NCBI GenBank assembly: GCA_051294905.1
Contig: CM119371.1
Location: forward strand, 20,896,001-20,960,000
DNA: 64,000 nt
Direction of reading: 5' to 3'
Source: Botryllus schlosseri
Lineage: Eukaryota
The position numbers were made by a program, and so were the translations under genes. Positions within the stretch are counted from its first letter, which is position 1; every line of letters begins with the position of its first letter. Positions 1 to 64,000 of this stretch are shown here, piece after piece. Under the pieces are notes generated by a model that worked only from the letters and a program-made list of their open reading frames with translations, was not told the origin of the DNA and ran no database searches.

Positions 1-179
1 CTTTTTCATACCTGCTTAAGTTGTTCACTCCCTTAATACAGGACCCTCACCGAAGGGAAATATCTACTTGGGCCCATTTAATAGTTACCTAACCAAGAGA
101 TCTATCGACTGACCTATCATTTTGAATGGATTACCATCTGTGAACTGCTGTATGACAGATTATAAAAAAAAATACCTCA

Positions 180-790
180 TTACCTCTTGTCACCGTAATA
201 ACACTCTTGCCATACCTAATTACCTCTGATAGTCCTATTAACACTCTTGACCTACCTGATTACCTCTAATAGTCGTATTAACACTGTTACCCTACTTTGC
301 CCAGACATTGCTTCATTCATTCATTCATTTGCTATCATTTAATTTTTCTTCATGTTTTCAGCTACAATTCGTTACAGACGGATGATGCAGAGACAATGTA
401 GGCATATACTCGTTTCATGGGGTTTTTATCAGACCACTTGACTTCCAAGGCTGTATCGATCTCTCCTATCCGACACCAAATACTGGTATTTTTCTCCTAT
501 TAACACTGTTGCCCTACTTCGCCCAGACATTGCTTCATTCATTCATTTGCTATCATTTAATTTTTCTTCATCTTTTCAACTACGATTTGTTACAGTCAGA
601 TGATGCAGAGACAATGTGGGCATACTTGTTTCATGCGGGTTTTATCAGACCACTTGACTTCCATGGCTGTATCGATCTCTTCTATCCGACATCAAATACT
701 GTGCATGCACATGTTTTCTGTATGATCATTGCTGCTGTCCATTTGTTCTGTATTTCTGTTGTATGAAAATAAACACGCACAGTCTCTCTC
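180..790 (+). repeat. Tandem duplication (~278-485 / ~498-701) plus short ~40-bp repeats, ending in AATAAA and a (CT)n tail; probable 3' end of a non-LTR retroelement
   Basis: Two ~205-bp near-identical blocks (acactgtt-ccctactt-gcccagacattgcttcattcattcattt...aaatactg). Followed by gaaaataaacacgcacagtctctctc. Confidence 0.55.
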
Positions 791-1619
791 AGTTGGTATT
801 CCAATCATTACTGCGCAGCAACATCAAGTATGAGTACTCGTAGTACAGCAGAGGTGACAATTCCGTCTTAGCTGTGCAAGTTCACGTACAATTGGTTAGG
901 TCAATGGCGCTTGCATGAGTTCAGAAATAGGTGGAGACAGCAAGAATTTCAGCGAATCGTTCGTGTTCTGACTGCATCCGGTTATTTAACGATAGCACTT
1001 TGGAGCTCTTCGTATGGCGCAAACATTCCCTCGGAGCTCCAATTATGAGCTTACAAATCACTATCCTACTTGTTCTTCTTACTACATTAAGCGTAGGTAA
1101 ACATCTCTTGTAAAGGTAAAGGTGGGCGTCAAGTTCTGGTACTTTCACCACAGCTATTTGCAATTATTAGTATGGCGTAAACTTTCCCTCGGAGCTATAA
1201 TTATGAGCATACAAATCAGTAACAGTAACCATTGAAATCAGTAACCAGAAGGGCGAATAAATAATGTACAAAACCGAAGCCTGTCAAAAACGCATGCAGT
1301 CTCCATAGTAACGGGCCTACGTCACACGGTGCCGGACGAATAGCCTGAGGAACTTTATTCGTCCGGATCCGGACGAGTAGCCACTGCCTTGGTCAATACA
1401 TATCACCCCATTCAGTATGGAATTACAAACCCAATACAGGTCAGTTCATAACCGGATCCGGATATTCAATGCAAAGCGATAAAGCAGAACCAATGACCAA
1501 ATGTAATTAAACATGTAGATTCACAACCCTTGATTTTTTTTTCGTGAAAAATGACAATACATATCGAATATAAATTACGATTGTTCAACCCTACCAAGTA
1601 TTCACGTAAGCGTGGTTTA

Positions 1620-2080
1620 TAACATTACATACAATGTGTCGGTGTACAAATGTTGGGTGTTTATGCACACATCGGTATGACCCGTAGACAACATCATCAT
1701 ACCATCCAGGACTTCGTTATTGCATCGCGAGGTCAATAAAATTGATTTTGTGTACTCAATCGGTGGCATAGACGACGGAAGGCTTGGAGATCCAATGTAA
1801 AATACAGACAAACAAACGGGTATATTTGTCCATCTTGGTTATTCACTCAACTACCATTGGTGCTCTCGATACAGCGAACGGTACATTATGCAACGCATAT
1901 CATTAGAGTGATATATCCACAGGTAAATATGGGGCCCGGCCACAATAATTGTACGACGCCGACAAATCGATGCACGCAAGGTGTGGTTGATGATAATTGT
2001 TTCATGTGTCAAAGAGACAGCACTCTCTTGTAAAGGTTAACAGATCCAGCAAAAACACATCATTTCGGATTACATTACCA
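1620..2080 (-). pseudogene. Polinton-type retroviral-like (DDE) integrase remnant, N-terminal half
   Basis: Minus-strand peptides CNPK*CVFAGSVNLYKRV, HTLRASICRRRTIIVAGPHIYLW and NNEVLDGM...QHLYTD. These resemble the Polinton integrase pattern YNPK..SFGG.NKLYK / RRKVIV.G...W / KLQTD. Stops and frameshifts present. Confidence 0.5.
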
Positions 2081-2160
2081 AATCGATTTCAATCTTAAAC
2101 CGAATCACTGGTGTTGAGAGTAGCGATACCCGATTTTTCGAATATTCATATCGACTTAGT

Positions 2161-2870
2161 AACGACGGACCGCCAAGTGAAAATGGTTTGTTGCTCAGTG
2201 AAAATGGTTTGTTGCTCAGGGAAAAAATATATTTTCAAGTGAAAATGGTTTGTTGCTCAGGGAAAAAATATATTTCCAAACGAAAAAGGTTTGTTACCCG
2301 GGAAAAAATATATTTCCAAGTGAAAACGGTATTGGTATTCAGGTAAACGACAGATTTCCAAGTGAAAATGTATTGTTACGATGGGTAAACGCCGGATCTC
2401 CAAAGGAAAATGATATTTTTACTCAGGTAAACGACGGACCGCCAAGTGAAAATGGTTTGTTGCTCAGTGAAAATGGTTTGTTGCTCAGGGAAAAATTATA
2501 TTTCCAAGTGAAAATGGTCTGTTGCTCAGGAAAAAAAATAGATTTCCAAACGAAAAAGGTTTGTTACCCGGGGAAAATGGGGAAAATATATTTCCAAGTG
2601 AAAAAGGTTTGTTGCTCAAGGAAAAAATATATTTCCAAGCGAAAAAGGTTTGTTACCCGGGGAAAAAATATATTTCTAAGTGAAATAGGTTTGTTACCCA
2701 GAGAAAAAATAGATTTCCAAGTGAAAAAGGTTTGTTGCTCAAGGAAAAAATAGATTTCCAAAGGGAAAGGGGTTTGTTACACTGGGTAAACGATAAATCG
2801 CCAAAGGACAACGGTATTTCTACTCGGGTAACGACTGACCTCCAGGTGAAAATGGTAATTTTACTTGGGT
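2161..2870. repeat. 41-42 bp tandem repeat array with a ~269-bp higher-order duplication
   Basis: Unit AAAATGGTTTGTTGCTCAGGGAAAAAATATATTTCCAAGTG recurs (e.g. at 2201 and 2242). Block aacgacggaccgccaagtg occurs at 2161 and 2430. ORFs 2250..2753 and 2564..2761 are by-products of the array. Confidence 0.9.
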
Positions 2871-3331
2871 AGGTAACGTATGTTTAGTGTCGTTGGTATT
2901 GTTAAACGTTGTCGCTTGACGTAGGTATACTATTACGAGTGTGAAAAGGATTTGCACTCGCTGTGCAGAGTATCGCGATAATGAACATATTTTTCGCGTG
3001 ACGAAACAAGATCGCTGTTTAAATGTTAATGCATACATTTCGATTACCGAGTTGTTGTACAATAGAGATGACTCTACATCAGACCGTGCTGTGTACTTCG
3101 ATTAAAACCACAAGACCGCATGTAAATCTATTCGCACAACTCCGTGATGTTGATATAGTGTTACTAAAATTAATCATTATCTATTTACACAACATAAAAA
3201 TAACAATTCATGTCGCAGTAAGTTTCTTGAACTCGTGCTTGATGAAAACGAATGGTGACAAGTATGCTTTTGAGTGAGATATAATTATTTAGAGCAGTGT
3301 TCTTCAACCGGGGTTGTCGTACACCCTAGGG

Positions 3332-4876
3332 CAGTGGTTCCCAACCTGGGAGGAATTCCCCCCTTGGGGGGAATTTTGCAATTTTTAGGGAGGAATTCGA
3401 GTTTAGAATTGTAACGGATTTCCAAAATTGTTCATGTTCGAACTGTTATGTAGTTAACCAGTTATATCCGTACGTATGCTTCTTATGGCTGTTTCATTTG
3501 CTGAAAGTATGTTCAAATGCTATTTGAAATTTCTTTTTCACATACAAATCCCTCCACCCCTTTTTTTAACTAGTTCAGATGTGCTGCAGTTCGCAAGACA
3601 ATTTTGCAAGCCAGCGACGGCCTCTCAATCTCATATATCCCAAGCAAGTAGGCCTAAATGTTGCGCCGAATCATTCACAACAAGCCCTCTAGTGAAAGTA
3701 TTTATCTTATATTTTCAGGTCAACATTTTCAGACAGTGACTAAATATTCCAACGTCATCGATTCAAGTCAAAGAGATCGCAAGCCTTGCTTTATTTTTAG
3801 TGAACTGCTACCCGATCGAAAAAAGACATGGTAAACTTGGTGCAATGTTGCCGAAACGTAACGGGTGTCCTAAATTTCAATGAGCTCCAGCAGGGAATTT
3901 GATCACGCGTATGTTATATATCAGGGCTGTAACCCAGTCACGAGGCTCCGAGTCACTAGTCAATCTCACTTTCATAGTTTTGACTCGAGTCAAGTCGGGT
4001 CATTCTCAATTCACCATTGAGTCAAGTCTTAGTCCAAGTCACCGAGCAGGCGCTCGAGTCTGAGTCATGGTATTATGACTCGAGTACGAGTCCAAGCCAC
4101 ACTCAAGTCAACACTGTTTGGTGATATTGAATGATTTGGATTTATGATATACTAATTTTCCTCATTTTGAGCAGTTTCTTGTCGCATTGTCAAGTACCAG
4201 GATCAATAGACGAAATTCCAATAGGGTGGTCACTTTACTGTTCTTCGAAATTACAATGAAATGTCGGTCTTGGCCGTTTTATAGTCTTGAGTCATATGGC
4301 TTGATTCGAGTCATGCACAATGACTTGAGTCCAAGTCGAGTCAATACACAGATTGTCTCGAGTCGAGTCGTTTCCGTATTTTGAGTAAAATGACTCGAGT
4401 CAAGTTGAGTTGTCAGAAATGGTGACTCGAGTCAACCTGGTCAACCCTGTTATATATGAAAGTCTATTGGCTAAATGCATACTATGCTATTGTTGGCTAA
4501 ATGCATACGCAAACTTGAGAATAAAATCGCGAGACCAGTAAATTCATGGATACTGATTCTTCACAGCAGTTATATTAGCGGTTGGTGCATGGTAAGCCGA
4601 AAACACAAATGAAAGTGTGGGGGTCTGTTGAGTCGAGCGTTCCAGAATTTGTGTGATTGGGGCCAAGACCATTGTTTTTGGAGGTCTACAAAGTGTTATT
4701 ACAGCACTGCTGGAAACAAACACTCGGTACCCGCCCGTCTTATTCTTTTAGTCAACAGGTGGCTGCGTGGTAAAAATAACCATTTTTAATCATCGGGCAG
4801 ATTTATCCTAAGGGGGGAATTTTAGCTAAAATTTCGGCCAAGGGAGGCACGAGATGAAAAAGGTTGGGAACCACTG
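3332..4876. mobile_element. hAT (Buster/Charlie-type) MITE nested in 3295-6101
   Basis: TIR CAGTGGTTCCCAACC / GGTTGGGAACCACTG. TSD CCCTAGGG at 3324-3331 and 4877-4884. Confidence 0.92.
3922..4449. mobile_element. hAT MITE of the GACTCGAGTC-rich family (third nesting level)
   Basis: Ends CAGGGCTGTAA / CAACCCTG. TSD TTATATAT at 3914-3921 and 4450-4457. Many GAGTC/GACTC subterminal motifs. Similar to 48327-48912 and 21621-23686. Confidence 0.9.
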
Positions 4877-6899
4877 CCCTAGGGTGTACCAGAATTTGCA
4901 AAGGGTGTACCACTCGGATGGGTGTACAGGGGTGTACCAGATCCGAATTACAATGAGCCGATGGCTAGCTATCACAAAGGCAGGTTTATGGGTTAGTACA
5001 GGTTGACGCACAGGTTAAGGAGCAATATGGTACGATGTTATCTCAAGTGTAATACTGTACACCGCTTGATTGTGATGTCATAAGCAAATATTTCTCCTAT
5101 TCATTTAGCCGTCGGCAATAGACCAATGGTTCCGTTTGGTGTTGGAAAGTATGCAGTTAACAAGCATGTGTTCGGCCAGTCATTTGTCTTTTAGTGATTT
5201 TTAAGGAAACCACCGCGATAGCTCAAACTCCTTGAATCGGTACTTCCTACCTGACGTTAATAAATACCGCAATGCACATAAATGAAAGGACGTAGCCAGC
5301 CAGGGTCGAAACAGCTTCCATGTTGAAATCGAGACCCTTTTGTTTTAAAATGCCGATTTTATATCCAATATTTTGACATACATTTGCAATTTAGTATTTT
5401 GGTATTAGTGATGCAAATTAGCGACAATAGACTGTGTATAGCGGCATACGATCTGAGGTTACTGACATCTCTTGCAGCCCGTGTGCTACTATCGACTGTG
5501 TAGGTGTGGCGCAGGCCTGATACGCAGTAGCCTGGTGCGCCTGCTATCATCGCTGATCTGAATTACCGCTTCTGCAGCAGTAGCTTTCCTACTCTCTCCC
5601 CAATACTGTTACATTTAGGTTGATTATCGTTCGTAATGCCATGCTGTTTTGGGGCTGACACGAAATAAATTCCAATTTGCGTGGCGGGCGGCCTAACTGG
5701 CTGCGAATAGACTCTGTGACCAAATACTATTTTATTCATATTCAAATTTTTTGACGGCAATAACTCCGCTTCTACTGGTTGGAATTGAACCAAATTTGAA
5801 GAACATCTTTTTTAGACAACCTAATACTTTCATGGGGTGAACAGAAAAATTTCAAATTTTTCGTTATTTATTTTTATATAATAAATAGAAACTTTCTTCT
5901 CCTGTAGCAATGCAGATACTGGTTGGAATTGACCCAAATTTGGTGTGTAGGCTTAAGTTAGGAAACCTAACAATTTTATCAAGTAGCAAGTACGATTTGA
6001 GAAAAAAACTCATTTTGGAAGACCCCTACTGAACAGGGGTGTACGAATTTTGAGCAAACGTTAAAAGGGTGTACCACGTCGAAAAAGGTTGAAGAGCACT
6101 GATTTAGAGTAGTGCCAGTTGGCGACCAACGAATGCAAATCGATCATGATATTACAATACACGCTTTCGTCAACATAACGACTAGGCGTAGAAACACTTT
6201 CACGTTTTTTTGAATAACTGGATTCTCGAGACTTGTTACTTGCACGATGTACCGTTGGTGTGCAGACTATAACGACCATTTTGTATGATAGTATGTTTTA
6301 GTTGTATTGTTGTGAGGACAACCATGTGATGACTCAGCACTTTTCGCTAGCAAAGTATATTGATTTGTGTGTAAGATGTAAGCACCGTAACTAGAAAACA
6401 TATGAACTCTATTGTTGGAGTAGCTGATTTATTGCTATGACATGGACATATCCTGAAGTCTTGGTTGGTTTGTTGTCTTACGAAAGATGAGGCGACCTCG
6501 GTATCGTAAATTGTGTTGACTAAACTCGGATGGATACCCCAATTGTGCTGGACTTACACATGGTATTCGCATACTGTACACTTACAAACTTTTGTGTAAA
6601 CAACTCTGATATTTCTGTTAATACTAGTTCTGTGTTGAACTATTTGATTATTAAGATACATGAACATCCATTCAGACAATAAAGTTCTTGAGGTATCGAA
6701 ACAGTTTGAAAGGGGCGCCAATCGTTGTGCAGGTTCGTAGCATGGGAATATCGAGTATTTTCGTGTACCATGAATATATTTCATATACCTTTGGTAAAAA
6801 ATGAGTTGCGCGGGGTAATCATACACAACCTAAAAAAGTTAAACTTGTAGCGTTTGATTGCCTACTTTTTATCAATGTATTTGTGATGTTAAAAGACGG

Positions 6900-7450
6900 C
6901 TGAGTTTACATTTACATTAAGCGGAGAAACTCAAGTAATAAATTTTACTCGTTTGAAAATATCGATCAATGGAGTAACAGCATCAATATGAGTGGTATAT
7001 TATTTTTCGCGATATGCAACCAATCTTCTAAGCATAACTTGTCAAAAAGTTATCATGTCATAGAAAAGCCGGTTGTTACGAATTCGAAAGAAATGTACTT
7101 CGATTATCACGATGATGGAAATTAAGATCAATGCCGTATTTCGGAGGTGGATATGTATCGTTTGGTATGTTCACCAATCACTAAATGTCGGTTAGTTAAA
7201 CGATACATTTACAAGTTTACCGAAATCTTGATTTACAAATGACAGCTTGATGATGTAAAGCTCAACCACTCAAATGTGTTTATTACAAAGTATTTGACAC
7301 AAACAAAATATCGAATGAAGACTTCGGTTTCATTACCAAGCTAATGAAAATTGTTTTCTATTGGATGGATATGATTTACCTTTAGAAAAACGATATAGAC
7401 CGATTAAGCGACGCTGTTTCATATCCGTCGAGTGAGTAAAATTTCTTTGG
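6900..7450 (+). pseudogene. Polinton-type (A32/FtsK-HerA-like) packaging ATPase remnant
   Basis: EFTFTLSGETQ followed by a frameshift to SNK (degenerate Walker A, cf. PFT..VAGPT.SGKT). Then EWYIIFRDMQP, LDDVKLNHSNVFITKYLTQ...KTSVSL (Walker B and motif C region) and IDRLS...YP, in the expected order. Confidence 0.5.
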
Positions 7451-7499
7451 AGTTCGGTTTCGTGAGATAATTGTTAGGGATTCAATCACATACAAGTAA

Positions 7500-8300
7500 C
7501 GTCTTTTAGTGACAGAGTATTGTGATGACATTTACTCTAGCGAATGACAACGGAAAAATTTTCGATTGCATTGTCGGTGTATGTGTTAGACAAATAATTC
7601 TAGTACACCTAACTATAGGATACATTCGGCAAACATCGTACAAATTGTTTCGTTGTGATGGTAACGACTTTCAGCGGTTTGGTTTCATGTCGGGAATTAT
7701 TATTTGGGGGTTCAAAAACAATCAATACTACAAATGAACAACAATGCAAAACACGTTAAGTGAATTACAGTGTAGCAAGTACTTCATTGATATTACGATT
7801 GTTGTGTACCAGACATTTCCAACTGAATTGAATGCATCTAGCAAACATATTCCAATTTACTTTTGTAATGATCAAAGTGTGTGAAATGATGCGAACAGAT
7901 TAAGCATTAATCAAGCGGCGGTATGTCAATTCGCCTAGTGTGATATCTTGACACCGGGAAATGTGCGAAAGTGTTTCAATTCCCACCGCAGATTACGACG
8001 ATAAAGTATTGTACCGGTTATTGTTCAACAAAGAAAACTGTTGTTTCATCGTTAGTCTTGGTTACTGGAGACAATTACATTTGTAAATTATTTCCTGATT
8101 TCCACAATACGCTGCGTGGTTTTTACGAACACGGCTTAATCTTCCCAATCAAAACATTTCAGATATGTTAATCTAGTTTTACAAATCGATATGTTAATAA
8201 CAATGTTTCTGAAAAGTTTGTTGGTATCGTAATAACCTTCAACACAACCCTGGTCTAATAATGTCATAATTTAATAATCAAGTCATGATCGACTATTACA
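7500..8300 (-). pseudogene. Possible Polinton minor capsid (penton) remnant
   Basis: Weak motifs: VEGYYDTNKLF (cf. PGYY), FEPPNN, and C-terminal KIFPLSFARVNVITILCH. Supported mainly by context. Confidence 0.3.
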
Positions 8301-9949
8301 AAATCTCATATGTCAAAATCAATGCGTCAATTCGTGAAAATTTTCAATATAACACCTTCGTTCGATTGTAAGAATTCTCAATTACGTTGGTCAGACATTC
8401 AAATCTCGTATACTCAAATGTAATGTGTTAATCTCAAACCGCGCGCCAAGTAGTAATTACTTCATCTTACAGTTGAATAAAAAATATGGGATATGGATAC
8501 AACTGAGTTGGTATGTTTGTGGGTTGTAGTGATTACTCGCGTAGTCTTGTCTACTTTTCATACGGATACTTTTTGTTTTGGTTTGGTGAGTTACTACAAA
8601 CGGATTGACTTACCAAGGTTTTTGTATTTTACTCCTTTGTGCATGGCGAGATGTTAAAATGTTGAGTTGTCATAGTGATAGTATTTCTGAAACTCTATTT
8701 TACAAACGGAAACGGAGTCGTGAATAGAGTTGTCAGTTTCAAGGATTGTTTCAAAGTATAATCTTGAAATGTGACTGGGTGAAAGTTGGTAGTCATGTTT
8801 GTCAAACCTATTTCAATTCACGCAATGTCAAAGTCCAAATATTTCATTCTGGATTATTTGGATTTACCTTTAGTACATCCGCGAATGGATTTGAAGTTGA
8901 CAAATTACCAAAATGATTGAATATTATCGGGTTAGAGATAGTTGGTATTGATTCTATAAGTGTTAAAACAGTGGCGTGGAATGTGTGAATGATCCGATGC
9001 GGGTGAATGTTGGCGTCAGTAATATTCAGGTTACGTTCGATTCAACAGATCGCGTTAATAGGATTTGTCAAAGGATTTGAGTTGGGTCGAATCAATACAT
9101 TCAAATACGATTCAACTTGATTTGTGTAGTGAGTTACATTTCAAGTTGACAAACTAACACATTGATTGAATATTTTCATGGATCTTATCACGCAACTAAA
9201 GTCAGCCACTATTCGGGAGGTGTGAAACATATAGCGATCGCGGGCAAGTGACAAATTGTTGGTTTTCGAATCACCGTATGCGACGGTTCTGGGACAAACT
9301 AATTACCGAAATATTACCTTGTGAGCGGGCATGAGGGATTGCTATGTCTGAAGCATTATCCGGTGAGTGGTCGTTGGATTTTAAAATGATATCACACCCT
9401 TTTGAATAAGCGTTCACTTCACAAAGGATTAGGGTTAGAGCGGAAATAAGTGACAATTTGTCGCTATTCAAGTTACCGACACTGGCGGTCTGTTATTCGT
9501 TACTTATTAAATCTTACGAGTGAAATCAAGCTCTGTGCCAAACTGCTTACGAAAATTTCACCGCGTGAGTGATCGATATGCCTGAAACACCAAGTCGCTA
9601 AAGATGGTCATGTCCGAGACATTATCTTGTGGGCGATCGCGGAGTTTTGCAAACTATTTCACAGCTATTTGAAGTGTTAATTTGTGACCGTTGTTATTGT
9701 TGATATTCGAATCGCCGTCTACGCCGGCTCTGTGGTAAACTAATTACTAAAGTAACACCATGCGACTGATTCCTAGATTTAGCAAACTATTTCGCACTGA
9801 ATGGACTAGTGTAATAATCGATACGATAGTAGCACGCGGTTGGCCGGGAAACAATTCAGCGCGCAGGTCATTCGAAATATAGGTCGCACGCACTGCGTAA
9901 TCCTCTTGCACAACAAGCCACGTTTCCGTTTGTGCGGTTATTGTTGGTT

Positions 9950-10436
9950 ACTCGTACATATTCAACACCGCGCGAGATATGCCTATACTCGAAAGTACGA
10001 ATCACCGCCACGCCCATAAGAACGCATGGTGAATCAGTAGAGACCCTGTAAGAATAGACGACAGACGAATCACCGCCACAGCCTATACGCGAAAGTACGA
10101 CGTGCGAGAGATGCCTATATCCGAAAGGGCGATTCACGACCGCACCCATAAGAACACATAGAGAATCACCAGAGACCGCGTAAGAATACATGACAGGTGA
10201 ATCACCGCCGCAGCCTATAGCAAAAAAGGCGAGTCACGACCACGAGTTATCACGGCGAATCACCACCGCAGCCTATACCCGAAAGTACGAATCACGACCG
10301 CACCCATAAGAACACATGGCGCATCACCGCCGAGAGGGGGGTCTAAAGGTACGATATGCCACCACGAGTTTCCAGGCGAATCGCCACCGCGCCCATAAGA
10401 GCCAATAGCCGCTCACGACCGATCTACTATACTACT
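9950..10436. repeat. GC-richer subterminal repeat region ending in a Polinton-like ACTACT terminus
   Basis: Recurrent GAATCACCGCC, GCCTATA..CGAAAGTACGA and CCCATAAGAAC motifs. Ends gatctactatactact at 10421-10436. Confidence 0.65.
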
Positions 10437-11338
10437 TGTACGAGCTGTATATCTAAAGTCTTTGTTTTAAATCAGCCGCAACACAAACATTTAAAAATGA
10501 GAATTCAATCCGTCACAACGAAATGTAGGCTATCGTATAAAGTTTATAACTGTGTCGTTACATTGTGCGTCTTCGCTTAGGCTGCAAGGTGTTTGAAGTC
10601 AGGCTGGCATGAAATCAACGCAGTGCGGAGCAGTTCGTTCAAGTGCTTGTGAGCAACTCAGGGAAGAATTCAGCTACCTAATATTATTACTCTCGAAATC
10701 TGTCTCCGGTTGGTAACTCGTGGCAAAGTTTTAGTGTTACGATTAGTTTTTTTTTTTAATATTGACTAACCTTGACAGATATGGACAGTGGCATGTATCC
10801 ACTATCACTGAATACAAGCACTTCTCATATTCTGCTTTGTAAGTTCTATTTTCCTGTTCATACTATCCTTCCTTGCAATTATCGCTCGACGACATTATTT
10901 TGGCCAAACTCGACAGTCATTGCTAGCCTTTACAGTACAAATGGGAGAGCCATGCTCGCCATTAGCCAGGCGATGATCGTGGCCTGCGGTAGCGTGATTA
11001 TTTAATTATCAGGCACATCATTAAACGCAGTGATTAATCATCGATTGATGACCAATGACCATGTACTATTTATACGGGTGAAACGTTTATGTGCACTCGA
11101 TTCAAGAATTCTCGAACCATGTAGTGTAGCGCCACCATCCAAGAAATTTTGCACTAGTTACGTAAACCATAAGGAAAGAAACAACACAATGCACATGTTG
11201 ATAAGACGGGATGAAACGCGTAAATTTATAATCAGGTTGCATCTCTCTAGCAAAATTGTGAAACGCATGTGCAATCAGCAAAGAGCTGCAATCAAAGACT
11301 CGAAGAGCCGTATTATCACCATATGTCTGAACGTGGAG

Positions 11339-11771
11339 CAGAGATGAGCGGATTTGAAATTTCCATGTCCTAATCCAATCCAAATCCGAACCTTCAAATC
11401 CAAATCCAAATCCTAATCCATAACTTTAACATATTCAAGTCCATGTCCAATCTTAATCCGACTCCAACTCGAAATTCAGAAAAAATACCAATTTATGCAA
11501 TGGAGGGATTCGAAAATTTTCTTTCACAACCAACAATTCACTTGATTCAAGATAACTTAGTGACCTTAAGTACATTAATAACTGATCTGAATAAAGTTTG
11601 TCACCATTCGCCACACGACATTTCAATCTCCCAGAAAATAGGTCAATCCAATCCTAATCCTAATCCTGATCTGTTCTGAAAAAAATGTCTAATCCAAATC
11701 CAATCCAAATCCGACAAAATTTCACAAATCATGTTTTTTCAAAACCTAATCCTAATCCATGCTCATCTCTG
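11339..11771. mobile_element. hAT MITE with AATCCA/AATCCT subterminal repeats
   Basis: TIR CAGAGATGAGC / GCTCATCTCTG. TSD ACGTGGAG at 11331-11338 and 11772-11779. Confidence 0.92.
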
Positions 11772-13039
11772 ACGTGGAGACGATAGCTGGTTACTAATCC
11801 TCACTGACTCAGTCAACAGTACTTAATATCCGTAGGAAACATGGAATCGATAGACTAGTATAGTGTTATCATTCATAATGAACAGACCGTGAATTTCGTG
11901 CTTCAGCGCGAGCTCGTGAGAATATGAATTTACAGCGCATATCATCTGCCTAATTACTGATAAGTTTCAAACTGCAACTGCGAATAGTCGGTGTTACCGC
12001 ATAGAAACTTATGATATCAAAATACGAACAAATAAATCCTATCATGCCTCAATAAACATAGTAGTATAGTAATATAGTCTATACTACTAGCTCACGTCAT
12101 GATTGCTTGTCGCGATGTTATATAAAAAAGAGATATAATAATAAGTCATGAAATGTTCTCGTCGTTTTACGAGAGCAGAACCTGTATGAAGGACGAGGTC
12201 GCGAAACTCGATAATGCCTATCTATACAGTAGCGTAGTGTGACGCGCTGCCCCTACGATGCTCGATCTTGCGGATATGCGCAATAAATAGAATAACGCGA
12301 ATGGTCTTAGGAGCGGTTTTAGTATACCAAGTTAAACTGCTTGCTTGTCATCACTGGGGCAGTGGAACGGGCTGGTTGTCTCATCTTCAGCCTCCATCTT
12401 CAGTTGTACTCACATTTATACTAGAAAAATCTGCCATTCCTGGCACCGCGCTGATGGACTTTCCCTAGCCCTGTCAATATGCCCGCAAACAAACAACCGC
12501 AAGATAGCTACCTCTATTTGCAAATCATTTCGTGTAGTTAGAAATCGAATCATCTGGATCCGGCAGTATGAATGTATACACGGATAAATTTTCGAATTTA
12601 CATTGTTTTACAGTTCCGACCTCAGAGCAACTATATCTCTATACTTAAAATCGATTTGTATTGTTCTCCCTTCAGGGGAGTCCCTGTGGTCTGTAAATTC
12701 ATTTTAGTCACAATAACTATGCGTAATCGCCTACATGCGACGAATTTCACGATACCGAAACAGTGAAATGTTTTCTTTTGTATTTTCGAAAATACGACTT
12801 CTGTCGCATCGTCCTCATTGCATCTTGCTCTACCCTGTCCATCACTGAGATCTCCGGAGTCGTCCTTATGATAAAAATTATTCAATTAAAGACAGCATCT
12901 ACCATCATAAGATCGTCGCTAGATGTCTGTATAGGGAAATGGATGATTTCATGTTTGCAATGTAAACAGATGCAAAACATCTGCGTCGAAGCAAATATCT
13001 CAAGTAAATATTATTCGTGAATATCTCATATAATTTATC

Positions 13040-13330
13040 GATGACCAGTGAAATTCTGCGCTCGGCGTGCCTACATTGCCAAATGCGTCCATTTCTGCAA
13101 CATCAAAGGATGCGGGTTCGAGTCCGACCGATGTCGACTATAGCTTGGTGTTGGAGGTTTATCTAGGCTCCTCCTCGCCTCCTTATCCTCGTAAGCGGTG
13201 TCTTACAAAAAGCCTGGAAGTGGGCCGTGCTATAAGTCGGCAGTTACGGAAGGCAATGAAGAATATCGGCCTGGTGTAAATGACCATAGTAGTCGACAAA
13301 CACCATGAACACCACAAAGCAAACAAACAG
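13040..13330 (+). mobile_element. tRNA-derived SINE
   Basis: Pol III B-box GGTTCGAGTCC at 13115-13125 and a (CAAA)n tail. An inverted copy of the body lies at 41550-41715 and a fragment at ~52560-52620. Confidence 0.75.
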
Positions 13331-13544
13331 TGATATCCATTTGTTTTAAAACAGGAAATCGTAGGTCATTGAAATGCATGAATTCTCCGTTTCGAGAACT
13401 CAGTGAAATTTTGTTTGGTTTTATGTAGCGTGGATTGCATACTACAAATCTAACACTCAACCACAATGTCCCACCATGTAGTGTCCTAAGTCCAAACGTA
13501 TAACAGTACTTTTAAAATACATTTTAATAATATATTCATATTAA

Positions 13545-13582
13545 AACCCGAAGCTTTTCGAGCTGACACTTCTCAAGGGCAA
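13545..13582 (-). ncRNA. Minimal type I hammerhead ribozyme motif in the PLE 3' end (U3-A8 core variant)
   Basis: Minus strand reads gccc UUGAGAA g-ugucagcu-c GAAA agcu UC gggu: stem I, core, 1-bp stem II, and a palindromic AGCU loop on stem III. Confidence 0.7.
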
Positions 13583-13692
13583 TCGTCAGCAAATGGAGAA
13601 TTTCAAAAACATGCATCTAGCTACATTGCATACAACCAATTATGACGTCATAGAAACAAACAACATGAAATACAGGCAAACCGCGAGCGCAG

Positions 13693-14541
13693 CTAGTGAA
13701 CAATTTTTAGATTCACTACAAATTCCTTCTGCTGACACAAGCGCGGTCGGTGGATTTTAATATAAGTCGATTCCAGTGCAGACAGATGGAAATTAGTGCG
13801 GCCTCTACCTAATATCGAAAATCTTTCATCGCGATAGTTTTTAGCGCAAGTTACATTCTCAGCCAAATGCTTGCCGATGGCAGAGTTCATAGCCATGGCC
13901 TGATTACGTTCTAGTATTCGGAGATCAGTTACGGCTGCGTCTTCGCGAGAGTCCAATATGCGTGATCTAATAACGCTAGGGACATGTTGTTTGATGCGTT
14001 CCTGCAAGCGCTGAGTTGTTCTTCCCACGTACCGACAATCACAGTGGCACTTGAAATCATAGACTATATTGCTTGGTTGAAAAGCAGGAAGAACATCTTT
14101 GCGCGTTGCAGGAAGCAATTGTTTGGTGGTAAACACAACATTAGTTTTTACGTTATCGTAACAGCGATTAACAGCAGAAATCAATTGTTTTTCAAACCGG
14201 GAAGAGATGGGGCCCAGCCACGGCAAATGTATATATACATTTTCCTCAGACCGTGTGTTCGTGTTTTGTGATTTGTTGGGATTGAAATTACTGAGTTTTC
14301 TGTCCACAGAACTTTTGATGATGTGTTCGGGGTAGCCGTTATCGATTAGAATTTTGCGGATATATTCTAGCTCCGCGTTTAATTTTACATCCGAACAAAT
14401 CATCAAGGCTCTGTGCACCAATGTGCCAATCAAATTTAGTTTACGGCGATTCGGGCTAAAAGAATTCCAGCGTATGTAATGCCCTGTAAACGTTGGCTTC
14501 CGGTAAACCGAAGTGACAAAGCTAACACCCCGTTTTTCCAC
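13693..14541 (-). CDS. Penelope-like RT-thumb plus GIY-YIG endonuclease (partial, 282 aa open frame)
   Basis: VYRKPT, HLPWLG, NIVYDFKCHCDCRYVGRTTQRLQERIKQH, SAIGKHL, LESTYIKIHRPRLCQQKE. Confidence 0.9.
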   Translation of the reverse strand: MEKRGVSFVTSVYRKPTFTGHYIRWNSFSPNRRKLNLIGTLVHRALMICSDVKLNAELEYIRKILIDNGYPEHIIKSSVDRKLSNFNPNKSQNTNTRSEENVYIHLPWLGPISSRFEKQLISAVNRCYDNVKTNVVFTTKQLLPATRKDVLPAFQPSNIVYDFKCHCDCRYVGRTTQRLQERIKQHVPSVIRSRILDSREDAAVTDLRILERNQAMAMNSAIGKHLAENVTCAKNYRDERFSILGRGRTNFHLSALESTYIKIHRPRLCQQKEFVVNLKIVH

Positions 14542-16236
14542 CAGAACGTCTAAGAATGGTAACGAGTTAGCACGCTCTTTTTCAAATGTGAATTTTAAGA
14601 CGAGTGTAGAGAATTCAAGTTAACGAAGAAATCATCGAACTCTTAAACTTTGATAGCTTCCGGACCAGTGGTAGAAACAGTTGGTAGACGTGTCATTTGC
14701 TACGTGGTTTTCATATAAAACTGGACCTATAAATGAGGAATAGGTGGGCTGGATTTCAACATCAAGACACAAGACTTATAGTTCAGCATGTTGACGCACG
14801 ATAAGTTTACAGCACGACAGGTACTCCACACGATTTAAAGAATCTGTAAACTACGTCAATACTAGTCAGCACTCAAGATAACCGGACCACGAACAGACAT
14901 ATCGATTTATCCTACCAACACAGGCCAATTATGTTTTACCTCTTGTCCTTTTATATTATTATCTGTGTCTTATAGTGTGTGTGTCACTTGTATACATGTT
15001 TTTTAGGCAAGTGGATCTCAACCGTTTCCAGTTCGCGCTTCACATTTAATGCAACTTTCATTGTTAAACCCGAAATGAGAAAAAACGAAAAACGTACAGA
15101 GATGGAGCATAACAGCCAAGAATGGCGTAGTACGTGGTGCAGCGATCTCTAATTTCTATTTTTTATTGTTTACATAAATGTGGCATGTCAGCTAGTCAGG
15201 GCGTTGTACTTAGTAACGACAAATCATTGTACCCCTGCGTCTGCTTTTGCGCTTGAAACAATGTAGTATGCTCGCATCAATTGAGTTCTTCGAAAATCCA
15301 GTCCTCCATAGACCTACTAAACCAATTTATGCCTCGTATTGGACACCTGGGGTACAAAATTACGGACGTATCACGCCGTTTTCAACTACACTTAATATTG
15401 CCCCCAATCAGGCTTAATGTTCAGAACTACGGGACGATACACTCACAACGCACTCCGAATGGTCGGGCAGAAGGGCAGAAGATAGTTTCTACTCGGAAAA
15501 TATCCTGAAACTGTGGTAGAGGTACACTTTATTGGAACAACCATCACATGTAAGATTGTCATTATTCATTTAAAAAAATTATTTCTATAACATTGGTATC
15601 ATAACAATTATAAGATTTTTAGCTCCCCATAGCAACTAAAAGTGAGCCGTCTATTACTTATTGAATAGAGAACTGAAACAATATGAAATGCTTCGCTGTA
15701 AGCTTATGTAGACTAACACTGGGTTAGCGTATCGGAGGTTGAGGACCACTGGTGCAGGCCAAAGCAAAATACCGGAGTAAGATAGTGTTATACCGCTTCC
15801 TCCATTTTATCAAGGGAATATATTTGATGCTACTGTCTTAAATTGATGCTATCCTTGAAGAGATCTGGAATATATACATTTACCGCTTTTCAGGATAAAG
15901 ACTTAACGCAGACTCTTACAGATATCTAGTTTTCTACGGTCATAATATGGACGGTCAATTATGAAAAGCCATTTTTGTATACATTCCATAGTGCTCAGAT
16001 AAGTTTACATATGCATTGATTAGCCACATTACAATAGAGATACCGATAACCATTCAAGTTCAAGATAGGTTGTGCATCTGCCTACTGTCCATAGCGTATT
16101 TTCTGTACGAAGGCGACTGTTTTGAGTGTTAATACAAATCTTGTAACAATGACCGCGCTGATGATATTATTATAATACGTAATGGTGTATTATCCTTAAA
16201 CTGAGACACGTCCCCTTCTATGAGGTCATTCTAGTC

Positions 16237-16552
16237 CAGTGGTTCTCAAACTTTTTCAGACACGCCCACCTTTACGTCAGTGAAAAATTTTGCGCCAACT
16301 TTATTGACATATCACAAAATGCATCCATAGTGCCAGTAATCCCAATGTATAGTTTGAAGACATGGAAGGTTGTTACTGTCGATGAGAGAATTCTCCAATA
16401 AAAACTCGGACTATACAAAGAACAAAAACCATGCATAGGAGGTAAATCGCGCAAACCGCAATTTTTTCTTCAGTTAACCACATGCAGCTTCGCGCCCACT
16501 TCAGATGCTTCCACGCCTTCAAGAGGGGCGCCCTCGAGTTTGAGAACCACTG
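16237..16552. mobile_element. hAT (Buster/Charlie-type) MITE
   Basis: TIR CAGTGGTTCTCAAAC / GTTTGAGAACCACTG. TSD TTCTAGTC at 16229-16236 and 16553-16560. Related copies at ~25413-25689 and ~26310-26628. Confidence 0.92.
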
Positions 16553-17986
16553 TTCTAGTCAATGAATTGCGTCATGCTATGGCGGCCGCGAGTCAACAGC
16601 CTTGCGACAATACGCATATAAATTGACGACGCCTGTATTGCAACAAAAACTACAATGTTACAGTTGCTATGCATAAACAGTGTTGTCACATTGTCGTTAC
16701 TACACCGTTATTACGGTCGACTTGGAAGGTTTTGAAGATAACATTTGGATTGGTTACTTAGCAATGTTGACATACCTGGTGTTACGACTCTACGCGACAA
16801 TATCGGTAGCGTCATTATTTATTCGGCACTTAGCTTTTAGTTGACTCTTGTCAAAAGGATCTACTATCACATCACGCTATCAATGTCAATATTTACATGG
16901 TCGTGACGCGAAGAGTAACAGCAATGTTAGTCGATCTTTTATCGCAGGTAAACACATCGTCTCGTAGGCTAATCTTGCCTAGCCACCGACTCTCACAGAT
17001 ATTGCATAGCTAATAATCGGGGTGCATGTTCTCAGAGTGCACACATTTGCTGAGGACATGCGGGACGAACGTGGGGGATGGGCAGTTGTTCTACAATGAG
17101 GAGATTTTATTGAGGATCAGTCAAAAACTTCAACTTGACAAAACTGACCTGCGCCACCGGAAGGAGATGACAAATTCACACAGAAAACGTTACCCGCAAA
17201 CTTACGAACGCTGTCTACTCATGCTTTAAAATGCATAAAAATTTATTAAACGTCCATATACGATTGATAAATACAGTGAATTTAATATATCCTACCAATA
17301 CATGGTAATAATGTTCTGCGGCCCGCAGCCTCTTTTGCTATAACAATGGTTGATAACCAGTGTCTCGGCAGAATAAATAAAACATTAGTTTCAGAACCTC
17401 TCCAGGATACTATTACCTTGTTCGTTGGTTGTGTCTGCATTCGTTTACTTACTTACGACTTCTAGGACCTTGGTGACGCTTTATATTTTAGGCTGCATAA
17501 GTGTATACCGTACAAGCCGATTGTACTTTTGTTGACTGCACCTACAAATTGATAGGTCATACTACGAATTGTTTACACATCCTGTTCTGACACCGCGTAA
17601 CGTGGCAATTCCGTTACTCGTCGTGAGTATATTTGGAAATTAGCAGGATGACTCGCCGGAAGTCTGATGATTTTGATGAAATCTTTAAGAGCAGGAGAGC
17701 CAAATACGAATTTACAGTCCTTTACAGCAACCCGGACTTCAATAATTATTCGGCGCCATATATAAATAGCAGGATGCACTGCACATCATGAAAATGACCT
17801 GAAATGACTATTTGATGACTTAAATATTGGCACGAAGGTTGAACCCAATGTCACGAGAAACTGGATATTCCTTACACGCAGAGTTGAAAGTTTGTTTTAA
17901 ACGAACGCTTTTTTAATTGTGTTTTAAACGAACGCTTTTTTAATTGTGCTTTAAGTGGTAAAATCATGCCATAATTGCGTAATTAC

Positions 17987-18493
17987 TAGGACAAGTTTTT
18001 AGGCAACCTTTTTTTACAGCTTCCGGTCGCTTCCTAAATGCTCATAAGATATATAGAATGCTTTTTTAAGCTGTTTGAAGGAGTCTTATAGTGCAACTTT
18101 TTAAAAATTTTGTTTATTTTTTTCATGCAACTTTTTGCAACATTTTGCAACTTTTTCGATTTTTTCATGAGAGTATTTTTGATTTTGGTGAAATACACGG
18201 CCAAATTCGACTGAAATACCGTACATCAGCACTGAAGTAACGCACTTACGAGTATTTCGGGAGCTGAGCCGGAAAGTTGACCTATTTTTATTCCGTCAAT
18301 TATTAGAGAATGCGGATGGAAAACTGTATTTCGGGAGTGGAACTATGGATTTGACCTTTTTTTTAGCCAACCGCGCAAAATGTGGTCTTTTAGTGCAACT
18401 TTTGTGAAAAAATAAATGCAACTTTTTACTGCAACTTTTGTCTAAAATAAATGCAACTTTCCACGGATTTAACTGCAACAATAACTTGCCCTA
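17987..18493. mobile_element. hAT MITE with TGCAACTTT subrepeats, nested in an AGGGTTGCATT-family element (~17880-18816)
   Basis: Ends TAGGACAAGTT / AACTTGCCCTA. TSD GTAATTAC at 17979-17986 and 18494-18501. Confidence 0.85.
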
Positions 18494-21400
18494 GTAATTA
18501 CTATCCTAAAAACATGTTGTATGAGCCTACGGATAATTACCATCCGACATAACCGACGTATACGATATGGGATGGTTGGAACCCTCAAAATAGTCGGTTC
18601 AACAGCTAAAGTACGTAGACATCTCGTCAAATAAGCTATATTTAGTATTTACCCTATATTTTCGATTGTCAATGTCACTTCATTTTGACGTCACAATTGA
18701 ATATTTGTGACGTCATGGCTTAAAAATATATAAAAACAATAAAAAACATGTTTTAAGCGAAAGCCTTGTTTTAAACATGTCTGTATTAAATTAATTTTTG
18801 TTTTTAATGCAACCCTAGGCCCAGCACTGTAAACTACTTACGACACAATTGCCGTCAGTTATTTCCGATCCTACATTTACAAACTCATCTGGAGTCATCA
18901 TAACACATGCATGTGGTACGCAAGGCACCACTAATTATTGATTTTGCGCAAGGTTTGCTCTTTTGCTGTTAAGTCAATAGAGTCGTGCTATATTCCGGAG
19001 TATCGGAATTCTGTAGCATCAGCAACGTTTACTTGTTGCTGATCCCGACATATATGCAGTAGCATGATGCACACGTTGATAAATACACTCAAATTCATAA
19101 ATCGGATACAATATGCCACTTAAAGGTCATGCATCAAAATGCTTCGGTGGCATATTCAGGTGTTCGCTGGATTTTAAGGTGGACTTTGGACATACCTACA
19201 TACCTGAGCGAGGCCTGATCACCGGCGGATTACAGCTCCACAGGCCCCCACCTTTATTGTGCGATTTGTTTTTCGAGAATTCGCACATCGTTATATTGGA
19301 CGTTTGGTATATGCCAGACGATTAGATATAATTGTTCAGCTAATAGTCGGGATGATAGGGTGGAGGTTTGTTGAGTGAAAAAAGAGCATCTAATTTAGCA
19401 AGTGCCAAGTTAGTGAGAGAATACCTGCATTTCAATAAATACTCAACGCTGTATAGATTAGGGCCAGAAAACAGTGGTGACAAGCAAATGTTTTCCAATT
19501 AAACAACGATAGCAGGCTACGCAAGCCGACGTTGATGTAAAGCAATGAGTTTCTACGCAATTTCCAGTAGAAGTAGCTTTTTCAAATTATACACTTCAAA
19601 ACTAAATCAAGAGGAGCTAAAAATGAAGTTTTGTGACGCACTGTTAAAGTTCGTATAATTGTTTCAGGTAATTTATTATCGGATGGTATTTTCTGAATAG
19701 CAAAGTGCATTATTGCGCCTGATGCAAGATAGGTAAAACCCGACGAACTCACTTGGTTTGCGATACTTCCTTTTTAGTTTTCATGAAAGCTACGTATTGC
19801 ATTTCCAAATTGTTTGTGACATGATGCGAGATCAATAAATTTTGCGGGTTATGCAGGCGTGCCGTATGTGATTAAATGTTGTGTGGTTCGATCCCGGGTT
19901 CCTCTAAGATTCTCCTTGGTTTTCCTCCACGTAGGTGTACTCGTATCCTGCATAAGTACGGTCTCGTTGCTGCCCGGTTCTAATCGGTTTGTTAGGCAGC
20001 AATGATGTTGATGGCAATACATGGCATAAGGCCTGTTATAGCTGATAACTATCGATAGCAATTGCTCGAATTTCGTATTGAATGTCAAAGATCGTGCTTA
20101 TGACGGTCAGATGGTGCGTACAATTTCTCCTCGAAATACGGGCCCAAGAAACAACTGAATAAGTGCTGTTATATCTTGGCAGAGGTGTGTTGCCGTGGTA
20201 GTTACGAGAATATGTTGCGACTATAAGTAAATTATATTGTTTTGGGTATTTGTACGAATCCTTTGGTCGGTTCCGCTACCACCAAACTTGCACCACACAC
20301 GAGCATACTCGAATTGCATGAGTTAACTGCCATATCCCAAGTGTCAAACCCCAAATTTATTACATCACGTAGAATTTATTGTAGTATAAAGAGAAAGTTC
20401 CGGACAGGTGTATTCAACTTGTGAATTTTATCATCGCGGTCATTGGAACAATTTTTGCTATTACCAGAAAGAACAATTACAATAACGCATGCTTACAGCC
20501 GCCATAAATATTTCAATGAATGTGCGACACATAAGCATGCAGGATGCAGGTGTGAAATTTGACTCTCGTTGACATAGTTGAATATTCTATTTTTTATTTA
20601 CCCATACCAGAGTTTAAACGGGCCATCGGATTAGTCTGTGATTTCATATCTACTTTGACATTAGTAAAATAATACAGTGGGTATATTATCATTTTAGGTG
20701 CGAAACAGAGCATGTGGCTCTCGGGTGGTTATATGCAATGTTCTCTCTAATTTTTCATGAGTCTGCGCAAACACACCAACTCACTGTGCGGTCCCTTGGA
20801 TAACAGTGCTTGACACCAGACGTGCGTAATGTCAGTTTTATAAAAGAGTTTTTCCTCAAACCTGACAACATTATGTAATATGGTACTAATACTTTCGAAT
20901 GACCAAATATAGCATGATAGCGAGATCGATTTAAACTAGAAATACCTGACGTATAAAATATAGAGCAACCCTACAGTCGTCCTTATGATCTATTGTACAA
21001 CACAAGTTATCCATAAGTTAATGCAGGGTGGCCCAATTCATAAATCCTGACATTGTTCTTGAAGTATTTTACCTGTCGTAATACTGTTATCTTCTTGAAT
21101 ATTGACACGACGTCCCGACTCAGTTCGACAATGCTCGAGTCCTACGATTGATAGGAAAATAAGATGAGGTAGAGGTGAGTGCACTTTCACACTCAGACAG
21201 TAAGTAGCGAGATGAGGTACCGATGGATCAAAAATTGCAAAATGATCTCTGGCCTTCAAGTCTTGAGCCGAGAATAGCGGATCTTTTGCTGTCTCAACAC
21301 TTTGATACAAGCTCTGACCATCGCGGGCATTTACATGGATATACTCCTTTTCAACAAATATTTAAAAGCGTTTAAAATTTGCTTCTCGACCGTATCATTG

Positions 21401-21620
21401 GTCCCCACCCGGTCGGTCCAATGGCACACGACAATGGGACCTATGAGACACACACTCAAAACTCAAATTTTTCAACTTATTTTGTTGTGTACTATAATCT
21501 AAGCTACATCATGCCAATAAAGAATGTTTCGTCGCCTCCTACAAGAATAAAATATATTATATCAACTGAAATGTTGGGATAAAATCACGTTTTTATTTCC
21601 GCCACATTAATGCCACATAC

Positions 21621-23686
21621 CAGGGTTGTAATGACTCGAGTCACGATTTTTTTGTGACTCGACTTGACTCGAGTCATTTTCTTGAAATGGGAAAATGACT
21701 CGACTCGAGTCAATATTTGGATTGACTCGACTTGTACTCGAGTCATTACGCATGACTCGGCTCAAGTCATTGACTCGGCTTATTTTATGTGACTTGAAGG
21801 TGAAGAAAGTTGCGAATCACAATGGTTAGATCAACGCATGTGACGAATTCTGTCGACATCGCTATTTGTCATCACTGCTTTCGTTGCACTCGTCTGATAT
21901 CAGATATGCGCCGCCGTAAAAACAAAAGACAATGGTACATAGTAGCAAAGAGCAATGCATTGTACAAAATCATCCAGTGATGAAGAGGTAATAGATCCTC
22001 CGCCATCAAAGTACTCAAGACATTTCAATTATACAAGCAAACAATCGAAGCAAAGTCCAATTAGAGCCAAAGAAATGACTCAGATGGTCAAGTAGCCTAC
22101 TTGGAAGAGACTGATAAGCTCATGTGTAGATATGAAGGCGATGATTCTTTGCATTTTTGGCCGACTAGAATGGATGAGTATCTAATGCTCTTCAGTGTGG
22201 TTCAAAATTGCTTTTCAATTGCTGCATCTAATGCACCAGAGGAACGTGTATCCAGTGGATGTGGATTATTCTAAGGCCATGCCGCCTCAACATATATGAG
22301 AATCTCCTTTTCACTTTAGTATTTTTCAAGTGTAACTCATTGATTTGATCTGCTGTCTGTGAAAACACACAATACCCTCCGTCCGTTTGACGTTTTGTTA
22401 GGTATGTGCATTGTGCACGTGATAATAATGAATGGCTAATGTTGTGTGATATTTGTACAATGGGGCCGATCAAAAATACCTTCTTTTTATTCTACTGGGT
22501 GGCTACTTGATAAAATTGCTACGTTGCATAAAAAGAACACTGAATCTGGCCTAATTTGAAAAAGTGGAATCAATGAAATGAGAGGAGAAAATATTGGATT
22601 TGAAAATACATGGAGTATTTTTAGTGAGAAATGATTTCATATAATATAATTACATAATAGCAGTAAGTCGACTATTTTTTCATATCCAAAATATTCCACT
22701 CTAATAACTCCGCTTCTTCTAGTTGGAATTGAGCCAAATTTTCTATGAATCATATTTTTACACAATCTAACAATATCATGAGGTAGCCGGTATATTTCGA
22801 AAGTCTCTATTTGTAATTAATCCAAAATATCTTCTCTTAGCATTGCTTTCTACTGGTTGGAATTAAGCCAAATTTAAGTTCTTTTAGATAATCTAACAAT
22901 TTTAAGAAGTAGCCTCTTTTTTGAGATTCTGACCTCATTTTTGAGAATTTATTTGGTAAATGTAGGGCAAATTAGACTAAGACAACAATAAATCAGCACT
23001 AAAGTAACGCTCCGGCGACTATTTCGGCAGCTGAGCAGGAAAGTTGACCTTTTTTCTGGTCAACCACCTGATATGATGTGAAAGCAAAACTGTACCTCTA
23101 CATAAGCGTTTATCTGTTCATTCTTTACCAGCTTGTATCTAGCTAGACGTGAATTCGTAGGTCTTCTATCAGATAGTACGTAGACGTGAATTCGTTAATT
23201 CTCTATAAGCTATTTGTGAGCGGTCGTCGATGTGCTCGTAATAAAAACTGAATGCTTTTATTTGTGATATATCAGACTGACAAGACATATATTCGATTTA
23301 AAGTTCTAAGATTAGTAACGTTATCGTATTAGCGGCCTGTTACGTCTATCTGTAGCATTGGTATATGATGCCAGGAACTGTCTGTTATCTGCCTAACTAA
23401 ATAAACTTGTGCCAAGACTATGATGGGGACAAAATAAGCATGTTTGGCAAGCAAGGAATTCGATATCACCCAAGCAGGATTGAAAACATAAGTTGAACAT
23501 GACTTCAATACTGTGACTTGGACTCGACTCGAGTCATAACACTATGACTCGGACTTGACCCAACGGTGACTTGGACTCGGACTCGAGTCGGTGATGAATT
23601 GAAAATGACTCGACTCGACTCGAGTCAAAACCACAAAAGTCAGATTGACTCGTGACTCGGAACCATGTGACTTGGTTACAACCCTG
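21621..23686. mobile_element. hAT deletion derivative (GACTCGAGTC family) retaining the transposase C-terminus
   Basis: TIR CAGGGTTGTAA / TTACAACCCTG. TSD CCACATAC at 21613-21620 and 23687-23694. Confidence 0.92.
22083..22340 (+). pseudogene. hAT transposase C-terminal dimerisation domain remnant
   Basis: DSLHFWPTRMDEYLMLFSVVQNCFSIAASNAPEERVSSGCG, then after a frameshift LRPCRLNIYENLLFTLVFFKCN. Matches the hATC pattern FW...YP.L..A...SIPASSA..ERVFS...LVFLKCN. Confidence 0.8.
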
Positions 23687-23875
23687 CCACATACATATTA
23701 CCGTAAAATCGACATTTTGAATTTCAAATACCTCGTAATAGCGATCAAACACCACATGTAACACTGTTATATAGTCTCTATATATGTAGGCGTGTTTCTG
23801 TTGTTAAATGATTAGTTGGTCCAACTATTTTGCTTGATTTGGCTGTGGTACCATAGGTCACCCACCCTATCATTA

Positions 23876-25396
23876 TTGTAATTGAATTGAAAACAGTCCA
23901 CTCGAATATGGTATTGATTCAAAAAATATGTATCATTATATACCCTGATACAAGCCCTATAATTCACATTTAAAATTATTACGGGTTTGTTAGTCTGGAA
24001 GGTGATATAGAAAAATGTATATGTCGATCCAAATTTACTTTGCACCCCCTAAAACGTTAATCATTTGTACAGACCCCATAAGTCACGCATATCGATCTTT
24101 GTTGCTAGTGAGGAAATATTCTGTCAGCATGCCATTGTAGACAAAGTCGCGTTCTGTAATCATGGGATTATCACAGAGAATTTTTAAAGTATTTTCGGTC
24201 CCAGTGTCTCATCGGTACCACATCTTCCCTACTGTTGAAGTAAATCGTGTCCTTTACTCTGGTGCAGTTCTTTTCGAGCGGTGTGCGTGATGCACCCTTG
24301 GGTCAGTAACAATTGGCAAGAGCAGCCTACAAATTTTATCGCAGCAGTGATGCAGCGAGTAATACGACGAACATGTCAGCAGTACGCGCATAGAAATGAT
24401 AGTCTAGTCCAGTGGTTCTTAACCTGTACTATCTCACGGAACACTTTCGCTAGTCTGCAAGCCTTCGCGAAACTCCAAATTTTCGCTTAGTTGTAGGAAC
24501 GAAAATATTCCACAATGCCCATCTAATACGTTACTATGAATTGGTGGTGCGCAAAAGGAAATGTGCATCAACAGAGTGTCAAAAATCAAACCCATTAAAA
24601 TACGATTTCAACACAAAAAGAAAACATAATGATTTGCAAATTTGCTGTTGCCGTCCAGATACCAATCAGAAATAAAAGGCTTCATCTTCGATTACGATAT
24701 CGTGTTGTTCGGTCGAAACGCAACCACGATATCAGTTGCTTGAGTGCAAACGACAGTATTAATATTGGAGATCTAATTGGCATTTCAGAAAGGCTGGGCT
24801 TAGATTTCGAATCCCAACCTTCCCTGCGTACGCCACTGCACATGACTTACTATCAAGACAGTCCCATACTCATATTGCAACTTCTGATAGGGCCTAAATG
24901 TCGGCAGCCAATTATGACCAAATCATAAATCATTTGTATGGGTTAATTGTGGGTCATGAGCTCTAGAGAACTCCTGATGTTGGCTCAGCGAACCCCCTAG
25001 TGCTCCATTGATTACCGGTGAAAAACCACTGCAATAAGTAGTGAAGATGCTTAACCGATGAGACACTTCGACTGAAAATACTTGAAAATTTCCCTATGAT
25101 AATCTCATGATTGCACTCCGCAAATTTTTCTACAGTTGCATTCTGGCAGAATCGTTCTTCACATGCAAATAACTCAGAACTGCGCGTGTTATAGGGTCAG
25201 TGACAGATCTTTTGTGTCTTAGAGGGTGTAAGATAAATATCTATCGATATCTAATTTTCTCTGTGTAACCTTGAGCACGAACAAACCTGCAATTGTTTTT
25301 AATGTGAAGGTTAGGGCTTATATCAGGTTATATGATGTCGCACTTTCTTTTATTCAATACCATCCTTGAGTGGACTTTTTTCAATTTAATTACAAT
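23876..25396. mobile_element. Old foldback/MITE with ~360-bp diverged inverted arms and an internal Charlie-type insertion (24410-25031)
   Basis: ~23876-24232 is the reverse complement of ~25037-25396 (e.g. agtccactc/gagtggact, gtgtctcatcgg/ccgatgagacac). Confidence 0.75.
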
Positions 25397-25697
25397 ATTT
25401 ATAGACTTTACAGCAGTGGCTCCCAAACTGGAGGGGCGTGAAGCATCTGAAGGGGGCGTTTTCGCTCATGGTGCGATATACGTCCAGCTCATTGTTGTGT
25501 ATAGTCTGAACTTCCTATTTGAGTATTCTCTCATCAACAGCCATAACCCTCCATGCAATCAAACTATCCGTTGGAATTTCGAGGATTCTGGTTCCTCTTT
25601 TTCTTATTTTGTGATATTGCGATAAGGTAGCTAGGATTATTTTACTCTCATAAAGGGGGGCGTGTCTGAAAAATGTTTGAGAGCCACTGGTTTAGAC

Positions 25698-27023
25698 CGG
25701 AGTTGGATCAATTACGATAATTCAGTTCAATTACAATTACAATTACTCCCTTGCATGTTTCAATTAAATTACAAGTACAATTATTCAATGCTAAAAATAT
25801 CAAATTACATTTACAATTACAATTACTATTAAACATGTAATTAAGTAATGTTAATGTAATTCTGTAGAGGTTTTCTTTGACAACCGTAGCGACGTAATTA
25901 GCAACAATCTCAAGCTATTCATGTTTCATTCATGATACGTAGAATACCGTTTAATTAATGACTCGAACGTATTCGAACTATTCCTAATCATGAGTACTGA
26001 AAACTATACAGACACAGAGAAATGTTTCAAGCGACTGGTAACAATCAAAAGTTTGAGCGACTAACAGCGAACAGGTTACAGAACAGTCAATGAAATGCAA
26101 TCAAACGATTGGGCTATTCAAGCGCTGAGTGAGAATAATGGAAATGTAATTGGTACGGCGTCAGCGATAAGGATGATACCGATAAGGTGTGTAAATTAAA
26201 ATAAAGGAAAAATAATATAAGATCCTGATAACTGTGAATTACAACGTTATGGTTCGCATTTACATTTTCACTTGCTCGGAAACTTTTAGATTGCATTTGA
26301 TGAACATTAGGGTGCGAAATGCTTTTAGACACGCCTCCCTTGATAACAGTGAAATATTTCGTGCCTCCTTATCGTCATATAACACTATGAAACCGGAATG
26401 TAGGCAATTCTTACTGATAGTTTGATGGTATGGAAGGTTTTATGACTGTTGATGAGAGAATTCTCTAATATGAAATTTGGACTATGCACAGAGCAATAAC
26501 TATGAAATGGAAGTGAATCGTGCCAAGCCCGGAAATGAATTGAAGTTTACCGGAGTTCGCGCCGCCTTCAGATGCTTTCACGCCGTCCTAGGGGGGCACG
26601 CCTTCCCCCCTCAGTTTGAGAACCACTGGTTTAGCCTATATTCTAATTCACAAAGTTTTCTGTTTGCTACTGAAGTATAGGAAACAGTTTAGTATGCCTG
26701 AATTATCTAGTTATGACGAGGCATGCATAGAACACCGATGTAAATAGGCTAATTACTACAGATGGCAACTGTGTACTAATGCCTTAAGGCGTTGCGGCCC
26801 CTCGTCGTCATCCTGATCCGTACCGGATTTTCACTGGTGTGGCGTATAAATGATTGATTGATTTATTGATTGATTATTTTATGTTGTGATTGTCAGGTTT
26901 CCATAACAATGCAATTGAAATTGTAATCGAGCAAAAATTTTATCAAATTACAATTACAATTACATGAAAACATGTCATTAATTACATTTAGCTCAATTAC
27001 AAATTATAATTGATCCAACCCTG
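25698..27023. mobile_element. hAT MITE with (AATTAC)n subterminal repeats; contains nested fragments
   Basis: Ends CGGAGTTGGATCAATTA / TAATTGATCCAACCCTG. TSD GTTTAGAC / GTTTAGAT. Contains a Charlie MITE piece and a retroposon 3' end with a (GATT)n tail at ~26780-26875. Confidence 0.8.
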
Positions 27024-27126
27024 GTTTAGATCGATGATGCCATAGCCAAACCAAACAAAATACGCCTCTCCATATACAGAGAGGCCGTATGTCAAAATTA
27101 CCCGCGGTATTTTATATCTATAAGGA

Positions 27127-27678
27127 GTTATTTGAATAGTATATTCATATTGAAATTAACCCGAATATTCTCGACTGAAACTCCTCAGGGGTAATCGTCA
27201 GCAACTAGCAGAGAATACAAAAGAACAGCGTATATCAACAATCGTAACACAAAATATGACGTCACCAGCACGAAATGTCGAATACGAGAGCGTTCAATGT
27301 ACTATTTTTAGGTGATACACGAACTCTTTTTGTTGACACAGCCTTGGCTGGTGTATTTTGATGAAAGTCGACTCCAATGCACACAAATGAAAGTGTGAGC
27401 GACCCTTTCCGAGTACGCGAAATCTGTCGTCTCGATGATTTTTCGCACAGGCGGGATTATCCAACAAGTGTTTGCCAATTGCAGAATTTATGGCCTTTGA
27501 TTGTTCCGCATCAATCTTGAGCGAATGAGCTAAGGGTGAGCTTTGCAGCGAGTGTGTTCCAATGAATCTAAGGACATGCTGATTTATGCGTTCCTGCAAG
27601 CGCTTTGACGTTCTTCCCACGTAGCCGCAATCACAGTGACACTTAAATTCGTAAACTACATTGCTTTGCTGAAGTGCT
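27127..27678 (-). mobile_element. Second, shorter 5'-truncated Penelope-like retroelement (GIY-YIG domain only)
   Basis: SNVVYEFKCHCDCGYVGRTSKRLQERINQH...SAIGKHL...LESTFIKIHQPRLCQQKEFVYHLKIVH. Paralogous to 13693-14541. Confidence 0.9.
27156..27195 (-). ncRNA. Minimal hammerhead ribozyme motif in the second PLE (C3-G8 core; GAAA reads GAGA)
   Basis: Minus strand reads auuaccc CUGAGGA g-uuucagu-c GAGA auau UC ggguuaau. Confidence 0.65.
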
Positions 27679-28466
27679 ATTCAATTGTATATTGAAGTTC
27701 TGTACCTCCAAGAAGCTGATCAAGGAGTTATTTGGAAGTCAGAATCTCGATTTACCGGCAATATGGAAGTACGCTCAAATGTGTAAGTATGAGCCCAAAT
27801 CGAAAAGTCATTTTATGATAACATTTCAGTTAATGAGTGTTTAAAATCTGTTGCTCGAAAGTATCATCGTTCCCCAACCGGTGGTTTCACGGGCACACGG
27901 ACCGATGAGACACGCTAAAAAAACTTGAATATTCCAAATTTTCCTGTTGCGTACAACAATCGCAGGCTACAGCAATCCAAAGAAGAATATTTGGTTGCCA
28001 CCTTTACCAAAATAGAATTATTATTAAAAGGTTTTTGAAAAGGTGGATCCACCTGTAGACTTATATATCTGTGGTAGGTAGATCAAAGAGTTGAGCCAGC
28101 AAAAGATCTCCTGTTCTCAGCTGGACATTTGAGATAAGAGAACATTTTGCAATTTTTCATTCATCGGTTCCACAACTCCCCTATAGGAGATGGAATTGGC
28201 ATTTCGAAAAGAAGAGGGTACGATTTTAAACACAACCACCTCTTCCCTGCGTCCGGCGCTTCATAGTGCACATGTCATGAAACCACGGCTACTTATTGCA
28301 TGCATCGAATTATGACGTGTCCTCATCAATGTATATTTTTCATCTTCTTTGGAATCACTGAGAATGATTCGTGGAACCCCTGGTGTTTCGTGGAACACCG
28401 GTTAAGTAGAGATTACTAACCTACCGATAGACACTCCCGTCCTAACGCTTGGGCAAGCAGCATCTC

Positions 28467-30195
28467 TGGACCGCGAAAAGACTGCGGAGAAAGCTTGAAC
28501 GTCAGTGGAGAGCTTCTAAACTAGTCGTCCATAGACAGATGTACCAAGAACAATGCACTCGGGTGATCAGAATGATAGTCAAAGCAAAATCTAGCTACTA
28601 CAACAACTTGATAATGGAATGCAAGGATAACAAGAAGAAACTCTTCAGCGTAACGAAAAACCTCCTCGCAGAATCGAGCTCGGTCAAACTACCATCGAAT
28701 CATCCATCGTCACTAAGTCTGGCAAATTCATTTAACACGGTTTTCCGTGACAAGGTCGGCTCTATCAGACAATTTTTGCTTGCTCAGCAAGGCAACCGAC
28801 ACCGATCAGAAGGACAAACAAACGAGGAAAATTTCAACGGTGCCGCTCTGGATAATCTATCGCCTACTAATGTTGATGAGATTAAAGAGCTCATATCTGG
28901 TACGCGTCCAAAGACATGCGATCTTGATCCTATACCAACTTGGATTCTGATGGAATGTTTCTCGGACTTGGCGATTCTGGTCGTCGAAATCATAAATCGG
29001 TCGCTGTTAGACGGCGTGGTACCGCAATGCTTTAAGCGAGCTGTGGTGACCCCACTCCTGAAGAAGAACAGTCTTGACTCCGATCTGATGCAAAACTATC
29101 GACCGATATCGCAGCTTCCGCATCTCTCAAAACTTCTGGAAAAGGTTGTCGCCAAACGCATTGTGGACCATGTGACCGAGTACGATCTTCACGATATGAA
29201 TCAGTCGGCATATCGTGCCGGACACTCGACTGAAACAGCAACGTTACGTGTCAACAATGACATTGCTTCTGCCCTCGACAACGGAAACATGGTCGCTCTA
29301 ATCATGCTGGATCTCTCCGCTGCCTTCGATGTAATCGACCACGTTCTATTGGTGGAACGGCTCCATCATGTATTCGGAATCTCCGGCGTGGCATTAGAAT
29401 GGGTAAAATCATATTTGAAAGATAGAATGCAGTGCGTATCTGTGGATGGTGTCCGTTCGTCAGAGATTCAAATCGAATCAGGAGTACCACAGGGTTCTGT
29501 TCTCGGCCCATTGCTCTACCTCATGTACACGAAGCCAGTCGGAGATATTTGCCGTCGCCATGGTTTCTTCCACCATTGCTACGCGGATGATACACAGGTT
29601 TACGGTCTTATGAGAAATAGCAATGACTGGGAGAGCGTGTCATCCAAGTTACAGCGATGTCTTATCGATATTGAGCTCTGGATGACACAAAATCGTCTCA
29701 AGTTGAACAAAGAGAAAACTGAACTCAAAATTTTTACGCCAACCAGACGCCCCATCGACCACAATCAATTCACCATCAGATTCGGACCAGACACCATCCA
29801 AGCCAAGACCTGTGTACGTAACCTAGGTATTCACTTTGACGGCATGCTCTCAATGGAAAAACATATCGACTATACATCAAAGATCTGTTTCATGTATATC
29901 CACAAGATCAGTCGAATCAGGAACTACCTATCTGAGGATGCATGCAAAGCCATAATACTGTCGCTGGTGATATCACGGCTTGACTATGGAAATGCTCTGC
30001 TTTACGGGGTAAACCAAAATTGCATCGACAGGCTACAAAAGATCCAAAACATCGCTGCTCGTTTGGTAACTCGGTCAAGGAAGCGTGATCACGTAACGCC
30101 GATTCTTAGATCCCTTCATTGGTTACCCGTGAAATTTAGGTCTGAATACAAGCTTCTTCTGTACGTCTTCAAATGCATGGAGGGAAGTGCACCAA
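28467..30195 (+). CDS. LINE ORF2 reverse transcriptase, 5' part (partial)
   Basis: NYRPISQLPHLSKLLEKVV, QSAYRAGHSTETA, LDLSAAFD, GVPQGSVLGP, YADD, LKLNKEKTE, LHWLPV. No internal stops. Confidence 0.93.
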
Positions 30196-30904
30196 TAGGG
30201 TGGAGTGAAAAATGCAAATTTTTGAATTTCAAAAAAGGGTCTTGATATGTGGTGCCAAATAGTAAACAAATAAATTCTATCATAATTTTGGGTTCGTACA
30301 CCCTCTAGTGGTCGTGCAATTTCACCGAACGAGCCAAAAACAGCTAATTTCATCATATCTTGATCATCACTTACACTAGAAAGTCAGTTTTGGGCTTAAA
30401 AGATGCAGAAGCAACATGTTTCTATCTCACTTCCATAGAACTTACTCTTAAAAATGAACAGAAAAAAAGTTACAAGCAAATTTCTGATTTTATAGGTAAA
30501 ATTGAGCACGGAAGCAGTGGGTAGGATGTCAAAAGCGTGTAGTGATTGATCTTACGACTGAGCAACATACCCTATCAATTAGAACTACTTTTCAAAACTT
30601 TCTCAAACAAATGAACCCCCTCCAAGCATAAATAGGGCTCGGGCATCGAATAGAGACTGCTAAAACTGTATTTAAAACAGCGTCCATTGGTAGTGCAGCG
30701 TCACGATATCGGTAAGTCTATAACAACGGCCCTCATGAGATTTTTTTCCAAAATGCTGTCGTAGGGTGTGTATCATATTTGTCACAAAGCTGAATGAAAG
30801 CACAAAAATTGAAAATACACATTCAAAACACAAACATCAATTCTATACTGGAAACAGAAATTTTTTGTAGCAGTATCATATGAGTATCAGTGTGCACAAA
30901 CATT

Positions 30905-31530
30905 AAAATCATGTTTAGTATTGAAAGATTTCATCTGCTTTCAAGACTTCAGTTTTTGTCTGATGAGGCTATCTCTACGTTTAAATCCTGAAACATGGGT
31001 AGATGCTTCAGTAACCACGTTTTAATGTCTTTCCACTGCCTGGTTGTGGCAAGGATGACTGATCCTTAATGGTGATGATCTTAGGTTTTCCACCTCGACA
31101 TCTGACAAGGTTTGGTGTGGTTGTTCTGCGCATAGCTGTAATCTTGTTAACTGTAAATCTTCGGTCGTATCCCTCCTCGTCACCAAAGCATTCCCAGCAA
31201 AATATTTTCTGGATGTTCAAAATGACCATTTCTTCGTAGCAAAGATGGTGCAAGGGAGTGAATTCGGGTATCAGTCAGCTTTGTGACACGGGAAACTATA
31301 TTGTGGAAATTTTTAGCACCATCTACAATGGAATTGTGCATTTTTATTTCAAACCATGACGGAAAATAGACCTCCATGCAGAATTGAGCAAGACAATTCA
31401 GATTTCTCGATGGACGACTCTGTCCCACATAGTACTTTGAAATTTGAGATGCGAGAGTCAACCATATTGAATGAACGACGGGCCCAGCCTCCAAATATTG
31501 CAGATCTGGTTCCAATTGACGACTTTGAAG
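30905..31530 (-). pseudogene. hATm-like transposase C-terminal remnant (left arm)
   Basis: LEAGPVVHSIWLTLAS...VYFPSWFEIK...DGAKN...RNGHFEHPENILLGML, then HPCHNQAVERH*NVVTEAS...RRDSLIRQKLKS*KQMKSFNTKHDF. Confidence 0.75.
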
Positions 31531-31577
31531 GAGGATATGTAAATGAAACCAAACCCTAAAGCAGCAACATTGACACC

Positions 31578-31895
31578 AGCATCAGATTCTTCCAAATTCC
31601 AGTTATCAACATCAAGGCTTAATCTTTCCACCAAATTGTCAACTTAAACCTCAAAAATATTGAACAGCCGCCTGCATCGCAATCAAGACCTTGTCTGATC
31701 ACGAGTTGGGAAACCTATGATCATCACCATTAAGGCTCAGTTATCCTTGCCACAACCAGGCAGTGGAAAGACATGTGACAGTGCTGACATAAGCATCTGC
31801 TCAATGTTTCAGGATTTAAACGTAGAGATAGCCTCATCAGACAAAAACTGAAGTCTTGAAAGCAGATGAAATCTTTCAATACTAAACATGACTTT
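31578..31895 (+). pseudogene. hATm-like transposase C-terminal remnant (right arm)
   Basis: SIRFFQIPVINIKA*SFHQIVNLNLKNIEQPP, then YPCHNQAVERHV...RRDSLIRQKLKS*KQMKSFNTKHDF. Confidence 0.75.
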
Positions 31896-32616
31896 ATTGT
31901 TTGTGCACACTGATACTCATGTGATACTGCTACAAAAATTTTCTGTTTCCAGTATAGAATTGATGTTTGTGTTTTGAATGTGCATTTTCAATTTTTGCGC
32001 TTTCTTTCAGGAGCTTTGTGACAAATATGATACAAACCCTACGACAGCATTTTGGTAAGAAATCTCATGAGGGCCGTTGTTATAAACTTACCGATATCGT
32101 GATGCCGCACTACCAATAGACGCTGTTTTAAATACAGTTTTAGCAGTCTCTATTCGATACCCGAGCCCTATTTATGCTTGGAGGCGGTTTCATTTGTTTG
32201 AGAAAGTTTTGAAAGTAGTTCTAATTGATAGGGTATATTGCTCATTCACAAGATCAATCACTACACGCTTTTGACATCCTACCCACTGCTTCAGTGCTTA
32301 ATTTTACCTATAAAATCAGAAATTTGCTTATAACTTTTTTTCTGTTCATTTTTAAGAGTAAGTTCTATGGAAGTGAGATAGAAACATGTTGCTTCTGCAT
32401 CTTTTAAGCCCAAAACTGACTTTCTAGTGTAAGTGATGATTAAGATATGGCGAAATTAGCTGTTTTTGGCTCGTTCGGTGAAATTGCACGACCACTAGAG
32501 GGTGTACGAACCCAAAATTATGATAGAATTTATTTGTTTACTATTTGGCACCACATATCAAGACCCTTTTTTGAAATTCAAAAATTTTCATTTTTCACTC
32601 CACCCTAGTGCACCAA

Positions 32617-32855
32617 CGTATCTTCGTGAGCTAGTGACAATGTATAATCCCGGAAGAGCGCTACGTTCTCAGTCCCAAATGCTCTTGTCAGTTCCAAGAG
32701 TTAGAACATCGACCTACGGTGTGAGAACCTTTTCTTCCTCGGCCGCCATTCTGTGGAACAATCTTCCAATTTCTATCAGACTATGTGACTCGCTATATGT
32801 TTTCAAACGCAAAATCAAGACCGTTTTATTCACACGAGCGTTCGAACTAGAGTAG
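32617..32855 (+). CDS. LINE ORF2 C-terminus (continuation after the transposon insertion)
   Basis: The rejoined frame reads ...GSAPTYLRELVTMYNPGRALRS...TFSSSAAILWNNLPISIR...FKRKIKTVLF. Confidence 0.9.
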
Positions 32856-33830
32856 TGTTCTTTCCGCCCTACAACTATGCACTTCGTCTTTTATACATAT
32901 CGTTTACTTTTATATTTTATTGCCTTTTATGTACAGCGCCCTAGTGTAGTAATGACATATTGTTATATTCGGCGCTCTATAAATTATTATATATTATTAT
33001 TGCTGAGCAATCTAATAGTAGCGTAATTGATACTGATATAGCTGGCGATCCGAGTGCTGAAATTTAATATATCTGATCTTAATCGAATGCTAGTGTCCCA
33101 CTAATTCCAAATATACAAATTAAAATCTGGGCACGACCATGGAACTACCTCAAAACAGCCTCCAGAGTCGGAAAATCGCTTTTGTTTCGAAAATTCGCTT
33201 GAAATAATTGGCCAATATTATGTTAATGGTGTTGAGTGCTGCTATTGTTAGAACAATGCCGATTTTCAGACAGTGAGGAAGTTTTAGGGGTGGTTCCATT
33301 GCCCTGACGACCTGATTTTAATTTCGATTTGCAGTGCGGCAGTAGCTTTCGATTAAGTCTGGTTATATTAAATTCCAGCGTTCGGGGCGCCAGCTATAGC
33401 GTTAGCAATTACGCCACATTTAGATTTCTCCGCAATTTGAGACACCGCTTGCCCAAGCGTAACCGCCGGGAGTTGTATCCGTAGGTTTGTAATGTGTAGG
33501 TTAAATACCACTGGTCCAGTTTAAATATGATTGGTTATCCATAGATCATACATATAATGCAATTAAAATCAATGTTGCTCAGGCATTCCCGAAACTAACT
33601 AATTTCCTAACTTCTTTTATTCGTGTGAAAGCGGACAAGGCTAAGGTTACTCGTAGTATAGTACCAGCCTGATCCTGATGCAGTTCACACCTACCACATA
33701 CCCAACACAAAGGAACACTATTAAAGATGACCCTGCGGTAAGTATATTCCAGCATGATACAGAAGGAGTTTGTCAGTTGAAAAGCATGGATACGATAAGC
33801 AATATTTTCTGTTTTTTAGTTTCTCGTAAG

Positions 33831-35339
33831 GACTGTGGGGTCGGAGTCAGACTTTGGTTTAATTTTCTCTGGGTGGAGTTGGAGATGGGGTCAGAAAATG
33901 CTTTTAACAACTTTTGTAGTCGGAGTTAGTGATGCGCAAACACTTACCGGCCAGTGTTGGGATGACTCGAGTCATGACTTGACTCGAGTCAGACTCGAGT
34001 CACCATTTTTGTATGACTTGACTTGACTCGAGTCACTTTGCTAAAATGACTTGACTTGACTTGACTCGGCGTATCAGAAATGTGGATTGACTCGTGACTC
34101 GGAGCAAAATTCACGAGTCAATTTCAAGTCATCAAGTAATCGGTGTCGATAAAAATCACTGTATTTTGCACATGGTCGGATTGTTCACGAAACGCTGGTG
34201 TAACCCGTGATAGCGACCAATCATTCAATGATCGTGCGTTTTACTGAGCCTATACATTGTTCTGTCACAAATAAATTGACCACAAACGAAGTGATCGAAG
34301 CTTACAGCTTACGTTATCGTAGAATAGTATAGTAAAGTAATGCAAAATGTATATTTCTGTTCTCTGTTCTTACCTTATCCAAACGTCTTGTTTTATTGAA
34401 ATTGAATTCGAATATAGTTTATTTAGTCCACCGCCATTGGCGCTGGCTCGAATTCGATCATGTCAATTTGTAAATGGGTAATGTATTGCATCTTATCAAT
34501 TCGTTTCTTTATTCTCTATTTTGGCTGGTAACTATTAACTGATGCTATGCAATTACTTTCGTTCTTTAACAGTTCTACGTATATGTGAGTGATGCAGCGC
34601 TTTCATGCGTGTATATTTAACTCTATATTCGCTCATCGGTTCAGAATCAATGACCACTCAATCTGTATTTCAGACAGACAGTAAAATGCAATGACGTAAT
34701 CATGCCTCAAACTTCGAAAAGGCTACTTGACTTGAATTGTGACTTGACTCGTGACTTGACTTGACTTGACTCGACTTGACTCGAGTCACCTCCAAAAATG
34801 GAGTGACTTGACTTGACTCGAGTCACCTTCGAAAATCGAATGACTTGACTTGACTCGAGTCAAAATGTGCAATGACTCGAAATGACTCGTGACTCGAAGG
34901 TAGTGACTTGATCCCAACACTGTTACCGGCTAGAGTCAAAGTTGGAATTTTTGTAAATGCTCTGACTCCGACTACAACTCGAACCGCGTTAATATTGCAG
35001 AAACTGTTCTTGAATGATGCTAAAAAGTGCCATTTCAGCTACTATCAACTATCAAATTAGTATTGCAGGGTTTCCACAAGCTACGAGCTACATTCGAACA
35101 ATATTTCCTGAATTGAAAAAATGGGTAACAAAATCAACTAAAATGTAATAAATGTATAATTTTCTGAGTATATGTACAGGAAAGGTTGAGTCGGAGTTGG
35201 AGCTCTGCGGAGAAAATATCACGAGCCAGAGCTGGAGTCGGCGTGTTTTCACTTTTAGTCGGAGTCGGTACATTAGAAATATCTGGAGTCGAAGTCGGAT
35301 TTGGAGTCGGTGGTAAAATAAACACACTCCACAGCCCTG
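33831..35339. mobile_element. hAT MITE with GGAGTC(G) repeats; host of 33952-34922
   Basis: Ends GACTGTGG (eroded) / CCACAGCCCTG. Flanks CTCGTAAG / ATCGTAAG. Confidence 0.7.
33952..34922. mobile_element. hAT MITE with (GACTT)n repeats
   Basis: TIR CAGTGTTGGGAT / ATCCCAACACTG. TSD TTACCGGC at 33944-33951 and 34923-34930. Relatives at 44399-46914 and ~50070-50512. Confidence 0.92.
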
Positions 35340-35354
35340 ATCGTAAGCTATAGC

Positions 35355-36689
35355 CAGGGTTGCCATCGACATGGACTTAAAGATAAGGACAATCGAGAAA
35401 TAAGATTACCATTAAAAGCGATTGGGTATATACTTCGTATTTATACGAGCCGTGGCATATCACATTACATACTTTTCGCAAGAAACAACCTGCTCTTGCA
35501 ACTCCTTGTTATTAGAAAGTGCGTCATGAATCTCACGACAGCTCAGGTCTACGTTGACCTTTACTCGTCCGCCCCTCCACCATTGGGTGGTAAACCAAAC
35601 TTCGTCACCTCGCTCTGATTAGAGGCGCAAACCAAGATGGAAAAATGCAGTTACATCAAGTTTAGACTAAATCATTTTTGAGCGTAAGGAGCAAGAACTC
35701 CAGTAACAATGCTAGTAGTCTTGGTCCTGGCCGAAGCGAACTTCCTTGCGATGGTGGAATCGGGAATATTTCTACGAACAATTGCGATGTGCAATCATGG
35801 TAGAGGAATGATGGCTGGTGTTTGACAGTATGGAATGCCCAGGTACCCTCAGCAGCAGCTGCCTAGTAGTTTGGGCTGGTCGTTGCTCGTTGGTGTTGAT
35901 CGACTTGTGAAAAAATTATTCATCGCTGGTTCGAGACAATCATTAAGAAACACTTCCTGTGTTTTGGGGTATCAATGTGAGTTGACATAGCGGTCTTTTC
36001 TATGGCCTCCATGTTAATGTCACAATTGCAGAGATTGCTATGTGTGGGAAACACTCACCCTTCAAGCTTCCTCTGATATCTTTGAATTATTGCTGATAAT
36101 CGTCACGAAAAACGTTTTTACGCCTGATCATGATCATTTTAGCTAAACAGATTTAGCCTTATTTGTAGCTGAAACTATATGTGCAATATAATAAAGATAA
36201 ATTTATCAATGATTGATAGCTTTTCTACTTTTTAACCCAAGTCTTGACTGCACTGCGCCATGTTCCGGTACGCAATAAATGCTGCCTTCCCAACAGCTTA
36301 TTCTGTAGACTATAGACGGCAGAAACCTGGTGCTGCTGTTTACTACTAAAATGACGTCCGTTTCGATAGCTTGGTACAGCCGAAACTACTATAACACTCA
36401 CTGCTCTAGCTATCTCACCACTTAGAATTCAAATCCTGTGTTGTATACGCCACCGGAATTCCTTTAATCTATGATTTCATAAAATCTCGAGGCAAAATCA
36501 TAATTTTGGACTATTATGCAACACAGATACCAGAGGAAAACGTTCGAAGTTCTGTAGTTGTTAAAATAAGACAAAATAAGGACGCAGATCGAAAAGAAGG
36601 ACATTTCTTAGAAATAAGGACTGTTGAGTTTTCCAAGACGTGGCACTTAATAATAAAGACAAATCTTAGAAATAAGGACGGTAACCCTG
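35355..36689. mobile_element. hAT non-autonomous element with ATAAGGAC subterminal motifs
   Basis: Ends CAGGGTTGCC / GGTAACCCTG. TSD GCTATAGC at 35347-35354 and 36690-36697. An inverted partial copy lies at ~52640-53222. Confidence 0.9.
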
Positions 36690-37486
36690 GCTATAGCCCT
36701 GATAAGCAAGTTGGTCTAGTATAGTAAAGTGGTATCAACCAAGCAGCGTCAATGCATTCACTTTATGAAACATTATATTTCATAATTACATTATACATGC
36801 CGCTATCTCGAAAGGGTACGGCGTTGAAAATACTATAAAAAAATCCTGCTCTGGGTCTGCGTTATGTTGACTGACGAAATAATTTTTGAATTTTAGAGGA
36901 AATTTTATATGAAATTCTTTTCACTCGACAATGTTTTTGCTTCGGGATCGTGTTACTTAGATTGAAGATGCTTTGTGGCCCCAGACAATTGTCTCGCGGG
37001 GCCCAAAGGACAGCAAACGCTAGTTTGAGAACCACCAACTTTCCCAGGCCTGATATGGAATCATGAAATACTTGGAGGGCCCGATTCCTGAAACGATGTT
37101 ATTCGCGTAATTATCCATCTATACACGGGATAAACCGAATTCAATATAAACTTCAAGTTTGAAGTGTATAGACCAAAAACAGTATTTATTGAATTTATTA
37201 GCGTAATGTACTTCAACAGCTGTTGAAATGAATGAGATATCAGTGGTCGATCAAAGTCATTATCATGTAAGACCGGAAACTGTGCCCGGGCCGGCCCGCA
37301 TGCCATTTGTTGCCCGCCGCTAATGCATATAGTCATATTTCAAATCCATTATTTATATATCGGTAGGAGTGATCGATTAGGATTACGACGACCTGGCATT
37401 CGGTAAATTATGGTTTATTTGTCCATACCAGATTGCAGTATAATATAATTACTCGCATTAAAACTCGGATCATCGTATTACTTTAG

Positions 37487-37687
37487 GTGTATGAAGCTGG
37501 TCACACAGTCATTACTACGGAAGATTGCGATGGAAAACTCTGTTTGGACCGTTATGCTTTCGACAACTTTCTGGAGAAATCCAATATTGGTGATAAAGCT
37601 TTTAGCATAATTTCGATATCCGGACCTGCACGGCAGGGAAAGTCTTTCTTGATGAATCTCATACTACGTTACTTCGATAAAGAGGAG
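37487..37687 (+). CDS. Atlastin/GBP-like GTPase, exon with G1 P-loop
   Basis: tttag|GTG...GAG|gtattt, 201 nt, phase 0-0. Encodes FSIISISGPARQGKSFLMNLILRYF (GxxRxGKS as in atlastins and GBPs). Confidence 0.9.
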
Positions 37688-38339
37688 GTATTTTCTAGTT
37701 GATGCTTAATATCCGTTTCATTTCTGCAGTAGACAACGTTCATTGAATGAATATAGTTTGCAAAAAACTCCCAGCACATGCAACTCTTCATATCTGTACA
37801 TTCTCGGCAAGTTTCATCGAATGTGGACCCTTACTGATCCCCGCGGACCCCCGCGTTATTTTTTTTTTCAAATTTAACCCTATTATCGTGCAACCGTAAT
37901 CCTTCTTGTGCAAATATAACTGTATAGGATCAGTTATAAACAGTAACAAATTGACTTTCTTGATAATAATATCAAATTATTTACCTAAACATTGAGTAGA
38001 CTTATATTATTTCAAAGCGAATTCTCTAGCTGCATTTCTTTAATACGTGGTCATGTCTGGCAATTCCGCGCCTTCGATTTGATTCAATCAAGTGCCGAAA
38101 ATCCATTTTCACAAAAGTAGGTGGTGGTTATTGTAATAAAAACGGGAAAAGCTTGCTACGACACCTTTAAGTATGATCGCAACATATGTGGCAATAGCAC
38201 CAAAATAGGGAAACAGATTTTTTAATGAACATATAACGTCCAGCCTAGTTATTTTTATATAGCAGCTCATCTTGAAGATATTCTGAAATAGCGGTTATGT
38301 ATATCGCAGGTGAAAATGATATTTTAAAATATTTCGAAG

Positions 38340-40962
38340 CAGACATGGGGTAATCGCGATTAGTAATCGTAATCGATTACGACGATCACAGCATTTTCAA
38401 GTAATCGTAATCGCAATCGATTACATTCGAAAAAATCCCGAAGTAATCGTAATCGTAATCGATGGTGGATTATACCACTGCGCTATCTCGCCACACAATT
38501 ACCTACATGTAGAGCTGGTCAGCACCGTAACTGCCGCACCCCAAACCCCCCAATTGGGGGGGGCCCGAGCTCGAAGGGGGCCCCAAATTATTTCGTGAAT
38601 TAGCATAAATTATAGAGTATTTTTTGAAAATTTATGCAATTTTTTCCAAAATTTTTCGCGCTGCGCGCGATTTAAAGTTGCCAAATATCTTGATTATTTG
38701 GTACTCTTCCCCCAAGAAAAAACACGCAAGATTTATAGAAATGGACATATCGGCGTTGGCCATTAATACGCCACTACGCACCAAGATATATAACGATTTA
38801 GGACTTATTACATGCGACTCCAAGAAGTGTGCCAGAACGATCGGCAGCGCGAAAATCTTAGCCGAAACAGACTGCCCCTACGCAGACCGAAAACTTCGTT
38901 ATATGTACAAAATAATAGGTTTAATTGTCCATAGGCGCCTAGATGACTGGCGCCATATGTTGCTTCCTGTCTTGGCAATCTGAACCTCAGAAGACAAATA
39001 CCATCCAGCAGGAAAAAAATATATGCCTGTGAAGAAATACCAATTTGAAATCGTGTGCGTCTTTTAGTTTAGTACGTTTGAGCGATTCTATATTTTTGAT
39101 ATAGCAGACAGGAGGTCACGAAATAAAATCATGTAACGAAGTCATACCAACGGGTCCGGCCGCCCGAAGATGTTTAATTATTATTTACGGGCACTACAGT
39201 TTCCGGTAAATCTGATAACGTGAGCAGAGAGGACAAGATATTGATAGCAATATATTAGCAATTCCCGATCTTATTGACCGATTGTATCATGAATTATCGA
39301 AAATTTTCGCGCTTCGAGCTGGCTCACTAAACAGTGCAGCTAAGTTCGTGGCAAAAGCGAACACTGTGATGAGGGGGTCGGTTTATCACCCTATGAGACC
39401 CCCAAACCCAAGTTTTTGTGGGGGGGGGGCGAGGCTGACGAAGTGCTGTTTCGTTCCTGCCAACGGGTATACGCCCGAAGATGTCTAATTATTATTGGGC
39501 GGTCCTACGTTTTAAAACATACCTCGCTCAGCTCTACCGGTAAATCTGATTACGTGAGCAGGGAGAGGATCAAAATTGATAGCAATATATATGTAATTCC
39601 CGATCATATTGCCTGATTCAATCATGATTTTCTGAAATTTTTCGCGCTTCGCGCGTCTAAGCGGGAAAAACTGATTCACTAAACGGACACCCAATGCAGA
39701 TGTAAAATAGCGTCAAAAAGCGGACAGCCAAAGGGGGGTCTGGGGGGCGAAGCCCCCCAGAAGTTAGGTTTATCACCCTATGGGGGGTCCACGGCCAACG
39801 TTTTGGGGGGGGGCCTGACGAAGTGCTGTTACGGGCCTGGAGCTGGTGGTGCGTAATTCATAATTATAACCTCTGGTATCTTGTTATAATTACTTTTGTG
39901 TATGTTGTTAATTCGTGACCTCCGGTTTGTTATATAATCAAACGATATTTTAGTGGCTCAAGCGTAGCAGACTAGAAGAAAAACTTTCGTGAGACGCACA
40001 AACAAATTGTTATGTCTTTATATCTGACTGCATGTCTAGCAACTCAAGTTGTAAATTACCATGGTCAGTGGCCACATTAACTACAATAGGACATGAAAAC
40101 ATTTTCATCATGGGGAAAAAGCATTCATTCCATCAATGCGGCCATCGAACTTAACAATCAAGTCTAATGATCCATTGGTTTGATATTCAGATAGCGCTGT
40201 AAAACGTGTTGCAACACCACCTGCACTTAATTAAGTCTGATGATGAGCAGACTTAAATTTGAGTGACGATCCAAACGCATTTGAGTGTGAGCATACTTTT
40301 TGACGTGAGTTGAGTAACGAAATCGTTGCTGAGTAGTGAATCACTACTCGACAGCAAAGGAATTGGTCTCCACCCTTAATTAGAAACTCCAGATTCCAAG
40401 CCAAGCAAGTGTAATTTTTGAATCAATTTTTTTGTTTGTTCCAAATTGATTTTAAAATTTTTTTGTTGGATTTTCTAACGTCAATGGGAGCCGCAAGTAG
40501 GCTAGCTCGGGGCCGCGGTTGGGAATCACTGATATAGAGAGGATTTTCAAGTTAATTAGATCTCTCAAAAATACTCTATAACTTATGTTGGTTTACGAAA
40601 TAATTTTTTAGGACCCTTCGAGCTCGCTCTCCACCCTATTGGGAAATTTGGGGTGCGGCAATTATGGCCCTGGCGCGATAAATTGAGCTCTATAAAAATG
40701 GACAATGGTACATTATGACGAAACAAGCAAATGACGCATCTCTTTTAAAGGGAGTTTGTTATCTCATTAGGCCTCTTCAGCGCAATCCATATTGTCTTTC
40801 AACATAGCTTCCAAGATGCAAAATAAATATAATCGTGAGTAATCGTGATTACTTTTCCAATGTAATCGTAATCGTAATCGACTACTTCCTGATTTTGCTG
40901 TAATCGTAATCGTAATCGTAATCGCAATCGATTACAATCATGAAGTAATCACCCTATGTCTG
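38340..40962. mobile_element. hAT MITE with (GTAATC)n repeats, expanded by nested insertions (intronic)
   Basis: Ends CAGACATGGGGT / ACCCTATGTCTG. TSD TTTCGAAG at 38332-38339 and 40963-40970. An inner inverted pair gccgcaccccaaa / tttggggtgcggc lies at ~38534 and ~40647. Confidence 0.88.
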
Positions 40963-41549
40963 TTTCGAAGTCACCTGTCACTAATGTTGCATTCAAAACA
41001 AAAGGTGTTTAACACTCTTTGTTTAAAACGTGTTTTAAACTGTGTTCTAAAGAAATTCGCTTTATTTTTCAAAAAAGCATTGGTTTAGAACACTGATAAA
41101 AGCATGTTTTAAAGAAAGTGTTTTTAAACAATGTTTGTTTTAAATGCAACCCTTCTTGGCACATGAGAGCCAGGTACGTACCTACGTCCTACATGCTACG
41201 CTGCTCGACCTGCGTTCCGTGTTTCACATTTTACACATTATGTGTCGCGAATGTAGATACCACGTGTTTCGCCTTCTAGCTCAATCGAACATAAAAAGTT
41301 CATAGCAGTTCAATGATATTTAGATAGAAAGATTTAACTTCGGTTACTTGTTGCAAATTTTAGTCCGTACTGATGGTATTTATTATTTATTGTACTAACT
41401 ATTCTCGGGTCGTTCGAATTAATTAAAACGAAATTATCATAATCCTTGAAAGAACGAAATGAAGTCAATATGCTGTCATTTGTCCCGTGTGTATAGGCTC
41501 AGGCCTGCATATCATCAACTACACCCGTATTTCAACCAAACGTTTGTTT

Positions 41550-41748
41550 GTTTGAAGTGTTCATCATGTTTGTCGACTACTATGGTCATTTACATCAGAC
41601 CAATTTCTTATTTTCCCCCGTAACTGCCGACTTGTAGCACGGCCCACTTCTAGGTTTTTATAAGACACCGCTGACACGGATGATATGGCGAGGAGGAGCA
41701 TAGGTGAACCTCCAAAACTGTAGGAATTCTGGAGTCGTCCTAGATGGG
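41550..41748 (-). mobile_element. 5'-truncated SINE copy with 15-bp TSD
   Basis: Reverse complement of ~13150-13329. Direct repeat ACCAAACGTTTGTTT at 41535-41549 and 41749-41763. Confidence 0.8.
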
Positions 41749-42044
41749 ACCAAACGTTTGTTTACATAATGAAAATACTGTTTTCAAAAGTACGTTCATG
41801 ATTAACGTTTATCGAAACTAGAAGAACTTTTCGGATGTCACTTATTAAGCGCTACCGGCACGATAATGAAAATTAAACAGGTCTGATTGAATCCAAAACC
41901 AAATGGAGAATTTGGACGCAATATTGTCGAATTTATATATAACATGAATGGAGCAAGCCCCGAACTACTGCTATATCCTGCTATGTAAATTGACTGAACA
42001 CCATGTACTGGTGAATTGTGGGTAGTCAGCTAAGTGATTTAGTT

Positions 42045-43833
42045 GGGGTCGCATTTGAAATAAGCATGTTTGAAACCAGCCCTTGTATAAAACATATTTT
42101 TATTGTTTGGTTTAGGCTATGAAGTCTCGAATATTCAAATGTGACGCCACAGTCAAATTACATTGGCAAAATAACGAAACGAACTATAGCTGTTGAACCG
42201 ACTATTTTTAGGGTTCCATCATCACACGGCTACATCGGGTGGAAATTGTCCGTAGGCTCATACAACGTGTTTGCTGGAAAGTATTTAGAAAATTTTGGCA
42301 TACTTTTGCTACTTAAAAATGTTTTTTTAGAATGGCCTTCGTTTAAAAGACTGTATTTTAAACAACCAAATGTTTAAAATGAAGCCATAGATTTAGTGCA
42401 GGAGCTTATGGAAAAGCGGATACTGTTTAATCATATTTTATTCGTGATAGGCTTGTAGTATTCTATACGAATAGATCTTTGTATGAATAACTATGCTAAT
42501 AGTCAAGATTAGTTTTTCAGCCCAATATCTAGTGTTCGTATTCGCGTATTAAGTTATTATGTGGAATTCAATATGTCGCAAATAGTCCGTTAGGATAGTA
42601 TAGTGGCTGTCTTTGCGGTGCATATAGGTGCAGTAAACGGCGAACAAAGATCCGCAGAGTTGAATTTAAACAGCAGAAGTAACGGCAGTGGTGATCAACA
42701 TTCAACAGTCGTCCGTACAGCTTCGATATCCCAGAAGCGATAGAAACCGTCGATATTACAAATTTTCGGTTCCCAACAAATGGCAAGCGAGAGCCGTTGC
42801 AGCAGTTTCTGATGAGAAACGTCATTGCACAGCATTGGCAGATGCAGTAGTTATTCGGGACGGCAGTTACTGTGCAGGTAGTCTACCTCTCCTCAAAAAG
42901 TTATTGAACGGTTCCATCAGCATCGCCGTAGAGTGGAAGAAATTAAAAAGTGCAGGCTGCCTACAGCCAGAATAAGGGCATGCCAGATGGAAATAAAAAC
43001 TTAGATGAAGTCATCAGGTCTCCTGAAAAGAATAATATTATAGAAGATTTGTTTCACGAGTTAATGTAACAAAATTCAGCGGTTTGCCAAGTAGGCCGCT
43101 GCATCGCAAAAAGCTTCCAATTTGTGAAATACGAGTCAAATCTGAAAGAGCTGCGATAATTTTCAATAACGCTGCAGTAAAATATTCCTCTAAAAAGGCG
43201 TAAAATTTGATATGCTTTAAATGTTAACTTACTCTTCCATGTCCAAATGTAATAATATCGTTATTTTGTAAGTGTTTACATCATTTTACAAATCTCGGGG
43301 GCTCTATTGCTATTGTCTCCTATACGTCCCATAATGTCTAACAAGGTTTGAACTATGTTCTGCCAATCGTGCGTGATATATTGAAGTTTGGTCCACTTGA
43401 ATTTAGTTAGTGGAAGTAATAGCTTGTCAACCGCTTACCACATGGGCAAAATTTCACAGTGTGTCATGGGATTACGTCAAGACTCCTCCAAGAAAGTATT
43501 ATCGGCATTTTAAAAAACACTATATTTTTTATTAAATTGTAAAATTATGACGTAATGGTGAATATACTTTGCAAAATAAAAACATGTCGTATGAGCCTAC
43601 GGATAATTCTCACCCGATACAGCCGATGTTTACGATATGGCATGGTTGGAACCCTCAAAATAGTTGGTTCAACAGTAGATAGATATATTGTGAAAGCAGC
43701 TATATTTACCCCATATTCTCAATAGTCAATGTCAATCCACTATGACGTCACAATTGAACATATTTGACGTCATCAAAAACATGTTTTAAACAAGGGATTT
43801 GTTTCAAACGTGTTTGTTTTAAATGCAACTCTA
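42045..43833. mobile_element. Non-autonomous DNA transposon with ~230-bp inverted arms (AGGGTTGCATTTAAAAC family)
   Basis: 42045-42272 is inverted relative to 43580-43833 (ccgtaggctcatac / gtatgagcctacgg). The same arm occurs at 18510-18816, and related ends at 40985-41153. Confidence 0.75.
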
Positions 43834-43922
43834 AGTATAATTAAGTAATATAAAGCATAGTTGGCATTGCATTCATCGTATTTTACGATGCGTAATTGAT
43901 AGTCAAACTTTTGTTATCGCAG

Positions 43923-44093
43923 GTGGTAATAAAAAACCAATTACTTTACCAGTGGCACGTACACAATCAAGAGACTACCGATGACGGAAAATACATGATG
44001 AACGCATTCACAGTGGATTCATCTCCAGCCTGTGTAACAACGGGAATTAGACTCTACAACCGCACATTTGAAGTAGAGTACGATAAAAAGCCG
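43923..44093 (+). CDS. Atlastin/GBP-like GTPase, exon with G2 (switch I)
   Basis: cgcag|GTG...CCG|gtatgt, 171 nt, phase 0-0. Encodes AFTVDSSPACVTTGIRLYNRTF (cf. GF.W.GG...ETTGI.IW). Confidence 0.8.
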
Positions 44094-44492
44094 GTATGTT
44101 GACCTATTAAACTATATCTTATTTCGACCTCGGGCCATTTGTTGACAGGCACAACTATCAAGTAGGGCTGGGATAAATACAGAACACGAGTGATTCAATT
44201 TTGAGTTTAGTATTAGGCTTCGAGCATATTGGAGTATTCGGTATGACGTATTAAAAGAATAAAGATGTGGAAAGTTCAAATATGCACCTCTTATTGCCTG
44301 TGGCTTCCAAACTGGGGTACGCGTGCGAAATGATTGACGATTACTTGAAGATGACTCACAGTCGTCATGATATCGACAACGTTGGTCGCACAAAGCATCA
44401 GTGTTGGGATCAAGTCACTACCTTCGAGTCACGAGTCATTTCGAGATATGATACAATTCAAGCCTTCGCCAATGTTTGAGGAGTATATAAAC

Positions 44493-46448
44493 CAGTGGCG
44501 GCTCGTCCTATAGGGCAACTGGGGCATTGCCCCACCTAAAATTCTGTTCAATAACAATTCTTTACCATTTATAGACGCACAACAATCTACATATACCAAA
44601 ATCACAGCGAAAATCGTATTCTTCTTGTCCTTTCGCTTGTAAATGCCCATATATAGCGAAGTCTCTGCGAAAATCGAATTCTCTTCTGTGTTTTCGCTTT
44701 GCGAATGCCTAGCCGGGGCATGCCCCGGTAGCGCTCATAACAAGCTTTCACTGTCTATTCTCTCAAAGCCGCGCACAATAAAGAAACGGTGATTTACTCT
44801 CTACTATTCATAAAATTATCGAGCAACCGGGGCACAATAGCTCTGTGCCCCTAAGGTGTGATGAAACAATCGTATCTATAGCTGAACTCGGTTACCGTCA
44901 TATGCGTTTAGTCGACCTTTGCTGGTATAGGTCGATTTTGATGGTGTTTCACACCATCAAAACTCTTGAAACTTGGTATGTCATGTCGTGATGGTGGTAT
45001 TTAACATTGCTCCAGGTTTCAGGGTTTCTACTTAAAGTTTAGGGTAGTAATTCCGTTTCCGAAGTTGAGTGTGTGCTGATCCGTCATGCATCGCAAACAG
45101 ATTTTACTCGAAAGCCGGTATTGGTATCCATTGATTTTGACGATGTTCAATACTGAGATCGGTTATGACATTTGGCACGGTAAGTCTTAATGTTAGTATC
45201 GAACGCTGTACCAAGTTTTAAGTTTGTCACTGAACTATGTTAGTGGTAATTTCGTTTACTAAGTCGAGTGAGAGCTGACTCGTCATTTATCGCTAACAGA
45301 TTTTACGCAAAGTCGGTATTGGTCTCTATTGATTTTAACGATGCTCATTGCCTAGATCTGTCACGAGCTTTTGCACGGTGTGTTTTGATTTTAGTATCGA
45401 ACGCTGTGCCAAGTCTCAAGGTTGACACTCAATGATTAGGGCAGTAATTTCGTTATCAAGGTCGAATATGGTAGATATGTGCTCAGATCTGACACTTTAG
45501 CCTACAACGCATTGCGGATTTCACGCAAAAGCCGGTGTATCTGTGGTAACGTTTTAACTGTGTTCCATACTGAGATAGGTGACGAGATGATGATATCATT
45601 CTCATTTGCATTCAAATATTTACTTTGATATTATATTCTACAATGTCAATTTCACCGTGAAATTGTGGCCTTCAAGCCATTTGCTTACAACCCCCTGTCA
45701 AGCGCGATAGCTATTTCGTTTTCGATGTCGGCTAACAGCTGATCACTTGATCAGCCTATTCCTCAGTAAATTTTACGCAAAATTCGGTCTCTTCGCATTA
45801 ATTTTGACAGTGTGCCATACCGAAAAGGGCCATGAGGCTACTTCTCGATGATGTCGTTTAACAGTGTACTAAGTTTACGGCTTTCATCCACGTATATATT
45901 CGGTAATATATTTTCCAAAGGCGATTTCGCAGCAGACCTATAGACAGTAATAAAACCATATGTGTCGTGTTACAGTCTCCAGTTTCAAGGCCAAAATCTC
46001 CTATGCTGTACCGAGAACCGAGTTTCCGAGACTGCTATTCTCTTCAGAATGATGTTTTGGATTCAATATGACAGGCCCAATGCATGAGATAACAATTGGG
46101 TATGGGTATGTGTCCGAACTCGTTGACCTTTCCAATTAGGCTTACGCAATATCTCGAGTTATAGTCATTTCCATTTCTGCAGATAATTAGTCAGGTCTAG
46201 TGCGAACATGAACCGCGTTGAATCTTTGTTCCGTACGCCGTTTACGCAGTTACCACACTTCAAGTCACAGCTCAGCGGCAGACCTCTCGTGGCACATACG
46301 CTAAAACCACTGTTGTCGGGAAATTCATGTTACCGTAACATCATTAAGATACTTGTTTACGTTGGAAAACGCCATTGTGACGTCATCTTGATAAAAAGTC
46401 GCTTGCAGCCCTTGCCCCACCACCCGATATTGTCACGAGCCGCCACTG
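44493..46448. mobile_element. hAT element nested in a GACTT-family MITE (44399-46914); carries an internal tandem array
   Basis: TIR CAGTGGCGGCTCGT / ACGAGCCGCCACTG. TSD ATATAAAC / ATATAAGC. Confidence 0.85.
44885..45920. repeat. Diverged ~200-bp tandem repeat, about 5 units
   Basis: Anchor gt(a/g)gtaatt(t/c)cgtt at ~45043, 45243 and 45441, with weaker copies at ~45707 and ~45901. Shared ttttacgcaaa..cggt and tagtatcgaacgctgt motifs. Confidence 0.8.
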
Positions 46449-47755
46449 ATATAAGCTATATCCGAATTCAATTTCAATGAAACAAGATGTTTGGCCAAGG
46501 TAAGAACAGAGAACAGAAATGGACATTTTGCTATTAAATTACTTTACTATACTAGTTTACAACAACGTAAGCTGTGAGCTTCGATCACTGCGTTTGTGTT
46601 CTCTATTTATTTGTGAGAAAACAATGGAGAATCGGTAAAACATACGATCATTGAAGGATTGCTCGCTCTCACAGATTACGACAGCGTTTCGCGAACGATC
46701 CCAACTTATGGAAGATACAATGATTTTTATCGACACCGATTACTTGATGACTTCAAATTGACTCGTGAATGCTGCTCCGCGTCACGAGCCAATCCACATT
46801 TCCGAAACAAGTCAAGTCATTTTAGCAAAGTGACTCGAGTCAAGTCAAGTCATAAGAAAAGGGGGACGCGAATCTGACTCAAGTCAAGTCATGACTCGAG
46901 CCATCCTAACACTGGTATTTGTCTACCGCAAACATTACACTCGCCTTGCTATACACAATCCCTCGAATTCGACTGTTATCCAGATATTTTGATTTTTTAG
47001 TGTGAACATGAATTAAGGTGAATCTTTGCTCCGTGTACGTGGTTTAGGTCGTACTCTACAGGAAAACTCACCCGTACATATGCACCCACGTGTTTCGATA
47101 AAAATGAAGGACTGGCGAGAAATGTTCCCTTTAATTTTTGACGAGTCTTCGCGCACTCACCAAGTCACAGCGCAAACCTTTGGACAACAGTGCATAACGA
47201 CTGAAAGAAAAGGTCACCACTTCGGATTTTTTGTGCGCAATTTATATTTGCTGTGCACAGAGACCGTGTCCGCGCTGCGCATTTGCGCACGTGCGCGGCT
47301 TATAGGGAACATTGCTGCCGAGTTGTAAGGATAAGTGGGCGTATGCCTTGCGTTCGCTTCTACTCTTTTTTAGTGAACATTGCTGATTCTACAAGCAAGA
47401 GCTCTATAATCGGAACAAACCGGCTATCGCCATATGAAGCATTTGGCAGGACGTCTTAAAGCACACCAAATTTCCAAAGTGCTCATGGATAGTGCAGCTA
47501 CATAAAATTCTTGTGCAGAGTGAATCTCCTGTCCAGGCCCATTGTTGAAGATGCCGCAATGCTGAAGTAAAAGCTGACTTCTTAGGCATCACTAAATTTA
47601 CCAACTGCAACAATCAAATTTCATAATAATTCCTAAAAATAAATATCCCTCGTCGCTTTACCATCAATTTCGACGAGGACTCTCTTAAACCTTTACGGTG
47701 TAAGCCAGACTGGAAAATGTATACTCAACGCCAGACGGTTGCTATATCTATATAT

Positions 47756-49170
47756 CAGGGGCGAACCCATCAAAGGTTCAGGTTCGTGTGTACGCGAAGG
47801 TTATGGCGTCACATTGCTTAATCCAACCCTACATGCCAGTGAAGTGATATATTCATGTTCATATATAGAATATATATACCTAGAGACGACTCAGGTCACA
47901 TGACTCCGCAATACTGAAGTACATGCAGATTTTTTAAACGTCACAAATTTATCAACCAAAGCAATCAAATGATATAATAATCCCATAAATTCAATATCTT
48001 CCGTCGCTTTGCCAATAATTTCGACTAGGAATTGAAACGGAATATAAGTTCACGTCTTAACGGCCGAGTCCAGACCGGAAAATGTTTTCGGCATTCGACT
48101 GTTGAACAGATTTATCCCGAGAGCCTGCTGGATTTTTACATTAGCCTAAGACCTATTTTTATATCAATTTCATTGATTGGTTGAATAATCATCATTCGCT
48201 GCCTACTTACATGTAAAGTATTTCATTCTTGATGTTATGTGATTGCGAGTCAAGCTCGCAACAAAGAGGAATTAAATATCCACAACCGCACGGCTGAAAA
48301 TTTCGAGCAAACGTTTGTAACACAGCCAGGATTGTAACCAAGTCACAAGTTACCGAGTCACAAGTCAATCTCACTTTTATAGTTTTGACTCGAGTCAAGT
48401 CGAGTCATTTTCAATTCACCACCGAGTCAAGTCCGAGTCCAAGTCAGCGAAAAGAGGGTCAAGTCCGAGTCACAGTATTATGACTCGAGTCGAGTCCAAG
48501 TCATCGTGTTTACTGCTCTGTTTCTTGTAAAAGTCATGTTAAAATCACACTTTTATAACTCTATTTGGTGGTATCCAATGGTTTGATGTTATAATATACG
48601 AATTTTCCTCACTTTCAGCAGTTTCTGGTCGCATTTTCAAGTACCAGTACCAACAGACGAAATTCCAATAGTGTCTTGGCTTTGAAATTACAATGAACTG
48701 TCGGTCTTGGACGTCTGAGTCTCGAGTCAATGACTTGGCTCGAGTCTTGCGCAATGACTCGAGTCCAAGTCGAGTCAATACACAGATTGACTCGAGCCGA
48801 TTCGAGTCATTTCAATATTTTGGAAAAATGACTCGACTCAAGTCGAGTCATCAGAAAATCGTGACTCGAGTCGGACTCGAGTCGAGTCATGACTCGAGTC
48901 ATTACAACCCTGAACACAGCAAGTAAATTTTTTGGAATTGGCTCGTTTAGTATTGATTTATTTATGCTGCCAGCGCCTCGCATACGGTGGTATGAAGTTT
49001 AAATGCAAAGAATTTAAACCATAGATGTAATAATGACGTGCTAAATTGTGATGCATAAAAAAGGTTCACATTGCAGAACCTACCAAGGTTCGTTTGTGAA
49101 CGTGAACCTCTCGATTTCTGAGGTTCACACACAGAACGTGAGTGTGAACATCACGTTCACACCATCCCTA
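47756..49170. mobile_element. hAT MITE with GTGAAC/GTTCAC motifs (inverted copy of 60091-61094); host of 48327-48912
   Basis: Right end GTTCACACCATCCCTA. The internal sequence is the reverse complement of 60091-61094. Left end eroded. Confidence 0.75.
48327..48912. mobile_element. hAT MITE, GACTCGAGTC family
   Basis: Ends CAGGATTGTAA / TTACAACCCTG. TSD AACACAGC at 48319-48326 and 48913-48920. Confidence 0.92.
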
Positions 49171-50580
49171 ATTTATATCCAGCGGAGTGAAAATTCGGGT
49201 TCTATACTGTCTACACATATTACCTCAAAACAAGTTGTATATTAGTCATCAGCTATATAGGGCTGGGCAAAATCGAGTACCAGGGTAATTCGATTCTTAA
49301 TCGTGTATTTGATTCGAATCATTGGAAGTAGAAATAATTTTAAGACTTGAATGATTGTACCCAGTAGCAACATTACAATCGGAGGGACTCGTTTGTTATG
49401 TTACAATAGCCATATTCAATCAAGATTGATTCTAACGCCTGCTTGACTTTTTGCATTAGATAGCGATGCGTATTTTATATCAATTTCAGAAATAGATTGT
49501 TTGAGCAAGCACATCTCGCTGACTATAGTACGCTACAATTGAAGCTGTAACAGCATGGGGTAGTTATCGGTATCTGCTAAAAATGCTTATTGGTCACGCT
49601 CTAGTTATAATGCTTGATTGTTTCATAAAACTGGTCCCAATAGAAAGCTAATTTCGACCAATTATATTAAATAATATCGCCTGGGTCACCAAGTTATAGG
49701 TCTACCAATCACGTTGCTTTTTTCCTGTGCAGCACTTCCCTGTGTATGTAGGCTAAGCGTGGCGACTGGTGTTGCACCTATATCCGTATAGGTTAGTAAG
49801 CTAAAGTGAAATGTTCGTTAGATAACCGCGTGCATTCATCGCACCGCGACATACGACTCGTGACTTTTGATGCAATTTCGACGCAAATCTTTGTTCAGTG
49901 GTAGTATCAATTCCATAATCCCTTTTCGCGCCTGTAGCTACTATAATCTTCGTGTTAAGTATTCGTGAATATCTGAAATGTACGCTTCGGTGCCTTTTCT
50001 TTACATATCAAACATTTGCAATAATGATTTATACGAGGCACGGCTGAATTTGATTCTTGAGGTTAAGGTATTAGAATGATCAGAGTCATGAGTTGAATTG
50101 AGTCGGACTCAAGTATACCCCTTTCTTTAGGAATTGACTCGATTCGCTTGGCGAAGATTACTGGACTTGACGTGAAATGTGGATTGACTCGAAGCAAAAT
50201 TTTCGAGTCATCTTCTAATCATCAAGTAATCGGTGTCGACTATAAATCGCTGAACCTTTTCTATGTTCGAAATGTTCTCGATACATTTTTGCGACTTGTG
50301 TGAGCTGCCTGTCATTTAATGATTGTGCATTTTACCGAGCTTCCACTTCAATAACTTACTTCAAATTGACTCGATTTGTGACTTGACTGGTGACATGTCT
50401 AGACTTAACTCGGGTCAACTTCTAAATTCGACTGACATGACATGACTGGAGTCAAAATGAAATGACTCGTGATGACTTGTAACAAGAAGGTAGTGACTTG
50501 TTCCCAGCACTGCTGTTAATCATGTCATTTTATCATTGTAATGACGTTTGATCATAATGTTTTATTGTAATGATATTAAG

Positions 50581-50736
50581 ATGGTGATCATCCTTATGGA
50601 CACGCAAGGGATATTTGGTGGGAAGTCACAGAAAAGAGATGACACTTTCTTGTTAACGCTCACAACGCTAATGAGCTCAGTACAAATATGCAATACTTCA
50701 AGGGATGTTAATATGGCTCTATTTGGTGCATTGGAC
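50581..50736 (+). CDS. Atlastin/GBP-like GTPase, exon with G3 (DTQG)
   Basis: ttaag|ATG...GAC|gtaagt, 156 nt, phase 0-0. Encodes VIILMDTQGIFGGKSQKRDDTFLLTLTTLMSSVQICN (cf. atlastin LLMDTQG.FD..S...D.ATVFALSTM.SS.Q.YN). Confidence 0.92.
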
Positions 50737-51635
50737 GTAAGTCACATATCTTCATCGGTCGATATTTACAACCTTGCCTTTTACCAATGAAAAGCATATT
50801 CAAAATTTACTGATTTTTGTTTTCCTTGGTAAGTGCATGAGGAACTAGGTGTGAATTTTCTACTTCAATATGACTATAATGGAGTTGATTGTGTTTCCTA
50901 CAATGTAGTAACTATATACCAGCTAGCTGTTACAGGAATGATCGACAATATTTTTCCTCAATGATATATAGCGATTGCTTTATATAGACAAGGTCAAATG
51001 TCGACCACGCCAACAACTCAGAAAGCATAACATGATTCCATTCAGTAACATCTCGCTGAAGCATGGAGGTTTAATTATGTAGTCAGATGCGTTCTTTTCA
51101 TACGCCTCGGTTTAACAGAACTATTATCTAGTAGTACTAGTACTAAGTACGAGGAAGTCGTTATGCTTCGTCAAACTCTGGCTGTGGAGTCAGAATTGTT
51201 GCAGCCACGTAATACAAAAAAGTTCGCGTCTTTATTGTTCTCCGCATCTTCGTTATTGTCATTATTTCGTTTTGCATCAGTCCCACCCTTTGTTACACCC
51301 TCTTTTTAAACATTTAATTATCCCTTTCACAGTCTTCACCTCTTTCATCCGCCTGCATCAGCATTCTTTCCATCTCTCGGGTAAAATAGTCCGAAAACAC
51401 CCAATCTCAGATATAATACCAAAATCCAAATTCTACAACTTTCCTCCGAGTAGCTCTACAGGGGCTGTTACTGGGATATGAACCTATATAAATATATACA
51501 TAGTATATATATCAAGGTATTTATTGCGTGAAACTTGATTTCACAAGTTTCAACCAAAAGAGCATATTCCTGGCCAGATCGATATGTAAGGTCGTGGTCC
51601 CGTAATCCCGGAGGCCGACTAGTATTCATTTAAAT

Positions 51636-52413
51636 CAGTGACTCCATACCGCGGCTCCGAGAACCGCATGCGGCACCCAGCTAGCCTTCTTGTGGCTCCC
51701 ATTGACATTTGAAAATCCCACTGATAATTAACATATCAATTTATAACAAAAAGACAAAGTCACATTCAAAAATTACCCTTGCTTGGCTTGGAGTCCGGAG
51801 TTTATAATGAAGGGTGGAGATCAATTTCTTTGACTCATGCCAAAAAGTATACTCACTCTCAAATGCGTTCGGAATGGCACTCGAATTTAAATCAGCTCAC
51901 CACCAGACATAAGGGCAGGTGGTGTTACAACACATTTTCCAAAAATATATGACACATCGAACCAATGGATCATTTGATGCATACAACAGGCTTATCAGCA
52001 ACTATATTGATGAGTTCGACCGCCGCATTGACGGAATGAATGCTTTCAACTTGATAACCAATGCCCAGAAAAACGATTCTCTATTCTAGTCAACATATGT
52101 TTGTGAACCACTTTTCAGCGAAATAGTCAGAATAAAAAATCAATATCGCAATCGATTTATCGATGACCACCTCAAGCTGCAATTCTCCACAATTACGATT
52201 CGCTTTGGCACGATTCTTGAAGCTCAAAGCCAATGCCAAGTTGGTTAATAAATTGATTTGTGTATTTTTTCATATTAGTGTTGCAATTCGTTGGTACATG
52301 TTTCCATTCTTTATAATTTTCGTTGTACCTAATGAGTGTATTCGTGCGGCTCCAAATGTTCTCTGAAATTTGAAATGCGGCACCGACACAAAAAAAACGT
52401 TTGGGGTTCACTG
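51636..52413. mobile_element. Buster/Charlie-type hAT derivative with a transposase C-terminal remnant (52090-52248, +)
   Basis: Ends CAGTGACTCC / GGGGTTCACTG. TSD ATTTAAAT / ATTTAGAT. Peptide STYVCEPLFSEIVRIKNQYRNRFIDDHL...QCQ. A related empty site lies at ~61140-61220 and an inverted relative at ~40130-40531. Confidence 0.8.
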
Positions 52414-53848
52414 ATTTAGATCTCGAAGAAATTGCTTGTATTTTGACTTTCATTTCATTTTGACTTTCATCGAAGTTCATGAGTTTACGAAGCCCATACG
52501 CACATACACCCCAAGATCTGTCAATCAACTGATTTTAAACTATGTATCTGAGTGTAACACGTTATCCACGTAAGCTATGTCTTAAAAAGCCTAGAAGTGG
52601 GTCGTGTGACAAGTTGGTAAAAACAGAATCATGATAAAGCTATCGAAGCAGACGTAATTTTAGCAGTAAACAGCAGTACCATCTGCTGTTTAGTCGACAG
52701 CAAAATAAGCTGTGGGGAAGGCAGCATTTAGTGCGTACTGAAAAAGGGCGAAGTGCAGTCGACACTTGGGTTAAAAAGTAGTAAAGCTATAAATCATTGA
52801 TAAATTTATCTAAAGCATATTGTACATATAGCTTTAGCTACTAATTAGGCTAAATCTGCTCAGTCAAAATAAGCAGGCGTAAAAACGTTTTCCGTGACGA
52901 TTATGGGAGAGAATTCAAAAGTATAAAACGTGGTGAAAAAGTTTGGTCACCCTATGGGAGGGGGAGGCTAGACCAACGTTTTCCGGGGGTGTTATTTTGG
53001 CCCAGAGGAAAGGTAAACCTAGACCTGAACAGTCTAATTGTCCACGAAGCACTTTCTAAAAACAAGGAGTGGGTGGAGCAGGTTATTTCTGGCAAAAAAT
53101 ATGGGGTGTGATATGCCACGGCTCGTATAAATAGGCTACAACGTATGTACAAAAACGCCTTTTAAGTCTAAACATATTTTTTAACTGTCCTTATTTTTGG
53201 GTCCATGTCGCTGGCAACCCTGCTTACAAGGCTACATCGGCTCCTACCCATATCCAGCGGCATACGCACATCATGGTATGCAAATAAACATATCGTGCGA
53301 ATGTATATCTATGAGTCGGAGACTCGGTGCATATGCCGCAAAAACATCAAGGACAAAAATGCATAACGTTCTTTACTATATCTGAGGTGGTTGCAGTGTA
53401 AGATCCTAAAAACACAAAACTGCGGCGGCTAATAGTATCAGGCTGATTTCTATCTTAGGCAATACTTACCGCTGTGATTCATTTTATTCCGCAATGGAAT
53501 TTGTGAAATCAAAGCATCGTTCAGTTTTGACAAGCCAGCATTTACGGGACTGCTCAGCACTTCTTTGGCATCAAACCAGCTTGATTTTAAATATCTTGTA
53601 AACCAGGTGGAGACTCACAGTAACACCGCACAATACTAAAGTTCATTCAACAGCCTACATTTCATTGTGACGCAATACACACGCATTTTTGGATATTTCT
53701 GTTGTGACTATTTTAACACTAGAAGTTGGTCTACCAATAGGCTTTTTTGACGCATTTTCAATTTTGAACAGCTTACTTTCAGTCAAATCTTATGCTGTTC
53801 TCTGAACTTTAGTCGGACTAACCTAATTTTTCATATCGGCTTACTGTA

Positions 53849-54221
53849 TAGGGTTACCATATTTTGGAATTGAGAAAGGAGAAATTCCTGAGAAAAATCT
53901 AGAGAAAATGGTAAATTTTTCTCACTTGATTAAAAAAAGTCAGCTTTCTCGCAACAGCGCCCAAAATACAGTTCCTTCCTTTAAGTAGTTGATTAAAAAA
54001 AAGTCATTTTTCCGGCTCGCCTCCCAAAATGCCCGCCGGAGCTTTACTTCGGTGCTGATTTACGGTATCTCACTCCAATTTCGCACTGAATTTGACCGAA
54101 ATTCTCAAGAAAGAGGACAAAATCTCAAAAAGGGAGACATTTGGGCGTCCTCGGAGGACATTTTCTAAAACCCGAAAAAGGGAGAACAAATCCCCATAAA
54201 GGAGGACGTATGGTAACCCTA
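53849..54221. mobile_element. hAT MITE
   Basis: TIR TAGGGTTACCATA / TATGGTAACCCTA. Degenerate TSD TTACTGTA / CTACTATA. Confidence 0.75.
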
Positions 54222-54872
54222 CTACTATACGCACCGAAGTCGCGAATTGTCATGTTATGAATAGCTACTCGGATTCGTGATGGTCGCGGGAATCACTTAC
54301 GTCAATAATTATAGTTTGTGTCACATACTACGATAAAATATGTATTCTTTCTCAGTCCATGTCATCAGATTCGCCGGTAAAGTAGATGGACGGCATGTTA
54401 TGGCATGTTATAAATGATGATTCATCTTTGGGTGGGCAAATTTTTATTAGTGACTTTGTTTCATGCTGGTAATTCTCGACCTCTGAGCAGGATTTTCGGT
54501 ATAGTGGAATCGTCCGAACGTACCCGACGAATTTTATTTCGTGATGCGCACACGATTCTAGACGCATCATTCTCCTCTGCTGTTCGCATCTGTGCTGTGG
54601 GGATCAGATTACAAAGAGCGCTAACACATTAAAATCGAAAAATGATGCCGCATAGAATCGCGACTGGTGCGAACAAAATTTCAAGATTAAATAAAATCAC
54701 TCAAAAATTCGACTGCCACCAACACAATACTATAGTTGAGTTAGGTTTGACCGCCGTTTATATTTCTTTCTACGGCTTCAGGTTGGCCACGCCTGACAAA
54801 AGATATCCATTTTTTATATCTCTTAATCATAAATGGAAAGCGAAATGACAAAACCATATCCCCATTTGTCAT

Positions 54873-55031
54873 TGTTGTTGTTGTTGTTGTTGTTTATTTA
54901 ACAAAAAAATTGGCGCTTATCGCCTAACGGCCTTCTACACCACGGTCATTGAGCAATGAGCATAGTACACAAATAAAGGAGATAACACGAAATAATGATC
55001 AATAGTACAATGAAGTAGAATCCATCTGGTG
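54873..55031 (-). mobile_element. Short retroposon 3' end with AATAAA-(AAC)n tail and 13-bp TSD
   Basis: Direct repeat CCCCATTTGTCAT at 54860-54872 and 55032-55044. (TTG)n plus tttattt at the left end on the + strand. Confidence 0.8.
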
Positions 55032-55726
55032 CCCCATTTGTCATATATCAAGACTTATAACCATAAACAATATTTTTCTGCCATTATCATGACTTCAAGC
55101 CTGAATTACCAAGTATACATTAAGTCGAGATTCGCTGGCAGGAAGGCCGCATGAAATACCACCATGAATTCGTGACTGATAGTGGTCAGCGAGCATAACA
55201 CCGCAACATAATGAGTTATTTACCAACTGAATAAAAGTAGCAATACTATAGCCTACCTCATATTATAAGATTGTCAAAGAGGCAGCTAGACATGACTAGG
55301 TCGCCATTGCAATCAAACACAGTCGTTTCTGTAGTATTAGCTAATGACAGCATGAATTTAAAATAAATCAAATGCAGTGACTAGCCCAAAATACTTGCCA
55401 CAAAATTTAAGTCACCTAATATACAGAGAAGCGCAATCGCCAATACACAGTGGTATCTGAGTAATGAGCATTATGGTTTCAAAACGGGGGTATAGTCTGG
55501 TTGAAATGGAACCAATCGCCGATGTTTGTTTTGTGAGCGTCGGCCTCCTCGATCTACCAAGTGTTTTTTACCAGATGCGGCCGCTAGTTACGGTAGGTCC
55601 CAATCGGATATTCATGCATGATCACACATGTGGCCGAGGGTGACAGGTTACCAACCCCATGGGTCATACCAATCGATAATTTGATGGTTGCTTTAAAGAA
55701 ACTTACATTTCCCGATTATCGTTCAG

Positions 55727-55777
55727 ACCGCTATTAGCTACGGTGAATTGGCAGCCAATGAAGACAGATTCTTGAAA
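55727..55777 (+). CDS. Atlastin/GBP-like GTPase, 51-nt exon
   Basis: ttcag|ACC...AAA|gtaaga, phase 0-0. Encodes TAISYGELAANEDRFLK (cf. atlastin LFTEYGRLAMEE.F.K). Absent from the ORF track. Confidence 0.8.
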
Positions 55778-55842
55778 GTAAGAATTCTAAATGGAAATCG
55801 TTATTTTGTTAAATAAAATTTATTTTCAATTACTTTTTCAAG

Positions 55843-56056
55843 CTCCAAGATCTATTCTTTCTCCTGAGAGACCAGAAGAAGAATCGCAGAATATTTTTCG
55901 ATCATTTAATGATGAATGAGGAATTGTCAGACGAAAATAAAGTTATTCGTGACAAAATAAGGAAAACCTTTACGCGTGTGGATCTTTTTTGTTTACCGCC
56001 ACCAGGAGATGCTGTTGAAGATCTGACTCAGCATATGATTGACATCAAGATGGAAG
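55843..56056 (+). CDS. Atlastin/GBP-like GTPase, exon with G4 (RD motif)
   Basis: ttcaag|CTC...GAAG|gtacta, 214 nt, phase 0-1. Encodes LQDLFFLLRDQ...VIRDKIRKTFTRVDLFCLPPPGDAV (cf. FQ.L.FLVRDW...VRKHI.SCF..I.CFLLPHPG..V). Confidence 0.88.
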
Positions 56057-57264
56057 GTACTATTAATTCAACATTTTGCTGCTATTATCATTCATGATAT
56101 TCAGTTGATGCTGGGAGAAATGAACATCTGCCCTGAGAAAACCATAATATTCAAAAGTGTAATATTTTTTTCGAAATTCCGTCGCGTATCGATTTCGCGC
56201 GAAGTTCTCGATCAAAGTCGAAATTCACGAAACGGATGGATCGCAGATCTCTACCAATTTCTAGATCAGCATTGATTGCTATAAACTCCTTGGCAAGTCA
56301 TTAAATTTATGTTTGAAATGTATCGAGCCGTGTATGACTCTTTGGGTTTTGAAGAGTATGTTGAGCGCTGACACTTAGGAAACCGATATATTCTGATTTT
56401 CAAAATGACACGACAATACACCATAAAAAGTATTGTAATACAAAGAAAATCTAGGAACTAGGCTACTACTAAATTCAATGACACTGAAGAATGATGCAAA
56501 GGAAGTTATTGCTTTAGAGATATAGGCCTATCTTGTGCAATGGAGTGCATGCGATTGAATCAAAAGACATTGTCGATTCGACTGAGATGCTGAATATTTG
56601 GTTCGATTCAAATCAATATAATCGATCGGAATTTATATCACAACGTTATATACCCCCTCTGAATGATTTCCCAAACAATTTGCACAATAAGCAGCTATAC
56701 AATCTCGCGTGATGAAATAATAAAATTAATATTCATGAATCCCATATCATACAATCACGCTGCTAACAGCAGCGAAAAGATAGTATAACTTTGCCTGGAG
56801 CTGAAATTTTTCCCCGCGTGGCACTGGCATGAAAAAGTAGCACTTACAATGGAATATTAATCTGTTTTTGTCGATCTAAGGGAGTTATTTGTTCAGGTGT
56901 CTTTGATTTTGAGATTTTTGAAGCCGTCGTCGTCGCGGTAAGGGCGTCGTCTTATGTAGGGGCAATCCCACCAATGATGGCCTACGGGGAAGACATTTTG
57001 TCGTTAAGCATTGGGATTCTTACCTAACCAAATTCCGATTCCATATATTTGGCCACAAGAATTCCAACTGGATCCACTACAGAAAGTATAGACTGCGCCT
57101 TAAAATGGGCAGTTTATTTTCTGTTTCGCTGCCTTCGGCAGGTCAACACGGTCGAAACATTTTTGAACGCCTTAGGCACCCATAACTTACGTAGGTGGTA
57201 AGCGAGCACTACATAAAACCTCGAAATAATACGTGAGTGGAAAAAAGGTTGGGAACCACTAGAT

Positions 57265-58584
57265 CAGTGGCTCTCAACCTTTCGGACCGTCACGGACCCC
57301 GCGGACCTCCACAAAGTTTTAGTTCAAATTTAACTCAATGATCGTGCAAACGTCATTTGTCTGGTGCAAATGATAACTATAGTCAACTCAATTTCTACAC
57401 GGATAGTATGATGTTATTATCAAGAATAGTCATTTTGTTGCTGAATATCACTAAGATCATACTATGTATGTAGAAATTGTGTTGACTTCTATTATTTCAA
57501 ATCGAATTCTGCAATTGCATTTCTTGAAATATGTGGTCGTGTCTTGAAAATCCGCGCCTTCGTTAGGATATTAACGAGGGCCGAAAATCCATTTCAACAA
57601 GTACAGGTGTTGTCGAATGTAATAATGAAGCGTAACGCTCCCGACGACACATTTGGGTATGATCGCAGCAAATATGGCACCAAAATTGACAATTCTTCAT
57701 CAATGAACATGTAACACAGAACCGGGCAACACATACGGCCCGCCATTGGATTTTGAGTCGCCGCAGACAGTCTCCGGTCTTTCATGATAATGTGACCCGC
57801 GGGTCTACATACATTTGCGGGCAAACATTTTTGACCATAAACATTAACAATCTAGCTGTGACGTTCACTTGCATTCTTTCCCAAGGGTTTCTACGGCTGA
57901 CAAATGAAGCCAGAGTTTAAGGAACTTGTTGACAAATTTGATTACCACATATGTCTCATTGACTTCAACAGCTATTCAATTACAGTACGAGTAATCCAAT
58001 AGTGTAAATACTGTTTTTGGTCTCTACTTTAAACTTTAAGGTTATAATAGATACGATTTATTCTTCGTATAGGTGGATACATAGGCGAATTATGTATCAA
58101 TTCAAGAGTCTGGCCCGCCAAGTATCTAATTTTCCCATATTAGGCCTGCCGACTGGAGAAATTGCCGCCCTTGGTAGTACGTCAATCCTGGTAATTTCTA
58201 CCGAGCAGCTTATCTTGAAGTTATAATAGAAAATGGTTGTATATATCACAGGAGAAAAGGAATTTTGTAAACATTTCGAAGTCACTGTGCGTGACCTACT
58301 CATCCAACTTTTTTTTCCGCAATCCCTAACAAAACATCTCCAAACAGGAAAGTGTTTGTATACGTAAGCTGTCGGCGATTCAGCAATAAAGACGAGTCTG
58401 CTAAGAAGGATATTTCACCTCAGACTGCCATTCTGTTGTTCTGAGCTCTGGTGTTTTACTAGTAATGAAGCAAAACTGCCTGGTGATTTTCCGAATAAAA
58501 AAAAAACAAATTAGCTTATCAACTATTTTGAGGCTACGCGGACCCCCTGAAAATGCTTCGCGGAACCCCGGTTGAGAACCACTG
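57265..58584. mobile_element. Buster/Charlie-type hAT MITE inserted at the end of another MITE
   Basis: TIR CAGTGGCTCTCAACC / GGTTGAGAACCACTG. TSD CACTAGAT at 57257-57264 and 58585-58592. Internal similarity to 37820-38330 and, inverted, to 37040-37240. Confidence 0.9.
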
Positions 58585-58900
58585 CACTAGATTAAGAGAA
58601 TGAGTTCAGTGCTAACATAATTCAGGTGCTTACATGCAATATCTTGTCAATTAGAAGGGCATCTTTGAACTCGATATATTCTCCCGCAGTTACTAGTTAT
58701 AACTGCCAGCGAGAGAGAATAATGATAATCGCCTGGCCACCATGAGATGATTCTTGAAATTTCTATTCCTCATAACTAGTTTGATTCATACGACACGAAA
58801 AAGGAATCGATTTTATTACGGATTTCTTGATCCCCATACCTACCTATGGCAACTCATATATCACGGGAAAAAAGTTAATTGACACATTGTTACATCGTAG

Positions 58901-59100
58901 TAATTCGAAAAGAGTTTCGGGAGGCCGTTCAAGCATTTCTGACGTCGACTATCAGTCCCCTTGAAAGATTGAAGCCGAAACTTAACAATGGCGAGAATCC
59001 AATTAAATTGAGAGATCTGTTGAAGCTGTTGATACTCTGTGACGATATGTTTAAGAAGATCAAGATTGGTGGACATATTGATCCAGGAAAGATCATGGAG
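58901..59100 (+). CDS. Atlastin/GBP-like GTPase, exon at the end of the GTPase domain
   Basis: cgtag|TA...GAG|gtaagg, 200 nt, phase 1-0, consistent with the upstream donor. Encodes IRKEFREAV...ISPLERLKPKLNNGENPIKLRDLL...IDPGKIME (cf. I..EF...L...L.P..L..K.ING..IT.R.L...P.PKSML). Confidence 0.85.
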
Positions 59101-60090
59101 GTAAGGAGGAGGGATTGAAGGGTGTAAAGTATTGGATAACTTTATATATTGCCATAAATATGTTGTGAGCACATTCATTTTTGATGACAAACGCAATGCA
59201 TGAGGCAGTAAACTAAAACGTCTTTGGTGCAGGGTGATATTCCAACTTCTCTATTGTTGTCTACTCGGATCTTTTGTAACGTCGCCGTGTTGAAGCGTTT
59301 ATGGACGACTGTCTTCAATCACTTGAGAATCAGTCATATTTCTGAAATAGGCGCAATGAATGAAATCAGCATGGCGTTATTTGCATAATGATGTTAGTAG
59401 AGTTGGCACAGTTTTCGGCGGTAGCCATACTATGAATCTATGACAACTACAAAAACTTTGGGAATTCGACGCCACGGTGACAAAATTAGCAGTTGATATC
59501 ACTGGAGAATTTCATCTCGCTGAAACAATTGTGTCAAATATAAACATAACGAGACATCGATATTTTGCTAATTTTGAATGCCTTTTATCCGATAATATTC
59601 TCAGTAAAACGATGGCAATTAAATTCGAAAAATGATGAAATAAGATTTAACTATATGAATTGAGGAGAACGGTCAATTTGGTTTCACGGTGTTGAGTCGA
59701 TTGCATTATATTCACCAGCTGCTTGTTGGCAAGGGTGCATAAATTCCGGCCGGCGTACCGCATGAGCACTGCGTCCACATTTCACAAGCCACAAGCCTCA
59801 AGAAACGTTATAAAAATATTCGCAATATGTGTAATAACAATTTATTTGTTGCGGCAACTTGATTAAACCTGAAGTAATATATATTCGAGATGATATTGAT
59901 AAGGTATCAGTATCAGTTCAATAATAATTTCATCATTTCGAAACACCACAAAACTGCGATGCAATGAAAAGATAGGAAGATGTTGAAACGACTTCGAGTA
60001 GTCATTGAAATCAGACACCAACCTTGGCCCAGGATAAGTAGAGAAGAGGCATGCACACTGACTGAAAAGTAAAGCAGAGAATATAAAAGG

Positions 60091-61094
60091 TAGGGATGGT
60101 GTGAACGTGAGGTTCACGTTCGCGTTCTGTGTGTGAACCTCCGAAATTTAGAGGTTCACGTTCACAAACGAACCTTGGTAGGTTCTGCACTGTGAACCTT
60201 TTTCAAATATTACAATTTTACACTTCATTATGACATCTTTGGTTAAAATTTATTGCATTTCAACTGCGGGCCACTCTGTGCATGGCGCTAGCAGCATACA
60301 AAAACAACACTTAACGAGCATGCACCTTGTCAATCTAGAAGATTTTACTTGCTTTGTTACAAAAGTTTGCTCGAAATAGACAGCTTTCCGTTTGTGAAGA
60401 TTTAGTTACTCTCTGCTGTGAGCTTGACCCGCAATCACACAACACCAGGAGTGAAATCCATTACGTGTGGGTAATCAGCGAATGATGCTTATTCAACCAA
60501 TCAATGATATTGATATCGTTGTCTGATGTAAAAAAAATGTAGCTGGCGCACAGGGTCAATCTTGATTTCATATGTTTATTGTATATCATAAAAACCAAAT
60601 CCGTGCGATTGGGTGTTAGCTAGCCTATACTGGTGTATAACTTGTTAATGGGGTAATTTGGGTAGCAAATATAGAAACCCGTTATACACTTTGCTCAATA
60701 TCAACTTAGCAATACTCGCTCGCCGAATAAATTGTCAGGCCTGGCCTACACGTAAGCTTATATTCCCTTGTAAGTCCGCGTCGAAATTGTTGGCAGAGCG
60801 ACGGAAGATATTGACTTCATGGGATTATAATATCATTTAATTGCCCTAGTTGATACATTTGGCGACGTCTAAAACGTCAATATGCACCTCAGCATTGTGG
60901 CATTATGTGGTCCGAGTCGTCGTTAGGTATCGTGTACATTGTTATAGGCTATCGCTTCACTGAAATGTAGGGTCGGAATTAGCAATATGACGTCACGTGA
61001 CGTCATGAGGTTCACGTTCGCGTTCACACAGAACCTTTCACAAAGGGTCGCGTTCACACGAACCTGAACCTTTCAGAGGTTCACACCATCCCTA
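60091..61094. mobile_element. hAT MITE with GTGAAC/GTTCAC motifs
   Basis: TIR TAGGGATGGTGTGAAC / GTTCACACCATCCCTA. TSD ATAAAAGG at 60083-60090 and 61095-61102. Confidence 0.93.
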
Positions 61095-64000
61095 ATAAAA
61101 GGCAGGCGACAAAATGAGGTGGCATGTGTCGGAAGGCGAGATCGATATGTTTGGTAGTGGTCCGGTAATCCTGACATATGACTAGTATTCATTTAGAAGA
61201 AATTGCTTGTATTTCGACTAGAATGCGGACGTGCTCAACGACAGTCGGATAGCTGGCGACATGCTGTTCCACAATTGTCTTACTATAATGATTTTATTTG
61301 ATGATGGCGCAATACCCGACGTTGCGATCCACGCAATTTGAAGATTTCGTTTGCTAGTAATCTCAGAAAGTCATAAAAGGAATTACCTAATTCTTATCTC
61401 ATGTATGATTTTTGATCGACAACTCAAGCAAGTTTATTACTTTGAGTTTGGTACATGGAGAAACTGATTTTTGCGTGTGCTACGTATACATTCGTCTTCA
61501 TTTTCGTGCATACACATTCATAACTTCGGTCACAACTTATTCATACTGAATTGTTCAATGCCATCTAAAAAAGTGAAACGTTGAAGATGAATGCTCTAAT
61601 TTTATTAAAGAGACTAATAAGTATTTTCGTCTAGGCGTCGGAGGTAATGTGATATGTATCACTGATGAAAATAACGAATCGGTTGCAAAAATTTGAAACG
61701 TCACTATAAGCCCAATAACGTAATCTTACCCACAATTTATCAAATAACGAGCTGCTGAATAAAACAACTGAATAAATTATTTGTTTGAGACAACTTCGAA
61801 TTATGTTGAGGTAGTAACGCGATACAGATGGTCACAAGCTTCCTTCGCAAGTTGAGGCAAAATGCATCAGCCGGTTTAAAACAGGATTGATGTCTGTGAA
61901 TCTAAATTTTGTTCCCGCGTCTTCGAAGACACACTGCAAAAAAAATATTTGTACGAGTTGTCAGGACGTATGAGCAATCTCCAAAAGGAGTTGGTAATAT
62001 TAAAATAACTTATAAATTCTCGCATCGTTATTATATAGAAACGTTTTGGTGAAAGGAAAATGTATGATATACGATAAACAGGACGCACCCGTCCAAACTT
62101 CGGCGAATCATGGACCGGAGCCGGATTGGATATCCGGCCGGACTTTTTCAGTTTTGGCCGGAGTCGGATCGGAGCCGGATCAGTACTTTTTTGATACGAA
62201 CAGAATCTTTATCGATAAGCATGCCTTTTGTAATTAAATAACTACCAACCGCACGCCAGTAACCGCAAAGCCAGTGCGAAAATAAACGGGCAATATTTAT
62301 AAATTGACGGAGCCACTGTACCGTACCACATTTATTTCCTTGTCCAGTCATCACAACAGTCATTCCTTGACGAGGCATTTTCCCCTCCAATATTCCAGCA
62401 AAGTGTTCTATATGGTGTGGGCACAAGCAAATCTCACGGCTCACTGCGATTAGTCTACGTCACACGTCCATTTGGCTAAGGCAATTTAATGGTAATTTTT
62501 GACCGGCTTGCCGAGCATCAAATTAATATAACAGCAAGCAAAAGCTATCTAAGAGGTATCAATCGAATGATGCCGCTGTACTGATTACGGAAATATACAT
62601 TTTATTCCGCTCATAGCCTTGGAACCCCTACAATTAGCCTCGAATTTTTCATTGTTTTGAAGATTGACATTGTGACGCAAGAATGCTGCCTGGCTAAACG
62701 AAACCGCATGCCAGCAGCAAATGAGTGGCTGCGAGGCGAGAGTGAGAGTGCTCAGCTGCCATCACTGATTTCTTGATATATACCTTGCTTGTAAAAGATT
62801 CTAATTGTGAAGGCAGAGCATACCCATAGGCTTATAATCCCGGCAAATATAATTTACAAGCTTTATACAGCTGATATGAATATTGTACGATCTTTCACAT
62901 CCGGTCCACCTGTTCTGAAGCATAGACACGCCTATCTATTATGGTAGGTAGTCGTTGGTCCCTTATAATGCGGATATGGTACACCCCAGTACAACCCATA
63001 CGAGTGGTACACCCTTCGAAAATTATGGTACACCCGATCGTGTTCGAACACCCGACTGGATAGCCCTGAACTTTATAATGATATAGATATAGTTAGCATG
63101 ACCTGCACAACCCAGATCCATCCATGTCTATTATAAATCTCATGTATTTAACATATATGCCACGAATTGGGATAAGCGTTCATTGGGATGCAAATCAGTG
63201 AGCTCCGATTGTACGCTTAGGTATTAGGAATGTCGCATTGGGGCACTATGCCCTCAAATTCCTCAATAACTTCATGATTTCAAGCCTCTGTGAAAGAAAC
63301 CATCAAACACATACTTTTAGGCAGACAAAGTAAGGGTGGTTTTGGCGGTTCTGAAGGGCACCTATTCCGAATATGACCACAGTATTTTTGTTGAAATTGG
63401 CTCTTGTTTTGGTGAAAACCCATTGGTTCTTCGAATTGGCTTTTGTTTTGGAGATAACCCACGGGGCTATTTTGACCGGAAATCTCCCATTTTCGCTTTA
63501 TTGGCTAGATGGAACATCGGCTCAGTAGTAGTATTGCCTTCAGAAATTCAATCCAGTCCAGGGGTTCTCAATTGGTGGGCCATGGCCCTCTAGTGGGCCA
63601 CAGGAGCTTTTGAGGTGGGCCACAAAGCCATTCAGAAAATTTTAGAAATAATGCAAGTTTGGTGTTATTATTTTTATGATAATCGCTAAAAAGATATTTA
63701 TAATATTTAATTATACGTAGGCTACGTAAAGCTTTTTATCCAACTGTGATGATACGTAGTGGCACGCACGGAGTCAGCATGTACAAGTCGAAAAAGGGAG
63801 GAAGAAACGGCGGCTTTTCCCACTGGCCATGATAACCTATGCGGCTAACAGCAACTAATATTATTTCGAGTATATAATAACTGGAAGATAATGATTAAGT
63901 AACCAAGTATTCCGGCAGGGTCATATGTCGCATGCCACTGAAAAGGGTGTGCAATAAACTCGGAATGAAGTCTAATTGATGTATAGATTTACTGTACTTG

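Follow-up and report, generated by a model that had tools for sequence, protein, structure and literature searches.

The stretch at positions 1620 to 10436 of a 64,000-nucleotide portion of the Botryllus schlosseri genome (contig CM119371.1; hereafter the window) raises the question of whether a tract without long open reading frames (ORFs) can be the fossil of an endogenous virus. A sequence-only reading had described it as a dead, virion-capable Polinton/Maverick copy with remnants of four viral genes. The present analysis leads to a different identification. With a probability of roughly 0.85, window positions 1389–10436 comprise the right arm and what is left of the loop of a decayed, non-autonomous and almost fully palindromic mobile element, which carries Maverick-type ends and was most likely inserted in trans. 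The earlier description therefore survives as far as a dead mobile element of the Polinton/Maverick world is concerned, and is abandoned with regard to a degraded provirus with gene fossils.

Structure of the locus

The features of the locus are listed below in window coordinates.

1–1388, strand not assigned: right end of a foreign insertion of ~5.9 kb, a DNA transposon of MULE type that interrupts the inner left arm and does not belong to the element
1389–1956, plus strand: innermost palindrome arm, with 94.5–95.6% identity to the two inner arm ends of C11 (9048–9614 and 10514–9947), a full copy and the closest relative
1957–2168, plus strand: part of the central loop, with the match running on into the C11 loop (9614–9825)
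2176–2790, plus strand: tandem array of 41-bp (and 20–21-bp) units inside the right arm, the source of a 183-aa "ORF"
2791–3294, plus strand: right-arm body, the last eight letters of which (3287–3294) are the target duplication ATTTAGAG
3295–6101, strand not assigned: MITE with CAGTG... inverted ends, flanked by the 8-bp duplication ATTTAGAG at 3287–3294 and 6102–6109
3331–4877, strand not assigned: nested insertion of 1547 bp with 34-nt inverted ends, flanked by the duplication CCTAGG at 3325–3330 and 4878–4883
6102–9971, plus strand: outer body of the right arm, non-coding, covering the intervals claimed as "ATPase" and "penton"
9972–10419 (to 10420), plus strand: subterminal tandem repeats with units of ~32 nt and a higher period of 132
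10420–10436, plus strand: right terminus, ending ...ACTATACTACT (reverse complement AGTAGTATAGTAGATCG)

The bounds of the MULE insertion are given by the homology to C11, which breaks off at locus position 5481 upstream and restarts at window position 1389. Upstream ORFs (L017:6978–8345 and 5544–5843) match MULE (7.6e-19), ZSWIM1-3 RNaseH-like (1.9e-40) and ZSWIM3_N (2.2e-11). On the other side of the loop, ~1.2 kb is deleted in the window copy, comprising the remaining loop and ~1.1 kb of the inner right arm, and homology restarts at window position 2238, equivalent to C11 position 11054. Every full copy examined carries the 41-bp tandem array in each of its arms.

Several observations of the sequence-only reading are borne out. 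Long ORFs are indeed lacking, as the longest stop-to-stop frames in 1620–10436 comprise 183 aa (2202–2753) and 121 aa (9868–10233), and both run through tandem repeats. The segment 3295–6109, regarded as a stack of MITEs, is foreign: in five other copies (L002 and L004–L007), window position ~3298 is contiguous with ~6102. It consists of the MITE at 3295–6101 and one copy of the duplicated target site, with the 1547-bp insertion nested at 3331–4877. This nested insertion is limited to the right arm, while in the left arm the positions equivalent to 3331 and 4877 are contiguous. The right arm is 82–88% identical to the five other copies as far as ~3298, and its outer part is 96.65% identical to L002 over 3.7 kb. 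The subterminal repeats (9972–10420) are likewise real, as is the ACTACT end at 10436, which belongs to a genome-wide family of termini. Specifically, the window terminus AGTAGTATAGTAGATCG equals the family terminus with positions 7–9 changed. It is flanked by TGTACG (10437–10442), the would-be target duplication, the left end of the window copy being lost. The left arm has lost its outer 3.4 kb with the terminus, and this missing part was not found within 30 kb upstream. With its left arm truncated, its loop partly deleted, three bases of its right terminus altered, and a MULE transposon as well as MITEs inserted, the window copy is dead and can no longer move. Rfam and tRNA scans of window positions 1–12000 found nothing.

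A palindromic family with Maverick-type ends

Window positions 6110–9000 have 85 matches in the genome, many of which are inverted pairs about 9 kb apart. Full copies measure about 13–13.5 kb and are composed of two arms of 5.5–6.7 kb and a loop of 0.3–1 kb. In seven full copies the arms are 96.7–99.9% identical to each other, in one to three collinear blocks. A left arm is also present upstream at the window locus itself, with 99.3% and 96.9% identity to the right arm over 2148 and 1062 nt, respectively. Structural differences between palindromic subfamilies are always mirrored in both arms.

The two arms of the window locus exchange sequence. At this locus only, the same MITE is inserted at one site of the right arm and at the equivalent site of the left arm, which falls upstream of the window. 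A 79-nt junction between element and MITE is found at full length only in the two arms of the window locus, the other 38 of 40 scored matches stopping at the target site. Since the arms exchange sequence, arm identity is no guide to age when palindromic copies are to be dated.

The ends connect this family to Mavericks. A 17-nt terminus pattern has 310 forward and 312 reverse matches in the genome, compared with 22 and 20 for a reversed control. Among the first 100 matches listed, 39 pairs of plus and minus termini were recognised, and 19 of these span 12.5–14.1 kb. All ten aligned ends begin AGTAGT. Perfect, locus-specific target duplications of 6 bp flank every element with both ends located (10/10, excluding the window copy with its lost left end). 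(AGT)2//(ACT)2 ends and perfect 6-bp duplications are described as marks of Mavericks (PMC8097293). With the ACTACT at its surviving right end, the window element agrees with the end motif stated in that source, 5'-(AGT)2...(ACT)2-3' or (AG)3...(CT)3 (PMC8097293).

The sequence-only reading had recommended looking in the genome for relatives with full Polinton architecture, and these were located through the terminus pattern. The coding Mavericks B1 and B2 measure 21.8 and 22.1 kb, have terminal inverted repeats (TIRs) of 0.6–0.8 kb and carry the same ends as the palindromic elements, the first 20–22 nt being identical. In B2, the integrase ORF matches rve (2.9e-16) and Chromo (4.3e-8), and the ATPase ORF gives weak Pox_A32/AAA matches. 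A 1089-aa polymerase-like ORF of B2 has 30 homologues at E<=3e-53, with PF03175 in 4 of the 30, and reaches an Atlas score of 0.96 against PF03175 clusters; a PDB sequence search with this ORF returned a chance match only (E=0.041). A 432-aa capsid-like ORF has an Atlas score of 0.98 against DJR-like_dom clusters.

Among the matches listed, the sequence common to B1/B2 and the palindromic arms comprises no more than the terminal ~120 nt, the type of subterminal repeat (B2 465–629 versus C7 960–1064) and one 83-nt patch. Over the terminal 120 nt, the window copy is 79% identical to B1, the values among copies reaching only 45–93%; for its arm body, the best match is a palindromic copy, with just 54% identity at the end. 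Termini and target duplication are thus common to palindromic and coding elements of this genome, the palindromic ones being devoid of the genes. The Polinton link of the window element lies in its ends and not in gene remains. The family is best read as a non-autonomous palindromic satellite that is moved by Maverick enzymes; judged solely from ends and target duplications, mobilisation would occur in trans through a Maverick integrase.

The build of these elements also invites comparison with foldback-type DNA transposons of another superfamily (FB/MULE-, P/Galileo- or hAT-related), in which case the likeness of the ends to those of Mavericks would be coincidental. Long inverted arms, internal tandem sub-repeats and a middle with little or no coding capacity are the classic foldback features. 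Target duplications measure 9 bp in Drosophila FB and 7 bp in Galileo, whereas they measure 6 bp here in all ten elements. Furthermore, both the identity of the outermost nucleotides to coding Mavericks and the 79% identity of the window end to B1 over 120 nt speak against coincidence, and a transposase sought in the centres of seven full copies and in the full copy L011 was not found. A foldback origin is accordingly considered improbable.

Gene content of the arm and loop

Less probable still is a degraded provirus from some undescribed Polinton/Maverick lineage, in which integrase, capsid, ATPase and penton genes would persist as frameshifted remnants. The Maverick-type end and the subterminal repeats are in keeping with it, and the evidence from layout and gene content is not. 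The sequence is present twice, in inverted orientation, in every full copy, with a unique middle of only 0.3–1 kb, which is unlike the layout of a provirus. The interval assigned to integrase (1620–2080) is innermost arm and loop; that assigned to the major capsid protein (2875–6690) is largely 41-bp tandem array, MITEs and arm; those assigned to packaging ATPase (6900–7450) and penton (7500–8300) lie in the non-coding outer arm. The unusual gene order read as a possible sign of a new lineage dissolves in the same way, as the stretch is one arm and part of the loop of a non-coding palindrome.

Pfam was searched with 212 stop-free six-frame pieces of at least 30 aa from window positions 1469–12066, using a library that includes PF21738, PF16903 and PF04665. 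None of the 212 pieces matched at the curated cut-off, the best E-values of 0.004–0.006 belonging to unrelated families, and no match to rve, A32/FtsK-type ATPase or DJR/capsid families was obtained. The innermost arm (1389–1956), which makes up most of the supposed integrase, has no Pfam match, and a significant profile or protein match was obtained for none of the four supposed gene segments. As a positive control, the rve domain was found in B2 at 2.9e-16. For capsid and penton the Pfam negatives are weak, because in B2 Pfam missed both the polymerase ORF and the capsid-like ORF, although these are intact, and very old fossils could escape in the same manner. The test for these two genes therefore depends on tblastn with one resident Maverick lineage. 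When 30 B2 ORFs of at least 90 aa were compared with the locus, none of the matches listed fell below E=0.1 in the four intervals. Among these matches, the 1089-aa polymerase-like ORF had none at the window element, and the B2 integrase reached a best E of 0.72; its match within the supposed integrase interval, which would favour a provirus, covers 11 aa at E=4.9.

Codon periodicity was analysed from the variable sites of eight copies. No three-base signal was present in any of 24 windows over 6278–8877 (minimum p 0.28), while a real small ORF of the palindromic family, used as control, has 42/21/50 variable sites by codon position (p 0.003). The full copy L011 contains no ORF above 123 aa. 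The palindromic element is hence described as lacking replication, integration and capsid genes, and its arms may have originated in genes degraded beyond recognition. With this outcome, the claim that a provirus of novel gene order lies hidden here falls away as false.

A small conserved ORF is located in the loop of other subfamilies, while the window locus and C11 lack it. Its absence from the window locus rules it out as the source of the supposed integrase interval. The small ORF was compared with the packaging ATPase, of which it might be a piece. In BLASTP, the C7-type loop ORF matches the B2 ATPase with E=3e-5 over 59 aa around a Walker-B-like DD motif, and the C17-type gives no match to it. 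A profile-profile comparison yields a probability of 1.5% (E=0.035), and Pfam has no match for the small ORF. The AlphaFold model from six sequences has a mean pLDDT of 34, too low for use.

The target duplications refute an explanation by host segmental palindromes or assembly artefacts. Assembly is indeed difficult for large near-perfect palindromes, and two of the copies studied contain a 100-N gap, but hundreds of copies with defined ends are dispersed over many contigs, with perfect locus-specific 6-bp duplications.

Proposed origin and comparison with known systems

For the palindromic satellite, insertion would most likely depend on Maverick integrase supplied in trans, and the helper's protein-primed polymerase probably uses the ends as origins as well. 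The simplest account of the mirror-image build would be a copy-back (strand-switch) event on a linear replicon. Arm-to-arm copying, as seen at the window locus, maintains the palindrome.

Taken further, the palindromic elements could be defective Maverick virus genomes of copy-back (snap-back) origin that have become integrated, produced by a strand-switching polymerase, replicated and perhaps packaged with the aid of a helper, and re-inserted by the helper integrase. This extension is put forward tentatively and is itself rather doubtful. Each cycle would remake a perfect palindrome and could renew the ends from the helper, which would explain the mirrored differences between subfamilies. It would also account for the locus-specific MITE in both arms, and for a window copy whose terminal 120 nt are most like a coding Maverick (79%), while its arm body is most like a palindromic copy (54% at the end). 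If true, hundreds of copies of a "defective interfering" DNA-virus lineage would have become fixed in the germ line of an animal. As hitch-hikers on a virus-like transposon, these 13-kb palindromes, which have Maverick ends but no genes and number in the hundreds, would be unusually large and abundant. They would also offer a natural read-out of Maverick replication, which is still only modelled, with respect to cis-sufficient termini, strand switching and end repair.

In the literature searched, which lay outside the account of non-autonomous Polintons by Kapitonov and Jurka (2006), no palindromic, foldback, copy-back or non-autonomous Polinton derivatives were described. Mavericks/Polintons, including B1 and B2, share with the palindromic element the (AGT)2...(ACT)2 termini, the 6-bp duplications and TIRs with subterminal repeats. 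In contrast to them, the palindromic element lacks genes for polymerase, integrase, ATPase, protease and capsid. Its inverted repeat occupies >90% of its length, compared with 0.6–0.8 kb in the coding copies, and the arms are unrelated in sequence.

Protein-primed linear replicons give rise to hairpin or palindromic defective derivatives, such as the "hairpin plasmids" of yeast killer plasmids and the incomplete genomes of adenovirus. In these derivatives, one replicon end is duplicated in inverted orientation, both ends are valid origins and propagation is helper-dependent, and the palindromic element would be alike. Hairpin plasmids and incomplete adenovirus genomes are extrachromosomal, whereas the palindromes described here are integrated and dispersed in hundreds.

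Drosophila FB and Galileo resemble the palindromic element in their very long inverted arms, tandem sub-repeats, mostly non-coding nature and many copies; one source on Galileo presents it as an example of the foldback build, with long inverted arms containing tandem sub-repeats (PMC3573991). Unlike FB and Galileo, the palindromic element has Maverick-type ends (AGT AGT) and a 6-bp duplication, with no P- or MULE-type transposase partner bearing these ends. Butterfly polintons have gene-bearing TIRs of ~2 kb with duplicated hexon and adenain (bioRxiv 10.1101/2025.02.07.637071). The likeness to them consists in a TIR that has grown inward, so that internal sequence is duplicated. Butterfly polintons are coding and keep a large unique middle, whereas in the present family almost the whole element is duplicated, with arms that are non-coding. 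MITEs and other non-autonomous DNA transposons are comparable in that only the cis-acting ends are kept and the autonomous family is outnumbered. MITEs are under 1 kb, whereas the palindromic element is about 13 kb long, palindromic, and equipped with a small loop ORF in other subfamilies than that of the window copy.

A palindromic family with Maverick ends

The sequence at window 6110-9000 has at least 85 matches in the 495-Mb genome, a lower bound for which 40 of 3786 candidates were scored, and many of these matches are inverted pairs about 9 kb apart. Seven inverted pairs were retrieved. Each is a single element of about 13-13.5 kb, with inverted arms of 5.5-6.7 kb and a loop of 0.3-1 kb between them. 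The arms of these full copies are 96.7-99.9% identical in one to three collinear blocks, as determined from greedily picked, non-overlapping HSPs. The element is thus built as a palindrome, and it lacks genes of its own; the full copy L011 contains no ORF longer than 123 aa. Four copies (C7, C12, C13, and C9) form one subfamily with a mutual identity of 97.5-99.2%, while sequences from different subfamilies align in just two to six blocks at 85-93%. Since the two arms are collinear inside every element examined, a structural change that distinguishes one subfamily from another appears in mirror image on either arm.

The loops of C7, C12, C9, C13, C3, and C17 contain an ORF of about 91 aa that starts at a conserved methionine, and the same ORF is present in the long composite elements B3 and B4. 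It shows a coding-type substitution pattern, with 52 of 97 aligned positions invariant over two subfamilies that are themselves 56% identical. A Pfam scan assigned it to no family, and it was found neither in the window locus nor in C11. In a BLASTP comparison with the ATPase of B2, the C7-type ORF aligned over 59 aa (E=3e-5) and the C17-type ORF not at all, and a profile-profile comparison put the probability at 1.5% (E=0.035).

Examples of the small loop ORF, located in the loops of most palindromic subfamilies
L024:7614-8018, small loop ORF
L015:7545-7835, small loop ORF
L022:7580-7912, small loop ORF

Family elements start with AGTAGTTA... and finish with ...ACTACT. A perfect, locus-specific 6-bp target duplication flanks 10 of 10 elements with both ends located, a count that leaves out an eleventh element, C3. 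The duplications are GTCGTA, CATGCC, GCCGTG, TTCGAG, CGCGTC, GACATG, CCTATA, ATCGCT, ATTGGG, and GACATA. With at most one mismatch allowed, a 17-nt terminus pattern was counted 310 times in forward and 312 times in reverse orientation (reversed control: 22 and 20). Among the first 100 terminus matches listed, 39 plus/minus pairs and 22 unpaired matches were counted; the pairs span 12.5-14.1 kb in 19 of 39 cases and more than 18 kb in nine. PMC8097293, crediting Kapitonov and Jurka 2006, describes perfect 6-bp duplications together with 5'-(AGT)2//(ACT)2-3' ends as marks of vertebrate Mavericks.

Of the long pairs, four were retrieved. B1 (21.8 kb) and B2 (22.1 kb) proved to be coding Maverick/Polinton copies, which carry the family's ends on terminal inverted repeats (TIRs) of only 0.6-0.8 kb; B3 and B4 are composite elements assembled from palindromic arms. 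The palindromic element has its ends and 6-bp duplications in common with the coding Mavericks of the same genome. The coding Mavericks contain an integrase ORF (rve 2.9e-16, Chromo 4.3e-8) and an ATPase ORF with weak AAA and Pox_A32 matches. Their 1089-aa ORF has 30 homologues at E<=3e-53, with PF03175 in 4 of 30. Two leads come from the Atlas, in which this ORF appears akin to PF03175 clusters (score 0.96) and a 432-aa ORF to clusters with DJR-like_dom in 14-30% of their members (score 0.98). Each copy is interrupted relative to the other by multi-kb insertions (B2 4527-10653, B1 6865-9677), and the polymerase-like frame of B1 is broken into three ORFs.

One element of 21.5 kb (L035-L037, G000:C2:28391601-28413900), bounded by one pair of termini, has four arm copies in alternating orientation and contains the small ORF twice. 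It resembles a concatemer of palindromes and includes a 100-N gap, so its assembly may be unsure.

The decayed copy at the window locus

The window DNA is of animal type and rich in repeats. Only four stop-to-stop frames of at least 130 aa occur across its 64 kb. One, a 599-aa frame (28446-30245, +), encodes a reverse transcriptase of non-LTR retrotransposon type (RVT_1, 3e-32). Another, of 308 aa (13693-14619, -), has a weak GIY-YIG match below the cut-off (E 3.6e-4) and may be the remnant of a Penelope-like retroelement. The palindromic copy begins upstream of the window.

Map of the window locus
C1:20887877-20891481, upstream of the window: left arm, halting at the equivalent of window 7024
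L017:5481-10000 (upstream stretch) and window 1-1388: MULE-type transposon of ~5.9 kb, inserted in the inner left arm
Window 1389-1956: innermost arm, 94.5-95.6% identical to copy C11
Window 1957-2168: partial loop, 94.5-95.6% identical to copy C11
Window 2197-10436: right arm, a 41-bp array followed by MITEs, up to the terminus
Window 3295-6101: outer MITE with CAGTG... inverted ends and the 8-bp duplication ATTTAGAG at 3287-3294 and 6102-6109
Window 3331-4877: nested insert inside the outer MITE, with the duplication CCTAGG

The two arms are 99.3% identical over 2148 nt and 96.9% over 1062 nt. The outer 3.4 kb of the left arm and its terminus were not found within 30 kb upstream. The transposon in the inner left arm contains MULE (7.6e-19), ZSWIM RNaseH-like (1.9e-40), ZSWIM3_N, and PHD domains, and window 276-701, in its right part, is occupied by a 218-bp tandem repeat. 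Beyond window 2168, about 1.2 kb of the loop and the inner right arm is absent, and positions 7-9 of the window terminus deviate from the usual family sequence. Due to the shortened left arm, the inserted transposon, the internal deletion, and the altered terminus, this copy is a wreck that cannot be mobile.

The MITE stack recognised by the sequence-only reading is borne out by five other copies (L002, L004-L007), which are continuous from window ~3298 to ~6102. At the window locus, the outer MITE is also present in the left arm, at the same site and with the same duplication except for one changed base, and the nested insert is confined to the right arm. Among 40 scored matches of 1244 candidates, the 79-nt element/MITE junction is complete nowhere but at this locus, in its two arms, while the remaining 38 terminate at the target site. 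One MITE insertion was therefore copied to the other arm, and sequence has passed between the arms at this locus, either by in-place conversion or through copy-back in the immediate ancestor.

Over its terminal 120 nt (10317-10436), the window copy is 79% identical to the coding copy B1 (L026:338-457) and only 54-71% identical to seven palindromic or composite ends. The arm body is nearest to the very copy whose end reaches 54%, with 96.65% identity over 3.7 kb. The histories of ends and bodies therefore differ, as the end is nearest to B1 but the body to a palindromic copy. This points either to an exchange of ends or to very rapid evolution of the terminal repeats.

The search for fossil genes

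The sequence-only reading had interpreted window 1620-10436 as a Polinton/Maverick fossil with remnants of integrase (1620-2080), capsid (2875-6690), ATPase (6900-7450), and penton (7500-8300). It correctly described this interval as having no long ORFs: the longest open frames, of 183 aa (2202-2753) and 121 aa (9868-10233), both run through tandem repeats. Its subterminal repeats (9972-10420) and its ...ACTACT terminus at 10436 were likewise confirmed.

The gene remnants did not withstand analysis. Window 1469-12066 was divided into all 212 stop-free pieces of at least 30 aa in six frames and scanned against Pfam at E<=1. None of the 212 reached the curated cut-off, and none matched rve, A32/FtsK-type ATPase, DJR, or capsid families; the best E-values (0.004, 0.0056, and 0.0093) belong to unrelated families and are at chance level for 212 queries. 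Pfam also misses the intact polymerase-like and capsid-like ORFs of B2, so its negatives are weak for capsid and penton. All 30 B2 ORFs of at least 90 aa were compared by tblastn with the window locus (24 kb). None of the four claimed intervals gave a match better than 11 aa at E=4.9. All matches were considered for the window locus and C17, while C7 and C11 were judged among the matches listed. Only two B2 ORFs gave E<1e-3, one in the terminal repeats and the other in an 83-nt DNA patch. This patch (91.6%) connects window 9825-9905, ~530-610 nt from the end, with L029:2493-2575 of B2, ~2.1 kb from the end, and did not turn up in the comparison of B2 with C7.

In an 8-copy alignment of window 6278-8891, which spans the claimed ATPase and penton, no codon periodicity was detected: variable sites fall on the three phases in even numbers in each of 24 windows (minimum p 0.28). 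As a positive control, the family's small loop ORF gave 42/21/50 by phase (p 0.003). Gene fossils older than the palindromic family itself may lie in the arms. Of the original interpretation, the kinship with Polintons holds through the ends, and the fossil provirus is abandoned.

Proposed mechanism and relation to known elements

The element would most likely be inserted by a Maverick integrase supplied in trans, with its terminal repeats probably acting as origins for the protein-primed polymerase of the helper. A strand switch on a linear replicon may have produced the palindrome, an origin suggested by the hairpin derivatives of other protein-primed replicons.

No account of nearly fully palindromic, gene-less Polinton derivatives was found in the literature covered, which included neither Kapitonov and Jurka 2006 nor the reports in Repbase. 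Polintons with enlarged, gene-bearing TIRs of 2 kb are described in a preprint (10.1101/2025.02.07.637071). Foldback elements look similar, but the ends and target duplication of the present element are of a different kind. Without polymerase, integrase, and virion genes, it is not an autonomous Polinton; it belongs with the non-autonomous Maverick/Polinton derivatives.

Follow-up and report, generated by a model that had tools for sequence, protein, structure and literature searches.

A type I hammerhead ribozyme with a candidate pseudoknot and a U3-A8 core in a young Penelope-like element of Botryllus schlosseri

Of the hammerhead ribozymes of Penelope elements, those tested barely cut and lack tertiary contacts. 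Two hammerhead motifs lie in a 64,000-nucleotide stretch of the Botryllus schlosseri genome (GCA_051294905.1, contig CM119371.1, positions 20,896,001 to 20,960,000, forward strand; the window in what follows). The initial annotation placed a minimal hammerhead in a Penelope-like element at 13545..13582, took a paralog at 27156-27195 for comparison, and read the joint difference of the two copies at positions 3 and 8 (U-A against C-G), together with their differing palindromic loops, as selection on ribozyme function. We found both motifs at these places on the minus strand of the window sequence, as described, with the motif of the first (copy A) reaching 13590, 8 bases further 5'. A descriptor similar to the relaxed one used for the genome gave only two matches in the window, copy A and the paralog (copy B). 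The parts of copy A are as follows; their position names (G12 to A15.1, U16.1, C17) are those that we take to apply under the established hammerhead numbering.

13515..14642, minus strand: copy A element, a 5'-truncated, solitary and young Penelope-like element of family A, 98% identical over 1,141 nt to a tandem unit in locus L021
About 33 nt beyond the predicted cut, minus strand: 3' end of copy A, its 3' junction read in the sequence
13693..14619, minus strand: 308-codon open frame with the C-terminal part of the reverse transcriptase (RT) and a GIY-YIG endonuclease, 99% identical to 859-codon frames elsewhere (Pfam GIY-YIG match weak, 21.2 bits for a cut-off of 22.6)
13585..13590, minus strand: 5' strand of the pseudoknot helix, partner 13567-13562 (covariation)
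13584-13581, minus strand: 4-nt linker between the pseudoknot strand and helix I
13577..13580, minus strand: helix I, 5' strand (two-sided change in three of four pairs)
13570..13576, minus strand: catalytic core, positions 3-9, with U3 at 13576 and A8 at 13571 (sequence)
13560..13569, minus strand: helix II, one base pair, G10.1 at 13569 with C11.1 at 13560 (aligned representatives)
Within 13560..13569, minus strand: loop II, 8 nt, containing the 3' pseudoknot strand 13567-13562
13550..13559, minus strand: G12 to A15.1, palindromic tetraloop, U16.1 and C17 (sequence; GAAA 13559-13556, loop 13555-13552, U16.1-C17 13551-13550)
Between 13550 and 13549, minus strand: predicted cut
13556-13551, minus strand: 6-nt palindrome, potential pairing between two molecules (predicted self-duplex -4.3 kcal/mol)
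13546..13549, minus strand: helix I, 3' strand (covariation)
13537..13539, minus strand: first ATG beyond the cut, which opens an 848-aa ORF in tandem units

The hammerhead core of copy A is complete, with U3-A8 and all other core bases, and the description of the motif as a Penelope-type minimal hammerhead is borne out by core, pseudo-LTR position and palindromic helix III loop alike. Copy A is a hammerhead ribozyme of type I, located in the pseudo-LTR of a young element of the Penelope-like kind, and its RNA is probably self-cutting.

Copy B is of a different family (DNA identity 68%). Each copy sits downstream of a remnant of a GIY-YIG endonuclease frame.

27132..27722, minus strand: copy B element, family B, decayed and 5'-truncated, with an endonuclease remnant at 27294-27680 and a pseudo-LTR
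27159..27202, minus strand: copy B hammerhead, C3-G8 (position 3, C, at 27188; position 8, G, at 27183), of the same knotted build; its four private substitutions include one core change (A14 to G) and two knot changes

As a term of comparison copy B is a real C3-G8 hammerhead of another family but an unrepresentative one, departing at 27184, 27179, 27174 and 27170 from 44-45 of 46 family B rows (from overlapping loci, so that some places are counted twice). Its GAGA is private to that copy and thus a decay of GAAA (A14 to G), and its core fails at A14. With the paralog decayed in core and knot, an argument for selection needs more than the two copies in the window; selection on the structure does emerge, but from families across the genome. 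Lying 13.6 kb apart with different palindromes, and one of them decayed, the two copies are also unlikely to be partners of each other, and copy A, a truncated solitary insertion, probably has no partner.

The remainder of the window contains further repeats.

28446-30245, plus strand: 599-codon frame of a non-LTR-type reverse transcriptase, unrelated to the Penelope copies (Pfam RVT_1, 112 bits)
30193-32610: 2.4-kb element with inverted arms of ~920 nt (84-97% complementary) and a 576-nt centre, starting inside the 3' end of the preceding frame
2147-2790: 41-nt tandem array
9981-10420: short-unit array
3915-4422, 21633-21777, 23507-23693, 33951-34922 and 46451-50432: dispersed repeat family built on a short palindrome
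24174-24236, minus strand: 64-nt fragment, 87.5% like the family B ORF

A search of the 495-Mb genome by minimal descriptor, as the initial annotation had proposed, gave 10,675 places for a relaxed pattern (the core, a loop of 6-9 nt closed by G-C, then GAAA, four bases and UH) and 274 for the reversed pattern, a 39-fold enrichment. Aligned genomic copies, the other check proposed, have the core in their families, and positions 3 and 8 covary between families. We label the families A, A' and B-H for this analysis. Family B is the most abundant, with 4,011 exact-context matches. In family A, the 45-nt motif is identical in all 32 rows, from 30 loci, that scored best and are hence the youngest copies.

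The family A tandem unit is 2,700 nt long, many genomic copies are 97-99% identical in protein, and some carry 859-codon frames. Within the tandem unit, 10 nt lie between the predicted cut and the first ATG, which begins a frame of 848 codons, and 143 nt separate the ORF stop from the cut. The 848-aa translation contains an RT with DKG and, as its C-terminal part, a GIY-YIG domain with CCHH, without a zinc-finger linker (Pfam RT and GIY-YIG matches both just under cut-off). These are features of the Penelope/Poseidon clade as described in passages of PMC8557442, and judged by this comparison of ORF features the element fits that clade. Copies of the family A type occur in the genome both as 2,700-nt tandems and as inverted pairs. 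Across families A, A', B, C, D, E and F the hammerhead lies 105-205 nt past the ORF stop (an ORF end being readable in 10 of 16 representatives), always between stop and start codon in the ORF-bearing families examined, and the cut precedes the conserved family ATG by ~3-24 nt.

Beyond the cut, the 3' ends of copies cluster at 28-37 or 58-72 nt, two classes ~35 nt apart with few rows between them, and six family B rows stop 0-3 nt beyond it. Passages on the anole Poseidon element (PMC11167929) describe two internal start sites of reverse transcription and a tail, which these two classes of 3' end resemble. An optional tail of 30-40 nt is, like tandem and inverted insertions, a trait of Penelope-like elements with which the copies agree. 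The position of the 3' ends suggests that insertion templates are uncut at the 3' ribozyme.

The strongest covariation lies in a helix that the initial annotation had missed. Helix II consists of G10.1-C11.1 alone, with no extra base after A9, and six loop II bases are complementary to six bases ending four bases 5' of helix I. Across 18 representatives (this genome's families and two metagenome relatives, hand-picked as the least decayed copies, a choice that raises the paired fraction) 93.5% of the cells in this flank-to-loop II helix, or knot, are paired and all six pairs show two-sided change; slid registers of the same representatives gave 24-45% paired for the whole structure. When five rows with a longer loop III were dropped and the family E copy exchanged, 99% of the 195 cells in the 13 remaining tetraloop rows were paired, and covariation extended to helix I and the palindrome. 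For the four base pairs of helix I, 98% of cells are paired in the 13 representatives and three of the four pairs change on both sides. Strand swapping among 13 distinct helices (L170 left out, one out-of-register row kept) gave a mean of 53.7 paired, for an observed 71 of 78, and none of 20,000 permutations was as high, a control that, like the slid registers, ignores the relatedness of rows.

The catalytic positions U4, G5, A6, A9, A13 and A14 are invariant in all 18 representatives, position 17 is C or U in them, and the 4-nt linker between knot strand and helix I is fixed in nearly all families. Helix III is rudimentary, its loop being one of three palindromic tetraloops, 100% self-complementary in the 13 rows, or in family C a 5-nt near-palindrome; the predicted self-duplex is -4.3 kcal/mol in family A, -0.2 in B and -1.5 in C. 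The conserved anatomy thus comprises the core, helix I, a G-C helix II, a 6-bp flank-to-loop II helix and a 1-bp helix III with a self-complementary loop, placed just 5' of a start codon.

The knotted build recurs outside this genome, at ~59% protein identity in the metagenome loci L163, L164 and L201, which come from a single data set and of which some copies are decayed, and in L170, with 45% protein identity and a 5-bp helix of wholly different sequence. The search for knots in relatives covered 19 loci, many without ORF ends; a first metagenome scan and the viral contigs searched contained no relative. A core-like heptamer upstream was rejected as the true core, having no helix I or helix II partner, and families with C3·A8 (4 copies) or with U3·G8 and a broken helix I (7 copies) were left out of the alignment, as they share flanks and have no ORF end in the DNA fetched.

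We then considered how the U3-A8 core arose. The proposed covariation of positions 3 and 8 holds at the level of families but was not one compensatory step, since an uncompensated U3·G8 subfamily was amplified in between. Counted by hand, the first 100 matches listed, of 318 in lineage A, comprise 54 U-A, 24 C-G, 19 U·G and three singletons. Among the matches listed, U·G and C-G number 18 vs 8 in the family A type, 1 vs 16 in the sister family A', and 2 vs 94 in the first 100 of 4,011 in family B, an excess of U·G in the family A type (Fisher p 4e-5 vs A', 2e-13 vs B) whose comparison with family B led us to reject post-insertion decay as the source of U3·G8 in lineage A. The U·G copies share older linked markers with C-G copies, not the U-A markers, and have a marker of their own (9-10 of 18 rows vs 0 of 9, p 0.012, some rows being duplicates). 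Median identity to the young family is 99.2% for young U-A copies, 96.6% for older U-A (16 rows), 91.6% for U·G (12 rows) and ~80% for A' C-G, and the youngest copies, the 99% identity class, are U-A. From linked markers and graded identity we infer the order C-G, U·G, U-A. The lineage A DNA tree (48 of 83 rows) is ladder-like and its shape agrees with this order, with three of 44 branches well supported, so that the order rests on the linked markers. A single U-A clade was rejected (p-AU 0.002; 15 peptides, 75 columns), and family C is the commonest among those listed of 1,558 A8 matches. On the evidence of these comparisons, U3-A8 has arisen at least twice in this genome, in family C separately from lineage A, and that of lineage A passed through the amplified U3·G8 subfamily. 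U·G is also the 3-8 state in L163, L164 and L201; this, with the amplification of the U3·G8 subfamily, shows that a Watson-Crick 3-8 pair is unnecessary for spread.

Families B and E (L034, L087) allow a five-base pairing between core and loop II, which would compete with the flank (nested-fold hairpin 0.83 and 0.78) and could act as an on/off fold. We rejected U3-A8 as the relief of such a core-to-loop II misfold, since the C-G ancestor of lineage A has a hairpin of 0.00 and families B and E keep theirs, B being the most abundant of all.

Among 114 loci with Penelope-like ORFs, from metagenomes and genomes, a scan yielded 30 motif rows, of which 22 are C-G, five U-A and one each G-C, U·G and U·C; in 29 of these 30, helix II is of the longer, classic kind. 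Natural U3-A8 is described in passages of Perreault et al. 2011 (PMC3088659), and ~1,300 U3-A8 motifs in Schistosoma mansoni, as well as one U3·G8 example (Saccoglossus 1, Fig. S3), in those of Cervera & De la Peña 2014 (PMC4209133). U3-A8 is therefore common, and the core flagged in the window is already known and ordinary for Penelope hammerheads. We additionally identified Penelope-like ORFs, several with classic minimal hammerheads, at loci L242-L274 in genomes filed as bacterial or archaeal; these loci are most likely host DNA in bins.

Amplified repeats with broken ribozymes are also present, with C3·A8 in four of four copies fetched and U3·G8 plus a broken helix I in seven of seven, apparently as passengers. 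Like the amplified U·G stage, they show that a perfect core is unnecessary for spread, and in passages of PMC11167929 ribozyme mutants of the anole element still inserted in vitro. Repeats L276-L282 and L085, L093, L290 and L291 have damaged ribozymes and no ORF end in the fetched DNA, five of the seven L276-L282 repeats adjoin an inverted second motif, and the whole set may be non-autonomous derivatives.

Our preferred reading, which we hold to be likely, is that a Penelope/Poseidon-type retrotransposon carries in its pseudo-LTR a type I hammerhead, selected across families, in which the knot stands in for helix II and a dimer cuts after C17. By analogy with known families, the flank-to-loop II helix would form alongside helix I as a pseudoknot and do the work of helix II and of the usual contact between loop I and loop II. 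In a type II hammerhead, a 6-bp knot beside a helix II of 1 bp gives a knot-dependent rate of >1.2 per minute (passages of PMC3088659), and a pseudoknot with a 1-bp helix II has been seen in a crystal structure (passages of PMC11300833). With a helix III of one pair, a single motif should be nearly inactive; two motifs, in neighbouring units of a tandem transcript or in two RNAs, would pair through the palindrome to build helix III, and the dimer would cut after C17, perhaps with help from the element's protein. Dimer activity (passages of PMC4209133) and help from the element protein have been reported for other Penelope hammerheads. Units 2,700 nt long would result from such a cut, each starting with an uncapped 5'-OH end that lies 10 nt 5' of the AUG, and RNAs used for insertion would be uncut at the 3' ribozyme. 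A viral hammerhead cuts 7 nt before a start codon (passages of PMC13725137), an analogy by which the Penelope motif might have a role in translation. U3-A8 would be a tolerated variant of C3-G8, reached stepwise via U3·G8.

Three RNA runs gave 48, 452 and 198 reads (both strands; 3-6% of each run), a thin depth at which no pile-up of molecule ends appeared. Reads without the ribozyme core were rejected as an RNA event, as the genomic copy L161 has a matching internal deletion. At position 2603 of locus L021, 54 nt beyond the predicted cut, seven reads of run X22 run on as an A run, the sign either of a poly(A) site on RNA left uncut or of an A tract in the genome at a single locus.

That the motif is a chance resemblance in AT-rich repeat DNA might be suggested by Rfam, which gave no family match to the window motif at E up to 10 and no hammerhead match within the window. 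We regard this as vanishingly improbable: the 39-fold enrichment and the covariation in three helices already refute it, and the fixed place between stop and start codon in all ORF-bearing families examined speaks against it as well. A fold that is kept while cutting is weak or dispensable, the motif being a protein binding site or a translation signal and U·G and U-A a sign of relaxed demand on catalysis, has more in its favour. The U3·G8 subfamily amplified, no RNA ends pile up at low depth, other Penelope hammerheads have very low activity in vitro (passages of PMC4209133) and Naiad elements spread without canonical hammerheads (passages of PMC8557442). However, U·G resolved to U-A, the state of the youngest copies, none of the six catalytic positions varies among the 18 representatives, and these have C or U at position 17, as cleavage needs, so that we think this reading unlikely.

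The flank-to-loop II helix could instead be an off state, which replaces the catalytic fold and silences the ribozyme until a protein or partner RNA refolds it. Nested folding of copy A does form the knot helix (0.92) along with a hairpin in which GAAA and the cut site are buried, helix I being left open, and insertions need uncut RNA, as the 3' ends of copies and passages of PMC11167929 indicate. But the folding program is unable to form pseudoknots, and the burying hairpin is not kept in all families. The knot helix, moreover, leaves the core and helix I strand free, with a 4-nt linker fixed in nearly all families, and agrees with the active pseudoknot hammerhead model in its 7-nt loop; were there no knot, helix II would be a lone pair with no other support. 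We consider silencing by this helix improbable, and retain the dimer-cutting hammerhead, with its knot in place of helix II, as the preferred reading.

A broader proposal, which is tentative and which we rather doubt as a whole, is that one clade of Penelope-like elements has an undescribed build, in which the knot that gives microbial hammerheads their speed is combined with a dimer-only helix III, that among Penelope hammerheads this would be the first fast one, active in tandem transcripts only, that its cut would set an uncapped mRNA start 3-24 nt before the AUG, and that some ten thousand motifs of graded age would record the passage from C-G to U-A via an amplified U·G. A Penelope ribozyme with a built-in pseudoknot is a clean test of whether such ribozymes can be fast, with the pairing of two copies as the switch, and the graded families are a natural series of C-G, U·G and U-A forms built on one scaffold. 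The knotted form escapes published descriptors and Rfam, and elements scored as lacking a ribozyme may thus have one.

The feature first flagged in the window is therefore real and already known, and what may be new is its build. Short-helix III hammerheads that cleave as dimers and are linked to Penelope-like elements were reportedly described by Lünse, Weinberg and Breaker in 2017; they would share short helix III and Penelope link with this motif, for which dimer cleavage is likewise predicted, and may already include the knotted form. Unless they do, the combination of a knotted helix II of 1 bp and a dimer-type helix III is new, and unreported in Penelope elements: we found no report of a knotted Penelope hammerhead in the literature searched, a body outside which lie the 2017 work and the supplements of PMC8557442 and PMC11167929.

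Cervera & De la Peña (PMC4209133), in the passages concerned, describe minimal type I hammerheads in Penelope pseudo-LTRs and a palindromic dimer model, and the present motif shares with theirs the pseudo-LTR place, a short helix I, a palindromic helix III that would need a dimer, and the U3-A8 variant. In their motifs helix II runs to 3 or more pairs, as in all representatives of their Fig. S3, and usually to 5-8, A9 is followed by an extra base, the centre of helix III is mostly of 2 nt and, in those passages, no tertiary contact was found, whereas in the present motif a single-pair helix II goes with a 6-bp knot and the extra base is absent. Such a form would escape their descriptor, which asks for 'gaaannuh' and for 3 or more pairs in helix II. 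A 2017 review, in the part concerned, likewise has Penelope hammerheads as usually without tertiary contacts. Similarly, tandem units, a ribozyme at the junction of pseudo-LTR and ORF, two classes of 3' end past the ribozyme and no reads ending at the cut are shared with the anole Poseidon element (Frangieh et al. 2024, PMC11167929), in the passages of which the cut lies 26 nt inside the ORF and a knot is unmentioned; the family A cut lies upstream of the AUG.

The closest likenesses of the knot lie outside Penelope elements. Perreault et al. 2011 (PMC3088659) describe, in the passages concerned, knots in all three hammerhead types, a 1-bp helix II with a 6-bp knot as here, and natural U3-A8; their tested 1-bp case is of type II, comes from a metagenome and is not linked to retrotransposons in those passages. 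With the RAGATH-1 pseudoknot hammerhead (RF03152; passages of PMC11300833) the motif shares type I topology, a lone G10.1-C11.1, a loop II of 7 nt in the Rfam model and a 6-bp pseudoknot with sequence 5' of helix I. In RAGATH-1 an A-rich strand joins on an additional helix IV, whose loop serves as the knot's partner, and a long helix III, by those passages, lets it work as a monomer, whereas the present motif has no helix IV seen by eye, a 4-nt linker and a helix III of one pair. The RF03152 model gave a best score of 20 bits (gathering threshold 56.3), in family D only, and none for the window motif. Without helix IV and a long helix III the knotted motif is thus not a member of RAGATH-1, but it would work in the same way.
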